From Gemmatimonadales bacterium (GTDB taxonomy: Bacteria; Gemmatimonadota; Gemmatimonadetes; Gemmatimonadales; GWC2-71-9): a DNA stretch of 64,000 nucleotides. Shown piece after piece: positions 1 through 64,000 of this stretch. The first letter of the stretch is position 1. Every line of letters starts with the position of its first letter. The stretch lies in contig DASYQX010000049.1 in NCBI GenBank assembly GCA_036004985.1, positions 87,676 through 151,675 on the forward strand. The letters are read 5' to 3'. The translations under genes were made by a program, and so were the position numbers. The notes under the pieces were generated by a model. It saw only the letters and a program-made list of their open reading frames with translations, did not search any database and had not been told where the DNA came from.

Positions 1-53
1 AGGGCTTCGAGTCCCCGGCCGAGGCGGCGCCGTCCTGCAGCGGTCTCCGTCAT
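1..53 (-). CDS. parB: ParB N-terminus (partial, continues past window start)
   Basis: ATG at 53..51 overlaps the parA stop (ATGA). It translates MTETAAGRRRLGRGLEAL, which contains the ParB N-terminal GRGLxAL box. Confidence 0.7.
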   Translation of the reverse strand, partial: MTETAAGRRRLGRGLEA

Positions 54-877
54 GCGGGCACCTCCGGCAGCGGTTCAGCGGCGGGCAGGGCGGGGGAGGG
101 AGCGGGCGCGCGCTCGACTCGGTGGATCAACTCCTGCGCCACCGCCAGGTAGCTCTTCGCCCCCACCGACTGCACGTCGTACAGCAAGATCGGCTTTCCG
201 AAACTCGGCGCCTCGGCCAGACGCACGTTCCGCGGAATCGTGACCGTGAACATGCGTGCCCCGAAGTATTCCTTGGCCTCTTCGGCCACTTGCTTGGACA
301 GGTTCAGCCGTGCGTCATACATCGTGAGCAGCACGCCCTCGATGGCGAGGGCGGGATTAAAGTTGCGCTGCACCAGCTTGACGGTGTTGAGCAGCTGGGA
401 CAGGCCCTCGAGCGCGTAGTACTCGCACTGGATGGGGATGACGACGCTGTCGGCGGCGGTCAGCATGTTGAGCGTGAGCAGGCCGAGCGAGGGCGGGCAG
501 TCGATGATGACGTACTGATACTCGTCGCGCAGGTCACGCAGCGCACGCCGCATCATCGTCTCGCGGGATGCCTGGTTGACGAGCTCCACCTCGGCGCCGA
601 CCAGATCCTGCGTCGCGGGCACGACGTCGAGGCAGGGGAAGTGAACGTGGGGGAATCGGGTCTCCGCGAGGGCGCGTCCGTCGAGCAAGGCGTCGTACAG
701 GGAATGGCGGATGCGGTCCCGCTCGATGCCGACGCCGCTGGTCGAGTTGGCCTGCGGGTCGGCGTCGATCAGCAGGGTCTTGCGCTCCGCCGTTGCGAGG
801 GACGCGGAGAGGTTCACGGCGGTCGTCGTTTTTCCGACGCCGCCCTTTTGGTTAGCGATGGCGATGACGCGAGACAT
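50..877 (-). CDS. parA: ParA/Soj chromosome-partitioning ATPase
   Basis: 275 aa with deviant Walker A KGGVGKTT and ParA-like sequence along the full length. Confidence 0.95.
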   Translation of the reverse strand: MSRVIAIANQKGGVGKTTTAVNLSASLATAERKTLLIDADPQANSTSGVGIERDRIRHSLYDALLDGRALAETRFPHVHFPCLDVVPATQDLVGAEVELVNQASRETMMRRALRDLRDEYQYVIIDCPPSLGLLTLNMLTAADSVVIPIQCEYYALEGLSQLLNTVKLVQRNFNPALAIEGVLLTMYDARLNLSKQVAEEAKEYFGARMFTVTIPRNVRLAEAPSFGKPILLYDVQSVGAKSYLAVAQELIHRVERAPAPSPALPAAEPLPEVPA

Positions 878-943
878 AGCGTAAGTTATTTATTGATAAC
901 GAATTATATAACTACAACACGTGTGAGCGTCCAATATACCGCC

Positions 944-957
944 GTTTCACGTGAAAC
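944..957. other. parS centromere-like site 1
   Basis: Perfect palindrome GTTTCACGTGAAAC, the core of the canonical parS consensus. Confidence 0.8.
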
Positions 958-968
958 GAAAGGGCGAA

Positions 969-982
969 GTTTCACGTGAAAC
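969..982. other. parS centromere-like site 2
   Basis: Second identical GTTTCACGTGAAAC, 25 bp from site 1 and 7 nt after the mnmG stop. Confidence 0.8.
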
Positions 983-988
983 TGCAAC

Positions 989-2875
989 CTAGGCGACCTG
1001 CCGCCGCCACCGCGTCGCCTCCACCACCAGGTTGTGCAGGTCGCTGGGCGACACCCCAGGGATACGTGCCGCCTGCGCCAACGATGTCGGCCGCACGCGC
1101 TCCAGCTTCTGCCGAGCCTCGGTCGCCAGGCTGCGCAGCTCGAGGTAGGGCAGGTCGGCAGGGAGAACGAACGCGGCCAGCTCCGCCAGTCGCGCCGCCG
1201 CCTCCCGCTCGCGCGCCAAATACCCGTCGTACTTGATCTCGATCTCGGCCGCGACCAAGGCATCCGCGCTCAGCCCTGTACCCGCCTCCCGCCCCCCTGC
1301 CGCGCCCGCCGCCTCGAGAAGGGCGCCCAGCGACACGCCGGGCCGCTTCGCCACCACCGCGACACGCTCCGGAGCGGCGAGACTCGTCCCGCTCGCCGCC
1401 AACGGACGTGCGGCCTGCGCCGGCGTGATTGACGTCTCGCGCGCGAGGGTCAAAATCGACATCTCGTCCTCGAGCCGTCGCTCCGCTCCCCGTAGCTCGA
1501 CGTCAGTCAACAGCCCGAGCCGCTCCGCGAGCGGGAGCAGTCGTCGCAGCGCATTGTCCTGGCGCAGTAGGAGGCGGAACTCCGAGCGGGACGTAAACAG
1601 CCGGTACGGCTCATCCACACCACGCGTCACCAGGTCGTCCACCAGCACGCCAACGTACGCATCGTCCCGCCCGAACACGACCGGCTCCTGCCCGCGGATC
1701 CGGCGCACGGCGTTGATCCCGGCGACGACACCCTGACCTGCCGCCTCCTCGTAGCCGGTTGTCCCGTTGATCTGCCCGGCGAAGAAGAGATGCTCGGCAG
1801 TCTTCACCTCGAGCCAGGGAGTGAGTTGCGTCGGCGGATAGTAATCGTACTCGATCGCGTACCCGGGGCGGGTCATCCGCGCCCGCTCAAGGCCGGGGAC
1901 CGCACGCAAGAACTCGAGCTGCACGGCCACGGGCAGGGAAGTGGAGAGCCCGTTGACGTACAGCTCTGTCGTGTCGAGTCCTTCAGGCTCGAGGAACACC
2001 TGGTGACGGCGGGCGGCGGGGAACTTCACGATCTTGTCCTCGACCGACGGGCAGTAGCGGGGCCCCCGACCGCTGATCGCACCCCCGTACAGCGCCGACT
2101 CCATCAGGTGGCGCTGAATGATCTCCTTCACGTCCTCGCCCGCCCAAGTGATCCAACACGGGACCTGGCGAGGCCGCGCGACCCGCTCATAGAAGGAGAA
2201 GCGGTAGTCCTCGGGATCCCCGTCCTGCCGGTCGACTCGGGACCAATCGACGGTCCGGCCGTCTACACGGGGCGGGGTCCCGGTCTTGAAGCGCGATACC
2301 GTAAGTCCAATGTCAGCAATTACTTGCGCCATCTCCACGGAGGGCGGATCGCCCGCTCGGCCGGCCGGGATCTGCATGTCGGTGCCGAGGTGGATCCGGC
2401 CGCGCAGGAACGTGCCCGCGGTGATGATCACGGCGCGCGCCGTGAAGCGCCGGCCGTCGCCGGTCTCGACGCCGGCGGCGCGGGCCCCGTCGAAGAGCAA
2501 GTTCGTGACCATCCCCTGGGTCAGCTCGAGACCGGGGAAACCCTCGAGTAGGTGCCGCACCGCGCGCCGGTACAGCGTGCGGTCGCACTGGGCGCGGGGA
2601 GCCCAGACTGCGGGACCCTTGGAGCGGTTGAGCATCCGGAACTGGATCGTGGCGCGGTCGGTCGCGCGGCCCATGAGGCCGCCGAGGGCGTCGACCTCGC
2701 GGACGACGGTGCCCTTCGCGATGCCGCCGATGGCGGGATTGCAGGACATGTGACCGATCGTGTCGAGGGCGGACGTGACGAGCAGAGTGCGGGCGCCGAG
2801 GCGGGCCGACATCGCTGCCGCCTCAGTCCCGGCGTGGCCGCCGCCGACGATGATGACATCGTAGTCCACAGACAT
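989..2875 (-). CDS. mnmG: tRNA uridine 5-carboxymethylaminomethyl modification enzyme MnmG/GidA
   Basis: 628 aa, N-terminal FAD motif VIVVGGGHAG, MnmG family similarity throughout. Confidence 0.95.
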   Translation of the reverse strand: MSVDYDVIIVGGGHAGTEAAAMSARLGARTLLVTSALDTIGHMSCNPAIGGIAKGTVVREVDALGGLMGRATDRATIQFRMLNRSKGPAVWAPRAQCDRTLYRRAVRHLLEGFPGLELTQGMVTNLLFDGARAAGVETGDGRRFTARAVIITAGTFLRGRIHLGTDMQIPAGRAGDPPSVEMAQVIADIGLTVSRFKTGTPPRVDGRTVDWSRVDRQDGDPEDYRFSFYERVARPRQVPCWITWAGEDVKEIIQRHLMESALYGGAISGRGPRYCPSVEDKIVKFPAARRHQVFLEPEGLDTTELYVNGLSTSLPVAVQLEFLRAVPGLERARMTRPGYAIEYDYYPPTQLTPWLEVKTAEHLFFAGQINGTTGYEEAAGQGVVAGINAVRRIRGQEPVVFGRDDAYVGVLVDDLVTRGVDEPYRLFTSRSEFRLLLRQDNALRRLLPLAERLGLLTDVELRGAERRLEDEMSILTLARETSITPAQAARPLAASGTSLAAPERVAVVAKRPGVSLGALLEAAGAAGGREAGTGLSADALVAAEIEIKYDGYLAREREAAARLAELAAFVLPADLPYLELRSLATEARQKLERVRPTSLAQAARIPGVSPSDLHNLVVEATRWRRQVA

Positions 2876-2906
2876 GGGGACAAAGCTACTGAAACAGGCT
2901 AAGCAA

Positions 2907-2960
2907 AGGCTAGACGCGCGGACGCCGAGGCAGACGCCTAGGTGCCGAGACGCCTAGCGG
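2907..2960. repeat. Left arm of a 54-nt imperfect inverted repeat flanking the four-helix-bundle gene
   Basis: Reverse complement of 3437..3490 matches at 44/54 positions (hand count). The inner 17 nt GCCGAGACGCCTAGCGG are identical. Confidence 0.8.
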
Positions 2961-2967
2961 GTTCTAG

Positions 2968-3369
2968 TTACGAGGGGGTAGGGAATCTCGAAGCGTGCGC
3001 GCTAATCTTTCGCAGCAACCCGAACAAGGTCTTGCCGGTTTCAGTCGCCAAAGCTTCTAGCCGCCCAAATTCCGCCGGCTCCAAGTACTCCAACTCACGC
3101 GCCAGGCCCAACGCGGTTTCAACTTCTGCGAGCGAGCCATTCGCGGAGCCTAGAAAACGTCGATACTCCCGTGAGCCTCGACGAGCACTCCCCTCCGCTA
3201 TGTTGAGCACGACGCTGTACGATGCCCGGCGCAATTGATCCGCCAAGCGCGCTTGTTCGTAGTCGGGGAAGCGTCTGCACGCTTTCGCGCACTCAATCGC
3301 GAGCTTCTGAGCGTGCTGCCACGCCTTGAGAGTTCGATATGGCGCCATGTGGGCAACATTACCCAACAA
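2968..3369 (-). CDS. Four-helix-bundle protein (23S rRNA intervening-sequence protein family)
   Basis: 133 aa with WQxAxxL...FP...QLRRAxxSVxxNIAEG...GSxxEVET pattern typical of the family. The start could instead be the internal Met at 3348. Confidence 0.85.
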   Translation of the reverse strand: MLGNVAHMAPYRTLKAWQHAQKLAIECAKACRRFPDYEQARLADQLRRASYSVVLNIAEGSARRGSREYRRFLGSANGSLAEVETALGLARELEYLEPAEFGRLEALATETGKTLFGLLRKISAHASRFPTPS

Positions 3370-3436
3370 ATCGGAAGGCCCGGCACCAGAATCGCGCGTG
3401 TCGTGCCTTTCCTATGCAGTCCGCTACCGCTCGAGT

Positions 3437-3490
3437 CCGCTAGGCGTCTCGGCGTCTAGACGTCTGCCTGTGCGTCTGTGCCTCTAGTCG
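3437..3490. repeat. Right arm of the inverted repeat flanking the four-helix-bundle gene
   Basis: Pairs with 2907..2960 and is rich in GCGTCT and CTAG units. Confidence 0.8.
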
Positions 3491-3499
3491 TTGCAGGTC

Positions 3500-4756
3500 C
3501 TAGGCAGCTCTGACCCAGCGCACAAGTTCCTTCAAGCTCGGCCTCTTCCCCGTCATGAGAATCCCCACCCTGTATATCCTCGCCGCCACCCACGTCACCC
3601 CAAGAATCGATACGAGTAGGATCCCGAGCGACAGCGCCACCTCATACATGGGGAGGTTACCTGCGGCCCACCGGACCGGCATCGCGATCGGAGCGCTGAA
3701 CGGAATCATCGACAGCGTCACGGAGAGCGTGGATCCGGGATCGTTGAGCATCGCGAACATGCTGACAAACGAGGCGACGAGCAGCATGACCACCGGCTGC
3801 TGCGCCTGCCGGGCTTCCTGTTCGTTGGACGACATGGCGCCTACTGCCGCGAACATGGACGAATACAACAGGAACCCGCCCAGGAAGTACGCAATGAAAA
3901 TGGCCGCGGTGCCGGCGGTGACGTGAGGTAACTGGAAAATCTGGCCCGCGTCGCCGAAGCCCCGTTCACCGAGCAGGTGCCGGCGCTGGGTGATCAGCAG
4001 TCGCGTCGAGACTCCCCAGATCAGGAACTGGAAGATCGACACCGCCGCCACGCCAATCACCTTGCCGAATAACAACTCGAACGGCCGCACCGAGGAGACG
4101 AGGACCTCGACGATCTTCGTCGTCTTCTCCTCCAAGACCGAGCTCATCACGTTGATCCCATACAGCAGGATCGCCATGTAAAGGATGATGCCCATGAAAT
4201 AAGCCAGCGAAAACGATTGGGCCGCGCTCTCGCCGGTTGCCTTGCCGCCGGCGACCTTCTTGCTGTCCAGGTCAATGTGAATCCGTGCTTTCGCCACGAG
4301 GGTGGGGTTTACCCCCTCGCGCTCGAGCCGCTTGGCGTTGACCATCTCGCTGATGACTCGGTCGAGTGTGCCAATCGTGATGAACGAGGAGACGTTGGAG
4401 GCGCGGTACATCACCTTCCCAGAGTCGACCGCCACGTCGCCGACGATGAGAAACCCGTCGATCTCCTTCCGGTCGACGGCGGCCATCAGCGAGTCGGTCG
4501 TTCCGGCGCTGGCGGGGACCCGAACGGCGATGAACAGCGACTCCCGGTCCAGGCGCTCGGTGAGCTGGGTGCCGAACGTCGAGGTGGTGCCGTCCACGAC
4601 GGCGATGCGCTTCACCCCGCCTTTGCCCGCCAGCAGAGTGGGGAGGATGAAGAGCGCCCCAAAGAACAGCGGGCCGAGCACCGCCATCACCCAGAACCAC
4701 CGCTGTCGCACGCGCTCCACGAACTCCCGGCGGATCACGGCCAGGATCTTACGCAC
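3500..4756 (-). CDS. ABC-2 type transporter permease (NatB-like)
   Basis: 418 aa with an N-terminal TM helix, a large extracytoplasmic loop and a C-terminal multi-TM bundle. Overlaps the upstream ATPase gene by 8 nt. Confidence 0.8.
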   Translation of the reverse strand: MRKILAVIRREFVERVRQRWFWVMAVLGPLFFGALFILPTLLAGKGGVKRIAVVDGTTSTFGTQLTERLDRESLFIAVRVPASAGTTDSLMAAVDRKEIDGFLIVGDVAVDSGKVMYRASNVSSFITIGTLDRVISEMVNAKRLEREGVNPTLVAKARIHIDLDSKKVAGGKATGESAAQSFSLAYFMGIILYMAILLYGINVMSSVLEEKTTKIVEVLVSSVRPFELLFGKVIGVAAVSIFQFLIWGVSTRLLITQRRHLLGERGFGDAGQIFQLPHVTAGTAAIFIAYFLGGFLLYSSMFAAVGAMSSNEQEARQAQQPVVMLLVASFVSMFAMLNDPGSTLSVTLSMIPFSAPIAMPVRWAAGNLPMYEVALSLGILLVSILGVTWVAARIYRVGILMTGKRPSLKELVRWVRAA

Positions 4757-5702
4757 GGGCCACCGCCGCAGCTGCCTCGGGACCGACGAGGTCGATGAAG
4801 ATCTTGTTGAGGGAGGGCTCGGCGAGCTCGAAGCGCGACAGCCGTGCGCCCGAGGTCACGAGCGACTTGAGGATCTCCTGTGCATCTCCCTGGGCCGCGA
4901 GCTCGAGCTCCGCGAACTGGCCCGACGCGTCCGCCTTGGCCACCTGCCGCCGATCGGCGAAGATGCGGTCGGCATCGCCGCGCGCACCGTCGAAGTTGAT
5001 CAGGACGTGCCGCCCCCCATGCGTCCGCTTGATATCGGCGAGCGGGCCGTCCACCAGCTTCTTGCCGCGCGCGATGATGCACACTTGGTCACACACCTTC
5101 TCGGCCTGCTCCATGATATGCGTGGAGAACAGGATCGTCTTGCCCCGCGCGCGCAGGTCGAGGACGGTGTCCTTCAGGACCTGCGAGTTGACGGGGTCGA
5201 GGCCGGAAAACGCCTCGTCCATCACGAGGAGATCCGGCTCGTGTAGAATCGTGGAGATGAACTGCACTTTCTGCTGCATGCCCTTCGACAGCTCGTTCAC
5301 CTTGCGCATCCGCCAATCGGAGAGGCCCAGACGCTCCAGCCAGTTGAGTGCTTTGGTGCGCGCCGCGCGGCGGTCCACGCCCTTCAGCTCCGCGAGGAAC
5401 AACAGCACGTCGAGCACCCGCATCTTCGGGTAGAGGCCTCGTTCTTCCGGGAGGTAGCCGATCCGCCCCGAGTGGTCGCGACCGGTGCCCGCCTCGCCGA
5501 ACAGGCGGACGGTGCCGCTATCGGGGGCGTAGATGTTCAGGATCATGCGGATGGTCGTGCTCTTTCCGGCGCCGTTCGGGCCGAGGAGGCCGTAGATCAC
5601 ACCGGCCGGGACCGTGAGCGAGAGGGCGTCCACCGCCGTGTGGCCGGCGAACCGCTTCGTGACCCGATCGACGGCGACGATGGCTGCCGACATGGCCCCC
5701 AA
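4749..5702 (-). CDS. ABC transporter ATP-binding protein (NatA-like)
   Basis: Walker A GPNGAGKST, signature LSKGMQQK, Walker B LLVMDE. Confidence 0.9.
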   Translation of the reverse strand: MGAMSAAIVAVDRVTKRFAGHTAVDALSLTVPAGVIYGLLGPNGAGKSTTIRMILNIYAPDSGTVRLFGEAGTGRDHSGRIGYLPEERGLYPKMRVLDVLLFLAELKGVDRRAARTKALNWLERLGLSDWRMRKVNELSKGMQQKVQFISTILHEPDLLVMDEAFSGLDPVNSQVLKDTVLDLRARGKTILFSTHIMEQAEKVCDQVCIIARGKKLVDGPLADIKRTHGGRHVLINFDGARGDADRIFADRRQVAKADASGQFAELELAAQGDAQEILKSLVTSGARLSRFELAEPSLNKIFIDLVGPEAAAAVARA

Positions 5703-5744
5703 ACTACCGGGGACGGGGAACTGGGGAAGGGGGCGGAGGTCGGG

Positions 5745-6974
5745 CTAGTCCGCGACCGCGCCGAACAGCTCTCCCGCCTTGCGCACCGCGTCAACGAGCG
5801 CGTCGATGTCGTCCGCGTCGTTGTAGACGTAGAACGACGCGCGGGCCGTCGCCGGAACGCCCAGGCGGCGCATCAACGGCTGGGTACAGTGGTGTCCGGC
5901 GCGGATGCAGACGCCGTCCCGGTCCAGAATCGTGGCGAGATCGTGGGGATGGATGTCGCCGTAGGTGAAAGGGACGACACCGGCGCGGTGATCCTTGGGG
6001 CCGTACACCGTCACGCCCTCGATCTGCTCCAGCCGCTCGATCGCCGCGCGCGCCAGCCCCTGTTCGTGCTCGGCGACGCGGTCTATCCCGAGGCCTTCGA
6101 GGTACGCGATGGCCGCCGCCAGCCCGACGGCGCCCTCCACGTTCGGCGTCCCACCTTCGAACTTGTGGGGGATCTTGTTCCACGTGGAATGGTCGTCCCA
6201 CACCCGTTCGATCATTTCGCCGCCGCCGTGATAGGGCGGCATGGCGTCGAGCAGCGCCGGCTTCGCGATCAGCGCCCCACTCCCCATCGGCGCCAGCATC
6301 TTATGCCCCGACAGTGCGTAGAAGTCGCACCCCAGCGCCTGGACGTCGACGCGCAGGTGCGGCGTCGATTGCGCCCCGTCCACCACGACGACCGCGCCCG
6401 CCGCGTGGGCGAGCTTGGTCAGCTGGGCGGCGGGGTTCACGGTGCCGAGCGAGTTCGAGACGTACGGGAACGCGACGATACGGGGGCGCGCCTCGAGCGC
6501 CCGGCCGTAGTCCGACAGGTCGATCCGCCCGTCCGCGGTGATCTCGACCATCCGCAGCGTCGCACCCTTTTCCTGACAGAGGATCTGCCAGGGGACCAGG
6601 TTCGAATGGTGGTCCATGGCCGTGACCACCACCGTGTCGCCGGGCTTCACGTTCGCCCGCCCCCACGAGCCCGCCACCAGGTTGATTGCTTCGGTCGTAC
6701 CGCGCGTGAAGACCACCCCTTCGGCGCCCCAGGCGTTCACGAACCGGGCGACCGTGCGGCGCGCTTCCTCGTACGCCTCCGTGGCGGCGACCGCCAGGCC
6801 GTAGGCGCCGCGGTGGACGTTGGCGTTGGTCGTGCTGTAATACGCGACGATCGCTTCGATCACCTGCCGCGGCTTCTGCGTCGTCGCGGCATTGTCGAGG
6901 TAGACGAGCCGGTGGCCGTGCTCGCGACGCGCGAGGATCGGGAAGTCGGCGCGGACCGTCGTGGTGTCGAGCAT
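5745..6974 (-). CDS. sufS: Cysteine desulfurase SufS (group II)
   Basis: PLP Lys motif SGHKM and active-site RAGHHCTQP. Start trimmed to the Met of MLDTTTVRADFPIL, whose ATG overlaps the sufU stop. Confidence 0.9.
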   Translation of the reverse strand: MLDTTTVRADFPILARREHGHRLVYLDNAATTQKPRQVIEAIVAYYSTTNANVHRGAYGLAVAATEAYEEARRTVARFVNAWGAEGVVFTRGTTEAINLVAGSWGRANVKPGDTVVVTAMDHHSNLVPWQILCQEKGATLRMVEITADGRIDLSDYGRALEARPRIVAFPYVSNSLGTVNPAAQLTKLAHAAGAVVVVDGAQSTPHLRVDVQALGCDFYALSGHKMLAPMGSGALIAKPALLDAMPPYHGGGEMIERVWDDHSTWNKIPHKFEGGTPNVEGAVGLAAAIAYLEGLGIDRVAEHEQGLARAAIERLEQIEGVTVYGPKDHRAGVVPFTYGDIHPHDLATILDRDGVCIRAGHHCTQPLMRRLGVPATARASFYVYNDADDIDALVDAVRKAGELFGAVAD

Positions 6975-7438
6975 CAGTCGCTCGGCGACTCGGTGGTCAC
7001 CGGCTCGGCGCGATTCTCGAGCGCGGCGTGGAGAGTGTGCCAGGACAGGTTGGCGCACTTCACCCGGGCGGGGAAGGTCCGCACGCCGGCAAACGCCGCC
7101 AACTTGCCCAGCGTCTTGGGATCGGCGGGGGCGTCAGCGCCGCCCGTGAGCATGTCGTGGAAGCTCCGAAACAGCGCGTCGGCTTCGGCGATCGTCTTGC
7201 CTTGCACGGCGCCCGTCATCAGCGACGCGGCGGCCTTGCTGATCGCGCACCCCGACCCCTGAAAGCCGATGTCGCGGATGAGGTCGCCCTCCACGCGCAC
7301 CTGGAGGGTGATGCGGTCGCCGCACAACGGATTGCTCCCCTCGGCCGTGCGGTTCGCGCCGGGGACCGCCCTGAAGTTCCGCGGGTTCCGGTTGTGATCG
7401 AGAATGATCTGCTGGTACAGATCGCCGAGGTCGCTCAT
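6974..7438 (-). CDS. sufU: SufU/IscU-like Fe-S sulfur-transfer scaffold protein
   Basis: 154 aa with the three Cys motifs NPLCGD, GSGCAIS and KCANLSW. Its ATG overlaps the sufD stop by 1 nt. Confidence 0.85.
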   Translation of the reverse strand: MSDLGDLYQQIILDHNRNPRNFRAVPGANRTAEGSNPLCGDRITLQVRVEGDLIRDIGFQGSGCAISKAAASLMTGAVQGKTIAEADALFRSFHDMLTGGADAPADPKTLGKLAAFAGVRTFPARVKCANLSWHTLHAALENRAEPVTTESPSD

Positions 7439-8757
7439 CACTCCCCCAGGCGCGCGCGCACGATCCGGTCGAGCTGCGTCCGCAACGAGGCAATTTCCAT
7501 CCGATTTAGGATCTCGGCGCCGAACCCGTACGTCAGCAGCTGGCGCGCCTCCGCCTCGGCCAGCCCGCGGCTCCGCAAGTAAAACAGCGCCTTGGGGTCG
7601 AGCGGCCCGACGGTGGAGCCGTGCGTGCACTTCACGTCGTCGGCGTAGATCTCGAGCTGCGGCTGGCTGTCGGCGTGCGCCTCGGCCGACAGGAGTAGGT
7701 TGTTGTTCGTCTGCTTCGAGTCGGTCTTCTGCGCGCCCGGGTGCACGACGATCCGCCCGTTGAACACGCCGCGCGACCGGCCGTCGAGCACGCCGTTGAA
7801 GTATTCGTGGCTCTCGCAATGCGGCGCGGCGTGCTCGATCGCGGTATGGTGATCGGCGTGCTGCTCGCCCGCCAGCAGGTACAACCCGTTGAGGATGAGG
7901 TGGCCACCCGGGCCGGCCAGCGTGCCGCGAATGTCGTGGCGCGACAGCGCGCCGCCGAACGCGACCGCGTGAATGTTCACGGTGCTGTCCCGGCCCTGGT
8001 GAGCCTCCGTCACGGCCACGTGGAACGCCCGCTCGCTCTCGCGCTGCACCCGGTAACAGTCGGCACGGGCACCGTCTCCCACGACGACCTCGGTCACCGC
8101 GTTGGTCCAATAGGTTCCCTGGCCCTCCCCCAGCGCTGCGTAGGTCTCGACGACCGTGGCGCGGGCCTCGCGCGCGACCACCACTAGATTGCGCGGGTGG
8201 TTCACGACGCGCGCCCCCCCCGCCCCCCCGCCCCCCGTAGCGAGAAACAGGAGCTGAATCGGTTCCTCGAGGGCGTGCTTCGCCGGCACGTGGACGAATG
8301 CGCCGTCGCGCACGAAGGCGGTGTTCAGCGCGGCGAAGGGCCGATCGGTGAAGCCGGCATACTTGCCGAGGTGTTGCCGGATGTCGTCCACCTCCTCGGT
8401 CAGCGCGCGGGCCAGGCTCTGGACCCGCACGCCTGCCGGCAACCCCGTGACGTGCGAGAGCGCCGGAGTGAAGTGGCCGTTGACGAAGACGAGACGTGGG
8501 CTCGCGCCGAGGAGATGAGGCTCGATGTCGGAGAGGACCGCGAGCGGGGAGCGGGGAGCAGCCGCCAGCTCGAACGGGGCGTCGGCAATCGGCGCGACGC
8601 TGGTGAAGCGCCAGGCTTCCTGCTTGGTGGTGGGGAAGCCGACTGCGCCGAAGCGCGCGATCCCGCCCTCGCGCAGCTCCTTGAGCCAGGCGAGGTCGCC
8701 GGACACGCCGTTCGTGGCGAACGCGCGGTAAGCCTCCAGATACCGCTCAACAACCAT
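7438..8757 (-). CDS. sufD: Fe-S cluster assembly protein SufD
   Basis: 439 aa with a SufB/D-family C-terminal beta-helix region, positioned between sufC and sufU. Confidence 0.9.
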   Translation of the reverse strand: MVVERYLEAYRAFATNGVSGDLAWLKELREGGIARFGAVGFPTTKQEAWRFTSVAPIADAPFELAAAPRSPLAVLSDIEPHLLGASPRLVFVNGHFTPALSHVTGLPAGVRVQSLARALTEEVDDIRQHLGKYAGFTDRPFAALNTAFVRDGAFVHVPAKHALEEPIQLLFLATGGGGAGGARVVNHPRNLVVVAREARATVVETYAALGEGQGTYWTNAVTEVVVGDGARADCYRVQRESERAFHVAVTEAHQGRDSTVNIHAVAFGGALSRHDIRGTLAGPGGHLILNGLYLLAGEQHADHHTAIEHAAPHCESHEYFNGVLDGRSRGVFNGRIVVHPGAQKTDSKQTNNNLLLSAEAHADSQPQLEIYADDVKCTHGSTVGPLDPKALFYLRSRGLAEAEARQLLTYGFGAEILNRMEIASLRTQLDRIVRARLGE

Positions 8758-9511
8758 TACGACACCATGGCGTCATCGCGCAGCCAGTCGTAGCCCTTGG
8801 CCTCGAGCTCGTGCGCCAGCTCGGGGCCGCCGGACTTCACGATCCGGCCGTCGGCCAGAACATGGACCACGTCTGGGGTGATGTGATTCAGCAGCCGTTG
8901 ATAGTGGGTGACGATCACGAAAGCCCGCTCGGGGTCACGCAGCTTGTTGACCGCGTGCGCCACGGTTTTCAGCGCATCGATGTCGAGCCCCGAGTCGGTC
9001 TCGTCGAGGATGGCGAGCCGTGGCTCGATCACCGCCAGCTGCAGGATCTCATTGCGCTTCTTTTCCCCGCCCGAGAAACCCTCATTGACGGGTCGGTTCA
9101 TCAGGGAGTCGTCCCAGCCGATCGCGTGGAGCTTCTGCTCGAGCACCTGGAGGAAGTCGAGCGGGTCGAGCTCCTCCTGGCCGCGGTGCTTGCGAATCGC
9201 ATTCACCGCCGAACGGAGAAAGTACGAATTGGTGATGCCGCGCACCTCGACCGGGTACTGGAACGCGAGGAACACCCCTGCGCGCGCCCGCTCCTCCGGC
9301 TTCAAGGCGAGCAGGTCCTTGCCGTCGTACGTCGCCGTGCCGGCGGTGACGGTGTAGGCGGGGTGCCCAGCCAGGACTTGCGCGAGGGTGCTCTTCCCGG
9401 AACCGTTCGGCCCCATGACGGCGTGCACCTCGCCGGGCCGGACGGCGAGGTCCACGCCGCGCAGGATCTCCGCGCCGTTGACGGCGACGTGCAGGTTCTT
9501 GACCTCGAGCA

Positions 9512-9512
<1 letters not shown>
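8757..9512 (-). CDS. sufC: Fe-S cluster assembly ATPase SufC
   Basis: 251 aa starting MLEVKNLHV, Walker A GPNGSGKST, signature FSGGEKKR. The 5' extension in the ORF track is rejected. Confidence 0.95.
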
Positions 9513-10945
<1,433 letters not shown>

Positions 10946-11008
10946 CGACGCTCCCGGAAGTCCTTAACGGACATAACGTTGGGTGGCACGCGCCTCCCCA
11001 GACTGGGA

Positions 11009-11036
11009 ATCCTAATGACTTTGTCGGGATTGTCAA
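11009..11036 (-). promoter_or_regulatory. Candidate sigma70-type promoter of the suf operon
   Basis: Minus strand reads TTGACA (11036..11031), a 16-nt spacer, then TAGGAT (11014..11009). This predicts a 5' UTR of about 55 nt before the sufB ATG. Confidence 0.35.
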
Positions 11037-11060
11037 CGAGAGAACGGGGACTGGGGCCTG
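11023..11060 (+). repeat. Motif copy c6 (internally shortened, tentative)
   Basis: GTCGGGAT, a gap of 13 nt relative to full copies, then TGTCAACGAGAGAAC...TGGGGCCTG. It shares both flanks and the downstream TGGGGCCTG with copy c4. Confidence 0.35.
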
Positions 11061-11083
11061 GGGACTCGGGCCTAGGCCCGCCC

Positions 11084-11695
11084 TTAGTAGATGTCTCTAT
11101 TCCATTCCCGCACCAGCCGCTCGTAGTCCTCCGGGGTGTTCAGATCGTCGATCACCGCCGGGTCGTCCACGGCCACAGACACGAGCTCCGCCGCGTGCGC
11201 CTGGAGCACGGCGCGGGCACCGTGCCGCGCCGCCGCCTCGCTGGTGAGCAGCTCCTCGAACAGCCCCGCTCCCCAGAGGACGGGGTGCCCGCGACGCTCG
11301 GCAAAGGTGGGAACAACGGCCGGGGCGGCGCGGCGGCGATGGACCTCGAGCATTCGCTCCACCGTGGCGACCCGCACGTGCGGCAAGTCCACCGGCCACA
11401 CGAGTACCGCCCGCGGCTGCACCGGTTGCAGCGCCCGCAAGGCGGCGCGGAGCGAGGCGATCGGACCGCCGTCCACATCGGTATTCTCGACGATCAGGCA
11501 GTCGTGGCCGGCCAGGGCAGGGCGGATGCGAGGGGCGTCGGGCCCCACCACGACGACCCGGGCCTTCACCTCCAGGGCCTCGAAGGCCTCGAGAACCCGG
11601 ACGACGAACGGCTGGCCACGGAAATCCAGCAGGGCCTTGGGCGATCCCATCCGGGCTGAGCGACCGCCGGCCAGCACGACGCCCGCGAGCGACAT
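11084..11695 (-). CDS. MobA/MocA-like nucleotidyltransferase (molybdenum cofactor cytidylyl/guanylyltransferase family)
   Basis: 203 aa starting MSLAGVVLAGGRSARMGSPKALL. The upstream 124 codons of the track ORF are rejected. Confidence 0.8.
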   Translation of the reverse strand: MSLAGVVLAGGRSARMGSPKALLDFRGQPFVVRVLEAFEALEVKARVVVVGPDAPRIRPALAGHDCLIVENTDVDGGPIASLRAALRALQPVQPRAVLVWPVDLPHVRVATVERMLEVHRRRAAPAVVPTFAERRGHPVLWGAGLFEELLTSEAAARHGARAVLQAHAAELVSVAVDDPAVIDDLNTPEDYERLVREWNRDIY

Positions 11696-11765
11696 AGACC
11701 TATAAGGATACGGGCGGCACCCCCTAGTTGCACGTCCGTCCCAAACCCCCACATTAGGCCGACCC

Positions 11766-12314
11766 ATGGCCACCCGGCGCATCCGCCAGCTCGGCGACCC
11801 CATCTTGCGGGTCCGCTGCGAACGGGTCCACGACCCCAAGTCGCCGGCCGTCCGGTTGGTGGCCGACGATCTGCGGGACACGCTGCGGGCCGCCAAGAAG
11901 AAGTACGGGATGGGACGCGCGATGGCCGCCCCCCAGATCGGCGCCCCGGTGCGCGTGGTGTTCGTCGAGATCACGGGGAAACGGCGTTGGACGATGATCA
12001 ACCCGGAGATCACCGACGTCGGCTCAGAGGACTTCCTCGTGTGGGATGATTGCTTTTCGTTCCCCAACCTGCTGGTGCGGGTGAGCCGGGCGTACCGCGT
12101 GAGCCTCAGCTATACCGACCTGAAAGGGAATCCGGTCACGGCGGAGCTCGAAGGACCGATGGCGGAGCTGCTGCAGCACGAGATCGACCACCTGGACGGC
12201 ATTCTGGCCGTGGACCGTGCCGTCGGGCTCGATCCGTTCTCGTTCCGATCCGAGTGGGAAAAGCTGCACGACGCCTCCGATCGCTACGGACCGCCCAAGC
12301 CGCGTGAGGTGTAG
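11766..12314 (+). CDS. def: Peptide deformylase family protein
   Basis: Motif 1 GRAMAAPQIG and motif 3 QHEIDHLDG are present. Motif 2 is the variant DDCFSFP instead of EGCLS. Confidence 0.8.
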   Translation: MATRRIRQLGDPILRVRCERVHDPKSPAVRLVADDLRDTLRAAKKKYGMGRAMAAPQIGAPVRVVFVEITGKRRWTMINPEITDVGSEDFLVWDDCFSFPNLLVRVSRAYRVSLSYTDLKGNPVTAELEGPMAELLQHEIDHLDGILAVDRAVGLDPFSFRSEWEKLHDASDRYGPPKPREV

Positions 12315-12322
12315 GACGGCCC

Positions 12323-15300
12323 ATGGCGCCGTCCGTCGCCCTCGCCGTCCTTCTGCTACAGGCTCCCCCCCCACTCTCACCTCCCCGCTCTCCGTTCCCA
12401 GTTCGCGCCTGGCTCATCACGGAGCCGTTCCGCACCGACGCGGGCGCGGCGCGCGTGTCGAGGGACTACCTGGGTGGCGAGGTGGCCGCGTTCCCGGACT
12501 CGGACGCGACGTGGCGGCCGATCACCGCCGCCGCGGACGGGCTGGTCGATTTGAATCTGGTGTCGCGAGGGTCCACCGAGCACAGCGCCGTCTACGCCTT
12601 CACCTACCTCCAGAGTCCGCGGGAAGAGACGCGCACGCTGCTGCTCGCGAGCGATGACGACGTCGCGGCCTGGCTGAACAGCCAGCGCATTCACGTGCAC
12701 GAGGTGGCCCGGGGGATTTCCGGGGAGCGCGACACGATTGTCGTCCGGCTGGCCGCAGGGTGGAACACCCTGCTCCTCAAAGTCGTGAACCAGACAGGCG
12801 GGTTCGGATTTGGCGCGTGGCTCGATGGCCAGCCGCTGCGCGCAGCGAGCCAACGGCCGGCGGATGCGCGCTCCGGCAACCTCCCAGCGGCAACCGTGAC
12901 TGCCGAACCTCTCAAACTCGAGGGCCCGCTCGCCTGGCGCGGCCCGGCGCTCGAGGCGAGCGGCTCGATCGCTCTCACCGCCTGGGGACCGGGCGCGATC
13001 CCCGCGGCGAACGCGCGGCTGGTGGCGGCCGGTGGCCGCGACACGCTGGTGGGCGCGATCGTCGAGTCGCTCGTCCCCGGCGTGCCGAGACGACTGGCGC
13101 TACAGTTCGACGTCCGGTCGCTCGCCGCTGCCGCCGCTGCGGCACCGCCGCCGACGCTCGTCGTCACCTGGGGTCGAGGAACAGGCGCCCGCGCCGCAAG
13201 CATGCCGGTACACGCGGCAGACCGCGTGCTCGGGCTGCTCGACGGACGCATCACGCTAGAATGGACGGAGACGGACGGCGGGGCCGCGCTCGAGAGCGCC
13301 GTGCGCGTGCCGTCCGTTCTGGCGGGACTGACGCTCGATCTCCTGGCCGCGGAATTCGGTCCTACGGCGCGGTACCGCGTGAACGGGCGCGCGCGGCCGT
13401 GGCGCGACGGGACAGTGACGCTGTGCGCCCCTTGCGATCCCGGCGATTCGCTCGCCATCCGCGTGGAGCGGGACCGCTCGCGCCCGTGGTGGGACCCGCC
13501 GCGGGTGCGCGTGCACGAGCGCACCTACAGCGACATCGCGCGCAACGTGGCCCTCCTGCCCGCGCTGGGGGACTCGTCGGGCGCGGTGGCCCCGCCCGAC
13601 CCTCGAGCCTGGCTCGCCGCGATGCTGCGGCCGGACAAGACCGCCTACCGCGCCCTGGCGGCGCAATCCGACGCGCTGCTCACGACCCACGATGGCCGCT
13701 TTCTGCGCGACACGATTCATGTGGTGGGCAACTCTCACATCGACGCCGCCTGGCTCTGGCGGGTGGAGGAGACGCAGGGAGTGGTCGAGAACACGTGGCG
13801 GACGGCCCTCAAGCTTCAGCAGAAGTTCCCCGGGGCGACGTTTGCGGCGAGCGCCGCCCAGTATTACGCGTGGCTCGACGCGCGCGCGCCCGGCCTGCTC
13901 GACTCGATCCGCGCGGCGGAAGCGCGTGGCACCTGGAGCATCGTGGGAGGGTGGTGGGTGGAGGCCGATCAGAATCTGCCGAGTGGCGAATCGCTCGTGC
14001 GGCAGGGGCTGTACGGCCAGCGGGCGTTTCAGCAGCGGTTCGGGCGGCGGGCCCGGATCGCCTGGACGCCCGACAGCTTCGGGTATCCGTGGACCCTCCC
14101 ACAGATCTGGCGTGGTCTGGGGATGCAGGCGTTCGTCACCCAGAAGATCCGCTGGAACGACTCGACCGAGTTCCCGTATGACGCGTTCTTCTGGCAGGGA
14201 CTCGACGGGACGCGGATCTTCTCCTACAACCCGTGGGGCTACGACCACGACCTGAGCGGAACCGGTCTGGCGCGTGACATGGCCGCGGACAACGAGCGCA
14301 CGCGCGGCGCCCACCAGATGATGGTGCTGTACGGCGTGGGAGATCACGGCGGCGGGCCGACGATCGAGATGTTGGAGCGCCGTGAGGACCTGCAGCGGCT
14401 CCCGGCCTTCCCCGTGCTGCAGGATGCGACGCCCGAACGCGCGCTCCGGGCGATCCGCGGCGCCCGCGCCGACAGCGCCTGGCCCGTGTGGCGCGACGAG
14501 CTGTACCTCGAGTACCACCGCGGCACGTACACGACGCAGGCGTGGATGAAGCGACGGAACCGGCGCAGCGAAGAGCTGCTCGGCACTGCCGAGATGCTCG
14601 CGGCGCTCGACACCGCCGTCTATCCCCGCGGCGAGCTGCGGCACGCCTGGGAGCAGACCCTGTTCAACCAGTTCCACGACCTGCTGCCGGGCTCGGGGAT
14701 CCGCCCCATCTACCTCGACGCGATGCGCACCTACGACAGCGTGGCTGCGGCCGCCGGCGCCATCCGCGAGGCCGCGTTCCGCCGGCTCGCCGCGCTGCTC
14801 GATACGCGCGGCGACGGCGTGCCCGTCGTCGTGTTCAACCCGACATCGTGGGTGCGCACGTCGTACGCCGCGGTGCCGGTCGACGCCGCGCTGGCCGCGC
14901 TCTCCCGTGAGCGGGATCTGCGCGCAGTGGACGCGGCGCAACGCGCGACGCTCGCGGTGCTCGGCGGAGACTCGCTCCGGTTTCTCGCGCGTGAAGTGCC
15001 CGGGCTCGGCTTCAAGGTGTTTTGGATCCGGCGCGGCGCGGCACAGCGCGGCGCGCTGGACGGAAACGCCGCACGGCTCGAGAACGACTTCCTGCTCGTC
15101 GAGGTAGACACGCTGTCGGGGCAGCTCACGCGGCTCTACCACAAGGGCGTCGGTCGCGAGGCGCTCGCGTCCGGCGGCCGCGGGAACGTGCTGCAATTGT
15201 TCGGCGACCGCCCGGCGGCGTGGGACGCCTGGGACATCGGCTACACGGGCGAGGAGTGGACGCTCGACTCCGTGAGCGCCGTGCGAACCGGCGGCGACGC

Positions 15301-16117
15301 GTCCGAGCGGTGGATCGAATTCGACAAGCCGTGGAACAAGACCCGCGTCGTCCAGCGCTTCGTGCTGCGCCGCGACGAGCCACTGCTCGAGATCCGGACC
15401 ACGGTGGACTGGCGGGAGACACGCAAGTTGCTGAAGGTGGCATTCGATTGGAGCGTCGCGGCCGACAGCGCGTTCTACGAAATCCCGTATGGCGTCATCG
15501 GGCAGCCGACCGCCCCGCACACCCAGGCCGAGCGCGCCAAGTACGAGCACGCGGGCCACCGGTGGGCGGACCTCTCGGACGCGACGTTCGGGGTGAGCGT
15601 GCTGAACGACAGCAAATACGGGTGGGACACGCGCGGCCGCCGGATGCGCCTGTCGCTGCTGCGCTCGCCGCTCTGGCCCGACTCCCTGGCCGACCGCGGC
15701 CATCAGGCGTTCCGCTATGGGGTCTATCCGCACGCCGGCGACTGGCGGTCGGGCGCAGCGCTGACGGTGCGCCGCGGAATGGAGTTCAACGAACTGCTCC
15801 TCGCCGCGCGCGAGCCGCCGCATCCCGGGAGCGCAGGGCACTCCTGGTCGTTTGCGAGTGTGGACGCGGATAACGTCTACATCACCGCGCTGAAGCGCGG
15901 CGAAAACACCGAGGCCTACGTCATCCGGCTGGTCGAATGGCACGGCCGCCCGACGCAGGCCGTGTTGACCTTCGGCCGGCCCGTCGCGCGCGTGCGGATC
16001 GCGAACCTGTTGGAGGACCCCGCCGCGGGCGTGCCGCTGGCCCGCGATCGCCGCAGCACGACCCTGATGCTGCGACCGTGGGAGATCGTGACCTTGCTGG
16101 TCGAGGAGGCGCGCTAG
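12323..16117 (+). CDS. Glycoside hydrolase family 38 alpha-mannosidase with a long N-terminal extension
   Basis: 1264 aa. The GH38 signature GNSHIDAAWLW sits near residue 470 with the family-typical central and C-terminal regions after it. The first ~450 aa are extra. Confidence 0.85.
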   Translation: MAPSVALAVLLLQAPPPLSPPRSPFPVRAWLITEPFRTDAGAARVSRDYLGGEVAAFPDSDATWRPITAAADGLVDLNLVSRGSTEHSAVYAFTYLQSPREETRTLLLASDDDVAAWLNSQRIHVHEVARGISGERDTIVVRLAAGWNTLLLKVVNQTGGFGFGAWLDGQPLRAASQRPADARSGNLPAATVTAEPLKLEGPLAWRGPALEASGSIALTAWGPGAIPAANARLVAAGGRDTLVGAIVESLVPGVPRRLALQFDVRSLAAAAAAAPPPTLVVTWGRGTGARAASMPVHAADRVLGLLDGRITLEWTETDGGAALESAVRVPSVLAGLTLDLLAAEFGPTARYRVNGRARPWRDGTVTLCAPCDPGDSLAIRVERDRSRPWWDPPRVRVHERTYSDIARNVALLPALGDSSGAVAPPDPRAWLAAMLRPDKTAYRALAAQSDALLTTHDGRFLRDTIHVVGNSHIDAAWLWRVEETQGVVENTWRTALKLQQKFPGATFAASAAQYYAWLDARAPGLLDSIRAAEARGTWSIVGGWWVEADQNLPSGESLVRQGLYGQRAFQQRFGRRARIAWTPDSFGYPWTLPQIWRGLGMQAFVTQKIRWNDSTEFPYDAFFWQGLDGTRIFSYNPWGYDHDLSGTGLARDMAADNERTRGAHQMMVLYGVGDHGGGPTIEMLERREDLQRLPAFPVLQDATPERALRAIRGARADSAWPVWRDELYLEYHRGTYTTQAWMKRRNRRSEELLGTAEMLAALDTAVYPRGELRHAWEQTLFNQFHDLLPGSGIRPIYLDAMRTYDSVAAAAGAIREAAFRRLAALLDTRGDGVPVVVFNPTSWVRTSYAAVPVDAALAALSRERDLRAVDAAQRATLAVLGGDSLRFLAREVPGLGFKVFWIRRGAAQRGALDGNAARLENDFLLVEVDTLSGQLTRLYHKGVGREALASGGRGNVLQLFGDRPAAWDAWDIGYTGEEWTLDSVSAVRTGGDASERWIEFDKPWNKTRVVQRFVLRRDEPLLEIRTTVDWRETRKLLKVAFDWSVAADSAFYEIPYGVIGQPTAPHTQAERAKYEHAGHRWADLSDATFGVSVLNDSKYGWDTRGRRMRLSLLRSPLWPDSLADRGHQAFRYGVYPHAGDWRSGAALTVRRGMEFNELLLAAREPPHPGSAGHSWSFASVDADNVYITALKRGENTEAYVIRLVEWHGRPTQAVLTFGRPVARVRIANLLEDPAAGVPLARDRRSTTLMLRPWEIVTLLVEEAR

Positions 16118-16158
16118 CAACGCCCCCCCCCATCATCTCCTCACGTCAGCAGCAGCCG

Positions 16159-16611
16159 CTACTGCACCACGGGCAATCGAGCTCGTTCATTTCCCTCACC
16201 TCCCCCCTCCTGCGCCTTCGGCGTCGTTCCAACGACGCACTTCCCGCCCTCGCGCAGCGCGAGGCGCGCGCGCAGGCGGGTCAGGTCATCCTGCACGTCC
16301 CCGCAGCAGCAAACCGTGTCGAGACAGGTCCGGATGTTCTGGAGCAGGGGATGGTTCGAGTCGGTAAGCTCGTGATAGATCCAGCGCCCCTGGCGGCGCT
16401 CCCTCACGAGCCCGGCCGCCTGGAGCAGTTTCAGGTGGCGGCTGACATTGGGTTGGGTTTCGCCGACGGCGTCGACGAGTTCGCACACGCACAGCCCGCC
16501 AGGGCTAGGCGCGGCCAGGAGGCAGCAGGCAATCCGGAGACGCAGCCGGTCGCCTAGGGCGGCGAACACGGTATCGACGCCAGCCGATGTGATCGTAGCG
16601 CCATCATTCAT
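16159..16611 (-). CDS. ArsR/SmtB family metalloregulator with Cys-rich C-terminal tail
   Basis: wHTH LCVCELVDAVGETQPNVSRHLKLLQAAGLV and a C-terminal CLDTVCCCG cluster. Confidence 0.85.
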   Translation of the reverse strand: MNDGATITSAGVDTVFAALGDRLRLRIACCLLAAPSPGGLCVCELVDAVGETQPNVSRHLKLLQAAGLVRERRQGRWIYHELTDSNHPLLQNIRTCLDTVCCCGDVQDDLTRLRARLALREGGKCVVGTTPKAQEGGGEGNERARLPVVQ

Positions 16612-16646
16612 ATATACGAATATATGAATATGGTGCTCCCCGTCAA
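16607..16646 (-). promoter_or_regulatory. Candidate arsR promoter plus 9-4-9 palindromic operator, leaderless geometry
   Basis: Minus strand reads TTGACG (16646..16641), 16 nt, TATATT (16624..16619), 7 nt, then the ATG (16611). The perfect palindrome TTCATATAT-ACGA-ATATATGAA spans 16607..16628. Confidence 0.5.
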
Positions 16647-17659
16647 TCCCCCAGGGCCTCCAGCAGCAGGTTCCTGGCGAGCTCGACCTTGTAGCCGTTC
16701 TCGGACATTGGCTTGGCGCCGATCACCGCCGCTTCAGCCACCCGCCGGGCCCAGCTGTTCCCCTTTCCCCACTCCCCGATTTGCACCTCCCACGGCCGGG
16801 GGGCCACCCCGCCGAGGACGGCGCGCGGCACCGCGCCGCGTGTCTTGGGCCAGACGACGGCTACGCTCACGAGCGCGAAGTCCCACTCGGCGCGCTGCGT
16901 GGCCTTGCGATAGACCTGGCGCGCTCCCGCGTACGCCGCCGGCAGAGTGATTCGCTCGATGACATCGCCGGGCCGGAGGACAGTCTCCGCATCGCGGCGC
17001 TGAGCGGCCGTTCGATACAGGTCGAAGATCGTCAACGACACGCTTCCGGGATCCCCGGGCTTCCGCCCGGAGTCGGTCCGGCGTGCGCTTGGCGACCGAG
17101 GTTTCCTAACCCCGGGCGCAAGCCGGGGGTTGGCGGGCCGAACCCGGATGGTCGCGTCCAGCGCCGCGAGCGCCACGGCTGGGTCGCTCGGGTGCGGCGC
17201 GTGGCAGGCGCCGTCGCCGAAGATCGCGAGGTACTCGTTCAGCCCGTCGACCGCGGGACACCCACGGCCTCCCGTCTTGTGACACCGGACGTTCTGGCGG
17301 AAGTACCAGCAGCGGATCCGCTGGCACAGGTTGCCGCCGAGGGTCGCCATGTTGCGGATCTGCGTCGTGCCGACGGCGTCGCAGGCAGCGGCCAGGGCGG
17401 GGTACCAGCGCTTCACGCCGTCGTCCGCGGCGACGTCGGCGACGAGCGCCAGCGCGCCGAGTGCGGCGCCGGAGCGGGAGGCGCGGATGCCGGCGCCGCC
17501 GCGGATCGGTTTCAGATCCACGACAACACGCGGGGTGACCAAGCCGTCGCGCATCAGCGACACGAGGTCCGTGCCGCCGGCGATGAGCACCGCACCGCGG
17601 CGCATCTTGCGACGTACCTCGGCGAAGCTCCTGACTTCGTCGTGCTCGAAGGCTTGCAC
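16643..17659 (-). CDS. XDH/CODH-family molybdoenzyme FAD-binding subunit (CoxM/XdhB-like)
   Basis: 338 aa with the N-terminal FAD-binding pattern LIAGGTDL and the GGN motif TLGGNL. Confidence 0.85.
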   Translation of the reverse strand: MQAFEHDEVRSFAEVRRKMRRGAVLIAGGTDLVSLMRDGLVTPRVVVDLKPIRGGAGIRASRSGAALGALALVADVAADDGVKRWYPALAAACDAVGTTQIRNMATLGGNLCQRIRCWYFRQNVRCHKTGGRGCPAVDGLNEYLAIFGDGACHAPHPSDPAVALAALDATIRVRPANPRLAPGVRKPRSPSARRTDSGRKPGDPGSVSLTIFDLYRTAAQRRDAETVLRPGDVIERITLPAAYAGARQVYRKATQRAEWDFALVSVAVVWPKTRGAVPRAVLGGVAPRPWEVQIGEWGKGNSWARRVAEAAVIGAKPMSENGYKVELARNLLLEALGD

Positions 17660-17680
17660 GGAGCTCTCCTGTCACCCCGG

Positions 17681-17730
17681 GGCGTCTCGGCTTCCGCAGC
17701 CCTAGGCGTCTGTGCGTCTGCGCGTCTAGA
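17681..17730. repeat. Solo GCGTCT-rich element related to the right arm at 3437..3490
   Basis: GGCGTCTCGGC...CTAGGCGTCTGTGCGTCTGCGCGTCTAG shares GGCGTCTCGGC, GTGCGTCTG and a terminal CTAG with the right arm, in the same orientation. Confidence 0.4.
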
Positions 17731-17736
17731 TTGTTG

Positions 17737-19286
<1,550 letters not shown>

Positions 19287-19382
19287 AACCCGAGTGTCGG
19301 GATCGCGGCCTTCGGTCCCTAGCTGATCGCCATCGCCCCGGCACTTCGGCCCCCACGAACGCCGAGGGCGGGCTCCTGAATT

Positions 19383-19391
19383 GGGGGGGGG
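19383..19391 (+). repeat. Homopolymeric G9 tract (unit A)
   Basis: Counted directly; preceded by CTCCTGAATT. Confidence 0.95.
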
Positions 19392-19510
19392 AATCGCGAC
19401 GCCCAGGCCAGTGAGGAGGTGGACCCCGCGGACTCGGGACGCACGCGACGAAACGTCGACTAGCGACGAGGCGAAAGAGCGAGCCGGTTGAGGCGCACGC
19501 GAGCTGGAGA

Positions 19511-19550
19511 GTCAGGATACTGCGTCCTTGCTGTCACTGCGAGAATTGGG
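19511..19550 (+). repeat. 40-nt motif copy c1
   Basis: GTCAGGATACTGCGTCCTTGCTGTCACTGCGAGAATTGGG. Confidence 0.9.
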
Positions 19551-19750
19551 TCCACAGGGCGCCTGCGCGTTCGGCCGCGCCGTGATGATCTGCGTCTAGT
19601 GCGGGACGGGCCCGACCATGCGTTGTCTCGCCCACCGTACGCTGGATACCGCGCGGATCAGGAGGGCAAACGCGAGGGGGAGGACCCGACTGAAACCCGA
19701 GTGTCGGGAGCGCCGACGAACGCCGGGGCGGGGGCCGGACTCCTGAATTT

Positions 19751-19762
19751 GGGGGGGGGGGG
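19751..19762 (+). repeat. Homopolymeric G12 tract (unit B)
   Basis: Counted directly at the position homologous to the G9 tract. Confidence 0.95.
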
Positions 19763-19877
19763 AGCGACGCCGAGGCCAGTAGGAGCCCGACCCCGCGGAC
19801 TCGCGAGGCGCGCGACGAAGCGCCGACTAGCGACGAGGGGAAAGGGCGACCCGGTTGAGGCGCAAAGAGCCTGGAGT

Positions 19878-19917
19878 GTCAGAATACTGCGTCCTTGCTG
19901 TCACTGCGAGAATTGGG
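19878..19917 (+). repeat. 40-nt motif copy c2
   Basis: GTCAGAATACTGCGTCCTTGCTGTCACTGCGAGAATTGGG. Confidence 0.9.
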
Positions 19918-20111
19918 TCCACAGGGGGGCTGCGCGTTCGGCCGCTCCCTAATGATCAGCGCCTAGTCCGGGACGGGCCCGACCACGCGTTGTCCCGCCC
20001 ACCGTACGCTGGATGGCGCGCGGATCAGGAGCTCCACGACGACCGTGCCGGCGACGGAAGCAATTGACGTAAGGATGAGCGACGCTGTCGAGGCCAACTG
20101 CGCTCTGATAT

Positions 20112-20143
20112 GTCGGGATACTGCGTCCTTGCTGTCACTACGA
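20112..20143 (+). repeat. Motif copy c3 (3' part diverged)
   Basis: GTCGGGATACTGCGTCCTTGCTGTCACTACGA, then unrelated sequence. Confidence 0.85.
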
Positions 20144-20262
20144 ACCCCTGGGACGCCGACTGGCGAATACTACGACGGTTTCGTGCTCCAAGGCCGCGTC
20201 GAATGGGGCGACGACTTCAGGCGCCTACCACGCCCAAGAACGAGAAACGTGAGGATCTGAGC
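20144..20262 (+). pseudogene. Relic of a duplicated 5' segment of the caspase-like gene (PPC-repeat fragment)
   Basis: 20158..20196 matches 20473..20511 of the intact gene at 30/39 nt (hand count). It encodes TGEYYDGFVLQGR versus QTGEFYDSYEFQGR. No signal peptide or continuation. Confidence 0.4.
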
Positions 20263-20280
20263 GCGAACTGAAGGCTGCGT

Positions 20281-20320
20281 GTCGGGATACTGCATCCTTG
20301 CTGTCACTACGAGAATTGGG
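20281..20320 (+). repeat. 40-nt motif copy c4, immediately upstream of the caspase-like gene
   Basis: GTCGGGATACTGCATCCTTGCTGTCACTACGAGAATTGGG. It ends 21 nt before the ATG, with GGAAGGAGGA in between. Confidence 0.9.
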
Positions 20321-20341
20321 GCCTGCGGAAGGAGGACTCGC

Positions 20342-22585
20342 ATGGACGGTCTCTGGCGGCGGTGGGTCGTGGTGTGCGTTGCGGCAATCCCCAGCGTGCT
20401 CGCCGCACAGGGTGGCGGCACCGCGCCCATCGTGCATCGGGGCGCGCTGGCGAGCGGCGACGGCCAGCTGCAGACGGGCGAATTCTACGACAGCTACGAG
20501 TTCCAGGGTCGGGCAGGCCAACGGGTGGCGTTCGACCTCACGTCCTCGGCCTTCGATCCCTATCTGATGGTGATCGCCCCATCCGGTGACAAGAAGGAAA
20601 ACGACGACTTCAACGGCTCGAGCAGCCGTTCGCGGCTCGAGCTCGCCCTCGAGGAGACCGGGACCTACCGGGTCGTAGTCACCTCCTATAAGAAGGACGA
20701 AGCGGGCGCGTACGAGCTGCGCATCGAGACGGGCGCGGCGGCGGGGGCCGGGAGCCCGGCCCCGGGGGTCCGGGTCGAGAGCGGCCGCCTGGCGGCGGGC
20801 GACACGACGCTCCGCACGGGCGAATACCGCGACTCCTACACCTTCGCGGGACGGCGCGGGCAGACCGCAACTGTGGACCTACGGTCCACCGCGTTCGACC
20901 CGTATCTCATCGTGATCGACCCGAGCGGCAAACAGCACGAGAACGACGATTACGCGGGCGATGCCAACCGCTCGCTCGTGTCGTACGAGCTGCCGGAAGA
21001 CGGCACCTATCGGGTCTGGGTCACCTCGTACAAGAGCGGCGAGACCGGCCAGTACGACGTCCGGATCCAAAGCGGGACGGCGGGCGCGGCGGCGGTCGCT
21101 GCGACACCGCGCGTGGAGCGCGGTCGCCTGGCGGCGGGCGACGACACCCTCCGTTCGGGAGAGTACGTGGACAGCTACACGCTCGAGGGGCGCCCCGGTC
21201 AGCACGTCACGCTCGACGTGGCCTCGAACGACTTCGACACGTACCTGATGCTCGTCCCCCCCCGGGGCGAGCGCCTCTGGAACGATGACGTCGAAGGCAA
21301 GCCGCACCACAGCGTCATCGAGGCCGACCTCAACGAAGCCGGACAGTACCGGGTCGCGGTCACGTCCTACGAGCGCGGCGAGACGGGAGCGTACGAGCTG
21401 CGGATCGACTACGGCGCCCCCGCGGCGGCGAGCCCCGCGACGGGGCGTACGCGCGACGTCGAAGCGATCGCCTACGGCGACACAAAGACCGGCGCCTTGT
21501 CCTCGGCCGACGCGCGGCTCTCCAGTGGGGAATACCGGGACCTCTACGCCTTCGACGGCGCGACGGGCGACTCGATCGTCGTCGAGCTCGCATCCGGCGA
21601 GTTCGACCCCTACCTGTCCCTGATCCCCCCCGGAGAGGGACAGGAGCAAATTGACAACGACGACGCCGACGGCCGGCAGGACTTGTCTCGCGTCACCGTG
21701 AGGCTCCGTGCGAGCGGCCGGTACCGGATCATGGCGACGTCGTACGCGGCGGCCAAAACGGGGGCGTACCGGCTCTCGCTGCGGCGCGCCGCGACCGGTG
21801 GCGGGCCCGCCGTTGTGGCTCGCCCCCCCGCGGCGACGGGCGGCCGGGTGTACGGCGTCTTCGTCGGCATCTCGAATTACGGTGGCCGCGCCAACAACCT
21901 CATGTTCACGGCGGACGACGCCCGCCGGATGTACGATGCGATGCTGCGCGGCGCCGGCATGCGGGCCGCGGATGGCGTGGTGCTCGTGGACCAGCAGGCC
22001 ACGTTGGCCGCGGTGCGCCAGGCGATCGAGCGCGTCGGGCGCGAGGCGGGCCCCAACGACATGTTCGTGCTCTTCTACTCCGGGCACGGCGGCCGCAACC
22101 CGCGGGCCGGCGGCCAAGCGGCCGATCCCGACAACCTGGACGAGACCCTCGTCTTTTACGACGACGACTTGAGCGACGACGATCTGAGCCAGCTGCTCGC
22201 CGGCATCCGCGCGCGGGTGTCGCTGCTCGTGTTCGACGCGTGCTTCAGCGGCGGGTTCTCGAAAGACGTGATCTCGGTGCCCGGCCGGATGGGGCTCTTC
22301 TCGTCCGAGGAGGATGTGACGTCCGGCGTCGCAGTCAAGTTTCGGGCGGGCGGCTACCTGGCCGAGTTCATCGCGGAAGCGGTGGGGGACCGGCTCGCCG
22401 ACGCCGACGGCGACCATGAAATCACGGCCCTCGAGCTGAGCCAGTACCTGCACGAGCGTTATCGCGCCGACGTGAAGTCGGGCGGCCCGGGCGACTACGT
22501 GCGGACGGGGGGCCCGCAGACAGGCTACCAACACCTCGTGGTGGATCGAGGGAGCATCGGGCCGTACGACGTGCTGTTCCGCTGA
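20342..22585 (+). CDS. Secreted caspase-like (peptidase C14) protein with five PPC-type repeats
   Basis: Signal peptide MDGLWRRWVVVCVAAIPSVLAAQ after the AGGAGG RBS. Five repeats of about 105 aa (GEYxDxYxFxGRxGQ...FDPYL...NDD...YRVxVTSY...YELRI). C-terminal His/Cys dyad motifs YSGHGG and FDACFSGG. Confidence 0.85.
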   Translation: MDGLWRRWVVVCVAAIPSVLAAQGGGTAPIVHRGALASGDGQLQTGEFYDSYEFQGRAGQRVAFDLTSSAFDPYLMVIAPSGDKKENDDFNGSSSRSRLELALEETGTYRVVVTSYKKDEAGAYELRIETGAAAGAGSPAPGVRVESGRLAAGDTTLRTGEYRDSYTFAGRRGQTATVDLRSTAFDPYLIVIDPSGKQHENDDYAGDANRSLVSYELPEDGTYRVWVTSYKSGETGQYDVRIQSGTAGAAAVAATPRVERGRLAAGDDTLRSGEYVDSYTLEGRPGQHVTLDVASNDFDTYLMLVPPRGERLWNDDVEGKPHHSVIEADLNEAGQYRVAVTSYERGETGAYELRIDYGAPAAASPATGRTRDVEAIAYGDTKTGALSSADARLSSGEYRDLYAFDGATGDSIVVELASGEFDPYLSLIPPGEGQEQIDNDDADGRQDLSRVTVRLRASGRYRIMATSYAAAKTGAYRLSLRRAATGGGPAVVARPPAATGGRVYGVFVGISNYGGRANNLMFTADDARRMYDAMLRGAGMRAADGVVLVDQQATLAAVRQAIERVGREAGPNDMFVLFYSGHGGRNPRAGGQAADPDNLDETLVFYDDDLSDDDLSQLLAGIRARVSLLVFDACFSGGFSKDVISVPGRMGLFSSEEDVTSGVAVKFRAGGYLAEFIAEAVGDRLADADGDHEITALELSQYLHERYRADVKSGGPGDYVRTGGPQTGYQHLVVDRGSIGPYDVLFR

Positions 22586-22623
22586 GGGGGGTGCACCTCA
22601 GCGCGGGGAACTGCGCCACGACT

Positions 22624-22655
22624 GTTGGGATGCTGTTTCTTTACTGTCGCTGCGG
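22624..22655 (+). repeat. Motif copy c5 (degenerate), just downstream of the caspase-like gene
   Basis: GTTGGGATGCTGTTTCTTTACTGTCGCTGCGG matches the consensus at roughly three quarters of positions (hand alignment). Confidence 0.5.
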
Positions 22656-22940
22656 CTAGCTGCCCCGGGGGAAGCTTGTAGCGGTGGGGCGAGTGAAATG
22701 CGCGTCCACCGTCGCGATCTGGATTGCACTCTCGGTGACCGTCACGGTATAGCGATCCGTGACGCCGTCACGGGTGAACTCGAGCGTGTACGTCCCCCCA
22801 GTGCTGACCGGCAATGCCACCCGGTACTGCGCGGGGCCGATCGCCGTCAGGCAGACCGCGGGTTCCGTGACCCGGTCGGAAACAGCGACCCGCAACACGT
22901 TGCCGACGACGCTGAACTCGCCTTCCAAGTGGTAGTTCAC
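22656..22940 (-). CDS. Hypothetical small protein (94 aa)
   Basis: GTG start, strong G/C bias at third codon positions, beta-rich sequence. No family recognised and no clear RBS. Confidence 0.5.
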   Translation of the reverse strand: MNYHLEGEFSVVGNVLRVAVSDRVTEPAVCLTAIGPAQYRVALPVSTGGTYTLEFTRDGVTDRYTVTVTESAIQIATVDAHFTRPTATSFPRGS

Positions 22941-22946
22941 GCACGG

Positions 22947-23165
22947 TTACTGCGTTTCGGTCGTGAGCAGAAGCGCGATGTGCGGCGGCGGGGGCGGCGG
23001 GTCGACGTAGTAGCCCTCACGGATCGCAAAGCTCAGCGGACTGGTGTCCCGGACGGCGTCCAAACCGCAGCCCCAGGGGCAATCAGCGTAGCGCCGATGA
23101 GGAGGAAAGGTCGGCGACCCGTGCTTCCAGTTGAAGAAGATCGCGGTGATCGGCACCGAGGTCCG
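22947..23165 (-). pseudogene. Relic C-terminal fragment of a gamma-glutamyltransferase paralogue
   Basis: 23115..23165 matches 24378..24428 (3' end of ggt) at 44/51 nt (hand count). It encodes RTSVPITAIFFNWKHGS versus RTSGPINAIYFDWKHGS, then diverges with in-frame insertions. Confidence 0.5.
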
Positions 23166-23173
23166 ATAACACC

Positions 23174-24253
23174 CTACGGCTGGCGCCCCTCGACCTCCGC
23201 GATGGCATCGTCGAGCTGTCGGCGCCGCTCCGGGTCCGTCGCGCGTTCGCGCAAGCCCCGCAGCGCGGCCAAGTGCGCGGCGCGCAGCGCCTGGTCGGAA
23301 GGCACCGCCACGTCCGGCCGCACGCCCACGCGCTCCCAGTTCGTCTTCGTGATGGGGTTGATCGCGCGCCCGCTCGGCACCCACACCGCGAAGTGCTCGG
23401 TGACCCGCCGGATGCCGCCCGGATGCGCCCCCCCGCCGGTGGTGTCCCCGACAATCGTCGCGCGCTTCCGCGACTGCAGGTTGTAAGCAAACTCCTCTGC
23501 GCCCGAGAACGTGTTGCGGCTGGTGAGGACGTACACCGGTTTATCGGGACCATACCGCGTGCCCGGCACGGTGCCTCGGGTATAGAAATCATCGGTGCGA
23601 TTGGCGGGACGCCAATACAGCGAGTTGAGGTGGACTGGGTCGGGACCGAAGAGGTAGCTCGACACCTGCGCGACCATGTGTGGTGAGCCACCGCCGTTGC
23701 GGCGGATGTCGATGATCAGCGCGTCGGTGTTGCCGAGGAATGTGAAGGCGTTCGCCGCGACGCTTGACACATCGGCGGTGTCAAAGCCAAAGCTGCGGAT
23801 CTCGACGTAGCCAACGTTGCCCGCCAGCCGTTCGATGCGCTCGAAACCGAAATTGACGCGCTGCCCGAAGACCCTTGCCTGCTCTCGGTCCTCGGGGCTC
23901 GGGCCATCGCCGCCGGGGCCCGCCGGAACGCCGCGGGCGACGAACCGCACCCGGAGGTGCCGGTCGCGACTGACGGCGTGCAAGTGCGCCGTGAGGGAGT
24001 CGGCGAAGGCACGGGCGCTGGTAATGCCGTCGTACTCGCCGCGACGCTGGCGCGCCCGAATCGCGCGGTCCATGGCGGCCGCCGTATCGGGAAAGACGTA
24101 CGCTTCCTTGAGGCGGTTGATCACGCCGTCGATGACGGCACGCCGTTCGGCGGCGTCGATGGTGCGGTCGGGCTGGGGGTCGCCCTGGCCGGCCAGCGGC
24201 GTGGCGACGAACAGGGCCGCGCAGGCGACGGTGAGGCAGGTCCGCAAAGACAC
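23174..24253 (-). CDS. Peptidase S41 family protein (secreted)
   Basis: IIDIRRNGGGS, SRNTFSGAEEF and GDTTGGGAHPG motifs. Start set at the GTG preceding signal peptide SLRTCLTVACAALFVATPLAGQ; the track start at 24469 is rejected. Confidence 0.85.
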   Translation of the reverse strand: MSLRTCLTVACAALFVATPLAGQGDPQPDRTIDAAERRAVIDGVINRLKEAYVFPDTAAAMDRAIRARQRRGEYDGITSARAFADSLTAHLHAVSRDRHLRVRFVARGVPAGPGGDGPSPEDREQARVFGQRVNFGFERIERLAGNVGYVEIRSFGFDTADVSSVAANAFTFLGNTDALIIDIRRNGGGSPHMVAQVSSYLFGPDPVHLNSLYWRPANRTDDFYTRGTVPGTRYGPDKPVYVLTSRNTFSGAEEFAYNLQSRKRATIVGDTTGGGAHPGGIRRVTEHFAVWVPSGRAINPITKTNWERVGVRPDVAVPSDQALRAAHLAALRGLRERATDPERRRQLDDAIAEVEGRQP

Positions 24254-24326
24254 ACGCGCTCCTATCAGGTGGATGGGGTGACGCTCCACTGTAGTGACGC
24301 GCGAATCCGGGTGATGGTCGCGGCGA

Positions 24327-26201
24327 CTACCAGGCGATCCCGTAGTCCTCGCCGTGGTTCGAGGACCCGCCCCAGAACGACCCGTGCTTCCAGTCGAAGT
24401 AGATCGCGTTGATGGGACCCGACGTCCGCTCCTGGAAATCGAGCCGGTAGCCCATGCCCCGCAGCTCACGTCGGATCCAGGAGGGCGTGTCTTCGCGCAG
24501 CGTCAGGCGCCCTGGGATGGTCTCGTGGTTCCCGAACGAGTTGCGCATCTGATAGCTCGTGATGTTCGCCGCCTCGACCGCCTGCTGCACGTCCATGCCG
24601 AACTCGACCACGTTCAGGAAGCACTGCAGGAGATTCTGGTCCTGGGTGTCGCCGCCCTGCACGGCGAACGCCATGAACGGCCGCCCGTCCTTGAGCGCGA
24701 GGGTCGGCGTCAGGGTCACGCGCGGGCGCTTGCCCGGGGCGATCGTGTTGAACGGATTGTCCGCCGTGTCCACCACGAATTGCTGCGCCCGCTGGCTCAC
24801 GCCGATCCCGGTGCGGCCCGCGATCACCGCCGGAATCCAGCCACCCGACGGCGTCACCGACACGACCCACCCTGACGTGTCGGCCGCCTCGATCGACGTC
24901 GTACCGCGCGTGAACGCTTCGTCGAACGCGGCGAGCGCTTCTTCGGGGGGATCGGACTGGGTGGCGCCCTCCGACGTCACCGCGGGACGGGGCGGCGCCG
25001 GCGGCCACGCGCGCAGCAGATTCAGGTACGGATTCGTCCCACCCTGGAAGGGATACGGGTCCCCCGGCTTGATCGATGGGTCGTTGCGGTCCGGGTTGAT
25101 CGTCTGGGCGCGCTGGCGCGCATACTCCTTGGACAACAGGCCGCGGATCGGCTCCTCGGGCGGGAAGGCGGGATCGCCGTAGTAGAAATCGCGGTCGGCG
25201 AACGCCAGGCTCATCGTCTGGTACAGCGTGTGGATGTAGCGCGTGCTGTTGTAGCCCATCGCCTTGAGATCGAAGGTCTCGAGGATGTTCAAGGCCTGCA
25301 GCATCGCCGGCCCCTGCGACCAGGGCTGCAGCTTATAGACGTCGATGCCCCGGTACGTGGTCATCACCGGCTCTTCGATCTTCACCCGCCAATTGGCGAG
25401 GTCCTGCATGGTGATGAGCCCACCCTCTTCCCGCACTCCGCGCACGAACTCCTGGGCGATGTCGCCCTTGTAGAACCGGTCATACGCCGCGTAGATCGCG
25501 TCGCGCCGGCTCTTGCCGCGGCGCAGCGCCTGCTGCTCGGCCTCGACGAGTTTGCGCAGCGTGGCGGCGAGGTCGGCCTGGCGGAAGATCTCGCCCCCCT
25601 CGGGCGCTTCGCGCGCTTCGCCCAGGTGCGGCAGCATCACGGCTCGCGAGTACCGCCACTGTTTGAGCCAGCGCTTCTGGCGCTCGATCGAGTTGGCGGT
25701 TTCGTCCTCGATCGGATAGCCGTCGGCCATGCGGATCGCGGGTTCGAGCACGTCTTTCAAACTCAACCGCCCGTACTCGGCGAGCATCGTCATCAGGCCG
25801 CCGGGCGTGCCGGGGGTGATCGCGGAGAGCGGGCCGTACTCCGGGGGGAAGCTCATCCCCTTCGAGCGATAGAACTCTGGCGTGGCGCCGGTGGGCGCGA
25901 CGCCGAGGGCGTTGAGCGCGATCACCTTCTTGGTCTGCGGATTGTAGATCAGCGCCTGGGTCTCACCGCCCCAGGAGAGCACGTCCCACATGGTGGTCGT
26001 GGCGGCGAGCATGGCGCACGCGGCGTCGATGGGATTCCCGCCCTTCTGGAACATCATCGCGCCGGCGGTGGCGGCGAGCGGCTTGCCCGTGATCGCGATC
26101 CAGTGGCGACCGTGGAGGGCGGGCTTCTGCGTGCGCTGAGCGCCGAGCGCGCCGGGACCGAGGAGCAGCGCGGCGAGGACGAGGCGGTGACGGACGGCCA
26201 T
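24327..26201 (-). CDS. ggt: Gamma-glutamyltransferase
   Basis: 624 aa with signal peptide, autoprocessing site GTTSI and family-wide similarity. Confidence 0.95.
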   Translation of the reverse strand: MAVRHRLVLAALLLGPGALGAQRTQKPALHGRHWIAITGKPLAATAGAMMFQKGGNPIDAACAMLAATTTMWDVLSWGGETQALIYNPQTKKVIALNALGVAPTGATPEFYRSKGMSFPPEYGPLSAITPGTPGGLMTMLAEYGRLSLKDVLEPAIRMADGYPIEDETANSIERQKRWLKQWRYSRAVMLPHLGEAREAPEGGEIFRQADLAATLRKLVEAEQQALRRGKSRRDAIYAAYDRFYKGDIAQEFVRGVREEGGLITMQDLANWRVKIEEPVMTTYRGIDVYKLQPWSQGPAMLQALNILETFDLKAMGYNSTRYIHTLYQTMSLAFADRDFYYGDPAFPPEEPIRGLLSKEYARQRAQTINPDRNDPSIKPGDPYPFQGGTNPYLNLLRAWPPAPPRPAVTSEGATQSDPPEEALAAFDEAFTRGTTSIEAADTSGWVVSVTPSGGWIPAVIAGRTGIGVSQRAQQFVVDTADNPFNTIAPGKRPRVTLTPTLALKDGRPFMAFAVQGGDTQDQNLLQCFLNVVEFGMDVQQAVEAANITSYQMRNSFGNHETIPGRLTLREDTPSWIRRELRGMGYRLDFQERTSGPINAIYFDWKHGSFWGGSSNHGEDYGIAW

Positions 26202-26245
26202 CGGTACTCCGGAGAGGGGACTTTCGGAGAAGCTATGTTACCGGC

Positions 26246-27271
26246 ATGCGACTCGCCATCGTTCCCCGCACTCGCTGGGGCCGGATCCGCATGATCGCGC
26301 TCGCCAGCTTTCTCCCACTGCTGTTCCTCGCCATCTGGCTGTTCACGGTGAAGATGCCGGGCCCGGCGTTCACGGGCCCCCTGCCCGCCCTCAGGCCGCA
26401 GCAGGAGGTGTTGCGCCGGCGCCTCGAGGAGCACGTGCGCGTGCTGGCCGGTCGGATCGGCGCCCGCTCGGACGACGACTATGCCAACGTGCTGCGCGCC
26501 GCGGCGTACATCGACAGCGTCCTCCAGTCCTACGGCTATCACGTCGAGTCGCAGGAGTTCACGGCCGACGGCCGCACGTACCGCAATCTCGAGGCGACGG
26601 TGGCGGGCGCGGGCCGGGGCCACGAAGTCGTGGTGCTCGGCGCGCACTACGACACCGCGGAGGAGGCGCCCGGCGCCGACGACAACGCGAGCGGCGTGGC
26701 CGGCGTGCTCGAGCTGGCGCGCCTGTTCGCGCACACGCCGCAGGCGCGCACGGTGCGGTTCGTGTTCTTCCCGAACGAAGAGCCGCCCTCGTTCGCCACG
26801 GGGGACATGGGGAGCCGCCACTACGCGCAGGCCGCCCGCGCGCGGAACGATCAGATCGTCGCGATGCTGTCGATCGAGTCGATCGGCTACTACGACAGCG
26901 AGAAGGGCAGCCAGCGCTACCCGTTTCCGCTGAACCTCGCCTACCCGGACGTCGGCGATTTCATCGGATTCGTCTCGAATCTCAGGTCACGCGCGCTGCT
27001 GCGCCGGTCGATTGGGGCGTTCCGCGCGGCGGCCCAATTCCCCAGCCAGGGAGCCGCGGCGCCAGCGTGGGTCCCGGGCGTGTGGTGGTCGGACCATTGG
27101 TCGTTTTGGCTCGAGGGATATCCGGCGATCATGATCAGCGACACGGCACCGTATCGGAATCCGTTCTACCACACGCCCATGGACACGCCGGACAAGCTCG
27201 ACTATGACCGCATGGCACGCGTCGTGGACGGACTCGCACACGTCGTGCGGGCTCTGGCCGGCGCCCGCTAA
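26246..27271 (+). CDS. Peptidase M28 family aminopeptidase, membrane-anchored
   Basis: VLGAHYDT...GADDNASGVAGVLELARLF zinc-ligand region and an N-terminal TM helix. Confidence 0.85.
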   Translation: MRLAIVPRTRWGRIRMIALASFLPLLFLAIWLFTVKMPGPAFTGPLPALRPQQEVLRRRLEEHVRVLAGRIGARSDDDYANVLRAAAYIDSVLQSYGYHVESQEFTADGRTYRNLEATVAGAGRGHEVVVLGAHYDTAEEAPGADDNASGVAGVLELARLFAHTPQARTVRFVFFPNEEPPSFATGDMGSRHYAQAARARNDQIVAMLSIESIGYYDSEKGSQRYPFPLNLAYPDVGDFIGFVSNLRSRALLRRSIGAFRAAAQFPSQGAAAPAWVPGVWWSDHWSFWLEGYPAIMISDTAPYRNPFYHTPMDTPDKLDYDRMARVVDGLAHVVRALAGAR

Positions 27272-27834
27272 CGCCGGGAGCGGGTGGCCGTCAGGGAATC
27301 GACGACCGCGAGCTTGGGATCCAGGAGCGGCGGCCAATCATCCGCCGAGGCGAAGACGAGACCCACCAACGCCACGGTATACACGGCAGCCCCGCGACGC
27401 ACCATGACGAGGTGCCCGATCTGCTGCGAGTTCCGCAGGAGTGTGCCGAAGTACGCCTCGTCCCCGTACGCGGGGGCCTCGTCCTTCCGCGCGTGGAGGC
27501 CTCCCGCCCGCAGCGTCAAGATCAAGGCCTTGCGTTTCGTGCTCATCGTCGTTGCCGCGGATTGCGGATTCCGCTCGACATCGATCGTGACGGCGAGGTA
27601 CAGCGGGTCCGGCTGTTCGCGCTGGAACTCGTACTCGATACTGTAGGATCGGTCGAAGTTGTTGATGCGCTTGAAGGACTCGCGCGCCGAGGAATCGGGA
27701 CCGCGGACGCCATACGCGGCGAGATCGTGCACGGTGAGCACAGCGAGGCGGTCGCCCTCGGGCACATCTGCAACCCAGCAACCGCACAGCAGCAACGCGA
27801 CGAGACCGCCGACCCCGGTGGCGCGCCGCGTCAT
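27268..27834 (-). CDS. Putative lipoprotein, unknown function
   Basis: 188 aa starting MTRRATGVGGLVALLLCGCW (lipobox-like). ATGA overlap with the upstream cyclase gene. The 5' half of the track ORF is rejected. Confidence 0.6.
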   Translation of the reverse strand: MTRRATGVGGLVALLLCGCWVADVPEGDRLAVLTVHDLAAYGVRGPDSSARESFKRINNFDRSYSIEYEFQREQPDPLYLAVTIDVERNPQSAATTMSTKRKALILTLRAGGLHARKDEAPAYGDEAYFGTLLRNSQQIGHLVMVRRGAAVYTVALVGLVFASADDWPPLLDPKLAVVDSLTATRSRR

Positions 27835-28499
27835 GCGCGGACCGCGGCGAACGCCCGCACCGGGAAGCTCCCCATCCCCTTTACCTTGACCGGCACCGCG
27901 AAGAAGCGGAACCCGGCGTCCGGCAGGGCGCCCAGATCGCAGAGGTGCTCGACCAGCGGGATCCCGGCGCCCAGGATGGCGGTGTGGGCCGGACGCGTGC
28001 CGTCTTTGTCGTCGTCGATGTTGAGCGAGTCGATCCCCACGAGCGCCGCGCCCGAACTGACGAGGTGCTCGGCGGCGTCGCGAGTCAGGAACGGGTGGCC
28101 AGAGCCGTACGCCGCCGTGCGCCAGTGGACGTCCCACCCGGTGTGGATCAGCACGGCCTTCCCCCGCACGTCCCGGCCCCGGAAGCGGCCGGCATCGAGT
28201 CCACGCCGCACCCCCGAGGTGTCGGTCGCCCGCACCACGAGTCCCTCCAGATCCGCCACCGCCTCGAGCGAATAGGCGCTGACGTCGCCCGCGCCAGCGT
28301 GGCGATGCGAGGGAGCGTCCAGGTAGGTGCCGGTGTTCGCCACCATTTCGATCTTGCCGATCTGAAAGGTCGTCCCCGCCGCGTACTTGGCGCTGGAAGC
28401 CTCGCGGCTCATCCAATCCGAGATCGTGGGGGCCGGGAGCCCCGGATAGGTGACCATCCCGTGCTCGATCTCGTGGCTCAAGTCGATGAGCCGGGTCAC
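27831..28499 (-). CDS. Cyclase family protein (kynurenine formamidase-like)
   Basis: NTGTYLDAPSH motif. GTG start in a GTGA overlap with the tetR-like stop; the start is not certain. Confidence 0.75.
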   Translation of the reverse strand: MTRLIDLSHEIEHGMVTYPGLPAPTISDWMSREASSAKYAAGTTFQIGKIEMVANTGTYLDAPSHRHAGAGDVSAYSLEAVADLEGLVVRATDTSGVRRGLDAGRFRGRDVRGKAVLIHTGWDVHWRTAAYGSGHPFLTRDAAEHLVSSGAALVGIDSLNIDDDKDGTRPAHTAILGAGIPLVEHLCDLGALPDAGFRFFAVPVKVKGMGSFPVRAFAAVRA

Positions 28500-28885
28500 G
28501 TGAACACGCGCGCCAGCGAGCGGAGCAGCTGCCCTTCGGGCGTCCCGCCGTCGGGCGCCTCGGCGAGGACGACGGCCAATCGGCGCCGCAGCAGGGGATC
28601 GCGCAGGGCCTGGGCGGCGAACTGAATCGTCAGCGGGACGAACCATGGTGCATGCCGAGCGCCGGGCCCGGCGCGCGCCACAGCGGCGTACTGCTCGAAC
28701 AGCGTCAAGAGAAAGGCGCCCTTGGAGGGGAACTGCCGGTAAATGGCGCCCTTCGTAAAGCCGGCTGATTCTGCGACTTCGTCGAGCGTAGCGAGCTCAA
28801 GGCCGCGCTCGCTGAAGACCCGGAGGCCCGCTTCGACCAACAGGGCCCGCGTCTCTGTTTTGCGCTTCTGACGCATGATTCCCAC
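28496..28885 (-). CDS. TetR/AcrR family regulator, unusually short (129 aa)
   Basis: HTH LATLDEVAESAGFTKGAIYRQFPSK. Start is GTG at 28885 or ATG at 28876. Confidence 0.8.
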   Translation of the reverse strand: MGIMRQKRKTETRALLVEAGLRVFSERGLELATLDEVAESAGFTKGAIYRQFPSKGAFLLTLFEQYAAVARAGPGARHAPWFVPLTIQFAAQALRDPLLRRRLAVVLAEAPDGGTPEGQLLRSLARVFT

Positions 28886-28893
28886 GAGTATCG

Positions 28894-28921
28894 ATGATAC
28901 GCAACGGAATCATCGTGGCAA
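28894..28921 (-). promoter_or_regulatory. Candidate promoter of the short tetR-like gene
   Basis: Minus strand reads TTGCCA (28921..28916), 16 nt, TATCAT (28899..28894), with the start codon 8 nt downstream. Overlaps the palindrome GTATC-GAT-GATAC. Confidence 0.4.
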
Positions 28922-28932
28922 GGTAGGCGGGC

Positions 28933-28961
28933 TTGACAAAAACGAACGATCGTGCTTTTAT
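28933..28961 (+). promoter_or_regulatory. Candidate promoter of the second tetR-like gene, leaderless geometry
   Basis: TTGACA (28933..28938), 17 nt containing palindrome ACGATCGT, TTTTAT (28956..28961), then the ATG at 28967. Confidence 0.45.
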
Positions 28962-28966
28962 GGCCC

Positions 28967-29566
28967 ATGCCCACGACCAAGGGAGAGGTCACCCGTCAGG
29001 CCGTTCTCGAGCGCGCCGTCGCGCTCGCGAGCCGTGTGGGCCTCGGCGGCCTCACGATCGGCACGCTGGCCGACGACCTCGACCTCTCGAAGAGTGGTCT
29101 CTTCGGCCACTTCCGATCCAAGGAAGCCCTGCAGATCCAGGTGCTCGAGCATGCCGCCGCCACATTCGTGGACAGCGTCGTGCGGCCCGCCCTCTCCCAG
29201 CCGCGTGGTGTCCCCCGGGTGCGCGCCCTGTTCGAGCGCTGGCTCGAGTGGACCCGTTCGGGCCCGATGCCAGGCGGCTGCCTGTTCGTGGCTGCCGCGA
29301 CCGAATTGGACGATCGACCCGGCCCAGTCCGCGACCGGCTCCAGCAGCTGCAGCGCGACTGGCTCGGCGTGATCGCCACCTCGTTCCGGAAGGGCGTCGA
29401 AGAAGGCCACTTCCGGCGCGATGCCGACCCCGACCAGTTCGCGCACGACCTGTACGGCGTGGCGCTCGCGTACCACCACGCGCAGCGCTTGCTCCAAGAC
29501 CCGAAGGCCGAGGGGCGTGCCCGTCACGCCTTCGAGGCGCTCCTCTCCACAGCCCAGAGGCACTGA
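28967..29566 (+). CDS. TetR/AcrR family regulator
   Basis: HTH LTIGTLADDLDLSKSGLFGHFRSKE. The ATG at 28967 is preferred over the track GTG at 28952, which lies inside the promoter spacer. Confidence 0.85.
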   Translation: MPTTKGEVTRQAVLERAVALASRVGLGGLTIGTLADDLDLSKSGLFGHFRSKEALQIQVLEHAAATFVDSVVRPALSQPRGVPRVRALFERWLEWTRSGPMPGGCLFVAAATELDDRPGPVRDRLQQLQRDWLGVIATSFRKGVEEGHFRRDADPDQFAHDLYGVALAYHHAQRLLQDPKAEGRARHAFEALLSTAQRH

Positions 29567-30519
29567 TGAACTTTCAAATCCGAGCCGCGCGTGTCGCCAT
29601 GCGGGCGCTCGAACGGACCGCTCCCGCCGTGGGTGCGGCGTTCGCCGAGCGACTCTTCTTCACTCCTCCCCGGACGCCGCTCGCGCCACCGGTGCGCAAT
29701 CTGCTCGCGACGGCGCAGCAGTTTCGCGTCTGCGTCGAGGGCGGACGCGTGGCTGCCTGGGCGTGGGGGCGGGGGCCGGCAATCGCGCTCGTGCACGGGT
29801 GGGGCGGCCGCGGCGGCCGGCTGGCGGCGGCGTTCGTGGAGCCCCTCGTGGCCAGCGGGTTCTCGGTCGTCACGTTCGACGCCCCCGGCCACGGCGCGTC
29901 GGACGGGAAGCTGAGCTCGATGCCCCAGGTAGCCCGGGCGCTGCACGCCGTGGCGGACGCCGCGGGATCGGTCTTCGGCATCATCGCCCACTCGATGGGC
30001 GGATCCGCCAGCGCGTTGGCAGTATCCCAAGGCCTCCAAGTGCAGCGCGCAGTGTTCATCGCTCCGGCCGCCGATCCGGCACGGTTTGCGAACGACTTCG
30101 CTATGCTGCTAGGCGTGGGCCCAGCGGCGATGGCTGGCATGCGCCGCCGCAGCGAAGCCCGGCTGCGCTTCCGCTGGTCGGACCTGAATGTGCCGCGCCT
30201 CGCGACGGCGCTCGAGGTCCCGTTGCTCATCGTTCACGACCGGGACGACCGGACCGTGCCCTGGGCTGAGGGTGCCGCGATCGCGGCCGCCTGGCCGGGC
30301 GCGGAGCTGGTTACCACGACGGGGTTGGGGCACCGGGAGGTGGTGCGGGATCCTGGGGTGGTGTCGCGGGCCGTGGACTTTGTTCGTCTGGGAGCGCCAT
30401 CAGCCCCGGTCGAGGCACCTCCCTGCGCCGTGAGCGACGAGGCCGCCTGGCTGGACGGCGACCTGTTCCGACGGGACAGGCGGCGTCAGAGACTCGCCAG
30501 TATCTCAGATACGGTATAG
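29566..30519 (+). CDS. Alpha/beta hydrolase
   Basis: 317 aa with HGWGG oxyanion region, nucleophile elbow AHSMGG and C-terminal GLGH. The ATG overlaps the tetR stop by 1 nt. Confidence 0.85.
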   Translation: MNFQIRAARVAMRALERTAPAVGAAFAERLFFTPPRTPLAPPVRNLLATAQQFRVCVEGGRVAAWAWGRGPAIALVHGWGGRGGRLAAAFVEPLVASGFSVVTFDAPGHGASDGKLSSMPQVARALHAVADAAGSVFGIIAHSMGGSASALAVSQGLQVQRAVFIAPAADPARFANDFAMLLGVGPAAMAGMRRRSEARLRFRWSDLNVPRLATALEVPLLIVHDRDDRTVPWAEGAAIAAAWPGAELVTTTGLGHREVVRDPGVVSRAVDFVRLGAPSAPVEAPPCAVSDEAAWLDGDLFRRDRRRQRLASISDTV

Positions 30520-30632
30520 TACCTGAACCGAGGTCCCGTCCGGCCATGCAGCACGGGCTGCCCGGCTTGCGCGCGCCCCCCCTGCCCCAAACATTGTGCC
30601 CCGCGCCCCCCTACTTCAGTCGGGAGGATCTC

Positions 30633-31367
30633 GTGGCCGATCAACAAGCGGGCGACCTCCAGTTCAACCGGGCCGAGCCCCTGCAAGGCCAAGGCGGATT
30701 GACCTGCGCCGCGTGCCGCAGGTCGATCGAGGATACGTACTTCGAGGTGAACGGTCAGGTCGTCTGCGGCGCGTGCCGCAACGTCATGGCGGACCAGTGG
30801 CAGCGCGGCGGGTCGGCGGGGCGGTTTGGGAAGGCGCTGGCCCTCGGCCTTCTGGCCGCGATCGCGTGCTCGATCGTGTGGTACATCGTGCTGGTGACGA
30901 CTGACAGCGAATTCGGAATCCTGGCGATCGTCGTGGGATTCGTGGTAGGGAAAGCGGTAAACAAGGGCTCGAACGGGCGCGGCGGCTGGCGCTATCAGGC
31001 CCTCGCGATATTCCTTACCTACACAGCGATCGTGTCCTCGTATGTACCGCTCGTCGTGCAAGCCGCGCGCGAGCAAGCTACCGAGGTCGCAGAGCAGCCG
31101 GCGGCGACGGACTCGGTTGCGAGCCCTCAGGCCGCAACAGTGACCGCCGATGACCCGGCCGCGAAACCGGGCGCCGGGGCCATCTTATTCGGGATTGTCG
31201 TGATCGTCGGCTTCCTCTACGCAGCTCCATTTCTCGCCGGAATCCAGAACGCCATCGGCCTTTTGATCATCGGCATCGCGGTCTACGAAGCCTGGAAGTT
31301 CAACAAGAAGACCGAGCTGAAGATCACCGGTCCGTATCAGGTCTCGGCTAGAGCCGCTCCAGCCTGA
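30633..31367 (+). CDS. Zinc-ribbon membrane protein, unknown function
   Basis: CAAC...CGAC pairs followed by several TM helices. GTG start 4 nt after GGGAGGA; the start is uncertain. Confidence 0.6.
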   Translation: MADQQAGDLQFNRAEPLQGQGGLTCAACRRSIEDTYFEVNGQVVCGACRNVMADQWQRGGSAGRFGKALALGLLAAIACSIVWYIVLVTTDSEFGILAIVVGFVVGKAVNKGSNGRGGWRYQALAIFLTYTAIVSSYVPLVVQAAREQATEVAEQPAATDSVASPQAATVTADDPAAKPGAGAILFGIVVIVGFLYAAPFLAGIQNAIGLLIIGIAVYEAWKFNKKTELKITGPYQVSARAAPA

Positions 31368-31377
31368 CGGGCCGAGC

Positions 31378-32397
31378 GTGACGCGCTGCCGGTGGTGCGA
31401 CACGGAAATCGCGCCGGCGCTGCTCGCCTGCCCCGCCTGCCAGCGCCTCGTCTATGCCGACGAGCTGCAGCGCCTGGCGGCGGACGCCGAACGCAGCACC
31501 GCAGCCGGCGATTTGGGCGGCGCGCTTGCTACCTGGCGCCAGGCGCTCGACCTGCTTCCCCCAAACTCGCGTCAGTTCGCGGCCGTCACCGAGAAGCTGG
31601 CGGACCTGGGCCGCCGCGCCGAGGCCGCCGGGACCGCCACCGCGCCTCACAAGACGCCGAGTTGGGTAGGCCGCGCGGGTATTCCGGGCGCCATCTTGCT
31701 CTTCGTGTGGAAGTTCAAGGTCGTCCTCGCCTTTCTGCTTACGAAGGGCAAGGTGTTGCTGCTGGGTCTCACCAAGGGTTCGACGTTCTTCTCGATGCTC
31801 CTCTCGCTGGGCGTCTATTGGACGGCGTGGGGATGGAAATTCGCCGCCGGGTTCGTGCTCTCGATCTACGTGCACGAGATGGGACACGTCGCGATGCTGC
31901 GACGCTTCGGCATTCCGGCCACGGCGCCCATGTTCATTCCGGGCTTCGGCGCCGTGATTCGCACGCGGTTCTACCCGCACGAGCCGGTCGCCGAAGCGCG
32001 CGTGGGGCTCGCGGGGCCGATCTGGGGGATGGGAGCCGCCATTGCCTCGTATCTCGTCTACGTCGCGACGCAGGCGCCCATTTGGGCGGCGCTCACGCAC
32101 GTGGGCGCATGGATCAACCTCTTCAACCTGCTCCCCGTCTGGCAGCTCGACGGTGCGCACGGGTTCAAGGCGCTGAGCCGCCACCAGCGCTGGATCATCG
32201 CGGCGGTGCTCGGCGGGATGTGGTTCCTGACCGCCGAAGTCCTGCTCCTGGCGTTGGCCCTGGTCACCGTCTGGCGCGCGTGGGGCACCGAGGCGCCGGA
32301 ACAGGGCGACGCGCGTACCCTGTGGGAGTTCAGCCTGCTCGTGGTAATCCTCGGCGTGCTGAACCGGATCCCAGTCCCTATCAGCGGCGTTCGCTGA
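31378..32397 (+). CDS. Site-2 protease family (M50) metalloprotease with N-terminal zinc ribbon
   Basis: HEMGH and NLLPVWQLDGAHG motifs in TM segments. N-terminal CRWC...CPAC. Confidence 0.8.
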   Translation: MTRCRWCDTEIAPALLACPACQRLVYADELQRLAADAERSTAAGDLGGALATWRQALDLLPPNSRQFAAVTEKLADLGRRAEAAGTATAPHKTPSWVGRAGIPGAILLFVWKFKVVLAFLLTKGKVLLLGLTKGSTFFSMLLSLGVYWTAWGWKFAAGFVLSIYVHEMGHVAMLRRFGIPATAPMFIPGFGAVIRTRFYPHEPVAEARVGLAGPIWGMGAAIASYLVYVATQAPIWAALTHVGAWINLFNLLPVWQLDGAHGFKALSRHQRWIIAAVLGGMWFLTAEVLLLALALVTVWRAWGTEAPEQGDARTLWEFSLLVVILGVLNRIPVPISGVR

Positions 32398-34660
32398 GCG
32401 CCGCGAGCACCCGCGCCGGCGTCAGCGGCAGCTCGGTGATCTGGACGCCGATGGCGTCGAACACGGCGTTCGCGATCGCGGGCGCGGTGGGAATGATGGG
32501 CGGCTCGGCCAGCCCTTTTGCCCCGACGTGGTTCGCCACCGGATCCGCGACTGAGATGATCTTGGCATCGATCTCGGGGATGTCGGCATAGGTGGGAATC
32601 TTGTACTCGTGCAGCCCCAGGTTGAGGGGCCGGCCGAGGTGCGGATCGGTGAGGAGCCGCTCGAACAGCGCGTAGCCCAGCCCGAGAATGATCCCGCCGT
32701 GGAGTTGGCTCTCGGCGAGCTCTGGGTTGACCACCCGGCCGCAGTCGTGCGCGGCCACGATGCGGAGCACGCGCACCTGGCCGGTCGCGCGGTCCACTTC
32801 CACCTCCGCCGCCTGAGCGCCGAAGCTGTGCACGGTCACCCCGGCGGGATTGGGGCCGCGATGCCCGCGCCCGATGATCATGATGTTGCCGAGCGTCTTG
32901 GTGACCTTGCTGATGGGGACCGACGGCGCGCCGCCGCACACCGAGATCCGGCCCCGCCGCGCCTTGAGCTGATCGGGCTGCGCGCGCAGCATCTCGGCGG
33001 CGACCTCGAATAGCTGGCGCTTCGCGTCCTCCGCCGCCATCCGCACCGCGGGCCCGACCGATGCCGTGGTCATGCTGCCCCACGAGTTGGGCGCATAGGG
33101 CCCCGCGTCGGTGTCACCGACCACGATGCGCACGTCCCGGAGCGGGAGGCCGAGCGCTTCGGCTGCGATTTGCGCGAGGATCGTGCGTGCGCCGGTGCCG
33201 AGGTCCTGCGTGCCGGTCTGCACCAGCGCCGTGCCATCGCGGTTGAGCCGCACGACGGCGTACGCGGGCGGACCGCCCGCGGCGCCCCAGGTCTGGCTCG
33301 CGATTCCCACGCCGCGGACGAACCGCCCAGTGGCCTTCTTGCGTTTGCGGGCCGCCGCCCAGCCGATCCGCTGGGCGATCGAGTCCCAGCAGGCCGGGAG
33401 GAGCTCGGACGAGAAGGGACGCTGCTTCAAGGGATCCTCGGCGGCGTGATTCCGGCGCCGCAGCTCGAGGGGATCGATGCCGAGCTGCTTGGCAAGCAGG
33501 TCGAGGGCGCTCTCCAGCGCGAACGCTCCTTCCGTGTGGAACGGCCCGCGGAACGCCTCCATCCCGCCCACGTTGCCGTACCAGAAATGCTGGACGACGC
33601 GGACGTTGGGGCAGCGGTACAACTCCTGGAAGATCTTGCCCGGACCACCCGGCCACCCGACCACGCCCATCGCGATCCACGCCTCGACGTCGAGCGCCAC
33701 CAGAGTCCCATCGCGCCGCGCGGCCGCGGTCACACGGAAGACGGTTTCCGGCCGGTGCCCCGCGTCGACACACTCTTCGTGTCGGTCCCACACGCAGCGG
33801 ACGGGGCGGCCGGTGCGCTTGGACAGCAGCGCGGCGACGACGGTGTACGCCCCGCACGAGTTCTTCGCGCCGAACCCGCCGCCCATGTACTCGGTGACCA
33901 CGCGCACCTGCTGCTGGCCGACGCCGAGGTGCTCGGCCAGCTCGTTACGCACACGAAAAATGGCCTGCGTGGAATCGTATACCGTGACGCGGTCGCCGTC
34001 CCAGTGCACGACCGACCCGTGGGTCTCGAGCGCCTGGTGTATCGCGACCGGAACGCGATAGGTGGCGGTCACCGCTACCGCGGCGTCGCGCAGGGCGGCA
34101 GCGACGTTCCCCCGCTCCTCGCGACGAGTTTCCGGTGGCGTCACGCGGGAATGCCGGGTGCGGACCGAGTCCTTGCCGGAGGGCAGGTCGACGCGGAACG
34201 GCGCCGGCCGGCAGCGCACACGCGCGAGCCGCACCGCGTCGCGCGCGATCGCCTCCGTGTCGGCGGCGACCGCAGCGAGCGGCTGGCCCCAGTAATGAAT
34301 CTCGGAAGCAAAGAGCGGCTCACCCTCGAGCCACGGGATGCGCGGCAGGTCGGCGCCGGTCAGCACACCGCGGACACCTGGGAGCGCGCGGGCGTGCGCC
34401 AGGTCGAGCCGGCTGACGCGGCCCGCGGGAATCGGGGCGCGCACGAAGCGCGCGTGGAGCATCCCGGGGAGCCGCACATCGTGCGTGTAGCGGGCCCGGC
34501 CCGTGACCTTCTCCAGCGCGTCGAGCCGGCGCACGCGCGTGCCGACGGTGTCGAGCGCCGCCTCCGGGCCCCACGGCACCGGCTCGAAGGCGGGTACTTC
34601 GACGACGGCGGTCTCCTCGCGTCCCTCGACCTCGACGGTGGTGGTGACGAAGCGTTTCAT
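32381..34660 (-). CDS. XDH/CODH-family molybdopterin-binding large subunit
   Basis: 759 aa from MKRFVTTT with family similarity throughout. ATGA overlap with the small-subunit stop. The track 5' extension is rejected. Confidence 0.9.
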   Translation of the reverse strand: MKRFVTTTVEVEGREETAVVEVPAFEPVPWGPEAALDTVGTRVRRLDALEKVTGRARYTHDVRLPGMLHARFVRAPIPAGRVSRLDLAHARALPGVRGVLTGADLPRIPWLEGEPLFASEIHYWGQPLAAVAADTEAIARDAVRLARVRCRPAPFRVDLPSGKDSVRTRHSRVTPPETRREERGNVAAALRDAAVAVTATYRVPVAIHQALETHGSVVHWDGDRVTVYDSTQAIFRVRNELAEHLGVGQQQVRVVTEYMGGGFGAKNSCGAYTVVAALLSKRTGRPVRCVWDRHEECVDAGHRPETVFRVTAAARRDGTLVALDVEAWIAMGVVGWPGGPGKIFQELYRCPNVRVVQHFWYGNVGGMEAFRGPFHTEGAFALESALDLLAKQLGIDPLELRRRNHAAEDPLKQRPFSSELLPACWDSIAQRIGWAAARKRKKATGRFVRGVGIASQTWGAAGGPPAYAVVRLNRDGTALVQTGTQDLGTGARTILAQIAAEALGLPLRDVRIVVGDTDAGPYAPNSWGSMTTASVGPAVRMAAEDAKRQLFEVAAEMLRAQPDQLKARRGRISVCGGAPSVPISKVTKTLGNIMIIGRGHRGPNPAGVTVHSFGAQAAEVEVDRATGQVRVLRIVAAHDCGRVVNPELAESQLHGGIILGLGYALFERLLTDPHLGRPLNLGLHEYKIPTYADIPEIDAKIISVADPVANHVGAKGLAEPPIIPTAPAIANAVFDAIGVQITELPLTPARVLAALSERR

Positions 34661-35148
34661 TGGTCGGACGGTTGGACGGTCGGACGGTTGGACAGAGAGC
34701 GCCGGGCCGCCAGCCGGATCGCGCGCAGAATCTTCGGGTACGTCCCGCATCGGCAGAGATTGCCGGCCATCGCGCGCGCGATCGTGGGTTCGTCGGGGCG
34801 AGTATGCGCGCGCAACAACGCGGTGACGGAGAGTATCTGCCCGGGCGTGCAGAAGCCGCACTGCAGCGCGTCGGCGGCGACGAATGCGGCCTGGACCGGA
34901 TGCAGCCCGTCCGCCGCGAGGCCTTCGATGGTTTCGAGCGGGACGCGCGCCGTCTCGCAGGCGAGAGCAAGGCAGCTGTAGATCGGCCGGCCCCGGGCGA
35001 GCACGGTGCAGGCGCCGCATTCGCCGCGGTCGCAACCCAGCTTCACGCCGGCGAGACCCAGGCCGTCGCGCAGCGCCTCGAGCAGACTCGTGCGCGGCTC
35101 GACGTCGAGCTCCTGGGTCCGACCGTTCACTGTCAAGCGGATGCGCAT
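34657..35148 (-). CDS. XDH/CODH-family [2Fe-2S] small subunit
   Basis: CDRGECGACTV and CGFCTPG cluster motifs; 163 aa. Confidence 0.9.
   Translation of the reverse strand: MRIRLTVNGRTQELDVEPRTSLLEALRDGLGLAGVKLGCDRGECGACTVLARGRPIYSCLALACETARVPLETIEGLAADGLHPVQAAFVAADALQCGFCTPGQILSVTALLRAHTRPDEPTIARAMAGNLCRCGTYPKILRAIRLAARRSLSNRPTVQPSDQ
34662..34693. repeat. Perfect 2 x 16-bp tandem repeat (GGTCGGACGGTTGGAC)
   Basis: Read directly. Each 16-mer is itself two near-identical 8-mers GGTYGGAC. It encodes the last 11 codons of the small subunit. Confidence 0.95.
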
Positions 35149-35163
35149 CGGGACCCCGGCCCC

Positions 35164-35191
35164 TTGACTCGGGTAGGTCCTAATCTAGGTT
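35164..35191 (+). promoter_or_regulatory. Candidate ferredoxin promoter
   Basis: TTGACT, 16 nt, TAGGTT, then GGGGAG RBS and the ATG at 35217. Confidence 0.35.
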
Positions 35192-35216
35192 TGGCGGCAC
35201 GATCGGGGAGACGTGA

Positions 35217-35489
35217 ATGCCGTACATCATTGCGGAACCGTGCATCAATGTGAAGGACCGATCCTGCGTGGATGTCTGTCCGGTGGACTGCATCTACGAG
35301 GGCGAGGACATGCTGTACATCCACCCCGACGAGTGCATCGACTGCGGGGCGTGCGAACCCGAGTGCCCGGTCACCGCGATCTTCCCCGAGGAAGATACGC
35401 CGCCGCAGTGGAAGGACTACATCGCAAAGAACCGGGACGTGTTCCAGAGCGCGAACCCGCCCGGCAAGCCGCAGCGCAAGGGCTCCTAG
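35217..35489 (+). CDS. Ferredoxin (7Fe FdxA type)
   Basis: CxxxxxxxCxxxCP plus CxxCxxCxxxCP cysteine spacing; 90 aa. Confidence 0.9.
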
Positions 35490-35968
35490 CCGACCAGCCG
35501 GCCCTCTTTCGCCGCTACCTCTCGCAGTCCTTTGACGAGGTGCTGCATTTCCTGCTGGATGCGGTCGAGCTCGGCGCGTGCGCGCTCCGGCTCGGTTTCG
35601 CCCGCCGCCGTCCGCACGGCGATCCGGTTCAGGGCCCGCGCCTTCTCGATCAGGTCGTCCATCAAGGCCCGCAGGGCGAAGTAGCGACGCCGCTCGCCGT
35701 AGGACGCGCGGAACCGGCCGATCAGATCCTCAGCCGGCGTGGCGCGGGCCTGCCGTAACAGCTCCTCGGGGCTGCGCCCGAAAATCTCCTCCTTGTCCCA
35801 CACCTCCGTCCCGCCCGCCTCCGAGAACCACAGCCGGCCGCGCCACCACGCCTCGTCCTCGAGGCGCAGCCGGAGCATGACGCGCCACTGGAGTCCCTCC
35901 ACGTGGACGTAGCCCACGAAGCCTTGCCGCATCGGCTCGACGTCGGGAGATGGCTTGGCCGGTGTCAT
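35486..35968 (-). CDS. Hypothetical protein (160 aa)
   Basis: Coding-like codon bias, no family recognised. Its stop shares the CTAG with the ferredoxin stop. Confidence 0.55.
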
Positions 35969-35983
35969 GACGTGAACGCTAGC

Positions 35984-37192
35984 TCAGCGCAGCCCCTCGA
36001 GGAAGTCAGCCAGCACGCGGCTCGCCGCGAGCGGCTGCTCGAGGGGCGCCAGGTGCCCCGCAGCGGGAATCTCGGCGAATTGCGCGCCCGGGATCGCCTG
36101 TGCCATCGCCCGCATCCCGGCGGACGGCGCGATCTGATCGTCGGCGCCCGCGACCACCAGGACCGGCACGGCGATCGCCGCCAGCACGGGGGTCGAGTCG
36201 ACACGGTCGCGCAACGCGCGCAGCGCCCCCACGAGACCGGTCACCGGCGCCCGCCCGATCATCTCGCGGACGTGCGCCACGACCTCCGGCTGCGCGGCGA
36301 AGGTGGACCGCGCGAGGACGTTGGGCAGCAGCCGATCGGCGACGGCGCTCACCCCGTCCCGCTGGGCGACCGCGGCGAGCTCGTCACGTCCCCGTTTCGC
36401 TTCGATGGAGTCTGGCTCGGCCTTCGTGTTGCAGAAGATCGCGGCCCGAAGCCGGTCGGCGTGCCGCCGCAGCAGCTCGAACAGGATGTAGCCGCCCATC
36501 GACAGGCCGCAGATCACCGCGCGGTCGAGCCGCAAGGCGTCGAGCACCTGGACGAGATCGTCGGCGTAGCGGGCGATGGTGTAGCCGTCCTTCGGCGCGC
36601 TCGACGCGCCCGCGCCTCGCAGGTCGGGGGCGATTCGCTTCCATTTGGAGAGCGCGGCCAGCTGATGCCGCCACATCGTGCGGTCGAACGGGAAGCCGTG
36701 GATGAACAGGACCGGCGCCCCTTCGCCACGCACCTCGACGGCGAGTTCAGCGCCATCGACCGGGACACGCAGTGGGTCACGCGCCGTACCGCGCGGGCCG
36801 CCCAGGGCGCGCGCGACCTCGTCGGGAAGGGGCGCCGGCCGGCCGGCGCGGTCGATGCACACGAACACGAGCGTCGCTTCGGCCACCAGCACGCCGTCCG
36901 ACACGCGCCGCGCCGCGTGGGCCATGGTGAAGCTGGTCGTGCCGCGGTCGGTCAACACAGTCTCGATCCGCAGCACGTCGCCCGGAAAGGCCCCCGCGCG
37001 ATAGTCCACGGTGGCCTTGCGCACCGCGGGCCACACCTGGTTGCGCTTGAACAGGTCCATCCCCGGCCCCTTGGCCAGCGCGTCCCAACGCGCCCGTTCG
37101 AACAACGCGAGGAACGAGGCCTCGTTCAAGTGGCCGAACGCGTCGCACTCGAACGGGTACACGGTGAGATCGACGGTGGGGAGGGCGGTCAC
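35984..37192 (-). CDS. Fusion protein: hotdog-fold acyl-CoA thioesterase (4HBT/YbgC-like) plus alpha/beta hydrolase
   Basis: N-terminal YPFECDAFGHLNEASFL thioesterase region, then HGFPF...GLSMGG...GH hydrolase region. GTG start in a GTGA overlap with the upstream stop. Confidence 0.8.
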   Translation of the reverse strand: MTALPTVDLTVYPFECDAFGHLNEASFLALFERARWDALAKGPGMDLFKRNQVWPAVRKATVDYRAGAFPGDVLRIETVLTDRGTTSFTMAHAARRVSDGVLVAEATLVFVCIDRAGRPAPLPDEVARALGGPRGTARDPLRVPVDGAELAVEVRGEGAPVLFIHGFPFDRTMWRHQLAALSKWKRIAPDLRGAGASSAPKDGYTIARYADDLVQVLDALRLDRAVICGLSMGGYILFELLRRHADRLRAAIFCNTKAEPDSIEAKRGRDELAAVAQRDGVSAVADRLLPNVLARSTFAAQPEVVAHVREMIGRAPVTGLVGALRALRDRVDSTPVLAAIAVPVLVVAGADDQIAPSAGMRAMAQAIPGAQFAEIPAAGHLAPLEQPLAASRVLADFLEGLR

Positions 37193-38157
37193 GGCCAGGC
37201 AAACGTATGCCAGAAAACCACACGTCGCACGTTGCCATTTGCCAGGTGCGGGAGAATGGCGAAGGCCTTGGCGCCGTACGTCGGATCGAGGCGCAGGCCG
37301 TGCGCCGCGGCGAGCGCCGCCGCACGCTCGCCCGCGGGCGTCGGGTGGCCGTAGCCCGCTCCTACGCCATCTACCACGTCGAGGCGGAGCGCGGAACGCG
37401 GAACGCGGAACTCGAGGCCGGCGCGTCGCAGGTGCACGGCGGCCGCCCCGGCGAGGCGCAGCGTACGCCAACGATTCGCGACCAGGCGGGGAGCGACGCG
37501 GACGGCGACCACGCGCGTCGGCCAACCCAGCCAGGCCAGCCCCAGCGCGATGCCCGCCGCAGTGCCACCGCTGCCCAAGGGAACGACGACGGCGTCCGGG
37601 GGGGGGACGCGGGGCGGCGCGTCGAGCTGCGTCGCCAGCTCCAGGGCGGCCAGGACGTGACCGAGCACCGCGCGCGGATGGGCGCCGCCCCCGGGGATCC
37701 AGCGGGGGGCGGACCCACCGCCCAAGCGGCGCGCGCCCCACCAGGCACGCAGGAGCGCGACCGGCAATGCGAGCGGTGCGCTCGCGCGTATGACCAAGTC
37801 GGCGGACGTCGCGGTCGCGGCGGCGACGGCGCGGCTCGCAGCGGTCTCGGGCTGGGGGAACTGCGCGAGCGCCGCCCGGTGGCCGAGCCCGCGGGCCAGG
37901 ACGGCGGTGGCGAGGCAGTGCGTGGATCCCGTGGCGCCGACCGTGACGAACACGGTCCGGGGCGGCGCCCCCGCGAGCAAGAACTCCAGACCGCGGACCT
38001 TGTTGCCGCCGGCGCGGTCTTCCCGTTTGAGCCACAGGGCGTCCGCGCCGGTCGCCGCCGCCAGCGCGGGAGCGGGCTCGAGCGGGGTGGGCCACGTACC
38101 CAGACAACACGGCTGGAAAGCGTCGCGTATCTTAGTGGCGAACGCAGCGGCGTCCAC
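37189..38157 (-). CDS. PLP-dependent ACC deaminase / D-cysteine desulfhydrase family protein
   Basis: LKREDRAGGNKVRGLEFLL motif. GTG start after GGGGAG; the start is uncertain. Confidence 0.75.
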   Translation of the reverse strand: MDAAAFATKIRDAFQPCCLGTWPTPLEPAPALAAATGADALWLKREDRAGGNKVRGLEFLLAGAPPRTVFVTVGATGSTHCLATAVLARGLGHRAALAQFPQPETAASRAVAAATATSADLVIRASAPLALPVALLRAWWGARRLGGGSAPRWIPGGGAHPRAVLGHVLAALELATQLDAPPRVPPPDAVVVPLGSGGTAAGIALGLAWLGWPTRVVAVRVAPRLVANRWRTLRLAGAAAVHLRRAGLEFRVPRSALRLDVVDGVGAGYGHPTPAGERAAALAAAHGLRLDPTYGAKAFAILPHLANGNVRRVVFWHTFAWP

Positions 38158-38180
38158 GAACTCCCCTCGCGGAGTGCACC

Positions 38181-38351
38181 ATGCGGGTTGCGACCGATTA
38201 CATCCGTCACGCGGCGCGCCTCGCCCGGAAGTACGCCGGCGATCCTCTGGGCGGCGCCCCTCAAGCCCCCGACCCGGAATTCTACAAGACGCTGGCGAAG
38301 GCGCTGGAAGAAATCGCCGCCGGGCTGGACGCGCTGGGCAAGGAGGAGTGA
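38181..38351 (+). CDS. Unlisted small ORF (56 aa), unknown function
   Basis: ATG 6 nt after GGAG. Encodes MRVATDYIRHAARLARKYAGDPLGGAPQAPDPEFYKTLAKALEEIAAGLDALGKEE with G/C-rich third positions. Below the 60-aa cutoff of the ORF track. Confidence 0.4.
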   Translation: MRVATDYIRHAARLARKYAGDPLGGAPQAPDPEFYKTLAKALEEIAAGLDALGKEE

Positions 38352-38372
38352 TCACCATCAAACGAACACCCC

Positions 38373-39497
38373 GTGGATAGTTACGTCAACACGCCCGCGG
38401 CGCTCAGCGCGCTGATCGCCGCCATCCGTCGCGAGCCGCGGGTCGCCGTCGACACCGAGGCCGCGAGCTTCCACCGCTACCGCGACCGCATCTACCTCGT
38501 GCAAGTCTCGACCCCCGACCGCGCCACCCTCATCGACCCCCTCGCGCTCGCCGACCTGTCGCCCCTCGGCGCACTGCTCGCCGACCGCAACGTCGAAAAA
38601 ACGTTCCACGATGCCGACTATGATCTTCGAGTGCTCGATCGCGACTACGCGTTCCGCGCCGCGCGCCTGTTCGACACCCGGATCGCCGCTCAGCTCGCGG
38701 GCGAGCCGGCCATCGGACTCGCCGCGCTGCTCGAGCGCTACCTCGGCCTGAAACTGGCCAAGGAGCACCAGAAGGCCGACTGGTCCCAGCGACCCCTGCC
38801 TCCCGCGATGCTGGCATACGCCGCGGCCGACGTGCGCCACCTGCTCGCGCTGCGCGACGCGCTGGAGAAGCGGCTGCGGGAACTGGGCCGGCTGGAGTGG
38901 GCGGCGGAGGAGTTCAGCCGGCTGGAAGCATTGCGCTGGACGGGCCCCGCCGAGGGCGACACCGACGGGTATCTGCGCGCGAAGGGGGTCAAAGGCCTCG
39001 CGCCTCGCTCTCTCGCGGCGTTCCGGGAGCTCCACCGGTGGCGGGAGACCGTGGCGGCGCGGGAGGACAAGGCGCCGTTCCGGGTGATCGGCAACGACGC
39101 GCTGCTCGCCACGAGCCGTGCGCTCCCCGCGTCCCTAGCGGAGCTCACGCGCATCAAGGACCTCCCCGCGTCGCTCGCCCGGCGGCACGGGCCGGCCCTG
39201 CTCGACGCGGTGGCGCGGGCCCGCGCCCTCCCGGAGCGCGACCTCCCGCGCCTCGAGCGCGCCCCACGCACACCGCGGGACCCGCACTTCGAACAGCGGG
39301 TCGAGCAGCTCAAGACGGCGCGCAACCGCGTCGCGGCCCAACTGGGCCTGGACCTGGGCGTCCTGTGCGGCCGCACGACCCTCGAAGCGGTCGCCCAACG
39401 GCGCCCAACGAACCGAGCCGGGCTCGCCCAGGTGGGTGAGCTCCGGCGCTGGCAAATCGAGGTGTTGGGGGACGCTCTGCTCGAAGCCCTGCGCTAG
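38373..39497 (+). CDS. rnd: Ribonuclease D
   Basis: DEDDy exonuclease motifs (VAVDTE, FHDADYDL, YAAADV) plus a C-terminal HRDC region. Confidence 0.9.
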   Translation: MDSYVNTPAALSALIAAIRREPRVAVDTEAASFHRYRDRIYLVQVSTPDRATLIDPLALADLSPLGALLADRNVEKTFHDADYDLRVLDRDYAFRAARLFDTRIAAQLAGEPAIGLAALLERYLGLKLAKEHQKADWSQRPLPPAMLAYAAADVRHLLALRDALEKRLRELGRLEWAAEEFSRLEALRWTGPAEGDTDGYLRAKGVKGLAPRSLAAFRELHRWRETVAAREDKAPFRVIGNDALLATSRALPASLAELTRIKDLPASLARRHGPALLDAVARARALPERDLPRLERAPRTPRDPHFEQRVEQLKTARNRVAAQLGLDLGVLCGRTTLEAVAQRRPTNRAGLAQVGELRRWQIEVLGDALLEALR

Positions 39498-39805
39498 AAC
39501 CCCATCATCGCCCGTACTTTGGGTTCGATGCGTTCCGGGCTCCAGTACGGCTCCCACACGATGTCGATGTTCACGTCTTTCACGCCCGCGAGGGCGCGCA
39601 CGACTTTGTGGGCGTCGTTCGTGATCATCGGGCCCGCGGGACAGCCGGGCGACGTCAGCGTCATCTGAATGCGCACGTCGCCATCCTCCACCTCGACATC
39701 GTAGACCAACCCGAGGTCGATGATGTTGAGATCGAGCTCGGGGTCCTTCACCTGGCGCAGCGCCTGGCGAACCGACTCGGCGGTGAGTGTTTCGGTCATC
39801 GTCAT
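39494..39805 (-). CDS. DUF59/MIP18 family Fe-S assembly protein (SufT-like)
   Basis: 103 aa from MTMTETL with DPELDLNIIDLGLVY and TLTSPGCP motifs; GGAGG RBS. The track 5' extension is rejected. Confidence 0.85.
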   Translation of the reverse strand: MTMTETLTAESVRQALRQVKDPELDLNIIDLGLVYDVEVEDGDVRIQMTLTSPGCPAGPMITNDAHKVVRALAGVKDVNIDIVWEPYWSPERIEPKVRAMMGF

Positions 39806-39825
39806 ACAGCCTCCACCGGCCGAAG

Positions 39826-40215
39826 CTAGCGGCTGGGACGCGCCGCGGTCAACGGCAAGCCGCGCACCAGGCAGCGGCGCCGCGCGGCGATCCACGCGTA
39901 CGCCCGGCGCGCGACCGGCAGCACACCGGGCACCCGGAACAGCGGCGCGAGCCAGCGCTTCCCCGGTAACAGCCGCAGCAGCTCCGGCGCGGCGTCGGCC
40001 CCTGCGTACACGCGGCCGTCCGGAAACACGAGGTGCATCGCCGCCGCGAGCGCGGGGAGGGCGATGCCGAAGCGGGCGACCGCCTGCTCGTCCTGAAAGC
40101 TCAAGTAGCGCAGCACGCGGTCGCGGTCCCAGCGACGCAGCAGCTCGACCGCCCGCTGGCAAATGCCGCACTCGCCGTCGTAGATGAGTGTCGGGCCATC
40201 TCGCTCAGCGCCCAT
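39826..40215 (-). CDS. DCC-family thiol-disulfide oxidoreductase (DUF393)
   Basis: N-terminal LIYDGECGIC motif; 129 aa. Confidence 0.85.
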   Translation of the reverse strand: MGAERDGPTLIYDGECGICQRAVELLRRWDRDRVLRYLSFQDEQAVARFGIALPALAAAMHLVFPDGRVYAGADAAPELLRLLPGKRWLAPLFRVPGVLPVARRAYAWIAARRRCLVRGLPLTAARPSR

Positions 40216-41383
40216 CGGCGGCGCGCGCGGCGGCGTCGGCCACGCGGCCGCGCACGTCCTTCAGGACGGTGAACGACCGGCGCGCCCTCGGGGCGAACGC
40301 GCGATTCGTCAGGAGCAGCACGAACACGCCGCGGTCGGGATCGATCCACAACGACGTCCCGGTCCATCCGGTATGGCCGTAGGTCCGCGGGCCGAGCTGC
40401 GTGCCCGCGCTCGATATATCCTCACCCGTCGGGACGGCTTCCCAGCCGAGGGTCCGCGCGCTGGCCCCGCGCCGGGCCTTGACGGCGACGGCCGTGAAGG
40501 CGCGCACCGTTTCGGGCCGGAGCAGGCGTGGCCCACCCGGCAGCGCGCCCTCGCCCAGCATGAACTGCGCGAAGCGGGCGACGTCACGCGCGCTCGCGAA
40601 CAACCCTGCGTGTCCGGCCACGCCGCCCAGTTTCGCGGCGTTGGCATCGTTCACCGTCCCCGCCACGGGCGCTCCGCGCCACACGCCCGTGGGGGCGATG
40701 CGCCGCACGAGCTGGCGCGACGGCCGAAACACCGTCTGTCGCATGCCCAAGGGCACGAAGATCTCGCGGGTCGCGAAGGCGTCGAGCGGCCCGCCCCACC
40801 CGGCCCGCCGGACGATCTCGCCGAGCAGGATCGCGTTCAGGTCCGAATAGACCATGCGCGTTCCGGGTGGCGCGAGCGGCGCCTCGGTCAGCACCATCCG
40901 CAACGCTTCCGTGGAGTCCCGCGCGTCGCGGTACAGCGGCAGGGTGCCGCGGAGCCCCGAGGTGTGCGTCAGCAGGTGACGCACGGTGACGTCGGCGGTG
41001 GCGAACTCGGGGAGATAGCGGCGCACGGGGGCGTCCAGGTCCACGCGCCCGCGTTCGACGAGCAGCATCAGCGCGGTCGTAGTGGCGATGACCTTCGTCA
41101 GCGAGGCGAGATCCCAGAGGGTGCTGTCGGGGTCGACGGCGGCGCTCCGTGGCGACCAGGTGAGGCGCCCGTAGCCCTTGGCGAACAGGACCGTGTCGCG
41201 CCGCCCGACGACGAGGGCGGCGCCGGGATAGGCGCCGCGGCGGATGCCGTCCAGCACGAGCGGGTCAAAGGTGGCGGCCGTGAAGGACGCAGGTGGGGTC
41301 CGGGTCACCCCCGGGCGCCCCGGCGTCAGCCGGGGCTGCGTCCCCTGCACGAGCACCGCCACCAGCAGCGCCGCTACGACCAA
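40205..41383 (-). CDS. Serine hydrolase, beta-lactamase/PBP4* family
   Basis: SLTK active-site motif. Start uncertain: TTG at 41383 or GTG at 41362 before a hydrophobic signal-like segment. Confidence 0.75.
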   Translation of the reverse strand: MVVAALLVAVLVQGTQPRLTPGRPGVTRTPPASFTAATFDPLVLDGIRRGAYPGAALVVGRRDTVLFAKGYGRLTWSPRSAAVDPDSTLWDLASLTKVIATTTALMLLVERGRVDLDAPVRRYLPEFATADVTVRHLLTHTSGLRGTLPLYRDARDSTEALRMVLTEAPLAPPGTRMVYSDLNAILLGEIVRRAGWGGPLDAFATREIFVPLGMRQTVFRPSRQLVRRIAPTGVWRGAPVAGTVNDANAAKLGGVAGHAGLFASARDVARFAQFMLGEGALPGGPRLLRPETVRAFTAVAVKARRGASARTLGWEAVPTGEDISSAGTQLGPRTYGHTGWTGTSLWIDPDRGVFVLLLTNRAFAPRARRSFTVLKDVRGRVADAAARAADGR

Positions 41384-42489
41384 ATGCCTGGAATCCGGCG
41401 GCTGCACGCGGGACAGCGCCCGTCCGTCCCCACGCGCTGCTGCTTGATCACGTAACCGTGACGCTCGATGAGCAGGTCTCCACAATCGGGGCACCAAGTG
41501 TGCTCCCACCGGCCCACGCGGCCTGGGAGGTTGCCCGCGTAGATGAACTTGAGCCCGGCCTTGGCCCCGATCTCACAGGCCCGCACCAGCGTGGCGGCGG
41601 GCGTGTCGTCGGGGTCGGTCATCTTGTAGTCCTTGTGGAACGCCGTGACGTGCCACGGTATCTCCGGCGAGACGGAGGCGATGTACTCGGCGGCGCGCGC
41701 GAGCTGGGCGTCGTCGTCGTTGAAGCCCGGTACGATCAAGGTCACGATCTCGAGCCAGAAGCCGCGCTCGTGCACCATCCGGACGGCATCGAGGACGTGC
41801 TGCAGCACACCGCCCAGCTCGCGGTAGCGCCGGTCGTCCATCGCCTTGAGGTCGATCTTATAGCAGTCGGTCCAGGGCCGGATGTAGTCGAGCACCTCGG
41901 GGGTCGCGTTGCCGTTCGAAATGAACGCGGTCTTGAGGCCGTGCGCCCGGGCGACCTTGAAGACGTCCCGGGCCCATTCCGCCGTGATCAGCGGCTCGTT
42001 GTAGGACGACCCGACCATGCGGGCGCCCTGGCGCAGCGCGAGGCGCACGAGATCGTCGGGGGTGACGTCGGTCGGCAGGATGCCGGCGCTGTCGTCCCGC
42101 AGCGCCTGGGAGGTCAGCCAGTTCTGGCAGTAGCCGCAGTGGAAGTCGCACCCCAGCATTCCGAAGGTGAGGGTGTCGCTCCCGGGGAAGCAATGGAAGA
42201 ACGGTTTTTTTTCCGTGGGGTCGCACTGCAGCGCGGCCACGTAGCCGGCCGGGACGAGCAACGTTCCTTCCTTATTGAACCGCACCTTGCAGATGCCGCG
42301 CCGGCCGGGCTTGACGAGGCAACGGTGACCGCAGGCGAAGCAGCGCACCGCCCCGCCCTCCAGTCTCTCGGTCAGCTCCGCGCTCGCCTCCCGCACCCGG
42401 GCGTCGAGCGCCTGCGCCAAGGTGGCGGGCCCGCCGTCGGGAGGCGGGGCAGTGCGCGTCAGGAAGGAGACGATGCTGCGGGGGGCCAT
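41374..42489 (-). CDS. AmmeMemoRadiSam-system-type radical SAM enzyme
   Basis: CDFHCGYCQN radical SAM cluster, N-terminal CFACGHRC and C-terminal CPDC...CPAC, DPTEKKPFFH. Confidence 0.85.
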   Translation of the reverse strand: MAPRSIVSFLTRTAPPPDGGPATLAQALDARVREASAELTERLEGGAVRCFACGHRCLVKPGRRGICKVRFNKEGTLLVPAGYVAALQCDPTEKKPFFHCFPGSDTLTFGMLGCDFHCGYCQNWLTSQALRDDSAGILPTDVTPDDLVRLALRQGARMVGSSYNEPLITAEWARDVFKVARAHGLKTAFISNGNATPEVLDYIRPWTDCYKIDLKAMDDRRYRELGGVLQHVLDAVRMVHERGFWLEIVTLIVPGFNDDDAQLARAAEYIASVSPEIPWHVTAFHKDYKMTDPDDTPAATLVRACEIGAKAGLKFIYAGNLPGRVGRWEHTWCPDCGDLLIERHGYVIKQQRVGTDGRCPACSRRIPGIWS

Positions 42490-42494
42490 GACCG

Positions 42495-43298
42495 TCAGCG
42501 CAGGCTCCCCGGCGACAGCTGGTAGAGGAGCTGAGCCGTGCGCACGTCCCGGTCGGACAGCGCGCGGACTTTCGCCGTGGGAAACATGAGGTCGGTGGAG
42601 TCGGGCGAGTGATCGAGCCCCAGGACGTGACCGATTTCATGGATCGCCACCACGCGGATGTCGTCGGCGTCCATGGCGCGACCCTTCGGGTCGAACGTGG
42701 CGAGGGTGACCACCGCCGTCTGAATCCGTCCGTCCTGATCCCAGGTGAGATCGGTCTGGCCGGTCCGCTCGATTTCGAACTGCGGCTTCCACCGGAACGT
42801 GACCTCGGCGTCGGTGGAGTCCCCCGACAGGTCGAAGCGGACCGGGACCGCGGCGCTGCTCCATTCGGCGAAGGCGCTGCGGATCGCGTCGAGGAAGGCG
42901 GGCTGGAAGTTCGCGGCGAAGGTCGGGGCGAACCACACCCGCACCGGCCTCGTGACCCGGTCGTCCCAGCGGCGCAGCATCGAGTCGCCACTCGCCGCGA
43001 GGATGTCGTTGAGGTAGGTGCTGCCGGCGCTGGCGCGAATGCGGCGCCGCGCCTCGGCCCGCGCCAGGAGGTCGGTGTAGGTCGGCTCGCGCGCCGCGGA
43101 CCCCGGCGTCGTGCTGGGGGTGGCGGGCGCCGCGGTCCCCTGCGAGCTCGAGGTCGGCGCCGCCGGGGGCGGCGTCACCACGACCTCGGGCTCGGGCGGC
43201 AGCGGGCGCGGCGCGGGCTTGAACACGTCCCACATGATGAACAGGACGAGCAGCACCGCCGCCGCGGCGATCATTGCAGTGAGTCGGCGTTCCACCAT
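42495..43298 (-). CDS. Matrixin-like (M10) zinc metalloprotease, membrane-anchored
   Basis: HEIGHVLGLDHS zinc site, N-terminal TM helix and a Pro/Thr-rich linker. Confidence 0.8.
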   Translation of the reverse strand: MVERRLTAMIAAAAVLLVLFIMWDVFKPAPRPLPPEPEVVVTPPPAAPTSSSQGTAAPATPSTTPGSAAREPTYTDLLARAEARRRIRASAGSTYLNDILAASGDSMLRRWDDRVTRPVRVWFAPTFAANFQPAFLDAIRSAFAEWSSAAVPVRFDLSGDSTDAEVTFRWKPQFEIERTGQTDLTWDQDGRIQTAVVTLATFDPKGRAMDADDIRVVAIHEIGHVLGLDHSPDSTDLMFPTAKVRALSDRDVRTAQLLYQLSPGSLR

Positions 43299-43388
43299 GC
43301 GCGCAATATGGTTGGATGCGGGGCCGCGCCGCTAGCTTTGGTGCCCCCGCGTCTCTATGATTGTGGCCTGCTTATGTTTGGACCGTAG

Positions 43389-45662
43389 GTGATCACGTTA
43401 CCCGCGAGGCCGCTCATCCGCTGGCGCGTTTGGGTGATCGCGGCGTGGGCGGCGCTGGTCGTGCTGTTCGCGCCGCGGGCGACGCACGTGCAGCGTGTCC
43501 TGGCGGTGCGCGGGGCCTTCGTCGAAGCCACCGAGTCCGCCCGCGCCACCCAGCTGATCCGGAGCGCCTTCCCCAATCCGATCGCGGACTACGTGGCTAT
43601 CGTCGTGCACGGGCCCGTCCGCTGGACCCACCCGACGTTCGAGGCCGTGCTCGATTCCGTCTCCGCCGCGGTGGCGCGGCGCACCTACGTCAGCCAGGTC
43701 GTGTCGGTCCGCACCATCGGTGAGTCCACCTTCGTCAGCGCGGATCGCCGCACGACCTTCCTGATCGCCGCGCTGACGCCCGGCAGCACCACGGACCTGA
43801 ATCGGACCGTCGTGCCCGAGCTGCGCGGCATCGTGCGCGAGACCGTGGCGCGCCTGCCCCACGGCGCCGAGTTCGACGTCAAGATCACCGGGAACCCGGC
43901 GCTCGATTACGACGTGCGCACCGTGAGCGCGGAGGACACCGACCGGGGCGAAGCGCGGGTGCTGCCGCTGACGCTCGTCGTGCTGGTGCTCGCCTTTGGC
44001 GCCCTGGTCGCCGCGACGCTGCCGATCGTCGTCGGCATGGTCGCCATCACCATCGCGCTCGGACTCGTGACGATCGCGGCTCAGTACCAGACGATGTCGG
44101 TCTTCGTGCTCAACATCACCACGATGGTGGGGCTCGGCGTCGGCATCGACTATTCGCTGCTCATCGTGACACGGTTCCGCGAGGAGTTGAATCGGGGGTT
44201 GTCGCCGCCGGACGCCGCCGTGCGCACGATCGAGACGGCCGGATCGGCGGTCGTGACCTCGGGGCTGACGGTGGTGGTGGGCTTCGCCGCCCTCGTCACC
44301 ACGCCGCTCACCGAGACCCGGTCGGTCGGGATCGGCGGTCTCCTCGTGGTCGCCGTGGCCGTGCTGCTCGCGACGACGCTCCTGCCCGCGGTGCTGGCGG
44401 TGCTGGGCCGGAACATCGACCAGCCGAGAGGGCTGGCGCGCTTCCTCGCTCCGGTCCACGCGCCGGGCGGCTGGGAGCGGTGGGCGCGGTGGCTGAGCCA
44501 CCGGCCGTGGCGGGCCATCGCGGGCGGCGGGATTGCGGTGGCCGTGCTCACGCTGCCCCTGACGAAGATTCGGATCGGCCTACCGGCGCGCAACTGGTTC
44601 CCCCCGCAGTCCGAGTCGGGCCAGGGGCTGGCCGCGCTCCGTGAGATGGGCGCCAGCGGCGTGATCCAGCCGATCCGCATCGTGGTGCAGCTGCCCGAAG
44701 GGGAATCGGTGCTGGCCGGCCGGCGGCTGCCGGGCCTCAAGGCCCTGAGCGACTCGCTGCGCCGGGATCCCCGCGTCCGGGAGGTGCGCGGCATCGCGAC
44801 GCTCCGCCCGGGTCTCTCCACGCTGCAGCTCCTGATGTTCTACAGCGACGCCCAGGCCGTGCACGATCGCTACCCCGAGTTCTTCAATGCGTACCTCAGC
44901 GCCGACCGGCGCGCCACGTTGATCGACGTGATCGCCGCCGACACCGTCTCGCTCACGGGCATGATGGACCTGACGCGGCACGCGCGGCGAGTGATCGCCC
45001 GGGGGATACGGGGCCTGCAGGGCGCGGAGGTCGTGGTCGGCGGGTTCGCGGCGTCGAGCGTGGACCTGCAGCAGGACCTGCTGAGGCGGTTCCCGGGTAT
45101 CGTCGCGATGATCCTGGGCGTGACGGCGATCATGCTGTTCATCGCCTTCCGCTCGCTGCTCGTTCCCCTCAAGGCCGTGGTGCTGAACTGCGTCTCGGTG
45201 AGCGCCGCCTTCGGCGTCACCGTCCTCGTCTTCCAACACGGGTACGGCGGCTCCCTGTTCGGGCTCGAGGGCCCGACGCAGGCGATCTTCGTCGTCGTCC
45301 CGGTGCTCGTGTTCGCAACGGTGTTCGGCCTGTCGATGGACTACGAGGTGTTCCTGCTCACGCGCGTGAAAGAGGTGTTCGACAAGACCGGCCGAAACGA
45401 CCACGCGACCATGGAAGGCCTGTCGGCGACGGCGTCCACGATCACCTTCGCCGCCCTCATCATGATCATCGTGTTCGGCAACTTCGCGTTCACGCGCGTG
45501 CTGGCCGTACAGTTCATCGGTTTCGGCCTGGCGATGGCGGTCCTGCTCGATGCCACGCTGATCCGCATGGTGCTCGTGCCGGCGATCATGCACATCGCGG
45601 GCCGATGGAATTGGTGGCCGGGCGTGCGTGCCCCCACGTTGGAGGCGGGAGACAGCGAGTAG
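43389..45662 (+). CDS. MMPL/RND-superfamily transporter
   Basis: 757 aa with two 6-TM bundles separated by periplasmic domains and the MMPL-type repeat SMDYEVFLLTR. Confidence 0.9.
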   Translation: MITLPARPLIRWRVWVIAAWAALVVLFAPRATHVQRVLAVRGAFVEATESARATQLIRSAFPNPIADYVAIVVHGPVRWTHPTFEAVLDSVSAAVARRTYVSQVVSVRTIGESTFVSADRRTTFLIAALTPGSTTDLNRTVVPELRGIVRETVARLPHGAEFDVKITGNPALDYDVRTVSAEDTDRGEARVLPLTLVVLVLAFGALVAATLPIVVGMVAITIALGLVTIAAQYQTMSVFVLNITTMVGLGVGIDYSLLIVTRFREELNRGLSPPDAAVRTIETAGSAVVTSGLTVVVGFAALVTTPLTETRSVGIGGLLVVAVAVLLATTLLPAVLAVLGRNIDQPRGLARFLAPVHAPGGWERWARWLSHRPWRAIAGGGIAVAVLTLPLTKIRIGLPARNWFPPQSESGQGLAALREMGASGVIQPIRIVVQLPEGESVLAGRRLPGLKALSDSLRRDPRVREVRGIATLRPGLSTLQLLMFYSDAQAVHDRYPEFFNAYLSADRRATLIDVIAADTVSLTGMMDLTRHARRVIARGIRGLQGAEVVVGGFAASSVDLQQDLLRRFPGIVAMILGVTAIMLFIAFRSLLVPLKAVVLNCVSVSAAFGVTVLVFQHGYGGSLFGLEGPTQAIFVVVPVLVFATVFGLSMDYEVFLLTRVKEVFDKTGRNDHATMEGLSATASTITFAALIMIIVFGNFAFTRVLAVQFIGFGLAMAVLLDATLIRMVLVPAIMHIAGRWNWWPGVRAPTLEAGDSE

Positions 45663-45670
45663 GCCGGGCG

Positions 45671-46057
45671 TCAGCCGTCCAGCCGCCGGAGCGTCGTCCC
45701 CCACAGGTCCCAGTGCCAGGCCGGCACCCGGATTCCCGTCCGCGGGTCCTTGAGCGGCTTGTATTGCAGCCAGGCGGCCTGGAGCCCGAGGGTGCCGCCC
45801 AGCGCCAGCAGACGTTCCTTGTCGGCGCTCACGAGATGCACCATGGGCTCAGCGCGGATCTTGTGGCGGTGAAGCCAAACGCCGCCGTCGAGGGCGAAGC
45901 AAAGCCCGTCGCGGCGGCGTGTGAATTCCCGATAGAGCGGCGCTACGTGCAGGTAATGTGTCCCTCGGACGTGGCGGGCGCGGGCGGCGACGCGACGACG
46001 CCGTTGTACAGGGCGCACATGCGCGCAGTCTGCGTGTGCCTCGCCTCCGCCGACCAA
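45671..46057 (-). CDS. DUF4031-like protein
   Basis: HLVSAD...LGL...W...WHWDL pattern. The start is unresolved; the track start overlaps the pilin gene by 115 nt. Confidence 0.5.
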   Translation of the reverse strand: MVGGGEAHADCAHVRPVQRRRRVAARARHVRGTHYLHVAPLYREFTRRRDGLCFALDGGVWLHRHKIRAEPMVHLVSADKERLLALGGTLGLQAAWLQYKPLKDPRTGIRVPAWHWDLWGTTLRRLDG

Positions 46058-46323
46058 CCCTTCGAGTCGGCGAAGAGGATGTTGACGGTCACACCCCGGC
46101 TCTCCACGAAGTTGTTCAGCTGCACCTTACTCGCGGTGTATTTCATGCTGTCGTAGAAAAAGGCCTCCTGCGCGGTCGATATGTTCCGCAGATCGGACTT
46201 CATCTGCCCGACGTAGGCCTTCTCCTTCGTGTTCGCGAACCTCGGGATGGCGAACGCCGCCAAGATCCCGATGATCACGACCACGATCAGCAGCTCGAGC
46301 AGTGTGAAACCACGCGACGTCAA
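45943..46323 (-). CDS. Type IV pilin / pseudopilin with prepilin N-terminal methylation motif
   Basis: TTG start 6 nt after GGAGG gives the leader MTSRG followed by FTLLELLIVVVIIGILAAFAIP. The longer track ORF is rejected. Confidence 0.8.
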   Translation of the reverse strand: MTSRGFTLLELLIVVVIIGILAAFAIPRFANTKEKAYVGQMKSDLRNISTAQEAFFYDSMKYTASKVQLNNFVESRGVTVNILFADSKGWSAEARHTQTARMCALYNGVVASPPAPATSEGHITCT

Positions 46324-46362
46324 AGCGATACCTCCGGGCGCCCAAGGGGAATCGACGTCCCT

Positions 46363-46385
46363 ATTGTGGGCCCCGGGGGCCCAAT
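46363..46385 (-). terminator. GC hairpin after the polA stop
   Basis: Palindrome TGGGCCCC-G-GGGGCCCA with ATTG/CAAT flanks, 15 nt after the polA TAG. No U-tract. Confidence 0.35.
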
Positions 46386-46399
46386 CTGCAAGAGGCATG

Positions 46400-49210
46400 C
46401 TACCCCTTGGCATCGACCCAATTCCTTCCAGCACCGATACTTACGACCAGCGGGACCCGCAGCTGGGTGACTCCCTCCATCTCGCGTTTTACGAGACGTG
46501 CCGCGGCCGCCCGCTCCCCCTCCGGGACCTCGAACACGAGCTCATCGTGCACCTGCAGGACCATGCGTGCGGCCAGGCCCGCCTCGCCCAGCGCGGCGTG
46601 AATGCGGATCATCGCGATCTTGATCAGGTCCGCCGCCGAGCCTTGGAGCGGCGAGTTGGTCGCGATCCGCTCGCCGAACGCGCGCACGGTGTAGCTCTTG
46701 TCCTTCAGCTGGGGGATGTAGCACCGCCGGCCGAACAGCGTTTCGACGTACCCCCGTTGGCGCGCTTCGGCGACGGTCGCGTCCAGCCAGGCGCGCACGC
46801 CCGCGAAGCGCTCGAAGTACTGCTTGATGAACGTCTTCGCCTCATCCTGCGTGATGCCGAGCTGGCGCGACAGCGCGAAGGGCCCCTGCCCGTAGATCGT
46901 GCCGAAGTTGATGGTCTTGGCCCGGGCACGCATCTCCGGCGTCACGCGCTCCTCGGGCACCCCGAAGATCACCGCCGCCGTTTGCCGGTGGATGTCGCCG
47001 CCCCGCTCGAATGCGTCGACGAATGCCCGATCGCCGGACAGATGCGCCAGGAGCCGGAGCTCGATTTGGGAGTAGTCCGCGGTGAGCAGCAGGCAGCCGG
47101 GCGGCGCGATGAAGGCGCGACGGATCTCCTCGCCGCGCGGCGTGCGCACGGGGATGTTCTGGAGGTTCGGTTCCGCCGAGGACAGTCGGCCGGTTGACGC
47201 CCCGGTCTGGTTGAAGCTGGTGTGCACGCGCCCAGTGGCGGGGTGCACGAAGCCGGGGAGGGCATCCACGTACGTCGACTTGAGCTTCGTCAGCTCGCGG
47301 TACTCGATCATCAGCCGCGGGACCTCGTGGCCCATCGCGGCGAGCTGCTCCAGCACATCATAATCGGTGGACGGACCGGTCTTGGTGCGCTTCAACACCG
47401 GCAGCTGCAGTTTGTCGAACAGCACGGTGCGCAGCTGGGGCGTCGAGTTGATGTTGAAATCGCCGCCGGCCGCACGGTAAATCTCGAGCTCCAACGCTCC
47501 CAGCTCTTTGGCGAACGCGCGCCCGATCTCGCCCAACAGGGCGCGGTCGATCAGCACGCCCGTGGTCTCCATGCCGACGAGCACCGGGACGAGCGGCACC
47601 TCGACGGTTTCGAGCAGCGGCAGTAGGCGGTGATCCTCGAGCTCCGGGCGGAGCGCGGCCTCGAGCCGCAAGACCGCCTCGCTGTCGGCGCAGCAGTAGC
47701 GCGCCGCGTCGGCCAGCGGCACTTCGGCGAACGGGCGCTCAGCCCGCCCCTTCCCCGCCACCCCCGCGTAGCTCTGGAGCTCGATGCCGAGCCGCTCGCG
47801 CGCCAATTCGTCGAGGGCGTGGGATCGGCGCCCCGGGTCGAGCACAAAGCTGGCCAGCATCGAGTCGTAGGTCACGCCCGCGAGCTCCGCGCCGGCACGC
47901 CGCAGGATCAGCCAGTCGAACTTGACGTTGTGGCCCGCCTTCGGAACACCGGGGTCGGCGAGCAGCGCGCGCAACGGGGCGAGGGCCTCACTCGAGAGCG
48001 GTGGCAGGTTGCGGGGCTGCTCGCCGCCCGCCAGCGGCCCGTCGGGCGGCAGGTGCGCGAACGGCAGATACCAGGAGCGGCCCGGGGCCACCGCCAGGGA
48101 CAGCCCGACGAGCGTCGCTCGCATGGGATCGAGGCCGGTGGTCTCGGTGTCGAGCGCCACGAGCCGGGCCCGACGGCACTCGGCGATCACCCCGGCGAGT
48201 CGAGCAGGATCGTCGACGATTAGAGCGGACGCGACTCCCGGCGCGGGAGGGGGGGCTCCCGCGACGGCGGGGGCCCGCGGCGCTGCCGGAGCGGGAGCCC
48301 CCCCTTCCGCCTTCGAGGCCGCGAACGCGTCCAGCTTCGCGATCAGCGACCGGAACTCGAGCTCCGTGAACAACTGGGTGAGCCGCTGGACGTCGGGCGC
48401 GCGCAGGCGCAGGCGCTCGAGGTCGAGCGGGACCGGCGCATCGCGCCGGATCGTGACGAGCTCGCGGCTGAGCCTGGCGAGGTCGGCGTGTTGGAGGAGG
48501 GCTTCGCGCGCCCGCTTCCCGGGAATCTCGGGGGCGCGGGCCAGGATCGTATCGAGGTCGCCGTAGGTCGTCAGGAGCTCCAGCGCCGTCTTCTCACCGA
48601 CGCCCTTCACGCCGGGAATGTTGTCGGAGCTGTCGCCGACGAGGGCCAGATAGTCGACGACGCGCGCCGGCGGCACGCCGAGGCGCTCGCTCGCATTGGC
48701 CGCGTCCACCCACTGTTCCTCGACAGCCGCCGGGCCGCCGCGCCCGGGGTTCAACAGCGCGATCCCCGGACCGATGAGCTGGTAGAAGTCCTTGTCGCCG
48801 GACACGATCACCGCCTGGAGCCCGCGCCGGGCGGCTTGATCGGCGAGCGTTCCAATCACGTCGTCGGCTTCGAACCCGTCGACGCCCAGCACGGGGACGC
48901 GGAACGCGTCGAGAATCTGCGCGATCCGCTCGACCGAGCGGTCGAAGTCGTGCTGCAGCTGTTCGTCGAGCTTCTGGCGGGTCGCCTTGTACGCGGCGTA
49001 CTGCTGGTGGCGGAACGATTCCCCCACGTCGTGCACCCACCCCAGGTAGTCGGGGGCGTGTTTGTCGCGCAATCGGAGCAGGAAGTTGGTGACGCCCCAC
49101 GCGGCCGAGGTGTTCTCGCCGTGCCGGGTGGTGAGCGGGCGGGCGATCATCGCGAAGAACGCCCGATAGATCACGGCGTAGCCGTCGACGAGAAAAAGCC
49201 GCTCAGACAT
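46400..49210 (-). CDS. polA: DNA polymerase I
   Basis: 936 aa from MSERLFLVDGYAVIYRAFF, with 5' nuclease, 3'-5' exonuclease-like and polymerase domains (RRAAKTINFGIIYG-type motif as RARAKTINFGTIYG). Confidence 0.95.
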   Translation of the reverse strand: MSERLFLVDGYAVIYRAFFAMIARPLTTRHGENTSAAWGVTNFLLRLRDKHAPDYLGWVHDVGESFRHQQYAAYKATRQKLDEQLQHDFDRSVERIAQILDAFRVPVLGVDGFEADDVIGTLADQAARRGLQAVIVSGDKDFYQLIGPGIALLNPGRGGPAAVEEQWVDAANASERLGVPPARVVDYLALVGDSSDNIPGVKGVGEKTALELLTTYGDLDTILARAPEIPGKRAREALLQHADLARLSRELVTIRRDAPVPLDLERLRLRAPDVQRLTQLFTELEFRSLIAKLDAFAASKAEGGAPAPAAPRAPAVAGAPPPAPGVASALIVDDPARLAGVIAECRRARLVALDTETTGLDPMRATLVGLSLAVAPGRSWYLPFAHLPPDGPLAGGEQPRNLPPLSSEALAPLRALLADPGVPKAGHNVKFDWLILRRAGAELAGVTYDSMLASFVLDPGRRSHALDELARERLGIELQSYAGVAGKGRAERPFAEVPLADAARYCCADSEAVLRLEAALRPELEDHRLLPLLETVEVPLVPVLVGMETTGVLIDRALLGEIGRAFAKELGALELEIYRAAGGDFNINSTPQLRTVLFDKLQLPVLKRTKTGPSTDYDVLEQLAAMGHEVPRLMIEYRELTKLKSTYVDALPGFVHPATGRVHTSFNQTGASTGRLSSAEPNLQNIPVRTPRGEEIRRAFIAPPGCLLLTADYSQIELRLLAHLSGDRAFVDAFERGGDIHRQTAAVIFGVPEERVTPEMRARAKTINFGTIYGQGPFALSRQLGITQDEAKTFIKQYFERFAGVRAWLDATVAEARQRGYVETLFGRRCYIPQLKDKSYTVRAFGERIATNSPLQGSAADLIKIAMIRIHAALGEAGLAARMVLQVHDELVFEVPEGERAAAARLVKREMEGVTQLRVPLVVSIGAGRNWVDAKG

Positions 49211-49240
49211 GGCGGGAACAATAACCCGGACCCCGGGGCT

Positions 49241-49278
49241 GACAAACAACAACCCCGCCCGGAGCGTCACGGGCGGGG
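49241..49278 (-). terminator. Intrinsic terminator after csp
   Basis: Minus strand reads CCCCGCCCG-tgacgctc-CGGGCGGGG followed by TTGTTGTTTGT. Confidence 0.7.
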
Positions 49279-49304
49279 CGGAACGAACGGCGCAGGAGCG
49301 CGCG

Positions 49305-49505
49305 TCAGGCGCGCGTGACGTTCGCGGCGTGGAGCCCTTTGTCGCCCTGCTTCACTTCGAACTCCACCACCTGGCCTTCCGCGAGCGTCTTGAAGCCGTC
49401 CATCTGGATGGCCGAGAAATGCACGAACACGTCCTCGCCACCCTCCTGTTCAATGAAGCCGTACCCCTTGGCGTCATTGAACCACTTCACCTTTCCCTTA
49501 GCCAT
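49305..49505 (-). CDS. Cold-shock protein (CspA family)
   Basis: 66 aa [18 protein letters not shown]...VFVHFSAI with AGGAGG RBS. The track 5' extension is rejected. Confidence 0.95.
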
Positions 49506-49629
49506 TCGGTCCGCCTCCTGCAAAGTCGCACGCTGGGCGCGGGAGCGCGCCTGCCCGGCGTTCGTGTCGGGCGCGATAGAAATGAGGGCCGCTGGGAATC
49601 CTGTCAAGCTGGGAGGAACCGGGCCCCGC

Positions 49630-51873
49630 TCAATTCTGCGAGGCGGCGTACAAGGCGCGGTACAGCTCGCGGTTGCGCAGCACGCTGCGCACGTAGCCGC
49701 GGGTCTCCGGGTAGGGAATGAGCTCGATGAACTGATCGGGATCCACCGATCCATCGCGCTCGAGCCAGCGGCGGACGGGGGACGGCCCGGCGTTGTAAGC
49801 CGCGACCGCCGCCTCGACGCGTTCGAAGCGCCGCAGCAGCTCCGCGAGATGCGCCGCTCCGAGGTGCAGGTTCAGATCGGGAACGGTGATCCACTCGGGA
49901 TAAAACGTGACGTCGAGACCGCGCGCCGTGAGCGCCGCGGTACCGGGGAGCAGCTGTGCGAGGCCGCGCGCACCGGCGGGAGACAGCGCCTCGACGTCGA
50001 ACACGCTTTCCTGACGGACGATCGCGGTCAGCAACACCGCGTCGACGCCGAACTCATCCGCCTCCGCTTCGACGGCGGCGCGGTTCGGCCAGGGATAGAT
50101 CGCCCGGAGCACCCGGGGATCGCCGGGCGCCTTGATGAAGGCCTGCCAGCCCAACCGCACGGCGGCGGAGCCGTAGCCGCGCAGGCCCAGTCCCTCGCTC
50201 CAGGCCAGCAGGGCGGCGAGGTCCTGCGGCGGACGGCCCAGCACGGCGCGCACTTCCGTCTGCGCGGCGCTGTCGAGGCCGGCGAGCTCGAGGGTGTCGA
50301 GCCGGGCGAGGCCCGTCGCCACGAGGGCAGGCGCCGCGGGCGCGACGGGCGACGGCGCCACCGTGAGGGGCGGCAGGTCGGTCTCGCGGCGGGCCCGCAA
50401 CCCGTAGTAGCCGAGCGAGTCCTCGCGGGCCAGGGCGCGCCACACGCCGCGGGCCCCGGCACTGTCGCCCCGGACCCACGCGATCTTCCCGAGCCAAAAG
50501 CGCGCTGCCGCGCGTTGCGGTCCGTTCGCGACGATCTCGTTCTGGTACAAGGCCGCCGCGCTGTCGAGTTGCCGGTCGTGGTAGGCGCGGGCCGCGAGCC
50601 GGAAACGGGCGAGCGAGGCCCGCGCATCAGCCGGGTAGCGCGCAATCAGCTCGCCGAACCAGCGGTCCGCGCCAGCCCAGTCGCCCCGGTCGAACAGCAG
50701 GTCGCCCAGCACATAGAGCGCGGTGGGGGCGGCGGTGTCGGTGGGGTACGTCTGCGCGAAGCCGGAGAGCGCGGTCGTCGCGCCGGGATCGCCCACGCGC
50801 ACGAGGACGCGGGCCCGCCGGTAGACGGCGAGCGGGCCGAGCGCCGAATCGCGGGCCGCCGCGAGGTAGGCGCGGGCGGCATCATTGTAGCGCCCGGTGG
50901 CGACGAGCAGCTCGCCGTAGAGCAGCAGCGTCGCGGCGCTGGAGTCGCCGAGGCGGACGGCGCGCTCCACCTCGACCCGAGCGTCCGCCGCCGTGCCGCG
51001 GCGATTGAGCGTCCGCCCCAGCGCCGCGTGCTCGGCTGCTGCGCGCGGGCGGAGCCCGCCCCACGACAGGGGTACGGCGGCGGCGGCATCGTCGCTCTGC
51101 GGCGCGCGGGCCATGAGGTCGTACAGCGCCGCCCGCGCGCGCGCCGAATCTCCGGCGGCGAGGGCCAGGCGCGCCACCTCGAGCCCCTTCCCCGCCTGGG
51201 CGAACGCATCGAGCGCGCGCCCGGTGTCGCCGGCGAGGAGCAGGGTTTTCGCCCGCGCCAGGAGCGCCTCGCGGGCCGCGGGCGCCGGCGCGTCCACCAG
51301 CAGGCGGAACGCCGCGGCGGTGTCGCGGGTCACGCGGGCCTGGCGCACGCGCAGCCAGCCATCGATCGCCGCGAGCGTTCCGCCGCTGCGGCCCGCGGCA
51401 AACGCGCTCGCCGCGCTGTCGGGCTGCCCGGCTGCTTCGTACGCCAGGCCGGCCCGCACCGCGAGCAGCGCCGCCCGCGCGCCCGACGTTCGCGCCCGCG
51501 CGGCACCGAAATGGGCCGCCGCCGGCACATACTGCCCGAGGCCGAACTCCGCCTCCGCCAGCACGGCGAGCGCTTCGCCCTCGGCGTAGTCCTCGAGCCA
51601 CGGCTGACCCACCAGCAACCCGCGCGCGCGGTCGTAGCGGCGGGCGTGCAGCTCCGCCTTCGCGCCTTCGACCACCAGGAATGCATTGGGGTGGGGATCG
51701 CGGGCCGCCGCCGCGAGCAACGTCTCGGCCGCGTGCCACGGCCGGCCCGACAGCCGCAACGACTCGGCGCGGAACGTCACGCCCCGGTCCGCCGGCACGA
51801 CGACCTGTGCGCGCGCCACGGGAGGGGTCGCCGCCGCGAGCGCCACCGCACTCAGCCCCGCCGCCCACCTCAC
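49630..51873 (-). CDS. Soluble lytic murein transglycosylase (Slt70-like)
   Basis: C-terminal [23 protein letters not shown] and AAYNAGP motifs after a long Ala-rich superhelical region. GTG start (GTGA overlap) precedes signal peptide [22 protein letters not shown]. Confidence 0.85.
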
Positions 51874-53234
51874 CGCGCGCGCCGCACCCGCGCCAGCACG
51901 CGCATGAACTCGGCGCGCGACGTCGGCGTCAACCGGAAGCTGCCGAACCCGGTCTGGTCCTGGAAATAGAGGAGCAGCCGGAAATTGTTGTACGTCCACC
52001 GGATGATCCGCAGCCCGCTGCGGTCCATCCCGCTCGACAGGTCGAGGATCTCGTCGGGCTCGCCCAGCGTGATGAACACCTCGCCCCGGTCGGTGAGCCA
52101 GCCGGGCTGCCCCTCGTCCTGGAAGCGGATGTTGGACTGCTGAACACGCCGGAAATAGTCGTCCAGCTCTTCGTTCTCGGGCGTGATGGGGACCGCGTCG
52201 GTGGCGGCCCAGAAGTCCCGCCACACCGCGGGGCGCTTGTCGGCCGGGGTCTTGCGCAGCGAGTCGACCCACTCCTGCCGGTCGAAGTACCGCAGCAGGC
52301 TCAGCATCTCCTCGAAATTCGTGATCACCCACTGGTTCGAAAAGCTGACGAGGAAGCGCTCGTGGGTCGTGTCGCTTCCCACCGTCGGCGTCACCTCGAC
52401 CTCGGCCTGGCCCACGGGCAGCTTCCCCGGCGCGACCGCCACGGTCGTCCAGGCGATCGCTCCGTCCCCCGCGAAGCGCACGGTGTCGCGCCACAGCTCC
52501 CGGTCGCCCGCGTCCACCACCCGCGCGAGCAGGCGGGCGCCGGCGGGCTGCTCGTAGCCCTCCACGTAGAAGCGTACCGTGTCCGCGCCATAGGGGAGGG
52601 TGGCGCGAGGGTTGGGGATCAGGTCCGGCAGCGCGGACAGCTGCGTCCGACCCGCCGCCTCGTAAACCGCGATCGGGCGGGTGATCCCACGCCCGCCGAA
52701 GCGCGGCGCGGTGTCGACGCGCTCGGCGCGCGCGAAGTTCGGGCCGTTGCGGTCCCGGACCATGACCTGGATGGTGTAGGCGCCGGGCGGGAGCATCACG
52801 AAGTGCCGGAAGACGACGCTCTCGTCGCCCCGCAGCGTTTCCTGGAAGGAGCGCACCCGCACCTGCTCGTCGCGCGAGATCTGACGCACGGGCACGAAGC
52901 CGCTGTCGGTGCGGAACGCCGCCTCGACGCGGTAGGCAGCCACGAATTCGTTGCCGGTCCGTTGAAATGTGAGCGCCTGGTTCGCCAGGGACAGGGCGAC
53001 TACGGCGAGAGTCGAATCGGCCGTCGGCCCGCGCAAATAGCGGACCGATGCGACGAAGGGGAGGGGGGCGGTGCCGACGAGGAACCCCATCGAGCGGTAG
53101 ACCGACGTCGCGTCGAAGAGGCGCGGCAGGGTCGTGCCCGGGCCGGGTGCGCCGGAGCTGCCGACCCGCTGCCACGGCCCACATCCGCCCGCGAAGCACA
53201 GCAGCGCCGCGAGCCCCGCCGAACGTCGTCTCAC
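51870..53234 (-). CDS. GWxTD domain lipoprotein
   Basis: GWLTDRGEVFITLGEPD and RIIRWTY motifs. GTG start 7 nt after GAGGG, then LAALLCFAGGC. Confidence 0.8.
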   Translation of the reverse strand: MRRRSAGLAALLCFAGGCGPWQRVGSSGAPGPGTTLPRLFDATSVYRSMGFLVGTAPLPFVASVRYLRGPTADSTLAVVALSLANQALTFQRTGNEFVAAYRVEAAFRTDSGFVPVRQISRDEQVRVRSFQETLRGDESVVFRHFVMLPPGAYTIQVMVRDRNGPNFARAERVDTAPRFGGRGITRPIAVYEAAGRTQLSALPDLIPNPRATLPYGADTVRFYVEGYEQPAGARLLARVVDAGDRELWRDTVRFAGDGAIAWTTVAVAPGKLPVGQAEVEVTPTVGSDTTHERFLVSFSNQWVITNFEEMLSLLRYFDRQEWVDSLRKTPADKRPAVWRDFWAATDAVPITPENEELDDYFRRVQQSNIRFQDEGQPGWLTDRGEVFITLGEPDEILDLSSGMDRSGLRIIRWTYNNFRLLLYFQDQTGFGSFRLTPTSRAEFMRVLARVRRAR

Positions 53235-53277
53235 TTGCCGACCCTCAAATCCAGACGTTAGTTTCGCGCCAACCCCA

Positions 53278-54195
53278 ATGGCCAACGAGAACCTGGCCGG
53301 CCAGTCCCTGGCCGGCTACCGCCTCCTCGAGCGCGTGGGCGAGGGAGGGACGGCGGAGGTCTACCGCGCCGAACACCCCCAGCGCGGGGCCTGTGCGTTC
53401 AAGGTATTGCGACAGCGGCTCAGAGGCGACCCCACAGCGGTCAAGCGGTTCCTGCGCGAGGCGGGTTACGGCTCCCGCGTGGTGCATCCCGGCGTCGTTC
53501 GGACCTACGACTACGGCGAGGCCGACGGCCTCCATTACCTCGCGCTCGAGTGGGCGGACGGGGAATCACTCGCCAGCTTCGTACACCGGAACGGCCCGCT
53601 CGCTCCCGCCGAGGCCGTCCCGCTGGTGCGCCAACTGGCCGACGCGCTGGCAGCGGCCCATCAGGCGGGCATCATCCACCGCGACTTGAAGCCCGAGAAC
53701 ATCATGTATGACGCGCGCACGCGCTCCGTGAAGCTGCTCGATTTCGGGATCGCGCGGGACGCCGAGCTGCCCCCCGAAGAACGGCTGACGCGCACCGGCT
53801 TCTTCGTGGGCACGCTGCAGTACGTGGCGCCCGAAGCCTTGTCGGGCGAGCTGGTGGACGGGCGCGCCGACATCTACAGCCTCGCCACGATCACGTACTA
53901 CCTGCTCTCTGGGCGCCACCCCTACGTGGGGCGCAGTCCGCGCGAGCTGTTCCAGCAGCTGCTCAGTCGGCCACCGACCCCGCTGTCGGAGGCGGCGAAG
54001 GGCACGAAGTTCCCGCCCGGCGTCGAGGCCGCCGTGATGAAAGGCCTGTCCCGGCACCCTGCCGACCGTCAACCGACCGTGACGGCCTTCGCCGAGGAGC
54101 TTGAGACGGGGCTCGCCGGAGGTGGTGCTGCGCCGGGTGGGAAGGGTGGGTTCTGGGGTACGTTGAAACAGTTTGTGGGCAAGCGTGGCGAATAG
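53278..54195 (+). CDS. Ser/Thr protein kinase (cytoplasmic, 305 aa)
   Basis: GEGGTAEVY, AFK, HRDLKPEN, DFG and APE motifs. Confidence 0.9.
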   Translation: MANENLAGQSLAGYRLLERVGEGGTAEVYRAEHPQRGACAFKVLRQRLRGDPTAVKRFLREAGYGSRVVHPGVVRTYDYGEADGLHYLALEWADGESLASFVHRNGPLAPAEAVPLVRQLADALAAAHQAGIIHRDLKPENIMYDARTRSVKLLDFGIARDAELPPEERLTRTGFFVGTLQYVAPEALSGELVDGRADIYSLATITYYLLSGRHPYVGRSPRELFQQLLSRPPTPLSEAAKGTKFPPGVEAAVMKGLSRHPADRQPTVTAFAEELETGLAGGGAAPGGKGGFWGTLKQFVGKRGE

Positions 54196-54775
54196 TAGTA
54201 GTGATTACTACTACCTCAAACAGAGCCTCCGGGACCTGCTCCTCGCCCGCTCGGTGCGCCGGGGCGACTTCCTCCTCGCCTCCGGCCAGCGCTCCTCCTT
54301 CTACATCGACGCCCGCCTCACTACGATGTCGGGCGAAGGCCTCGCCCTCATCGGCGCGTTGGGCCTCGATCGGCTGGCGGCGCGGCACTGGACTCCGCAA
54401 GCCGTCGGTGGGCTCACGCTGGGCGCGGACCCCGTCGCCCACGCGCTCGCCGCTGCCGCACGCGCGCGCGGCATCGCCCTGGACGCGTTCACCGTCCGCA
54501 AGCAGGCCAAGACCCACGGGACCGGAAAACGCATCGAGGGCTGCTTCAGCGCGGGCTCCGCGGTGGTCGTCGTCGAGGACGTGATCACCACGGGCAACTC
54601 GACCCGGGAGGCGATCGCCGCGGTGGAGCACGAGGGCGGGAAGGTCCTGGGCGTCCTGGCGGTTGTCGACCGCGAAGCGGGCGGCCGCCAGGCGCTGGAG
54701 GACGCCGGCTACGCCGTCGACGTCTTGGTTACCGCAACCGACCTCGGGCTCGCCCCGGCCGCGAGCAGCGGGTAA
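54173..54775 (+). CDS. pyrE: Orotate phosphoribosyltransferase
   Basis: FLLASGQRSSFYID and PRPP-binding VVVVEDVITTGNS motifs. Start uncertain: TTG at 54173 or GTG at 54185, both inside the kinase 3' end. Confidence 0.85.
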   Translation: MWASVANSSSDYYYLKQSLRDLLLARSVRRGDFLLASGQRSSFYIDARLTTMSGEGLALIGALGLDRLAARHWTPQAVGGLTLGADPVAHALAAAARARGIALDAFTVRKQAKTHGTGKRIEGCFSAGSAVVVVEDVITTGNSTREAIAAVEHEGGKVLGVLAVVDREAGGRQALEDAGYAVDVLVTATDLGLAPAASSG

Positions 54776-54784
54776 GATGCTGAG

Positions 54785-56506
54785 ATGACCGCGCCCGCGC
54801 GCACCCCCCCTCCCCTGCCCCGCCCTTCCTTGTCGTTCGCCGCGCGGCTGCGCGGCTGGCAGGACGAACCCAGCGGCGTCGAGCAGCGCCTCAAGGACCT
54901 CGAGACGTTCGACCGCAGCCATCGCCGCCGGTGGGCGATCGCGGGAGCGTTGTTGGTGTTGGGCGTGCTGGGCCGCGTCGGGGGCGCGATCGCGACGCCA
55001 TACGGCACGATCGTCCTGGTGGCGGGAGGCGCGGCGGTGCTCAACGCTGTGGTCGGCATGATCAACGAACGGGGTTGGTACCGCTGGTGGTTCATCTACA
55101 TGCTCGCCCTGCTCGACGTCGCGCTGGTGGCGGTGTTCGTCGTGTGGTTCGGGCATGGGGGCGTCGTGGCCACACTGTTCATCGCCGTGCTGCCGTACGC
55201 CTTCGATCAGGGCCAGGCGGTGGGTGACTTCCTGGTGCTGATGGCGTCCCTCGCGTACCTCGGCGCGAGCTGGCTGCACGGCGAGCTCTACCCCGGCGTA
55301 GGAGGCGGACTCGACACCGTCACCTACATCGAGACCGGCTTGTTCATCGTCGTGGCCATGGCGCTGAAGCGCATCCCGGCGACATTGATCGCGCGGATCC
55401 GGCGCGCCCGCAGCGTGATGGGCGAAGCGGAGCAGGGGTTCCTCGCCGTCCGCGCGGCGGCGGCCGAAGCCGACGAGCTCGGTTTTCTCGAGAAGAGCTT
55501 CAACCGGATGCTGGAAGAGATCGGGACGACGATCTCGTCGGTGCAGCGGGAGGCCGACGAAGTCGCCGCCTTCGCCGAGCAGCTGGCCGCGGCGGCCCAG
55601 CAGCTGCACGCGACCACGGAAACGCTGACCGAGACGTCGCAGCGGCTCGCCGGCGACCTGGGCCAGCAACGCGGCCTGGCCGATGGGGCGCGGGGCGAGA
55701 GTGCCAAAGCCGCCGACCAGGCCGAGTCGCTGCGGGTGCGAGCGGAGCTGATGCAGGTCGACGCGACGCGCCTGGTGGCGGCCGCGGAGCGGGGGCGGGA
55801 GCGGGTCGCGCGCGCCAGCGCGACGCTGCGCGCCGTGGGCGAGGAGGTGCGCGCCACGGCCGCGACGGTGGCGGGGCTCTCGGGAATGTCGGAGCGGATC
55901 GGCATCTTTGCGCAGACGATCGCGCGGATCGCCCGTCAAACCCACTTGCTCGCGCTCAACGCGGCGATCGAGGCGGCGCGCGCGGAGGAGCACGGGGAGG
56001 GCTTCGCCGTGGTCGCCGACGAGGTCCGCGCGCTCGCCGCCGAAGCGGGCAAGTCCGCACGGGAGGTGGCCGAGCTGGTGAGCGAGTTGCGGGCCGGCAT
56101 CGATGCGGCGGCGCGAGCCATGCAGTCGGGCGAAGCGAAGGTGCGCGACATCGGCGCGGTGGCGGCCGAGGCGGACGGCGCGCTGCAGGAGCTGCATCAG
56201 GGCGTGCAACTGATGGGCGACTTGGTGAACGCGACCGCCGAGGTGTCGCGCAGTCAGGCCGAACGGCTCGCCGAGCTGGCCAAGTCGCTGCAGCGCGTGG
56301 CGAGCATCTCCAGCGCGTCGTCGGAGAGCGCCAACAGCACCGCCGCGGCGACCCAGACGCAGATCACGGCGATGGGCGAGTTGACGGCGACGTCGCAGCA
56401 ACTCGCCCAGCTGGCGGAGCGGCTGCGCAGTGGCATCGCGCGCTTCTCCGTGCTGCGACGCGATCAACAGACCGCCGAGCACCGCGTCCGCCCGGCGGCC
56501 GACTGA
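54785..56506 (+). CDS. Methyl-accepting chemotaxis protein
   Basis: Multi-TM N-terminus, HAMP, and the signalling hairpin [34 protein letters not shown]. Confidence 0.9.
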
Positions 56507-56508
56507 GA

Positions 56509-57372
56509 TCACCCCGCCCGGGAACCCGCTGCGGCGTTCGGTCCTTGGTCCCAAAACCCCGCGTTGAGGGGGTGAAACGCGCGCAGGGGCTCCCGGTACG
56601 GGATGACGAGCAGATCGACGTAGCGCGCCAGCGCCACGTCGAAGGGAAAGCGACGGCGGAATTCGCCGGCCGTCACGCCGAGCACCGCCTTGAGGTGCCG
56701 GCCGAAACTCTGGGGCGACGAATAGTCCATGCGATAGGCCACATCGGACACCGACAACCCCGGGTTCTGGAAGAGGTACGCCGCATGCAACAGCCGCATG
56801 CCGGCGAGATAGCTCTTCGGGGAGGGAAGCCCCGCGCGATGGAAGCGAGACATGAGCGTGCTGGGCCGCACGCGGAGGTGACGGGCGAGGCCCCGCACGG
56901 TGCTGAGAGCCGGGGCGAGCCGCGCCACGGCCTCGAAGAACCACCGCGTCTCCACGGGAACGGCGCCCAGCGCCGGCACGAGCCGCGACAGGACCCGGGC
57001 CGCGACGGGCGAGGCCGGGTGGCCCACGAGATCGCGCAGACGCCGCCAGCCGTCGGGATGCGTGCAGTCCACGGCGGTGCGCACGCCCGTGGCGCCGAGC
57101 CGCAGCAGGGTCTCCGTGGCGTCGCGATCGTGGCGCGACACCAGGGCCACCGCGGGAATGGCGGGGAACTCCCGCACGAATCGCGCGACGGCCGGGAGCG
57201 CTTCGCCGTGACAGCGATGCACCGAGATGACGACCGCGTCCACGCGGCGCCGCCGCGCGAGCAGCAACGCCTCGCGCAGGGAGTCGGTGTGCAGAGTGTC
57301 AAAGCATCCGTCGCCGACGGCGTCGACGCGGGGACGCTCGGGAGGAGGCAGGACGGTGCAGACGGTGATCAT
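56509..57372 (-). CDS. AraC/XylS family regulator with receiver-like N-terminal region
   Basis: C-terminal double HTH (VSDVAYRMDYSSPQSFGRHLK). The N-terminal ~120 aa look CheY-fold-like, which is inference. Confidence 0.85.
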   Translation of the reverse strand: MITVCTVLPPPERPRVDAVGDGCFDTLHTDSLREALLLARRRRVDAVVISVHRCHGEALPAVARFVREFPAIPAVALVSRHDRDATETLLRLGATGVRTAVDCTHPDGWRRLRDLVGHPASPVAARVLSRLVPALGAVPVETRWFFEAVARLAPALSTVRGLARHLRVRPSTLMSRFHRAGLPSPKSYLAGMRLLHAAYLFQNPGLSVSDVAYRMDYSSPQSFGRHLKAVLGVTAGEFRRRFPFDVALARYVDLLVIPYREPLRAFHPLNAGFWDQGPNAAAGSRAG

Positions 57373-58834
57373 CCGCCGCCACGCTAACGACCGGCCGTCA
57401 AAGGGCGCTCAACGGCTCGTCGCCGCCTGCGCGCTCATCGCCATGACCGGCGCGCCGCCGGCGGCAGGGCAGGGGGCACCCGCGACGCGCTACCGCGCCT
57501 CCCCGGACACGACGTACTTCCAGGGACTCAACGTGTACCGCATGTACGCCGTGCGCGCCGGCGACACGCTGGGCGCGCCAGTGCACGCCCTGTCGGTCGA
57601 GCGCCACCGCTGGCGCGGCCGTGGCGGGGCAGAGGCGCTCGAGCTGGAGATCGACAAGCTCGACCTCGACGTGCAGCGCGGGCACTCCGTCGACACCCTG
57701 GTCGTGCGGCCCGACGGCCGCGTGCTGACGATCAACGGCCGGGCCGACACCGCGAATCCACGCGGGCGGTACGACGCGCTGCCCCGCCTCCCCGCCGGCA
57801 GGGTCGAGCTCCGCCCAGGCATCGCCTGGACCGATACCTTTTCGACGGCGGCACGCGTTCCGGCCGGCGACTTCATCTTCAAGATCGCTCGCCGCGCGCG
57901 CGTGACCCGCATCGTCGACACGCTGGGCCGGCCGGCGGTCGAAGTCGTCGTCGAAGGCACCGTGCGCTATCGCGACGCCTACTGGACCGATTCCGCGGCC
58001 GGCCGCGCCTGGTGGATCGACGTGCAAGGCCCGATGACAGAGACGTTCTGGTTCGATCAGGCGCGAGGCCGGCTCCTGGGACGCAGCTGGAGCATGGACC
58101 TCACCGGGCGTGCCGGCTTCCCGGACTCGGGCCGAGTGGACACCGTGCCGGCCGGGCTCCGCTCAACCGACGTGCACCAGCTGATCGACGCCGTCCGCGC
58201 CCGCTTGCTCGCCCGCCCGCTGCCGCAACGCGACACGCTCATCACGACGCGGCGCGGGAGCCGGGTGCTGCTGCACACCAGCGAGCGCGGCGGCGACACC
58301 GTGCAAGCGGCGCTGGCGCGGAACGACGGACTGCTCGGCACGGCGCGCCTCGAGCTCGATCGCCGGGCGCGCCCGCGCCGCTACGAGGCCGTGTGGACCG
58401 ATTCCACTCCCGAGGTAGGCCGTCAGATCGTCGAGCGCTGGGGCGACACCTTGCTCCTGTCCGGCCAGTTCAGCCGGCGCTACGAGGTCCCGGACTCCGC
58501 CTGGACGATCGCGGACCACGGCCTGCCGGAGCTGCTGGTTCCGGTCCTCCTCTCGCTCCCGGCCGACTCACTGGGACACCGGCTGCGGGTGTTCCGGCCG
58601 TACCTGAACGTGTGGGACGAAGGCCGCGCCGCCCTGCGACGCCTCCCGGAAGGGTTCCTGGCGCTGGTCCAGATGGCGCGCGATACGGTGCCGACCGTGT
58701 ATCTGATCGGCCCGCAGGGCGACCTGCTCCTCGTGTTTCGCCGCGACCTGCCCGACACCGAGACGGGACCACCGACGGAATCGGCACGACACACGGTGCT
58801 GACGCGACTCGTGCAGTCGCTGCAGCGCCGGTAG
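57365..58834 (+). CDS. Hypothetical secreted protein (489 aa)
   Basis: GTG start before the signal-like segment RLVAACALIAMTGAPPAAGQ. No family recognised; start uncertain. Confidence 0.55.
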   Translation: MIIRRHANDRPSKGAQRLVAACALIAMTGAPPAAGQGAPATRYRASPDTTYFQGLNVYRMYAVRAGDTLGAPVHALSVERHRWRGRGGAEALELEIDKLDLDVQRGHSVDTLVVRPDGRVLTINGRADTANPRGRYDALPRLPAGRVELRPGIAWTDTFSTAARVPAGDFIFKIARRARVTRIVDTLGRPAVEVVVEGTVRYRDAYWTDSAAGRAWWIDVQGPMTETFWFDQARGRLLGRSWSMDLTGRAGFPDSGRVDTVPAGLRSTDVHQLIDAVRARLLARPLPQRDTLITTRRGSRVLLHTSERGGDTVQAALARNDGLLGTARLELDRRARPRRYEAVWTDSTPEVGRQIVERWGDTLLLSGQFSRRYEVPDSAWTIADHGLPELLVPVLLSLPADSLGHRLRVFRPYLNVWDEGRAALRRLPEGFLALVQMARDTVPTVYLIGPQGDLLLVFRRDLPDTETGPPTESARHTVLTRLVQSLQRR

Positions 58835-58838
58835 CCAT

Positions 58839-59438
58839 ATGCCCGCGCCCCCCCCGCGCCCCCCGCCCCCCCGCCCCCCCTCCGGTGTCTCTTCGCAACG
58901 CCTGCTGGTCGCGCTCGGCGGGGTCGTCGTGCTGCTCACGGCAGCCGGTGCGGTGAGCTTCGTCTATTACGCCAGGCACCACACCCCCGACCCCGGGCTC
59001 GTCGCCGTGGCGCCGTTCGACATCTTCGTTCCTGGACGCGACCGGTGGCGCGTGGGCCTCGCCCAGGGCGTCACCCAGCGGTTGAACGCGCCGCCGCTGA
59101 CGGCGGTCCCCCAGGCGCTGGTGGCGCAAACGTGGCGCAGCGCCCCGCGCCCGGAGATCGCCGCGGTCGAGCTCGCCCGCCGGACCAGCGCGGCGGTCGC
59201 GATCTACGGGCGCGTCGACCCGATCGATACCAGCGGAACGCGGCGCGACTCGGTGCGCGTCAGTGTGATTGCGGCCGACGCCGTCTCGGGCCGCGTGCTC
59301 TTCGGCGTGTTACTCCGCTGGCGCGCGGACGATCTCGACGGTCTGGCCGCCGAACTGGCCGAGCACGTCCGGCACAACCATCCCCTCAGCCGTCCTGCGC
59401 CAGCAGCGTCCGGTACACCTCCAGGTCCTGTTCACTGA
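58839..59438 (+). CDS. Membrane-anchored protein with a sensor-like extracytoplasmic module
   Basis: Pro-rich N-terminus and one TM helix. The VAVAPFD...GVTQRL...[17 protein letters not shown] pattern resembles the post-TM module of the kinase at 61521. Confidence 0.55.
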
Positions 59439-59892
59439 AGCACACGAAGCGCACCAACTCTACCGATGTCGGCCGTTCCTGAGATTCCCGCACCGTGTCA
59501 ACGGCGATGCGCGCCGCCTGCGCGATGGGATAGCCGTAGGCGCCGGTGCTGATGGAGGGGAAGGCAATGGACCGGACACCGTGTTGGGCCGCCAGCACTA
59601 GTGAGCGGTCGTAGCAGCTCCGCAGCCGCGCCGCCTCGCCGCTGCCGCCCCCTCGCCAGACGGGGCCGACGGTGTGGATCACCCACCGCGCCGGCAGCCG
59701 GAATCCCTCGGTGATGCGGGCCTCGCCGGTGGGGCAGCCGCCGATCCGCCGGCAGGCGTCGAGCAGCTCCGGCCCCGCGGCGCGATGGATCGCACCGTCC
59801 ACTCCTCCGCCGCCAAGCAGCGTCGTATTGGCGGCGTTGACGATGACGTCGACCGCCTGGCGCGTGATGTCGCCCTGGACCGCTTCGATCAC
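59386..59892 (-). CDS. Macro domain protein (O-acetyl-ADP-ribose deacetylase-like)
   Basis: [23 protein letters not shown] and [15 protein letters not shown] motifs. GTG start in a GTGA overlap with the upstream stop. Confidence 0.85.
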
Positions 59893-61421
59893 TTCGCGTC
59901 GTTCCGCCGCTGGAAGTCGCCGAAGCCGGGCCAGGTCAGGCGCTCCACGGTGCCGTCTGCGCCCAGCGTGAACGTGATCAGATCCTTGCCCATCACCGGA
60001 TTCCGCCACGTGGCCTGAAACGTGTCGTAGTGCCAGTGGGCGAGGTCTGCCGTGTACTCTCCGCCGAACCGCATGACCAGGACGCCGCTGTCGACGGCCA
60101 CCGTGACGTCACCGTACATCTCGCTGCGGTACGTTCCGGCGTACCCCGCGGGGGCCAGCGACGGCCGCGTGCCGGCGACGTGCTTCGACGTTTCCTTCTC
60201 CTCCTCCACGCTGTCGCGGGCCACCTGCGCGCGGTACACCTGGAGCAGCTCCGCGCTCCAGTCGCGCACGGGCGGGCCGAGGTAGGCGTCCACCATTCGC
60301 AGCGCCACGGCGCTGGTCAACAGCCGCCCGGGCTCGCCGCCGTTCGTGAGCACCACGATGCCGATCCGGTCCTCCGGCACGAGCAGGACAATGGAGCGCA
60401 TGCCGTCGAGCGCGCCGCCGTGCGAGACGAGCTTCTTGCCGCGGTAGTCCGACAGCGACCAGCCGAGCCCATAGGCGAGGAAGTGGGTGGAGGGCCGCAG
60501 CCGCTCGGTGAGGGTGTCCAGCGGGACGAGCGTCTGGGGGCTCTGCATCTCCTTGATCCGCTCGGCCGACAACAGCCGGCGGCCCCGATAGCTGCCGCCG
60601 GCGAGCTGCAGGCGGATCCACTGCGCCATGTCGACCGCGTTCGAGTTGATCGCGCCGGCCGGGCCGATGTTGTCGACGTTGCGATAGGGGATGGGCTGCA
60701 GCTTCCCGCCGATCCGTTGGTGGGGGCTCGCGACGTCGGCCGCGCCGGCGAGCGCCGTCACGCTGGTGTTGCTCGACGTCATGCCGAGCGGCGCGAAGAT
60801 GCGCTCGCGTACGAACTCGTCCCAGCTTTTCCCGGTGACCGCGGGGACCACTTCTCCGGCGGCGAGGAACATGATGTTCTGATAGCCGTAGCGGCTGCGG
60901 AAACTCCAGCTGGGCTCCAGGTACCGGATGCGCCGGAGCACCTCGTCGCGGCTGTACGGCGTGGCCCACCACAAGCCGTCGCCGCGCGCCAGGCCGCTCC
61001 GGTGGCTGAGCAAGTCGCGCACCGTGAGCTCCCGGGTGACGTACGGATCGCTCAGCTGGAAACCCTTCAGGTGCTTCGTGACGGGATCGTCCCATGCGAG
61101 GCTGGCGGAATCCACCAGCATCGCGAGCGCCGCCGCGGTGAACGCCTTCGTACACGACGCGATGGCGAACAGCGTCCGCTCCGTGACCGGCGCGGGATCG
61201 CCCAGGCGCCGCACGCCGAAGCCCCGAGCGAGGACGACCGAGTCGTCCTTCACGACGGCGAGCGCGAGCCCGGGGACATCCCAGTCGCGCACCGCCTGCG
61301 TGACGTACGCCTCGTAGCCGCGCAACGGCCGCGGTGGAGCGGTGCGTTGGGCGGGGGCGGGGGTGGCGGTGGGCGGCGCCGCCGCCAGGGCCAGGAGCAC
61401 GAACACCGGGAGCTGCCGCAT
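59889..61421 (-). CDS. Serine hydrolase, class C beta-lactamase family (secreted)
   Basis: 510 aa from [15 protein letters not shown] with the SCTK active-site motif. The track 5' extension is rejected. Confidence 0.85.
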
Positions 61422-61520
61422 GGAAGCACCTCGAGCGCGTTTCGTTCCGAAGCTACGCCGCGGCGGCCGCGCGGCAATCGCGATATAGCGCGGCGCGGCC
61501 GAGGGCGTAGGTTTCTGCAT

Positions 61521-64000
<2,480 letters not shown>

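Follow-up and report, generated by a model that had tools for sequence, protein, structure and literature searches.

A 34-nt motif that recurs around a caspase-like protease gene in a soil Gemmatimonadales bacterium is one cis element of the junction between thiC and that gene, found in a small group of Gemmatimonadales lineages. Four of its five copies exist through segmental duplication and not through independent placement. The core of the motif is probably functional, and most likely regulatory. Our leading explanation, offered tentatively, is a duplicated junction element whose core is under selection as a direct-repeat operator for the caspase-like gene. The motif is a locus-specific curiosity, not a new class of element.

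Organization of the thiC–caspase locus

The window, which is the whole 64-kb stretch of DNA analysed, carries the following features at this locus.

17733-17829, plus strand: TPP riboswitch at the head of the thiC transcription unit (Rfam RF00059 at 71.3 bits, gathering score 54.3)
17877-19286, plus strand: thiC, encoding the radical-SAM HMP-P synthase (Pfam ThiC_Rad_SAM, E = 2e-193)
19287-20341, plus strand: lineage-specific spacer of 1,056 nt, with decayed partial copies of the thiC-3'/motif/caspase-5' junction (repeat families D1, D5, D6, D7 and D11)
20342-22585, plus strand: caspase-like protease gene (Pfam PPC and Peptidase_C14)

The caspase-like protein combines four PPC domains with a C14 domain that carries both the His motif (FYSGHGG) and the Cys motif (DACFSGG). 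Its N-terminus is hydrophobic and, judged by eye, resembles a signal peptide. Gemmatimonadales proteins rank at the top of its 991 homologues. In most relatives (76–82% protein identity) the thiC stop codon is followed by 13–23 nt containing a Shine–Dalgarno sequence (SD) and then by the caspase ATG; the caspase gene is there a plain second cistron of a thiC operon controlled by the TPP riboswitch. Two independent JGI assemblies (L001 and L002) are identical to the window over the whole spacer, and misassembly of the spacer is therefore unlikely.

Copies of the motif

Five copies and two truncated relatives lie within or beside this gene pair.

19294-19303, plus strand: c0, truncated motif GTGTCGGGAT, 7 nt past the thiC stop codon (repeat families D5, 85%, and D6)
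19509-19542, plus strand: c1 core, 34 nt (profile HMM E = 3e-9)
19654-19709, plus strand: copy of the thiC tail (last ~35 nt of thiC, including TGA) together with c0' (D11, 89%; D6, 94%; blastn 92% over 24 nt)
19701-19709, plus strand: c0', truncated motif GTGTCGGGA, following the thiC-tail copy
19876-19909, plus strand: c2 core, 34 nt, tandem twin of c1
20110-20143, plus strand: c3 core, 34 nt, fused to a decayed caspase fragment at 20159-20197 (TGEYYDGFVLQGR)
20279-20312, plus strand: c4 core, 34 nt, the copy at the live thiC–caspase junction
22611-22655, plus strand: c5 (core 22622-22655), downstream of the caspase gene, with an added upstream AACTGCGC unit

The initial annotation of this DNA had listed five plus-strand copies, and all are present where it placed them, with none expected by chance. 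A 28-mer of the core, allowed up to three mismatches, finds c1 to c4 (0 expected from 100 shuffles), and a profile HMM run on the 64-kb window finds c1 to c5 and no further significant match. A relaxed form of the core pattern would read GATRCTG-N4-YTTRCTGTCRCTRCG. Neither the rest of the window nor 1.35 Mb from related loci, almost all of it caspase-gene flanks, holds a further copy; every copy found adjoins the thiC–caspase pair. The truncated copies c0 and c0', 9–10 nt each, were absent from the earlier list. Its finer details hold as well: the c4 40-mer ends 21 nt before the caspase ATG at 20342, an AGGAGG ribosome-binding site (RBS) is present at 20330-20335, and c1 and c2 each contain ACTGCG twice at a distance of 17 nt. 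Counted from the end of the c4 core, the distance is 17 nt to this SD and 29 nt to the ATG. Copy c5 lies between the caspase gene and a convergent 94-aa minus-strand ORF.

A shortened relative of the motif had also been proposed at 11023-11060. This site shares only the 9-mer TGTCGGGAT and TGTCA with the motif (HMM E = 63), and it overlaps the minus-strand sigma70 promoter of sufB and the suf operon (TTGACA-16-TAGGAT, 11036 to 11009, 10/12 matches). That promoter is kept in L007 and L171, two relatives without the motif at the junction. The site is therefore not a member of the family: it is an ordinary suf promoter, read from the other strand and conserved where the motif is absent.

Duplication of the junction

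Copies c1 to c4 sit in repeated copies of one thiC–caspase junction. A clear copy of the thiC 3' end precedes c0' and also the downstream copy in L171, while several other copies follow a short thiC relic. On the other side, c0 is joined directly to a fragment of the caspase PPC domain (19306-19339). The c1 core is followed by GAGAATTGGG and then by the decayed remains of a copied caspase RBS and signal-peptide region; the downstream flanks of c1 and c4 match at 48/60 aligned positions, where the best of 200 random windows reaches 47. The fragment attached to c3 belongs to repeat family D7 (tblastn E = 0.016), and neither an RBS nor a start codon follows this core. A 367-nt tandem unit inside the spacer (19414-19664 versus 19781-20031) is 88% identical between its two copies. 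Only part of the spacer fragments are individually identifiable by repeat families, tblastn and blastn.

The extra copies in this genome are leftovers of local duplications. The junction was multiplied by segmental or tandem duplication, and deletions followed; what remains is a 1-kb spacer, in which c1 to c3, c0 and c0' lie among fragments of the thiC tail and the caspase head. Copy c4 is the working junction copy, and the one just downstream of the caspase gene a second, older copy.

Conservation of the core in relatives

Outside this genome, a full single junction copy is found in L013, L170 and L173, and a truncated one in L010. Copy c4 is their positional counterpart, and the core, of ~34 nt, starts 7–9 nt past the thiC stop codon. 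In L010 a c5-type copy (2423-2456) follows the caspase gene, and L003 and L171 retain relics of one, in L171 with a clear thiC-tail copy.

Between c4 and L013 the core is identical at 30 of 34 positions (88%), compared with 60% at four-fold sites (P = 3e-4). These sites are near saturation (0.60) and about 92% G/C, and the flanks adjacent to the core do not align between the two genomes. The same comparison for c5 and the L010 downstream copy (L010d) gives 26/34 against 57% (P = 0.015). Within the window, c3 and c4 share 32 of 34 core positions, while the caspase fragment attached to c3 has decayed. Conservation of the core lies far above that of neutral sites, and the core is therefore probably functional. 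The initial annotation had held that a lack of conservation in relatives would indicate duplication debris; this holds for the extra copies, which are debris, but not for the core, which relatives have kept.

Phased direct repeats and a candidate operator

In the core, the invariant bases make up WTRCTGY units with an exact 11-bp period (positions 9-15 and 20-26). In c4, c5 and L010d, CTG or GTG recurs at positions -10, 1, 12 and 23, and in the truncated L010 junction copy (L010j) and the L171 downstream copy (L171d) at -10, 1 and 12. The thiC stop codon TGA (19284-19286) provides the first of these phased CTGs, at -10. Copy c5 has four CTGY at a spacing of exactly 11 bp, and Tandem Repeats Finder reports a period of 11 for L010d. 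The pattern WTRCTGY-N4-WTRCTGY matches all five copies (0.17 expected). Within 1.29 Mb, three in-phase CTGY occur solely at motif copies and at one simple repeat. The 11-bp period was spotted after the fact, and it could be no more than the mark of an origin by slippage.

Because of these phased repeats we prefer an operator, and our best guess, made with low confidence, is that the core is a candidate site for a regulator that binds direct repeats. PhoB/PhoP-type regulators bind direct repeats of 7 bp with a 4-bp spacer, and the E. coli core is CTGTCAT (PMC4415409; PMC4832192). Copies c1 to c4 contain CTGTCAC. The core would be under purifying selection and act in cis on the caspase-like gene. 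A regulator, possibly a winged-helix OmpR/PhoB-type response regulator or a ribbon-helix-helix protein, would read the direct repeats of the double-stranded core on one helix face. Such an operator would place the protease gene under separate control, through activation or roadblock, and in part free it from the thiC transcript, which the TPP riboswitch controls and which carries the gene in relatives. Further binding sites would then be offered by the extra copies upstream and the one downstream.

Several observations weigh against the candidate operator. The 64-kb window holds no regulator gene, including any response regulator, and no second locus with the site, as a regulon would have, was found in 1.35 Mb, nearly all of it caspase-gene flanks. 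A -10-like hexamer stands 3 nt past the last unit in c1, c2 and c4 only; no recognizable -10 follows the core in L013, L170, L173 or L010, so that beyond this genome nothing supports the activation of a local promoter. In L010 the downstream copy lies between the stop codon and an intrinsic terminator, which would be natural for an RNA element but is odd for an operator. The transcribed strand carries all copies, and direct duplication accounts for this shared orientation.

An RNA element in the thiC–caspase transcript

The core could instead be a linear, unstructured RNA element in the thiC–caspase transcript, occurring both in the leader between the cistrons and in the 3' UTR, and read by an RNA-binding protein, an sRNA or a ribonuclease. 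We regard this as possible but doubtful. It could act in translation initiation of the uncoupled caspase cistron, in segmental mRNA stability or in processing, or could serve as the seed of a 3'-UTR-derived sRNA in L010. All copies are in the sense orientation within the presumed transcript, and those at junctions lie 15–30 nt upstream of the SD. The L010 downstream copy adjoins the intrinsic terminator (2455-2476 plus a T run), the arrangement that 3'-UTR sRNAs have. Where the core varies at isolated columns, it changes by transitions only, which wobble pairing with a trans RNA would tolerate. Of 200 shuffles, 196 are more structured than the c4 leader (z = +1.7), as expected of an accessible site, and 82% of cells allow a 6-bp hairpin between positions 1-7 and 12-17.

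However, no stable or conserved fold was found (z-scores -0.8 to +1.7, consensus fold -3.8 kcal/mol). Covariation of the hairpin does not exceed controls, with 208 of 500 shuffles as good, and the hairpin is broken in L010d. The TPP riboswitch is the sole Rfam match in the window, and 19200-22720 gives no relevant match even at E <= 5. Complementary partners in the operon are no better than shuffled controls, and an 11-nt periodicity has no obvious meaning in RNA. Of the small-RNA or 5'-leader element proposed earlier, the structured forms lose their footing, while a linear RNA motif stays as the main rival to the operator.

A coding sequence or leader peptide is not supported: frames, starts and stops vary among the copies, and the truncated copies break frame. 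In the plus-strand frame from core position 2, the changes at 22, 28, 31 and 34 are all synonymous; L170 has an in-frame stop in this frame, in the spacer just upstream of the core.

Functionless scars, promoter and recombination site

The copies may also be functionless scars of repeated junction duplication, similar through recency, gene conversion within the genome and recombination between lineages. Copies c1 to c3, c0 and c0' lie among clear pseudogene remains, and c1 and c2, which sit in the 88%-identical tandem unit, need no selection to be alike. The junction is a hotspot of recombination or divergence, where L013 and L171 are 64–76% identical, against about 90% elsewhere. The element has been lost in most relatives, many close ones have lost the junction copy with no visible harm, and in the group of L013, L170 and L173 the flanks, themselves well conserved, match the core in conservation. 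These losses and this even conservation weigh against the operator as well. We nevertheless consider it unlikely that the core lacks a function: it stays 88% identical between the window and L013 beside unalignable intergenic bases and nearly saturated four-fold sites, the same excess appears between c5 and L010d, and the c3 core is intact beside its decayed coding fragment. Transfer of 34 nt alone between lineages with unrelated flanks is implausible.

It is quite improbable that the motif serves the caspase-like gene as core promoter, its GAGAAT acting as the -10 box (preceded by TGn in c1 and c2) and read by the housekeeping sigma with an activator or by an alternative sigma. GAGAAT directly follows the core in c1, c2 and c4, the TGC before it in c1 and c2 resembles an extended -10, and the 1-kb spacer in this genome may require a separate caspase promoter. 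But GAGAAT, which the initial annotation had offered as a possible -10 box, is confined to those three copies: it is missing from c3, c5, L013, L170, L173, L010j and L010d, all of which keep the core, and indeed from every relative's copy. That annotation had seen no sigma70-like -35 at the correct spacing, and our scan of 19000-23300 agrees. With a promoter-like site defined as a TAnnnT -10 hexamer preceded at 16-18 nt by a -35-like hexamer, there are 0 such sites in 19000-23300, L010 and L173. The same scan recovers the lineage's own canonical suf promoter, an example of TTGACA/TAnnnT promoters in use in this lineage. Furthermore, c5 and L010d have no downstream gene to drive, and a transcript from L010d would run ~25 nt before the terminator. 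Of the promoter/operator module proposed earlier, the GAGAAT promoter is not supported, and the operator stays viable and is preferred for its 11-bp phasing.

An att-like recombination site, through which the caspase cassette entered the thiC 3' end with a replacement thiC tail and left the original tail and core downstream, is less probable still. Integrative elements enter at tRNA genes and at the 3' ends of genes. Direct repeats of thiC tail and core flank the caspase gene, very clearly in L171, and the window, L010 and L003 keep relics of them. Junction alleles and flanking genes differ in their history, and duplications recur at the junction. Against this, no integrase, recombinase or mobility gene is found near any annotated locus, the core lacks the inverted-repeat architecture of att or attC sites, and viral contigs and plasmids give 0 matches. 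Plain tandem duplication and deletion gives the same layout, and insertion leaves the long-term conservation of the core unexplained. A dispersed repeat, also suggested as a recombination substrate, is not supported in the window and 1.35 Mb of relatives: unlike those of a REP or MITE, the copies are confined to the plus strand of this one gene pair and have no inverted-repeat arms.

Discussion

To our knowledge, the regulation of bacterial caspase homologues is poorly known, and hardly any regulatory site of this phylum has been defined by experiment. Should the core be a regulator site or an RNA control element, it marks where a secreted caspase-like protease gains its own control, and it would be a small, concrete handle on the control of these homologues. 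If the cassette reading is true, the flanking direct copies of thiC tail and core drive recombination, and the 1-kb spacer is a fossil record of amplification cycles. We give only an outside chance to the two combined, that is, to a new site for a trans factor, on DNA or RNA, that puts the secreted protease under a non-thiamine signal within a recombination-prone cassette amplified, collapsed and exchanged among Gemmatimonadales lineages. The locus is also a clean example of local duplication debris mimicking a family of regulatory motifs.

Among known systems, the Pho box and other OmpR/PhoB operators come close in architecture, with tandem direct repeats at 11 bp (a block of ~7 bp and a 4-bp spacer) in two to four units on one helical face. 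One motif unit, CTGTCAC, is a single base off the E. coli core, but the first two units are GTGTC and CTGCR and not CTGTC. A Pho box replaces the -35 and lies about 10 bp from the -10; here the 64-kb window showed no cognate regulator, the 1.35 Mb of related loci showed no regulon, and only c1, c2 and c4 have a -10-like hexamer. One conserved copy lies downstream of the gene. Like intercistronic and 3'-UTR RNA elements, the motif is conserved, noncoding and on the sense strand between co-transcribed genes, and again between stop codon and terminator, but it lacks their stem-loop, covariation, Rfam family or partner sequence. With REP/BIME and MITE sequences it shares shortness, an intergenic position and several copies; it differs in its single locus and orientation and in having no terminal inverted repeats or target duplications. 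Duplication scars are matched by c0 to c3 in a spacer with a clear thiC-tail copy, decayed caspase 5' fragments and a 367-nt tandem unit, but the 34-nt core has survived far better than the debris around it and is conserved in other lineages.

Locus organization

The motif, a 34-nt core, belongs to a known general type of cis element, is lineage-restricted and is present in locally duplicated copies around a caspase-like gene of an uncultured Gemmatimonadales bacterium (G+C of the window, 69.7%). The features of the locus are as follows.

17733-17829, TPP riboswitch
17877-19286, thiC
Between thiC and the caspase-like gene, a 1,056-nt spacer holding motif copies c0-c4
20342-22585, caspase-like gene encoding four PPC domains plus a C14 (caspase) domain that has the His and Cys motifs
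3' of the caspase-like gene, in order: copy c5, two convergent ORFs (94 and 69 aa), then genes for an S41 peptidase and a gamma-glutamyltranspeptidase (GGT)

Relatives whose caspase-like protein is 76-82% identical have between the thiC stop and the caspase ATG only 13-23 nt, with a Shine-Dalgarno (SD) sequence (loci L003, L006, L007, L011, L012, L016-L018, L090-L092, L171 and L174). In L014 and L019 the ATG lies ~12 nt 3' of the thiC stop. The 1-kb spacer is, by these comparisons, specific to the window's lineage. Because the gap in relatives is only 13-23 nt, the protease gene is normally the second cistron of a riboswitch-controlled thiC unit, and so a PPC-caspase (C14) protease gene appears to be co-transcribed with thiC behind a TPP riboswitch across this Gemmatimonadales clade. 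Translation of the caspase gene is perhaps coupled to that of thiC. The functional pairing of thiC with a secreted PPC-caspase protease is puzzling.

Several other features of the region were recorded. Three GCGTCT units with an 8-nt period (17703-17727) immediately precede a -10-like hexamer, TAGATT, and the TPP riboswitch, and could serve thiC as a promoter or regulatory feature. A G-rich repeat, GGGGAGTGGGGAGTGGGGAG, separates the TPP aptamer from the start of thiC (17826-17846) and possibly contributes to the expression platform or to SD sequestration. Three minus-strand genes separate the caspase gene from GGT in the window (22656-24247): one of 94 aa that weakly matches ORF11_beta, one of 69 aa and the S41 peptidase gene. 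They are missing from L003, where GGT ends 22 nt past the caspase stop (8254-8276). L171 has lost GGT and retains its final 14 nt. The start of the window (50-2875) holds parA-like ATPase and mnmG/gidA genes, a pair commonly found near the chromosomal origin.

Copies of the motif and make-up of the spacer

The initial annotation described five same-strand copies, and three approaches bear this out. A direct-repeat analysis of 18.5-23.5 kb returns one family of five members, all on the plus strand (19509, 19876, 20110, 20279 and 22622). Searching with a core 28-mer at no more than 3 mismatches recovers c1-c4, with no hits in 100 shuffles, and a profile HMM detects c1-c5 as the sole significant matches in the 64-kb window. 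Details of that description also hold: as a 40-mer, c4 stops 21 nt 5' of the ATG at 20342, the AGGAGG ribosome-binding site (RBS) is located at 20330-20335, and both c1 and c2 contain ACTGCG twice. A further two copies, both truncated, had been overlooked, c0 (GTGTCGGGAT, 19294-19303, 7 nt 3' of the thiC stop) and c0' (GTGTCGGGA, 19701-19709). The region is unlikely to be an assembly artefact, since two independent JGI assemblies (L001 and L002) have the same sequence across the whole spacer.

A sixth copy had been proposed at 11023-11060, upstream of suf. The motif has only TGTCGGGAT and TGTCA in common with this stretch (HMM E = 63), which is instead the suf promoter on the opposite strand:

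11036..11009, minus strand, sigma70 promoter of the suf operon, TTGACA-16-TAGGAT, 10/12 matches

The promoter lies ~60 nt upstream of sufB and is kept in L007 and L171, both of which lack the motif at the thiC-caspase junction. We therefore reject this stretch as a copy. Such a canonical promoter indicates that ordinary sigma70 promoters are in use in this lineage, and its standard hexamers bear on how a promoter reading of the motif is judged.

Pieces of the surroundings can be recognised in the spacer. The segment 19654-19709 copies the last ~35 nt of thiC including TGA and continues through the 7 nt that follow into the motif's first 9 nt (repeat families D11, 89%, and D6, 94%). A tandem pair, 19414-19664 and 19781-20031, is 88% identical (D1). 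Parts of the caspase gene also recur: 19306-19339 is 85% identical to 20547-20580, which codes the AFDPYL motif of a PPC domain (D5), and 20159-20197 codes TGEYYDGFVLQGR, similar to caspase residues 45-57 (tblastn E = 0.016; D7). The 60 nt 3' of c1 align with the RBS, start and signal-peptide region 3' of c4 at 48/60 positions, the best of 200 random windows giving 47. Other short matches, collinear with thiC and the caspase gene, are each weak. Relics of the thiC tail upstream of c1-c4 are suggestive, global alignments of the 58 nt 5' of these copies to the thiC tail scoring within the random-sequence range; the clear thiC-tail copies appear to be only 19654-19709 and one in L171. These pieces suggest that the thiC-3'/motif/caspase-5' junction was duplicated several times and then suffered internal deletions. 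The multiplicity of c0-c4 is therefore a by-product of duplication and not independent placement of the motif.

Each of the two tandem spacer units also carries a homopolymer G tract of unequal length (G9 at 19383-19391, G12 at 19751-19762) with CTCCTGAATT before it. The GAATTGGGG context of the tracts resembles the 3' flank of c1, c2 and c4.

Conservation and constraint

A profile HMM search of the 174 retrieved loci found the motif solely beside thiC-linked caspase genes, which leaves the suggestion of a dispersed repeat unsupported. L013, L170 and L173 have one full copy in a 66-68-nt junction, GTGTCAGGATACTGCACGCTTGCTGTCGCTACGA. L010 has a truncated copy, GTGTCGGGATGCTGTATCT, followed by the SD in a 42-nt junction, and a c5-type copy, CTGCGTAGATACTGTTGCCTTACTGTCGCTGCG (L010d), downstream of the caspase stop. 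A terminator-like hairpin and T run (L010 2455-2476) come straight after this downstream copy, between the convergent caspase and GGT genes. In L171 a clear ~70-nt thiC-tail copy with TGA lies 3' of the caspase gene, followed by GTGTCGGGGTACTG fused to the remnant of the lost GGT gene, and in L003 GTGCCGGGATACT is fused to an intact GGT gene. This distribution places the element at both positions before the split of these lineages, with many losses since. An ancestral thiC 3' spacer was rejected as its source, the thiC 3' spacers of more distant genomes with no adjoining caspase gene (L020-L022, L106) having no motif.

The junction has a history of its own. L013 and L171 are ~90% identical over thiC and the caspase gene and only 64-76% around the junction, and because of this drop, recombination seems to have exchanged junction alleles that have or lack the motif. 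The same drop is seen between L013 and L006, extending ~150 nt either side of the thiC stop.

Genome and metagenome contig collections were also scanned with ATRCTGNNTCYTTRCTGTCRCTRCG. The 0 matches say nothing of absence, because the pattern is too strict: the T and C it demands at core positions 17-18 (and, in L010d, a T at 17) shut out the variants of L013, whose contig is in the metagenome collection, and L010d.

Core identity was then set against fourfold degenerate sites of the caspase gene. At these sites the window shares 60% identity with L013 and 57% with L010, and the sites are near saturation since ~92% are G or C. The cores of c4 and L013 match at 30/34 positions (P = 3e-4) and those of c5 and L010d at 26/34 (P = 0.015), while the bases immediately beside them do not align. 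Within the window, c3 and c4 are identical at 32/34 positions despite decay of the coding fragment fused to c3. From identity above that of fourfold sites, unalignable flanks and the kept c3 core, we conclude that the core is probably under purifying selection. Comparison among L013, L170 and L173 finds no extra core conservation and adds nothing on constraint, because these three are 95% identical throughout the surroundings of the junction.

Candidate functions

The invariant core columns (G3, A9 T10, C12 T13 G14, T20 T21, C23-C27, C29 T30, C32 G33) form two WT-R-CTG-Y blocks spaced by exactly 11 bp, a pattern found in 5/5 window copies against 0.17 expected. Additional in-phase CTG/GTG triplets fall at core positions 1 and -10, the latter being the thiC stop codon context GAC TGA. 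The thiC stop is TGA in all four lineages with a junction copy; in relatives without the junction motif it is TAA or TAG, save L017 (TGA). In c5 and L010d all four phased triplets are CTGY, and Tandem Repeats Finder reports period 11 in L010d. As an operator, the core would be bound by a regulator protein, giving the protease gene separate control.

The main rival, itself doubtful, is a linear RNA element. Every copy lies within the presumed transcript, and in L010 the downstream copy sits right beside an intrinsic terminator. Neither a known nor a structured RNA is supported: Rfam gave no match, fold z-scores were -0.8 to +1.7 and the consensus fold was -3.8 kcal/mol (RNAalifold). Compensatory changes, raised in the initial annotation, did not emerge, pair counts of a hand-built 6-bp hairpin (positions 1-7 with 12-17) failing to exceed those of column shuffles. 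The core paired with the riboswitch leader or remaining operon no better than shuffled cores did.

A coding role was likewise rejected. The plus-strand frame from core position 2 reads C-x-D-T-A-S-L-L-S-L-R with all LLSLR changes synonymous, and the matching minus-strand frame has a like third-position pattern. No ORF, start or stop is consistent, though, and L170 has an in-frame stop just 5' of the core. We treat the pattern as coincidence or as possible R/Y degeneracy of a candidate binding site.

Inert debris, which the duplicated spacer would suit and the kept core would not, is unlikely. A core promoter is very unlikely: GAGAAT, once proposed as its -10, occurs in c1, c2 and c4 only, and a search at every copy found no sigma70-like site. 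By eye, the spacing also fits neither a sigma54 (GG-N10-GC) nor an ECF-type promoter (-35 GGAAC/TGTCACA, -10 CGTC). Least probable is an att-like site, for all the apparent allele exchange at the junction. A mobile or viral origin was rejected, IMG/VR having no match to a relaxed pattern of the motif and the spacer no plasmid similarity.

Of the roles first suggested, operator or leader element is still plausible, and promoter -10 and dispersed repeat are unsupported. We favour the operator, by which the protease gene would have its own control, on the phased 11-bp direct repeats and their likeness to OmpR/PhoB sites; the reading is tentative because no regulator, regulon or promoter geometry is demonstrable. 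OmpR/PhoB-type regulators are described as binding helically phased direct repeats of ~7 bp with a 4-bp spacer (PMC4415409; PMC4832192), and the motif unit CTGTCAC is close to the core of the E. coli Pho box, CTGTCAT.
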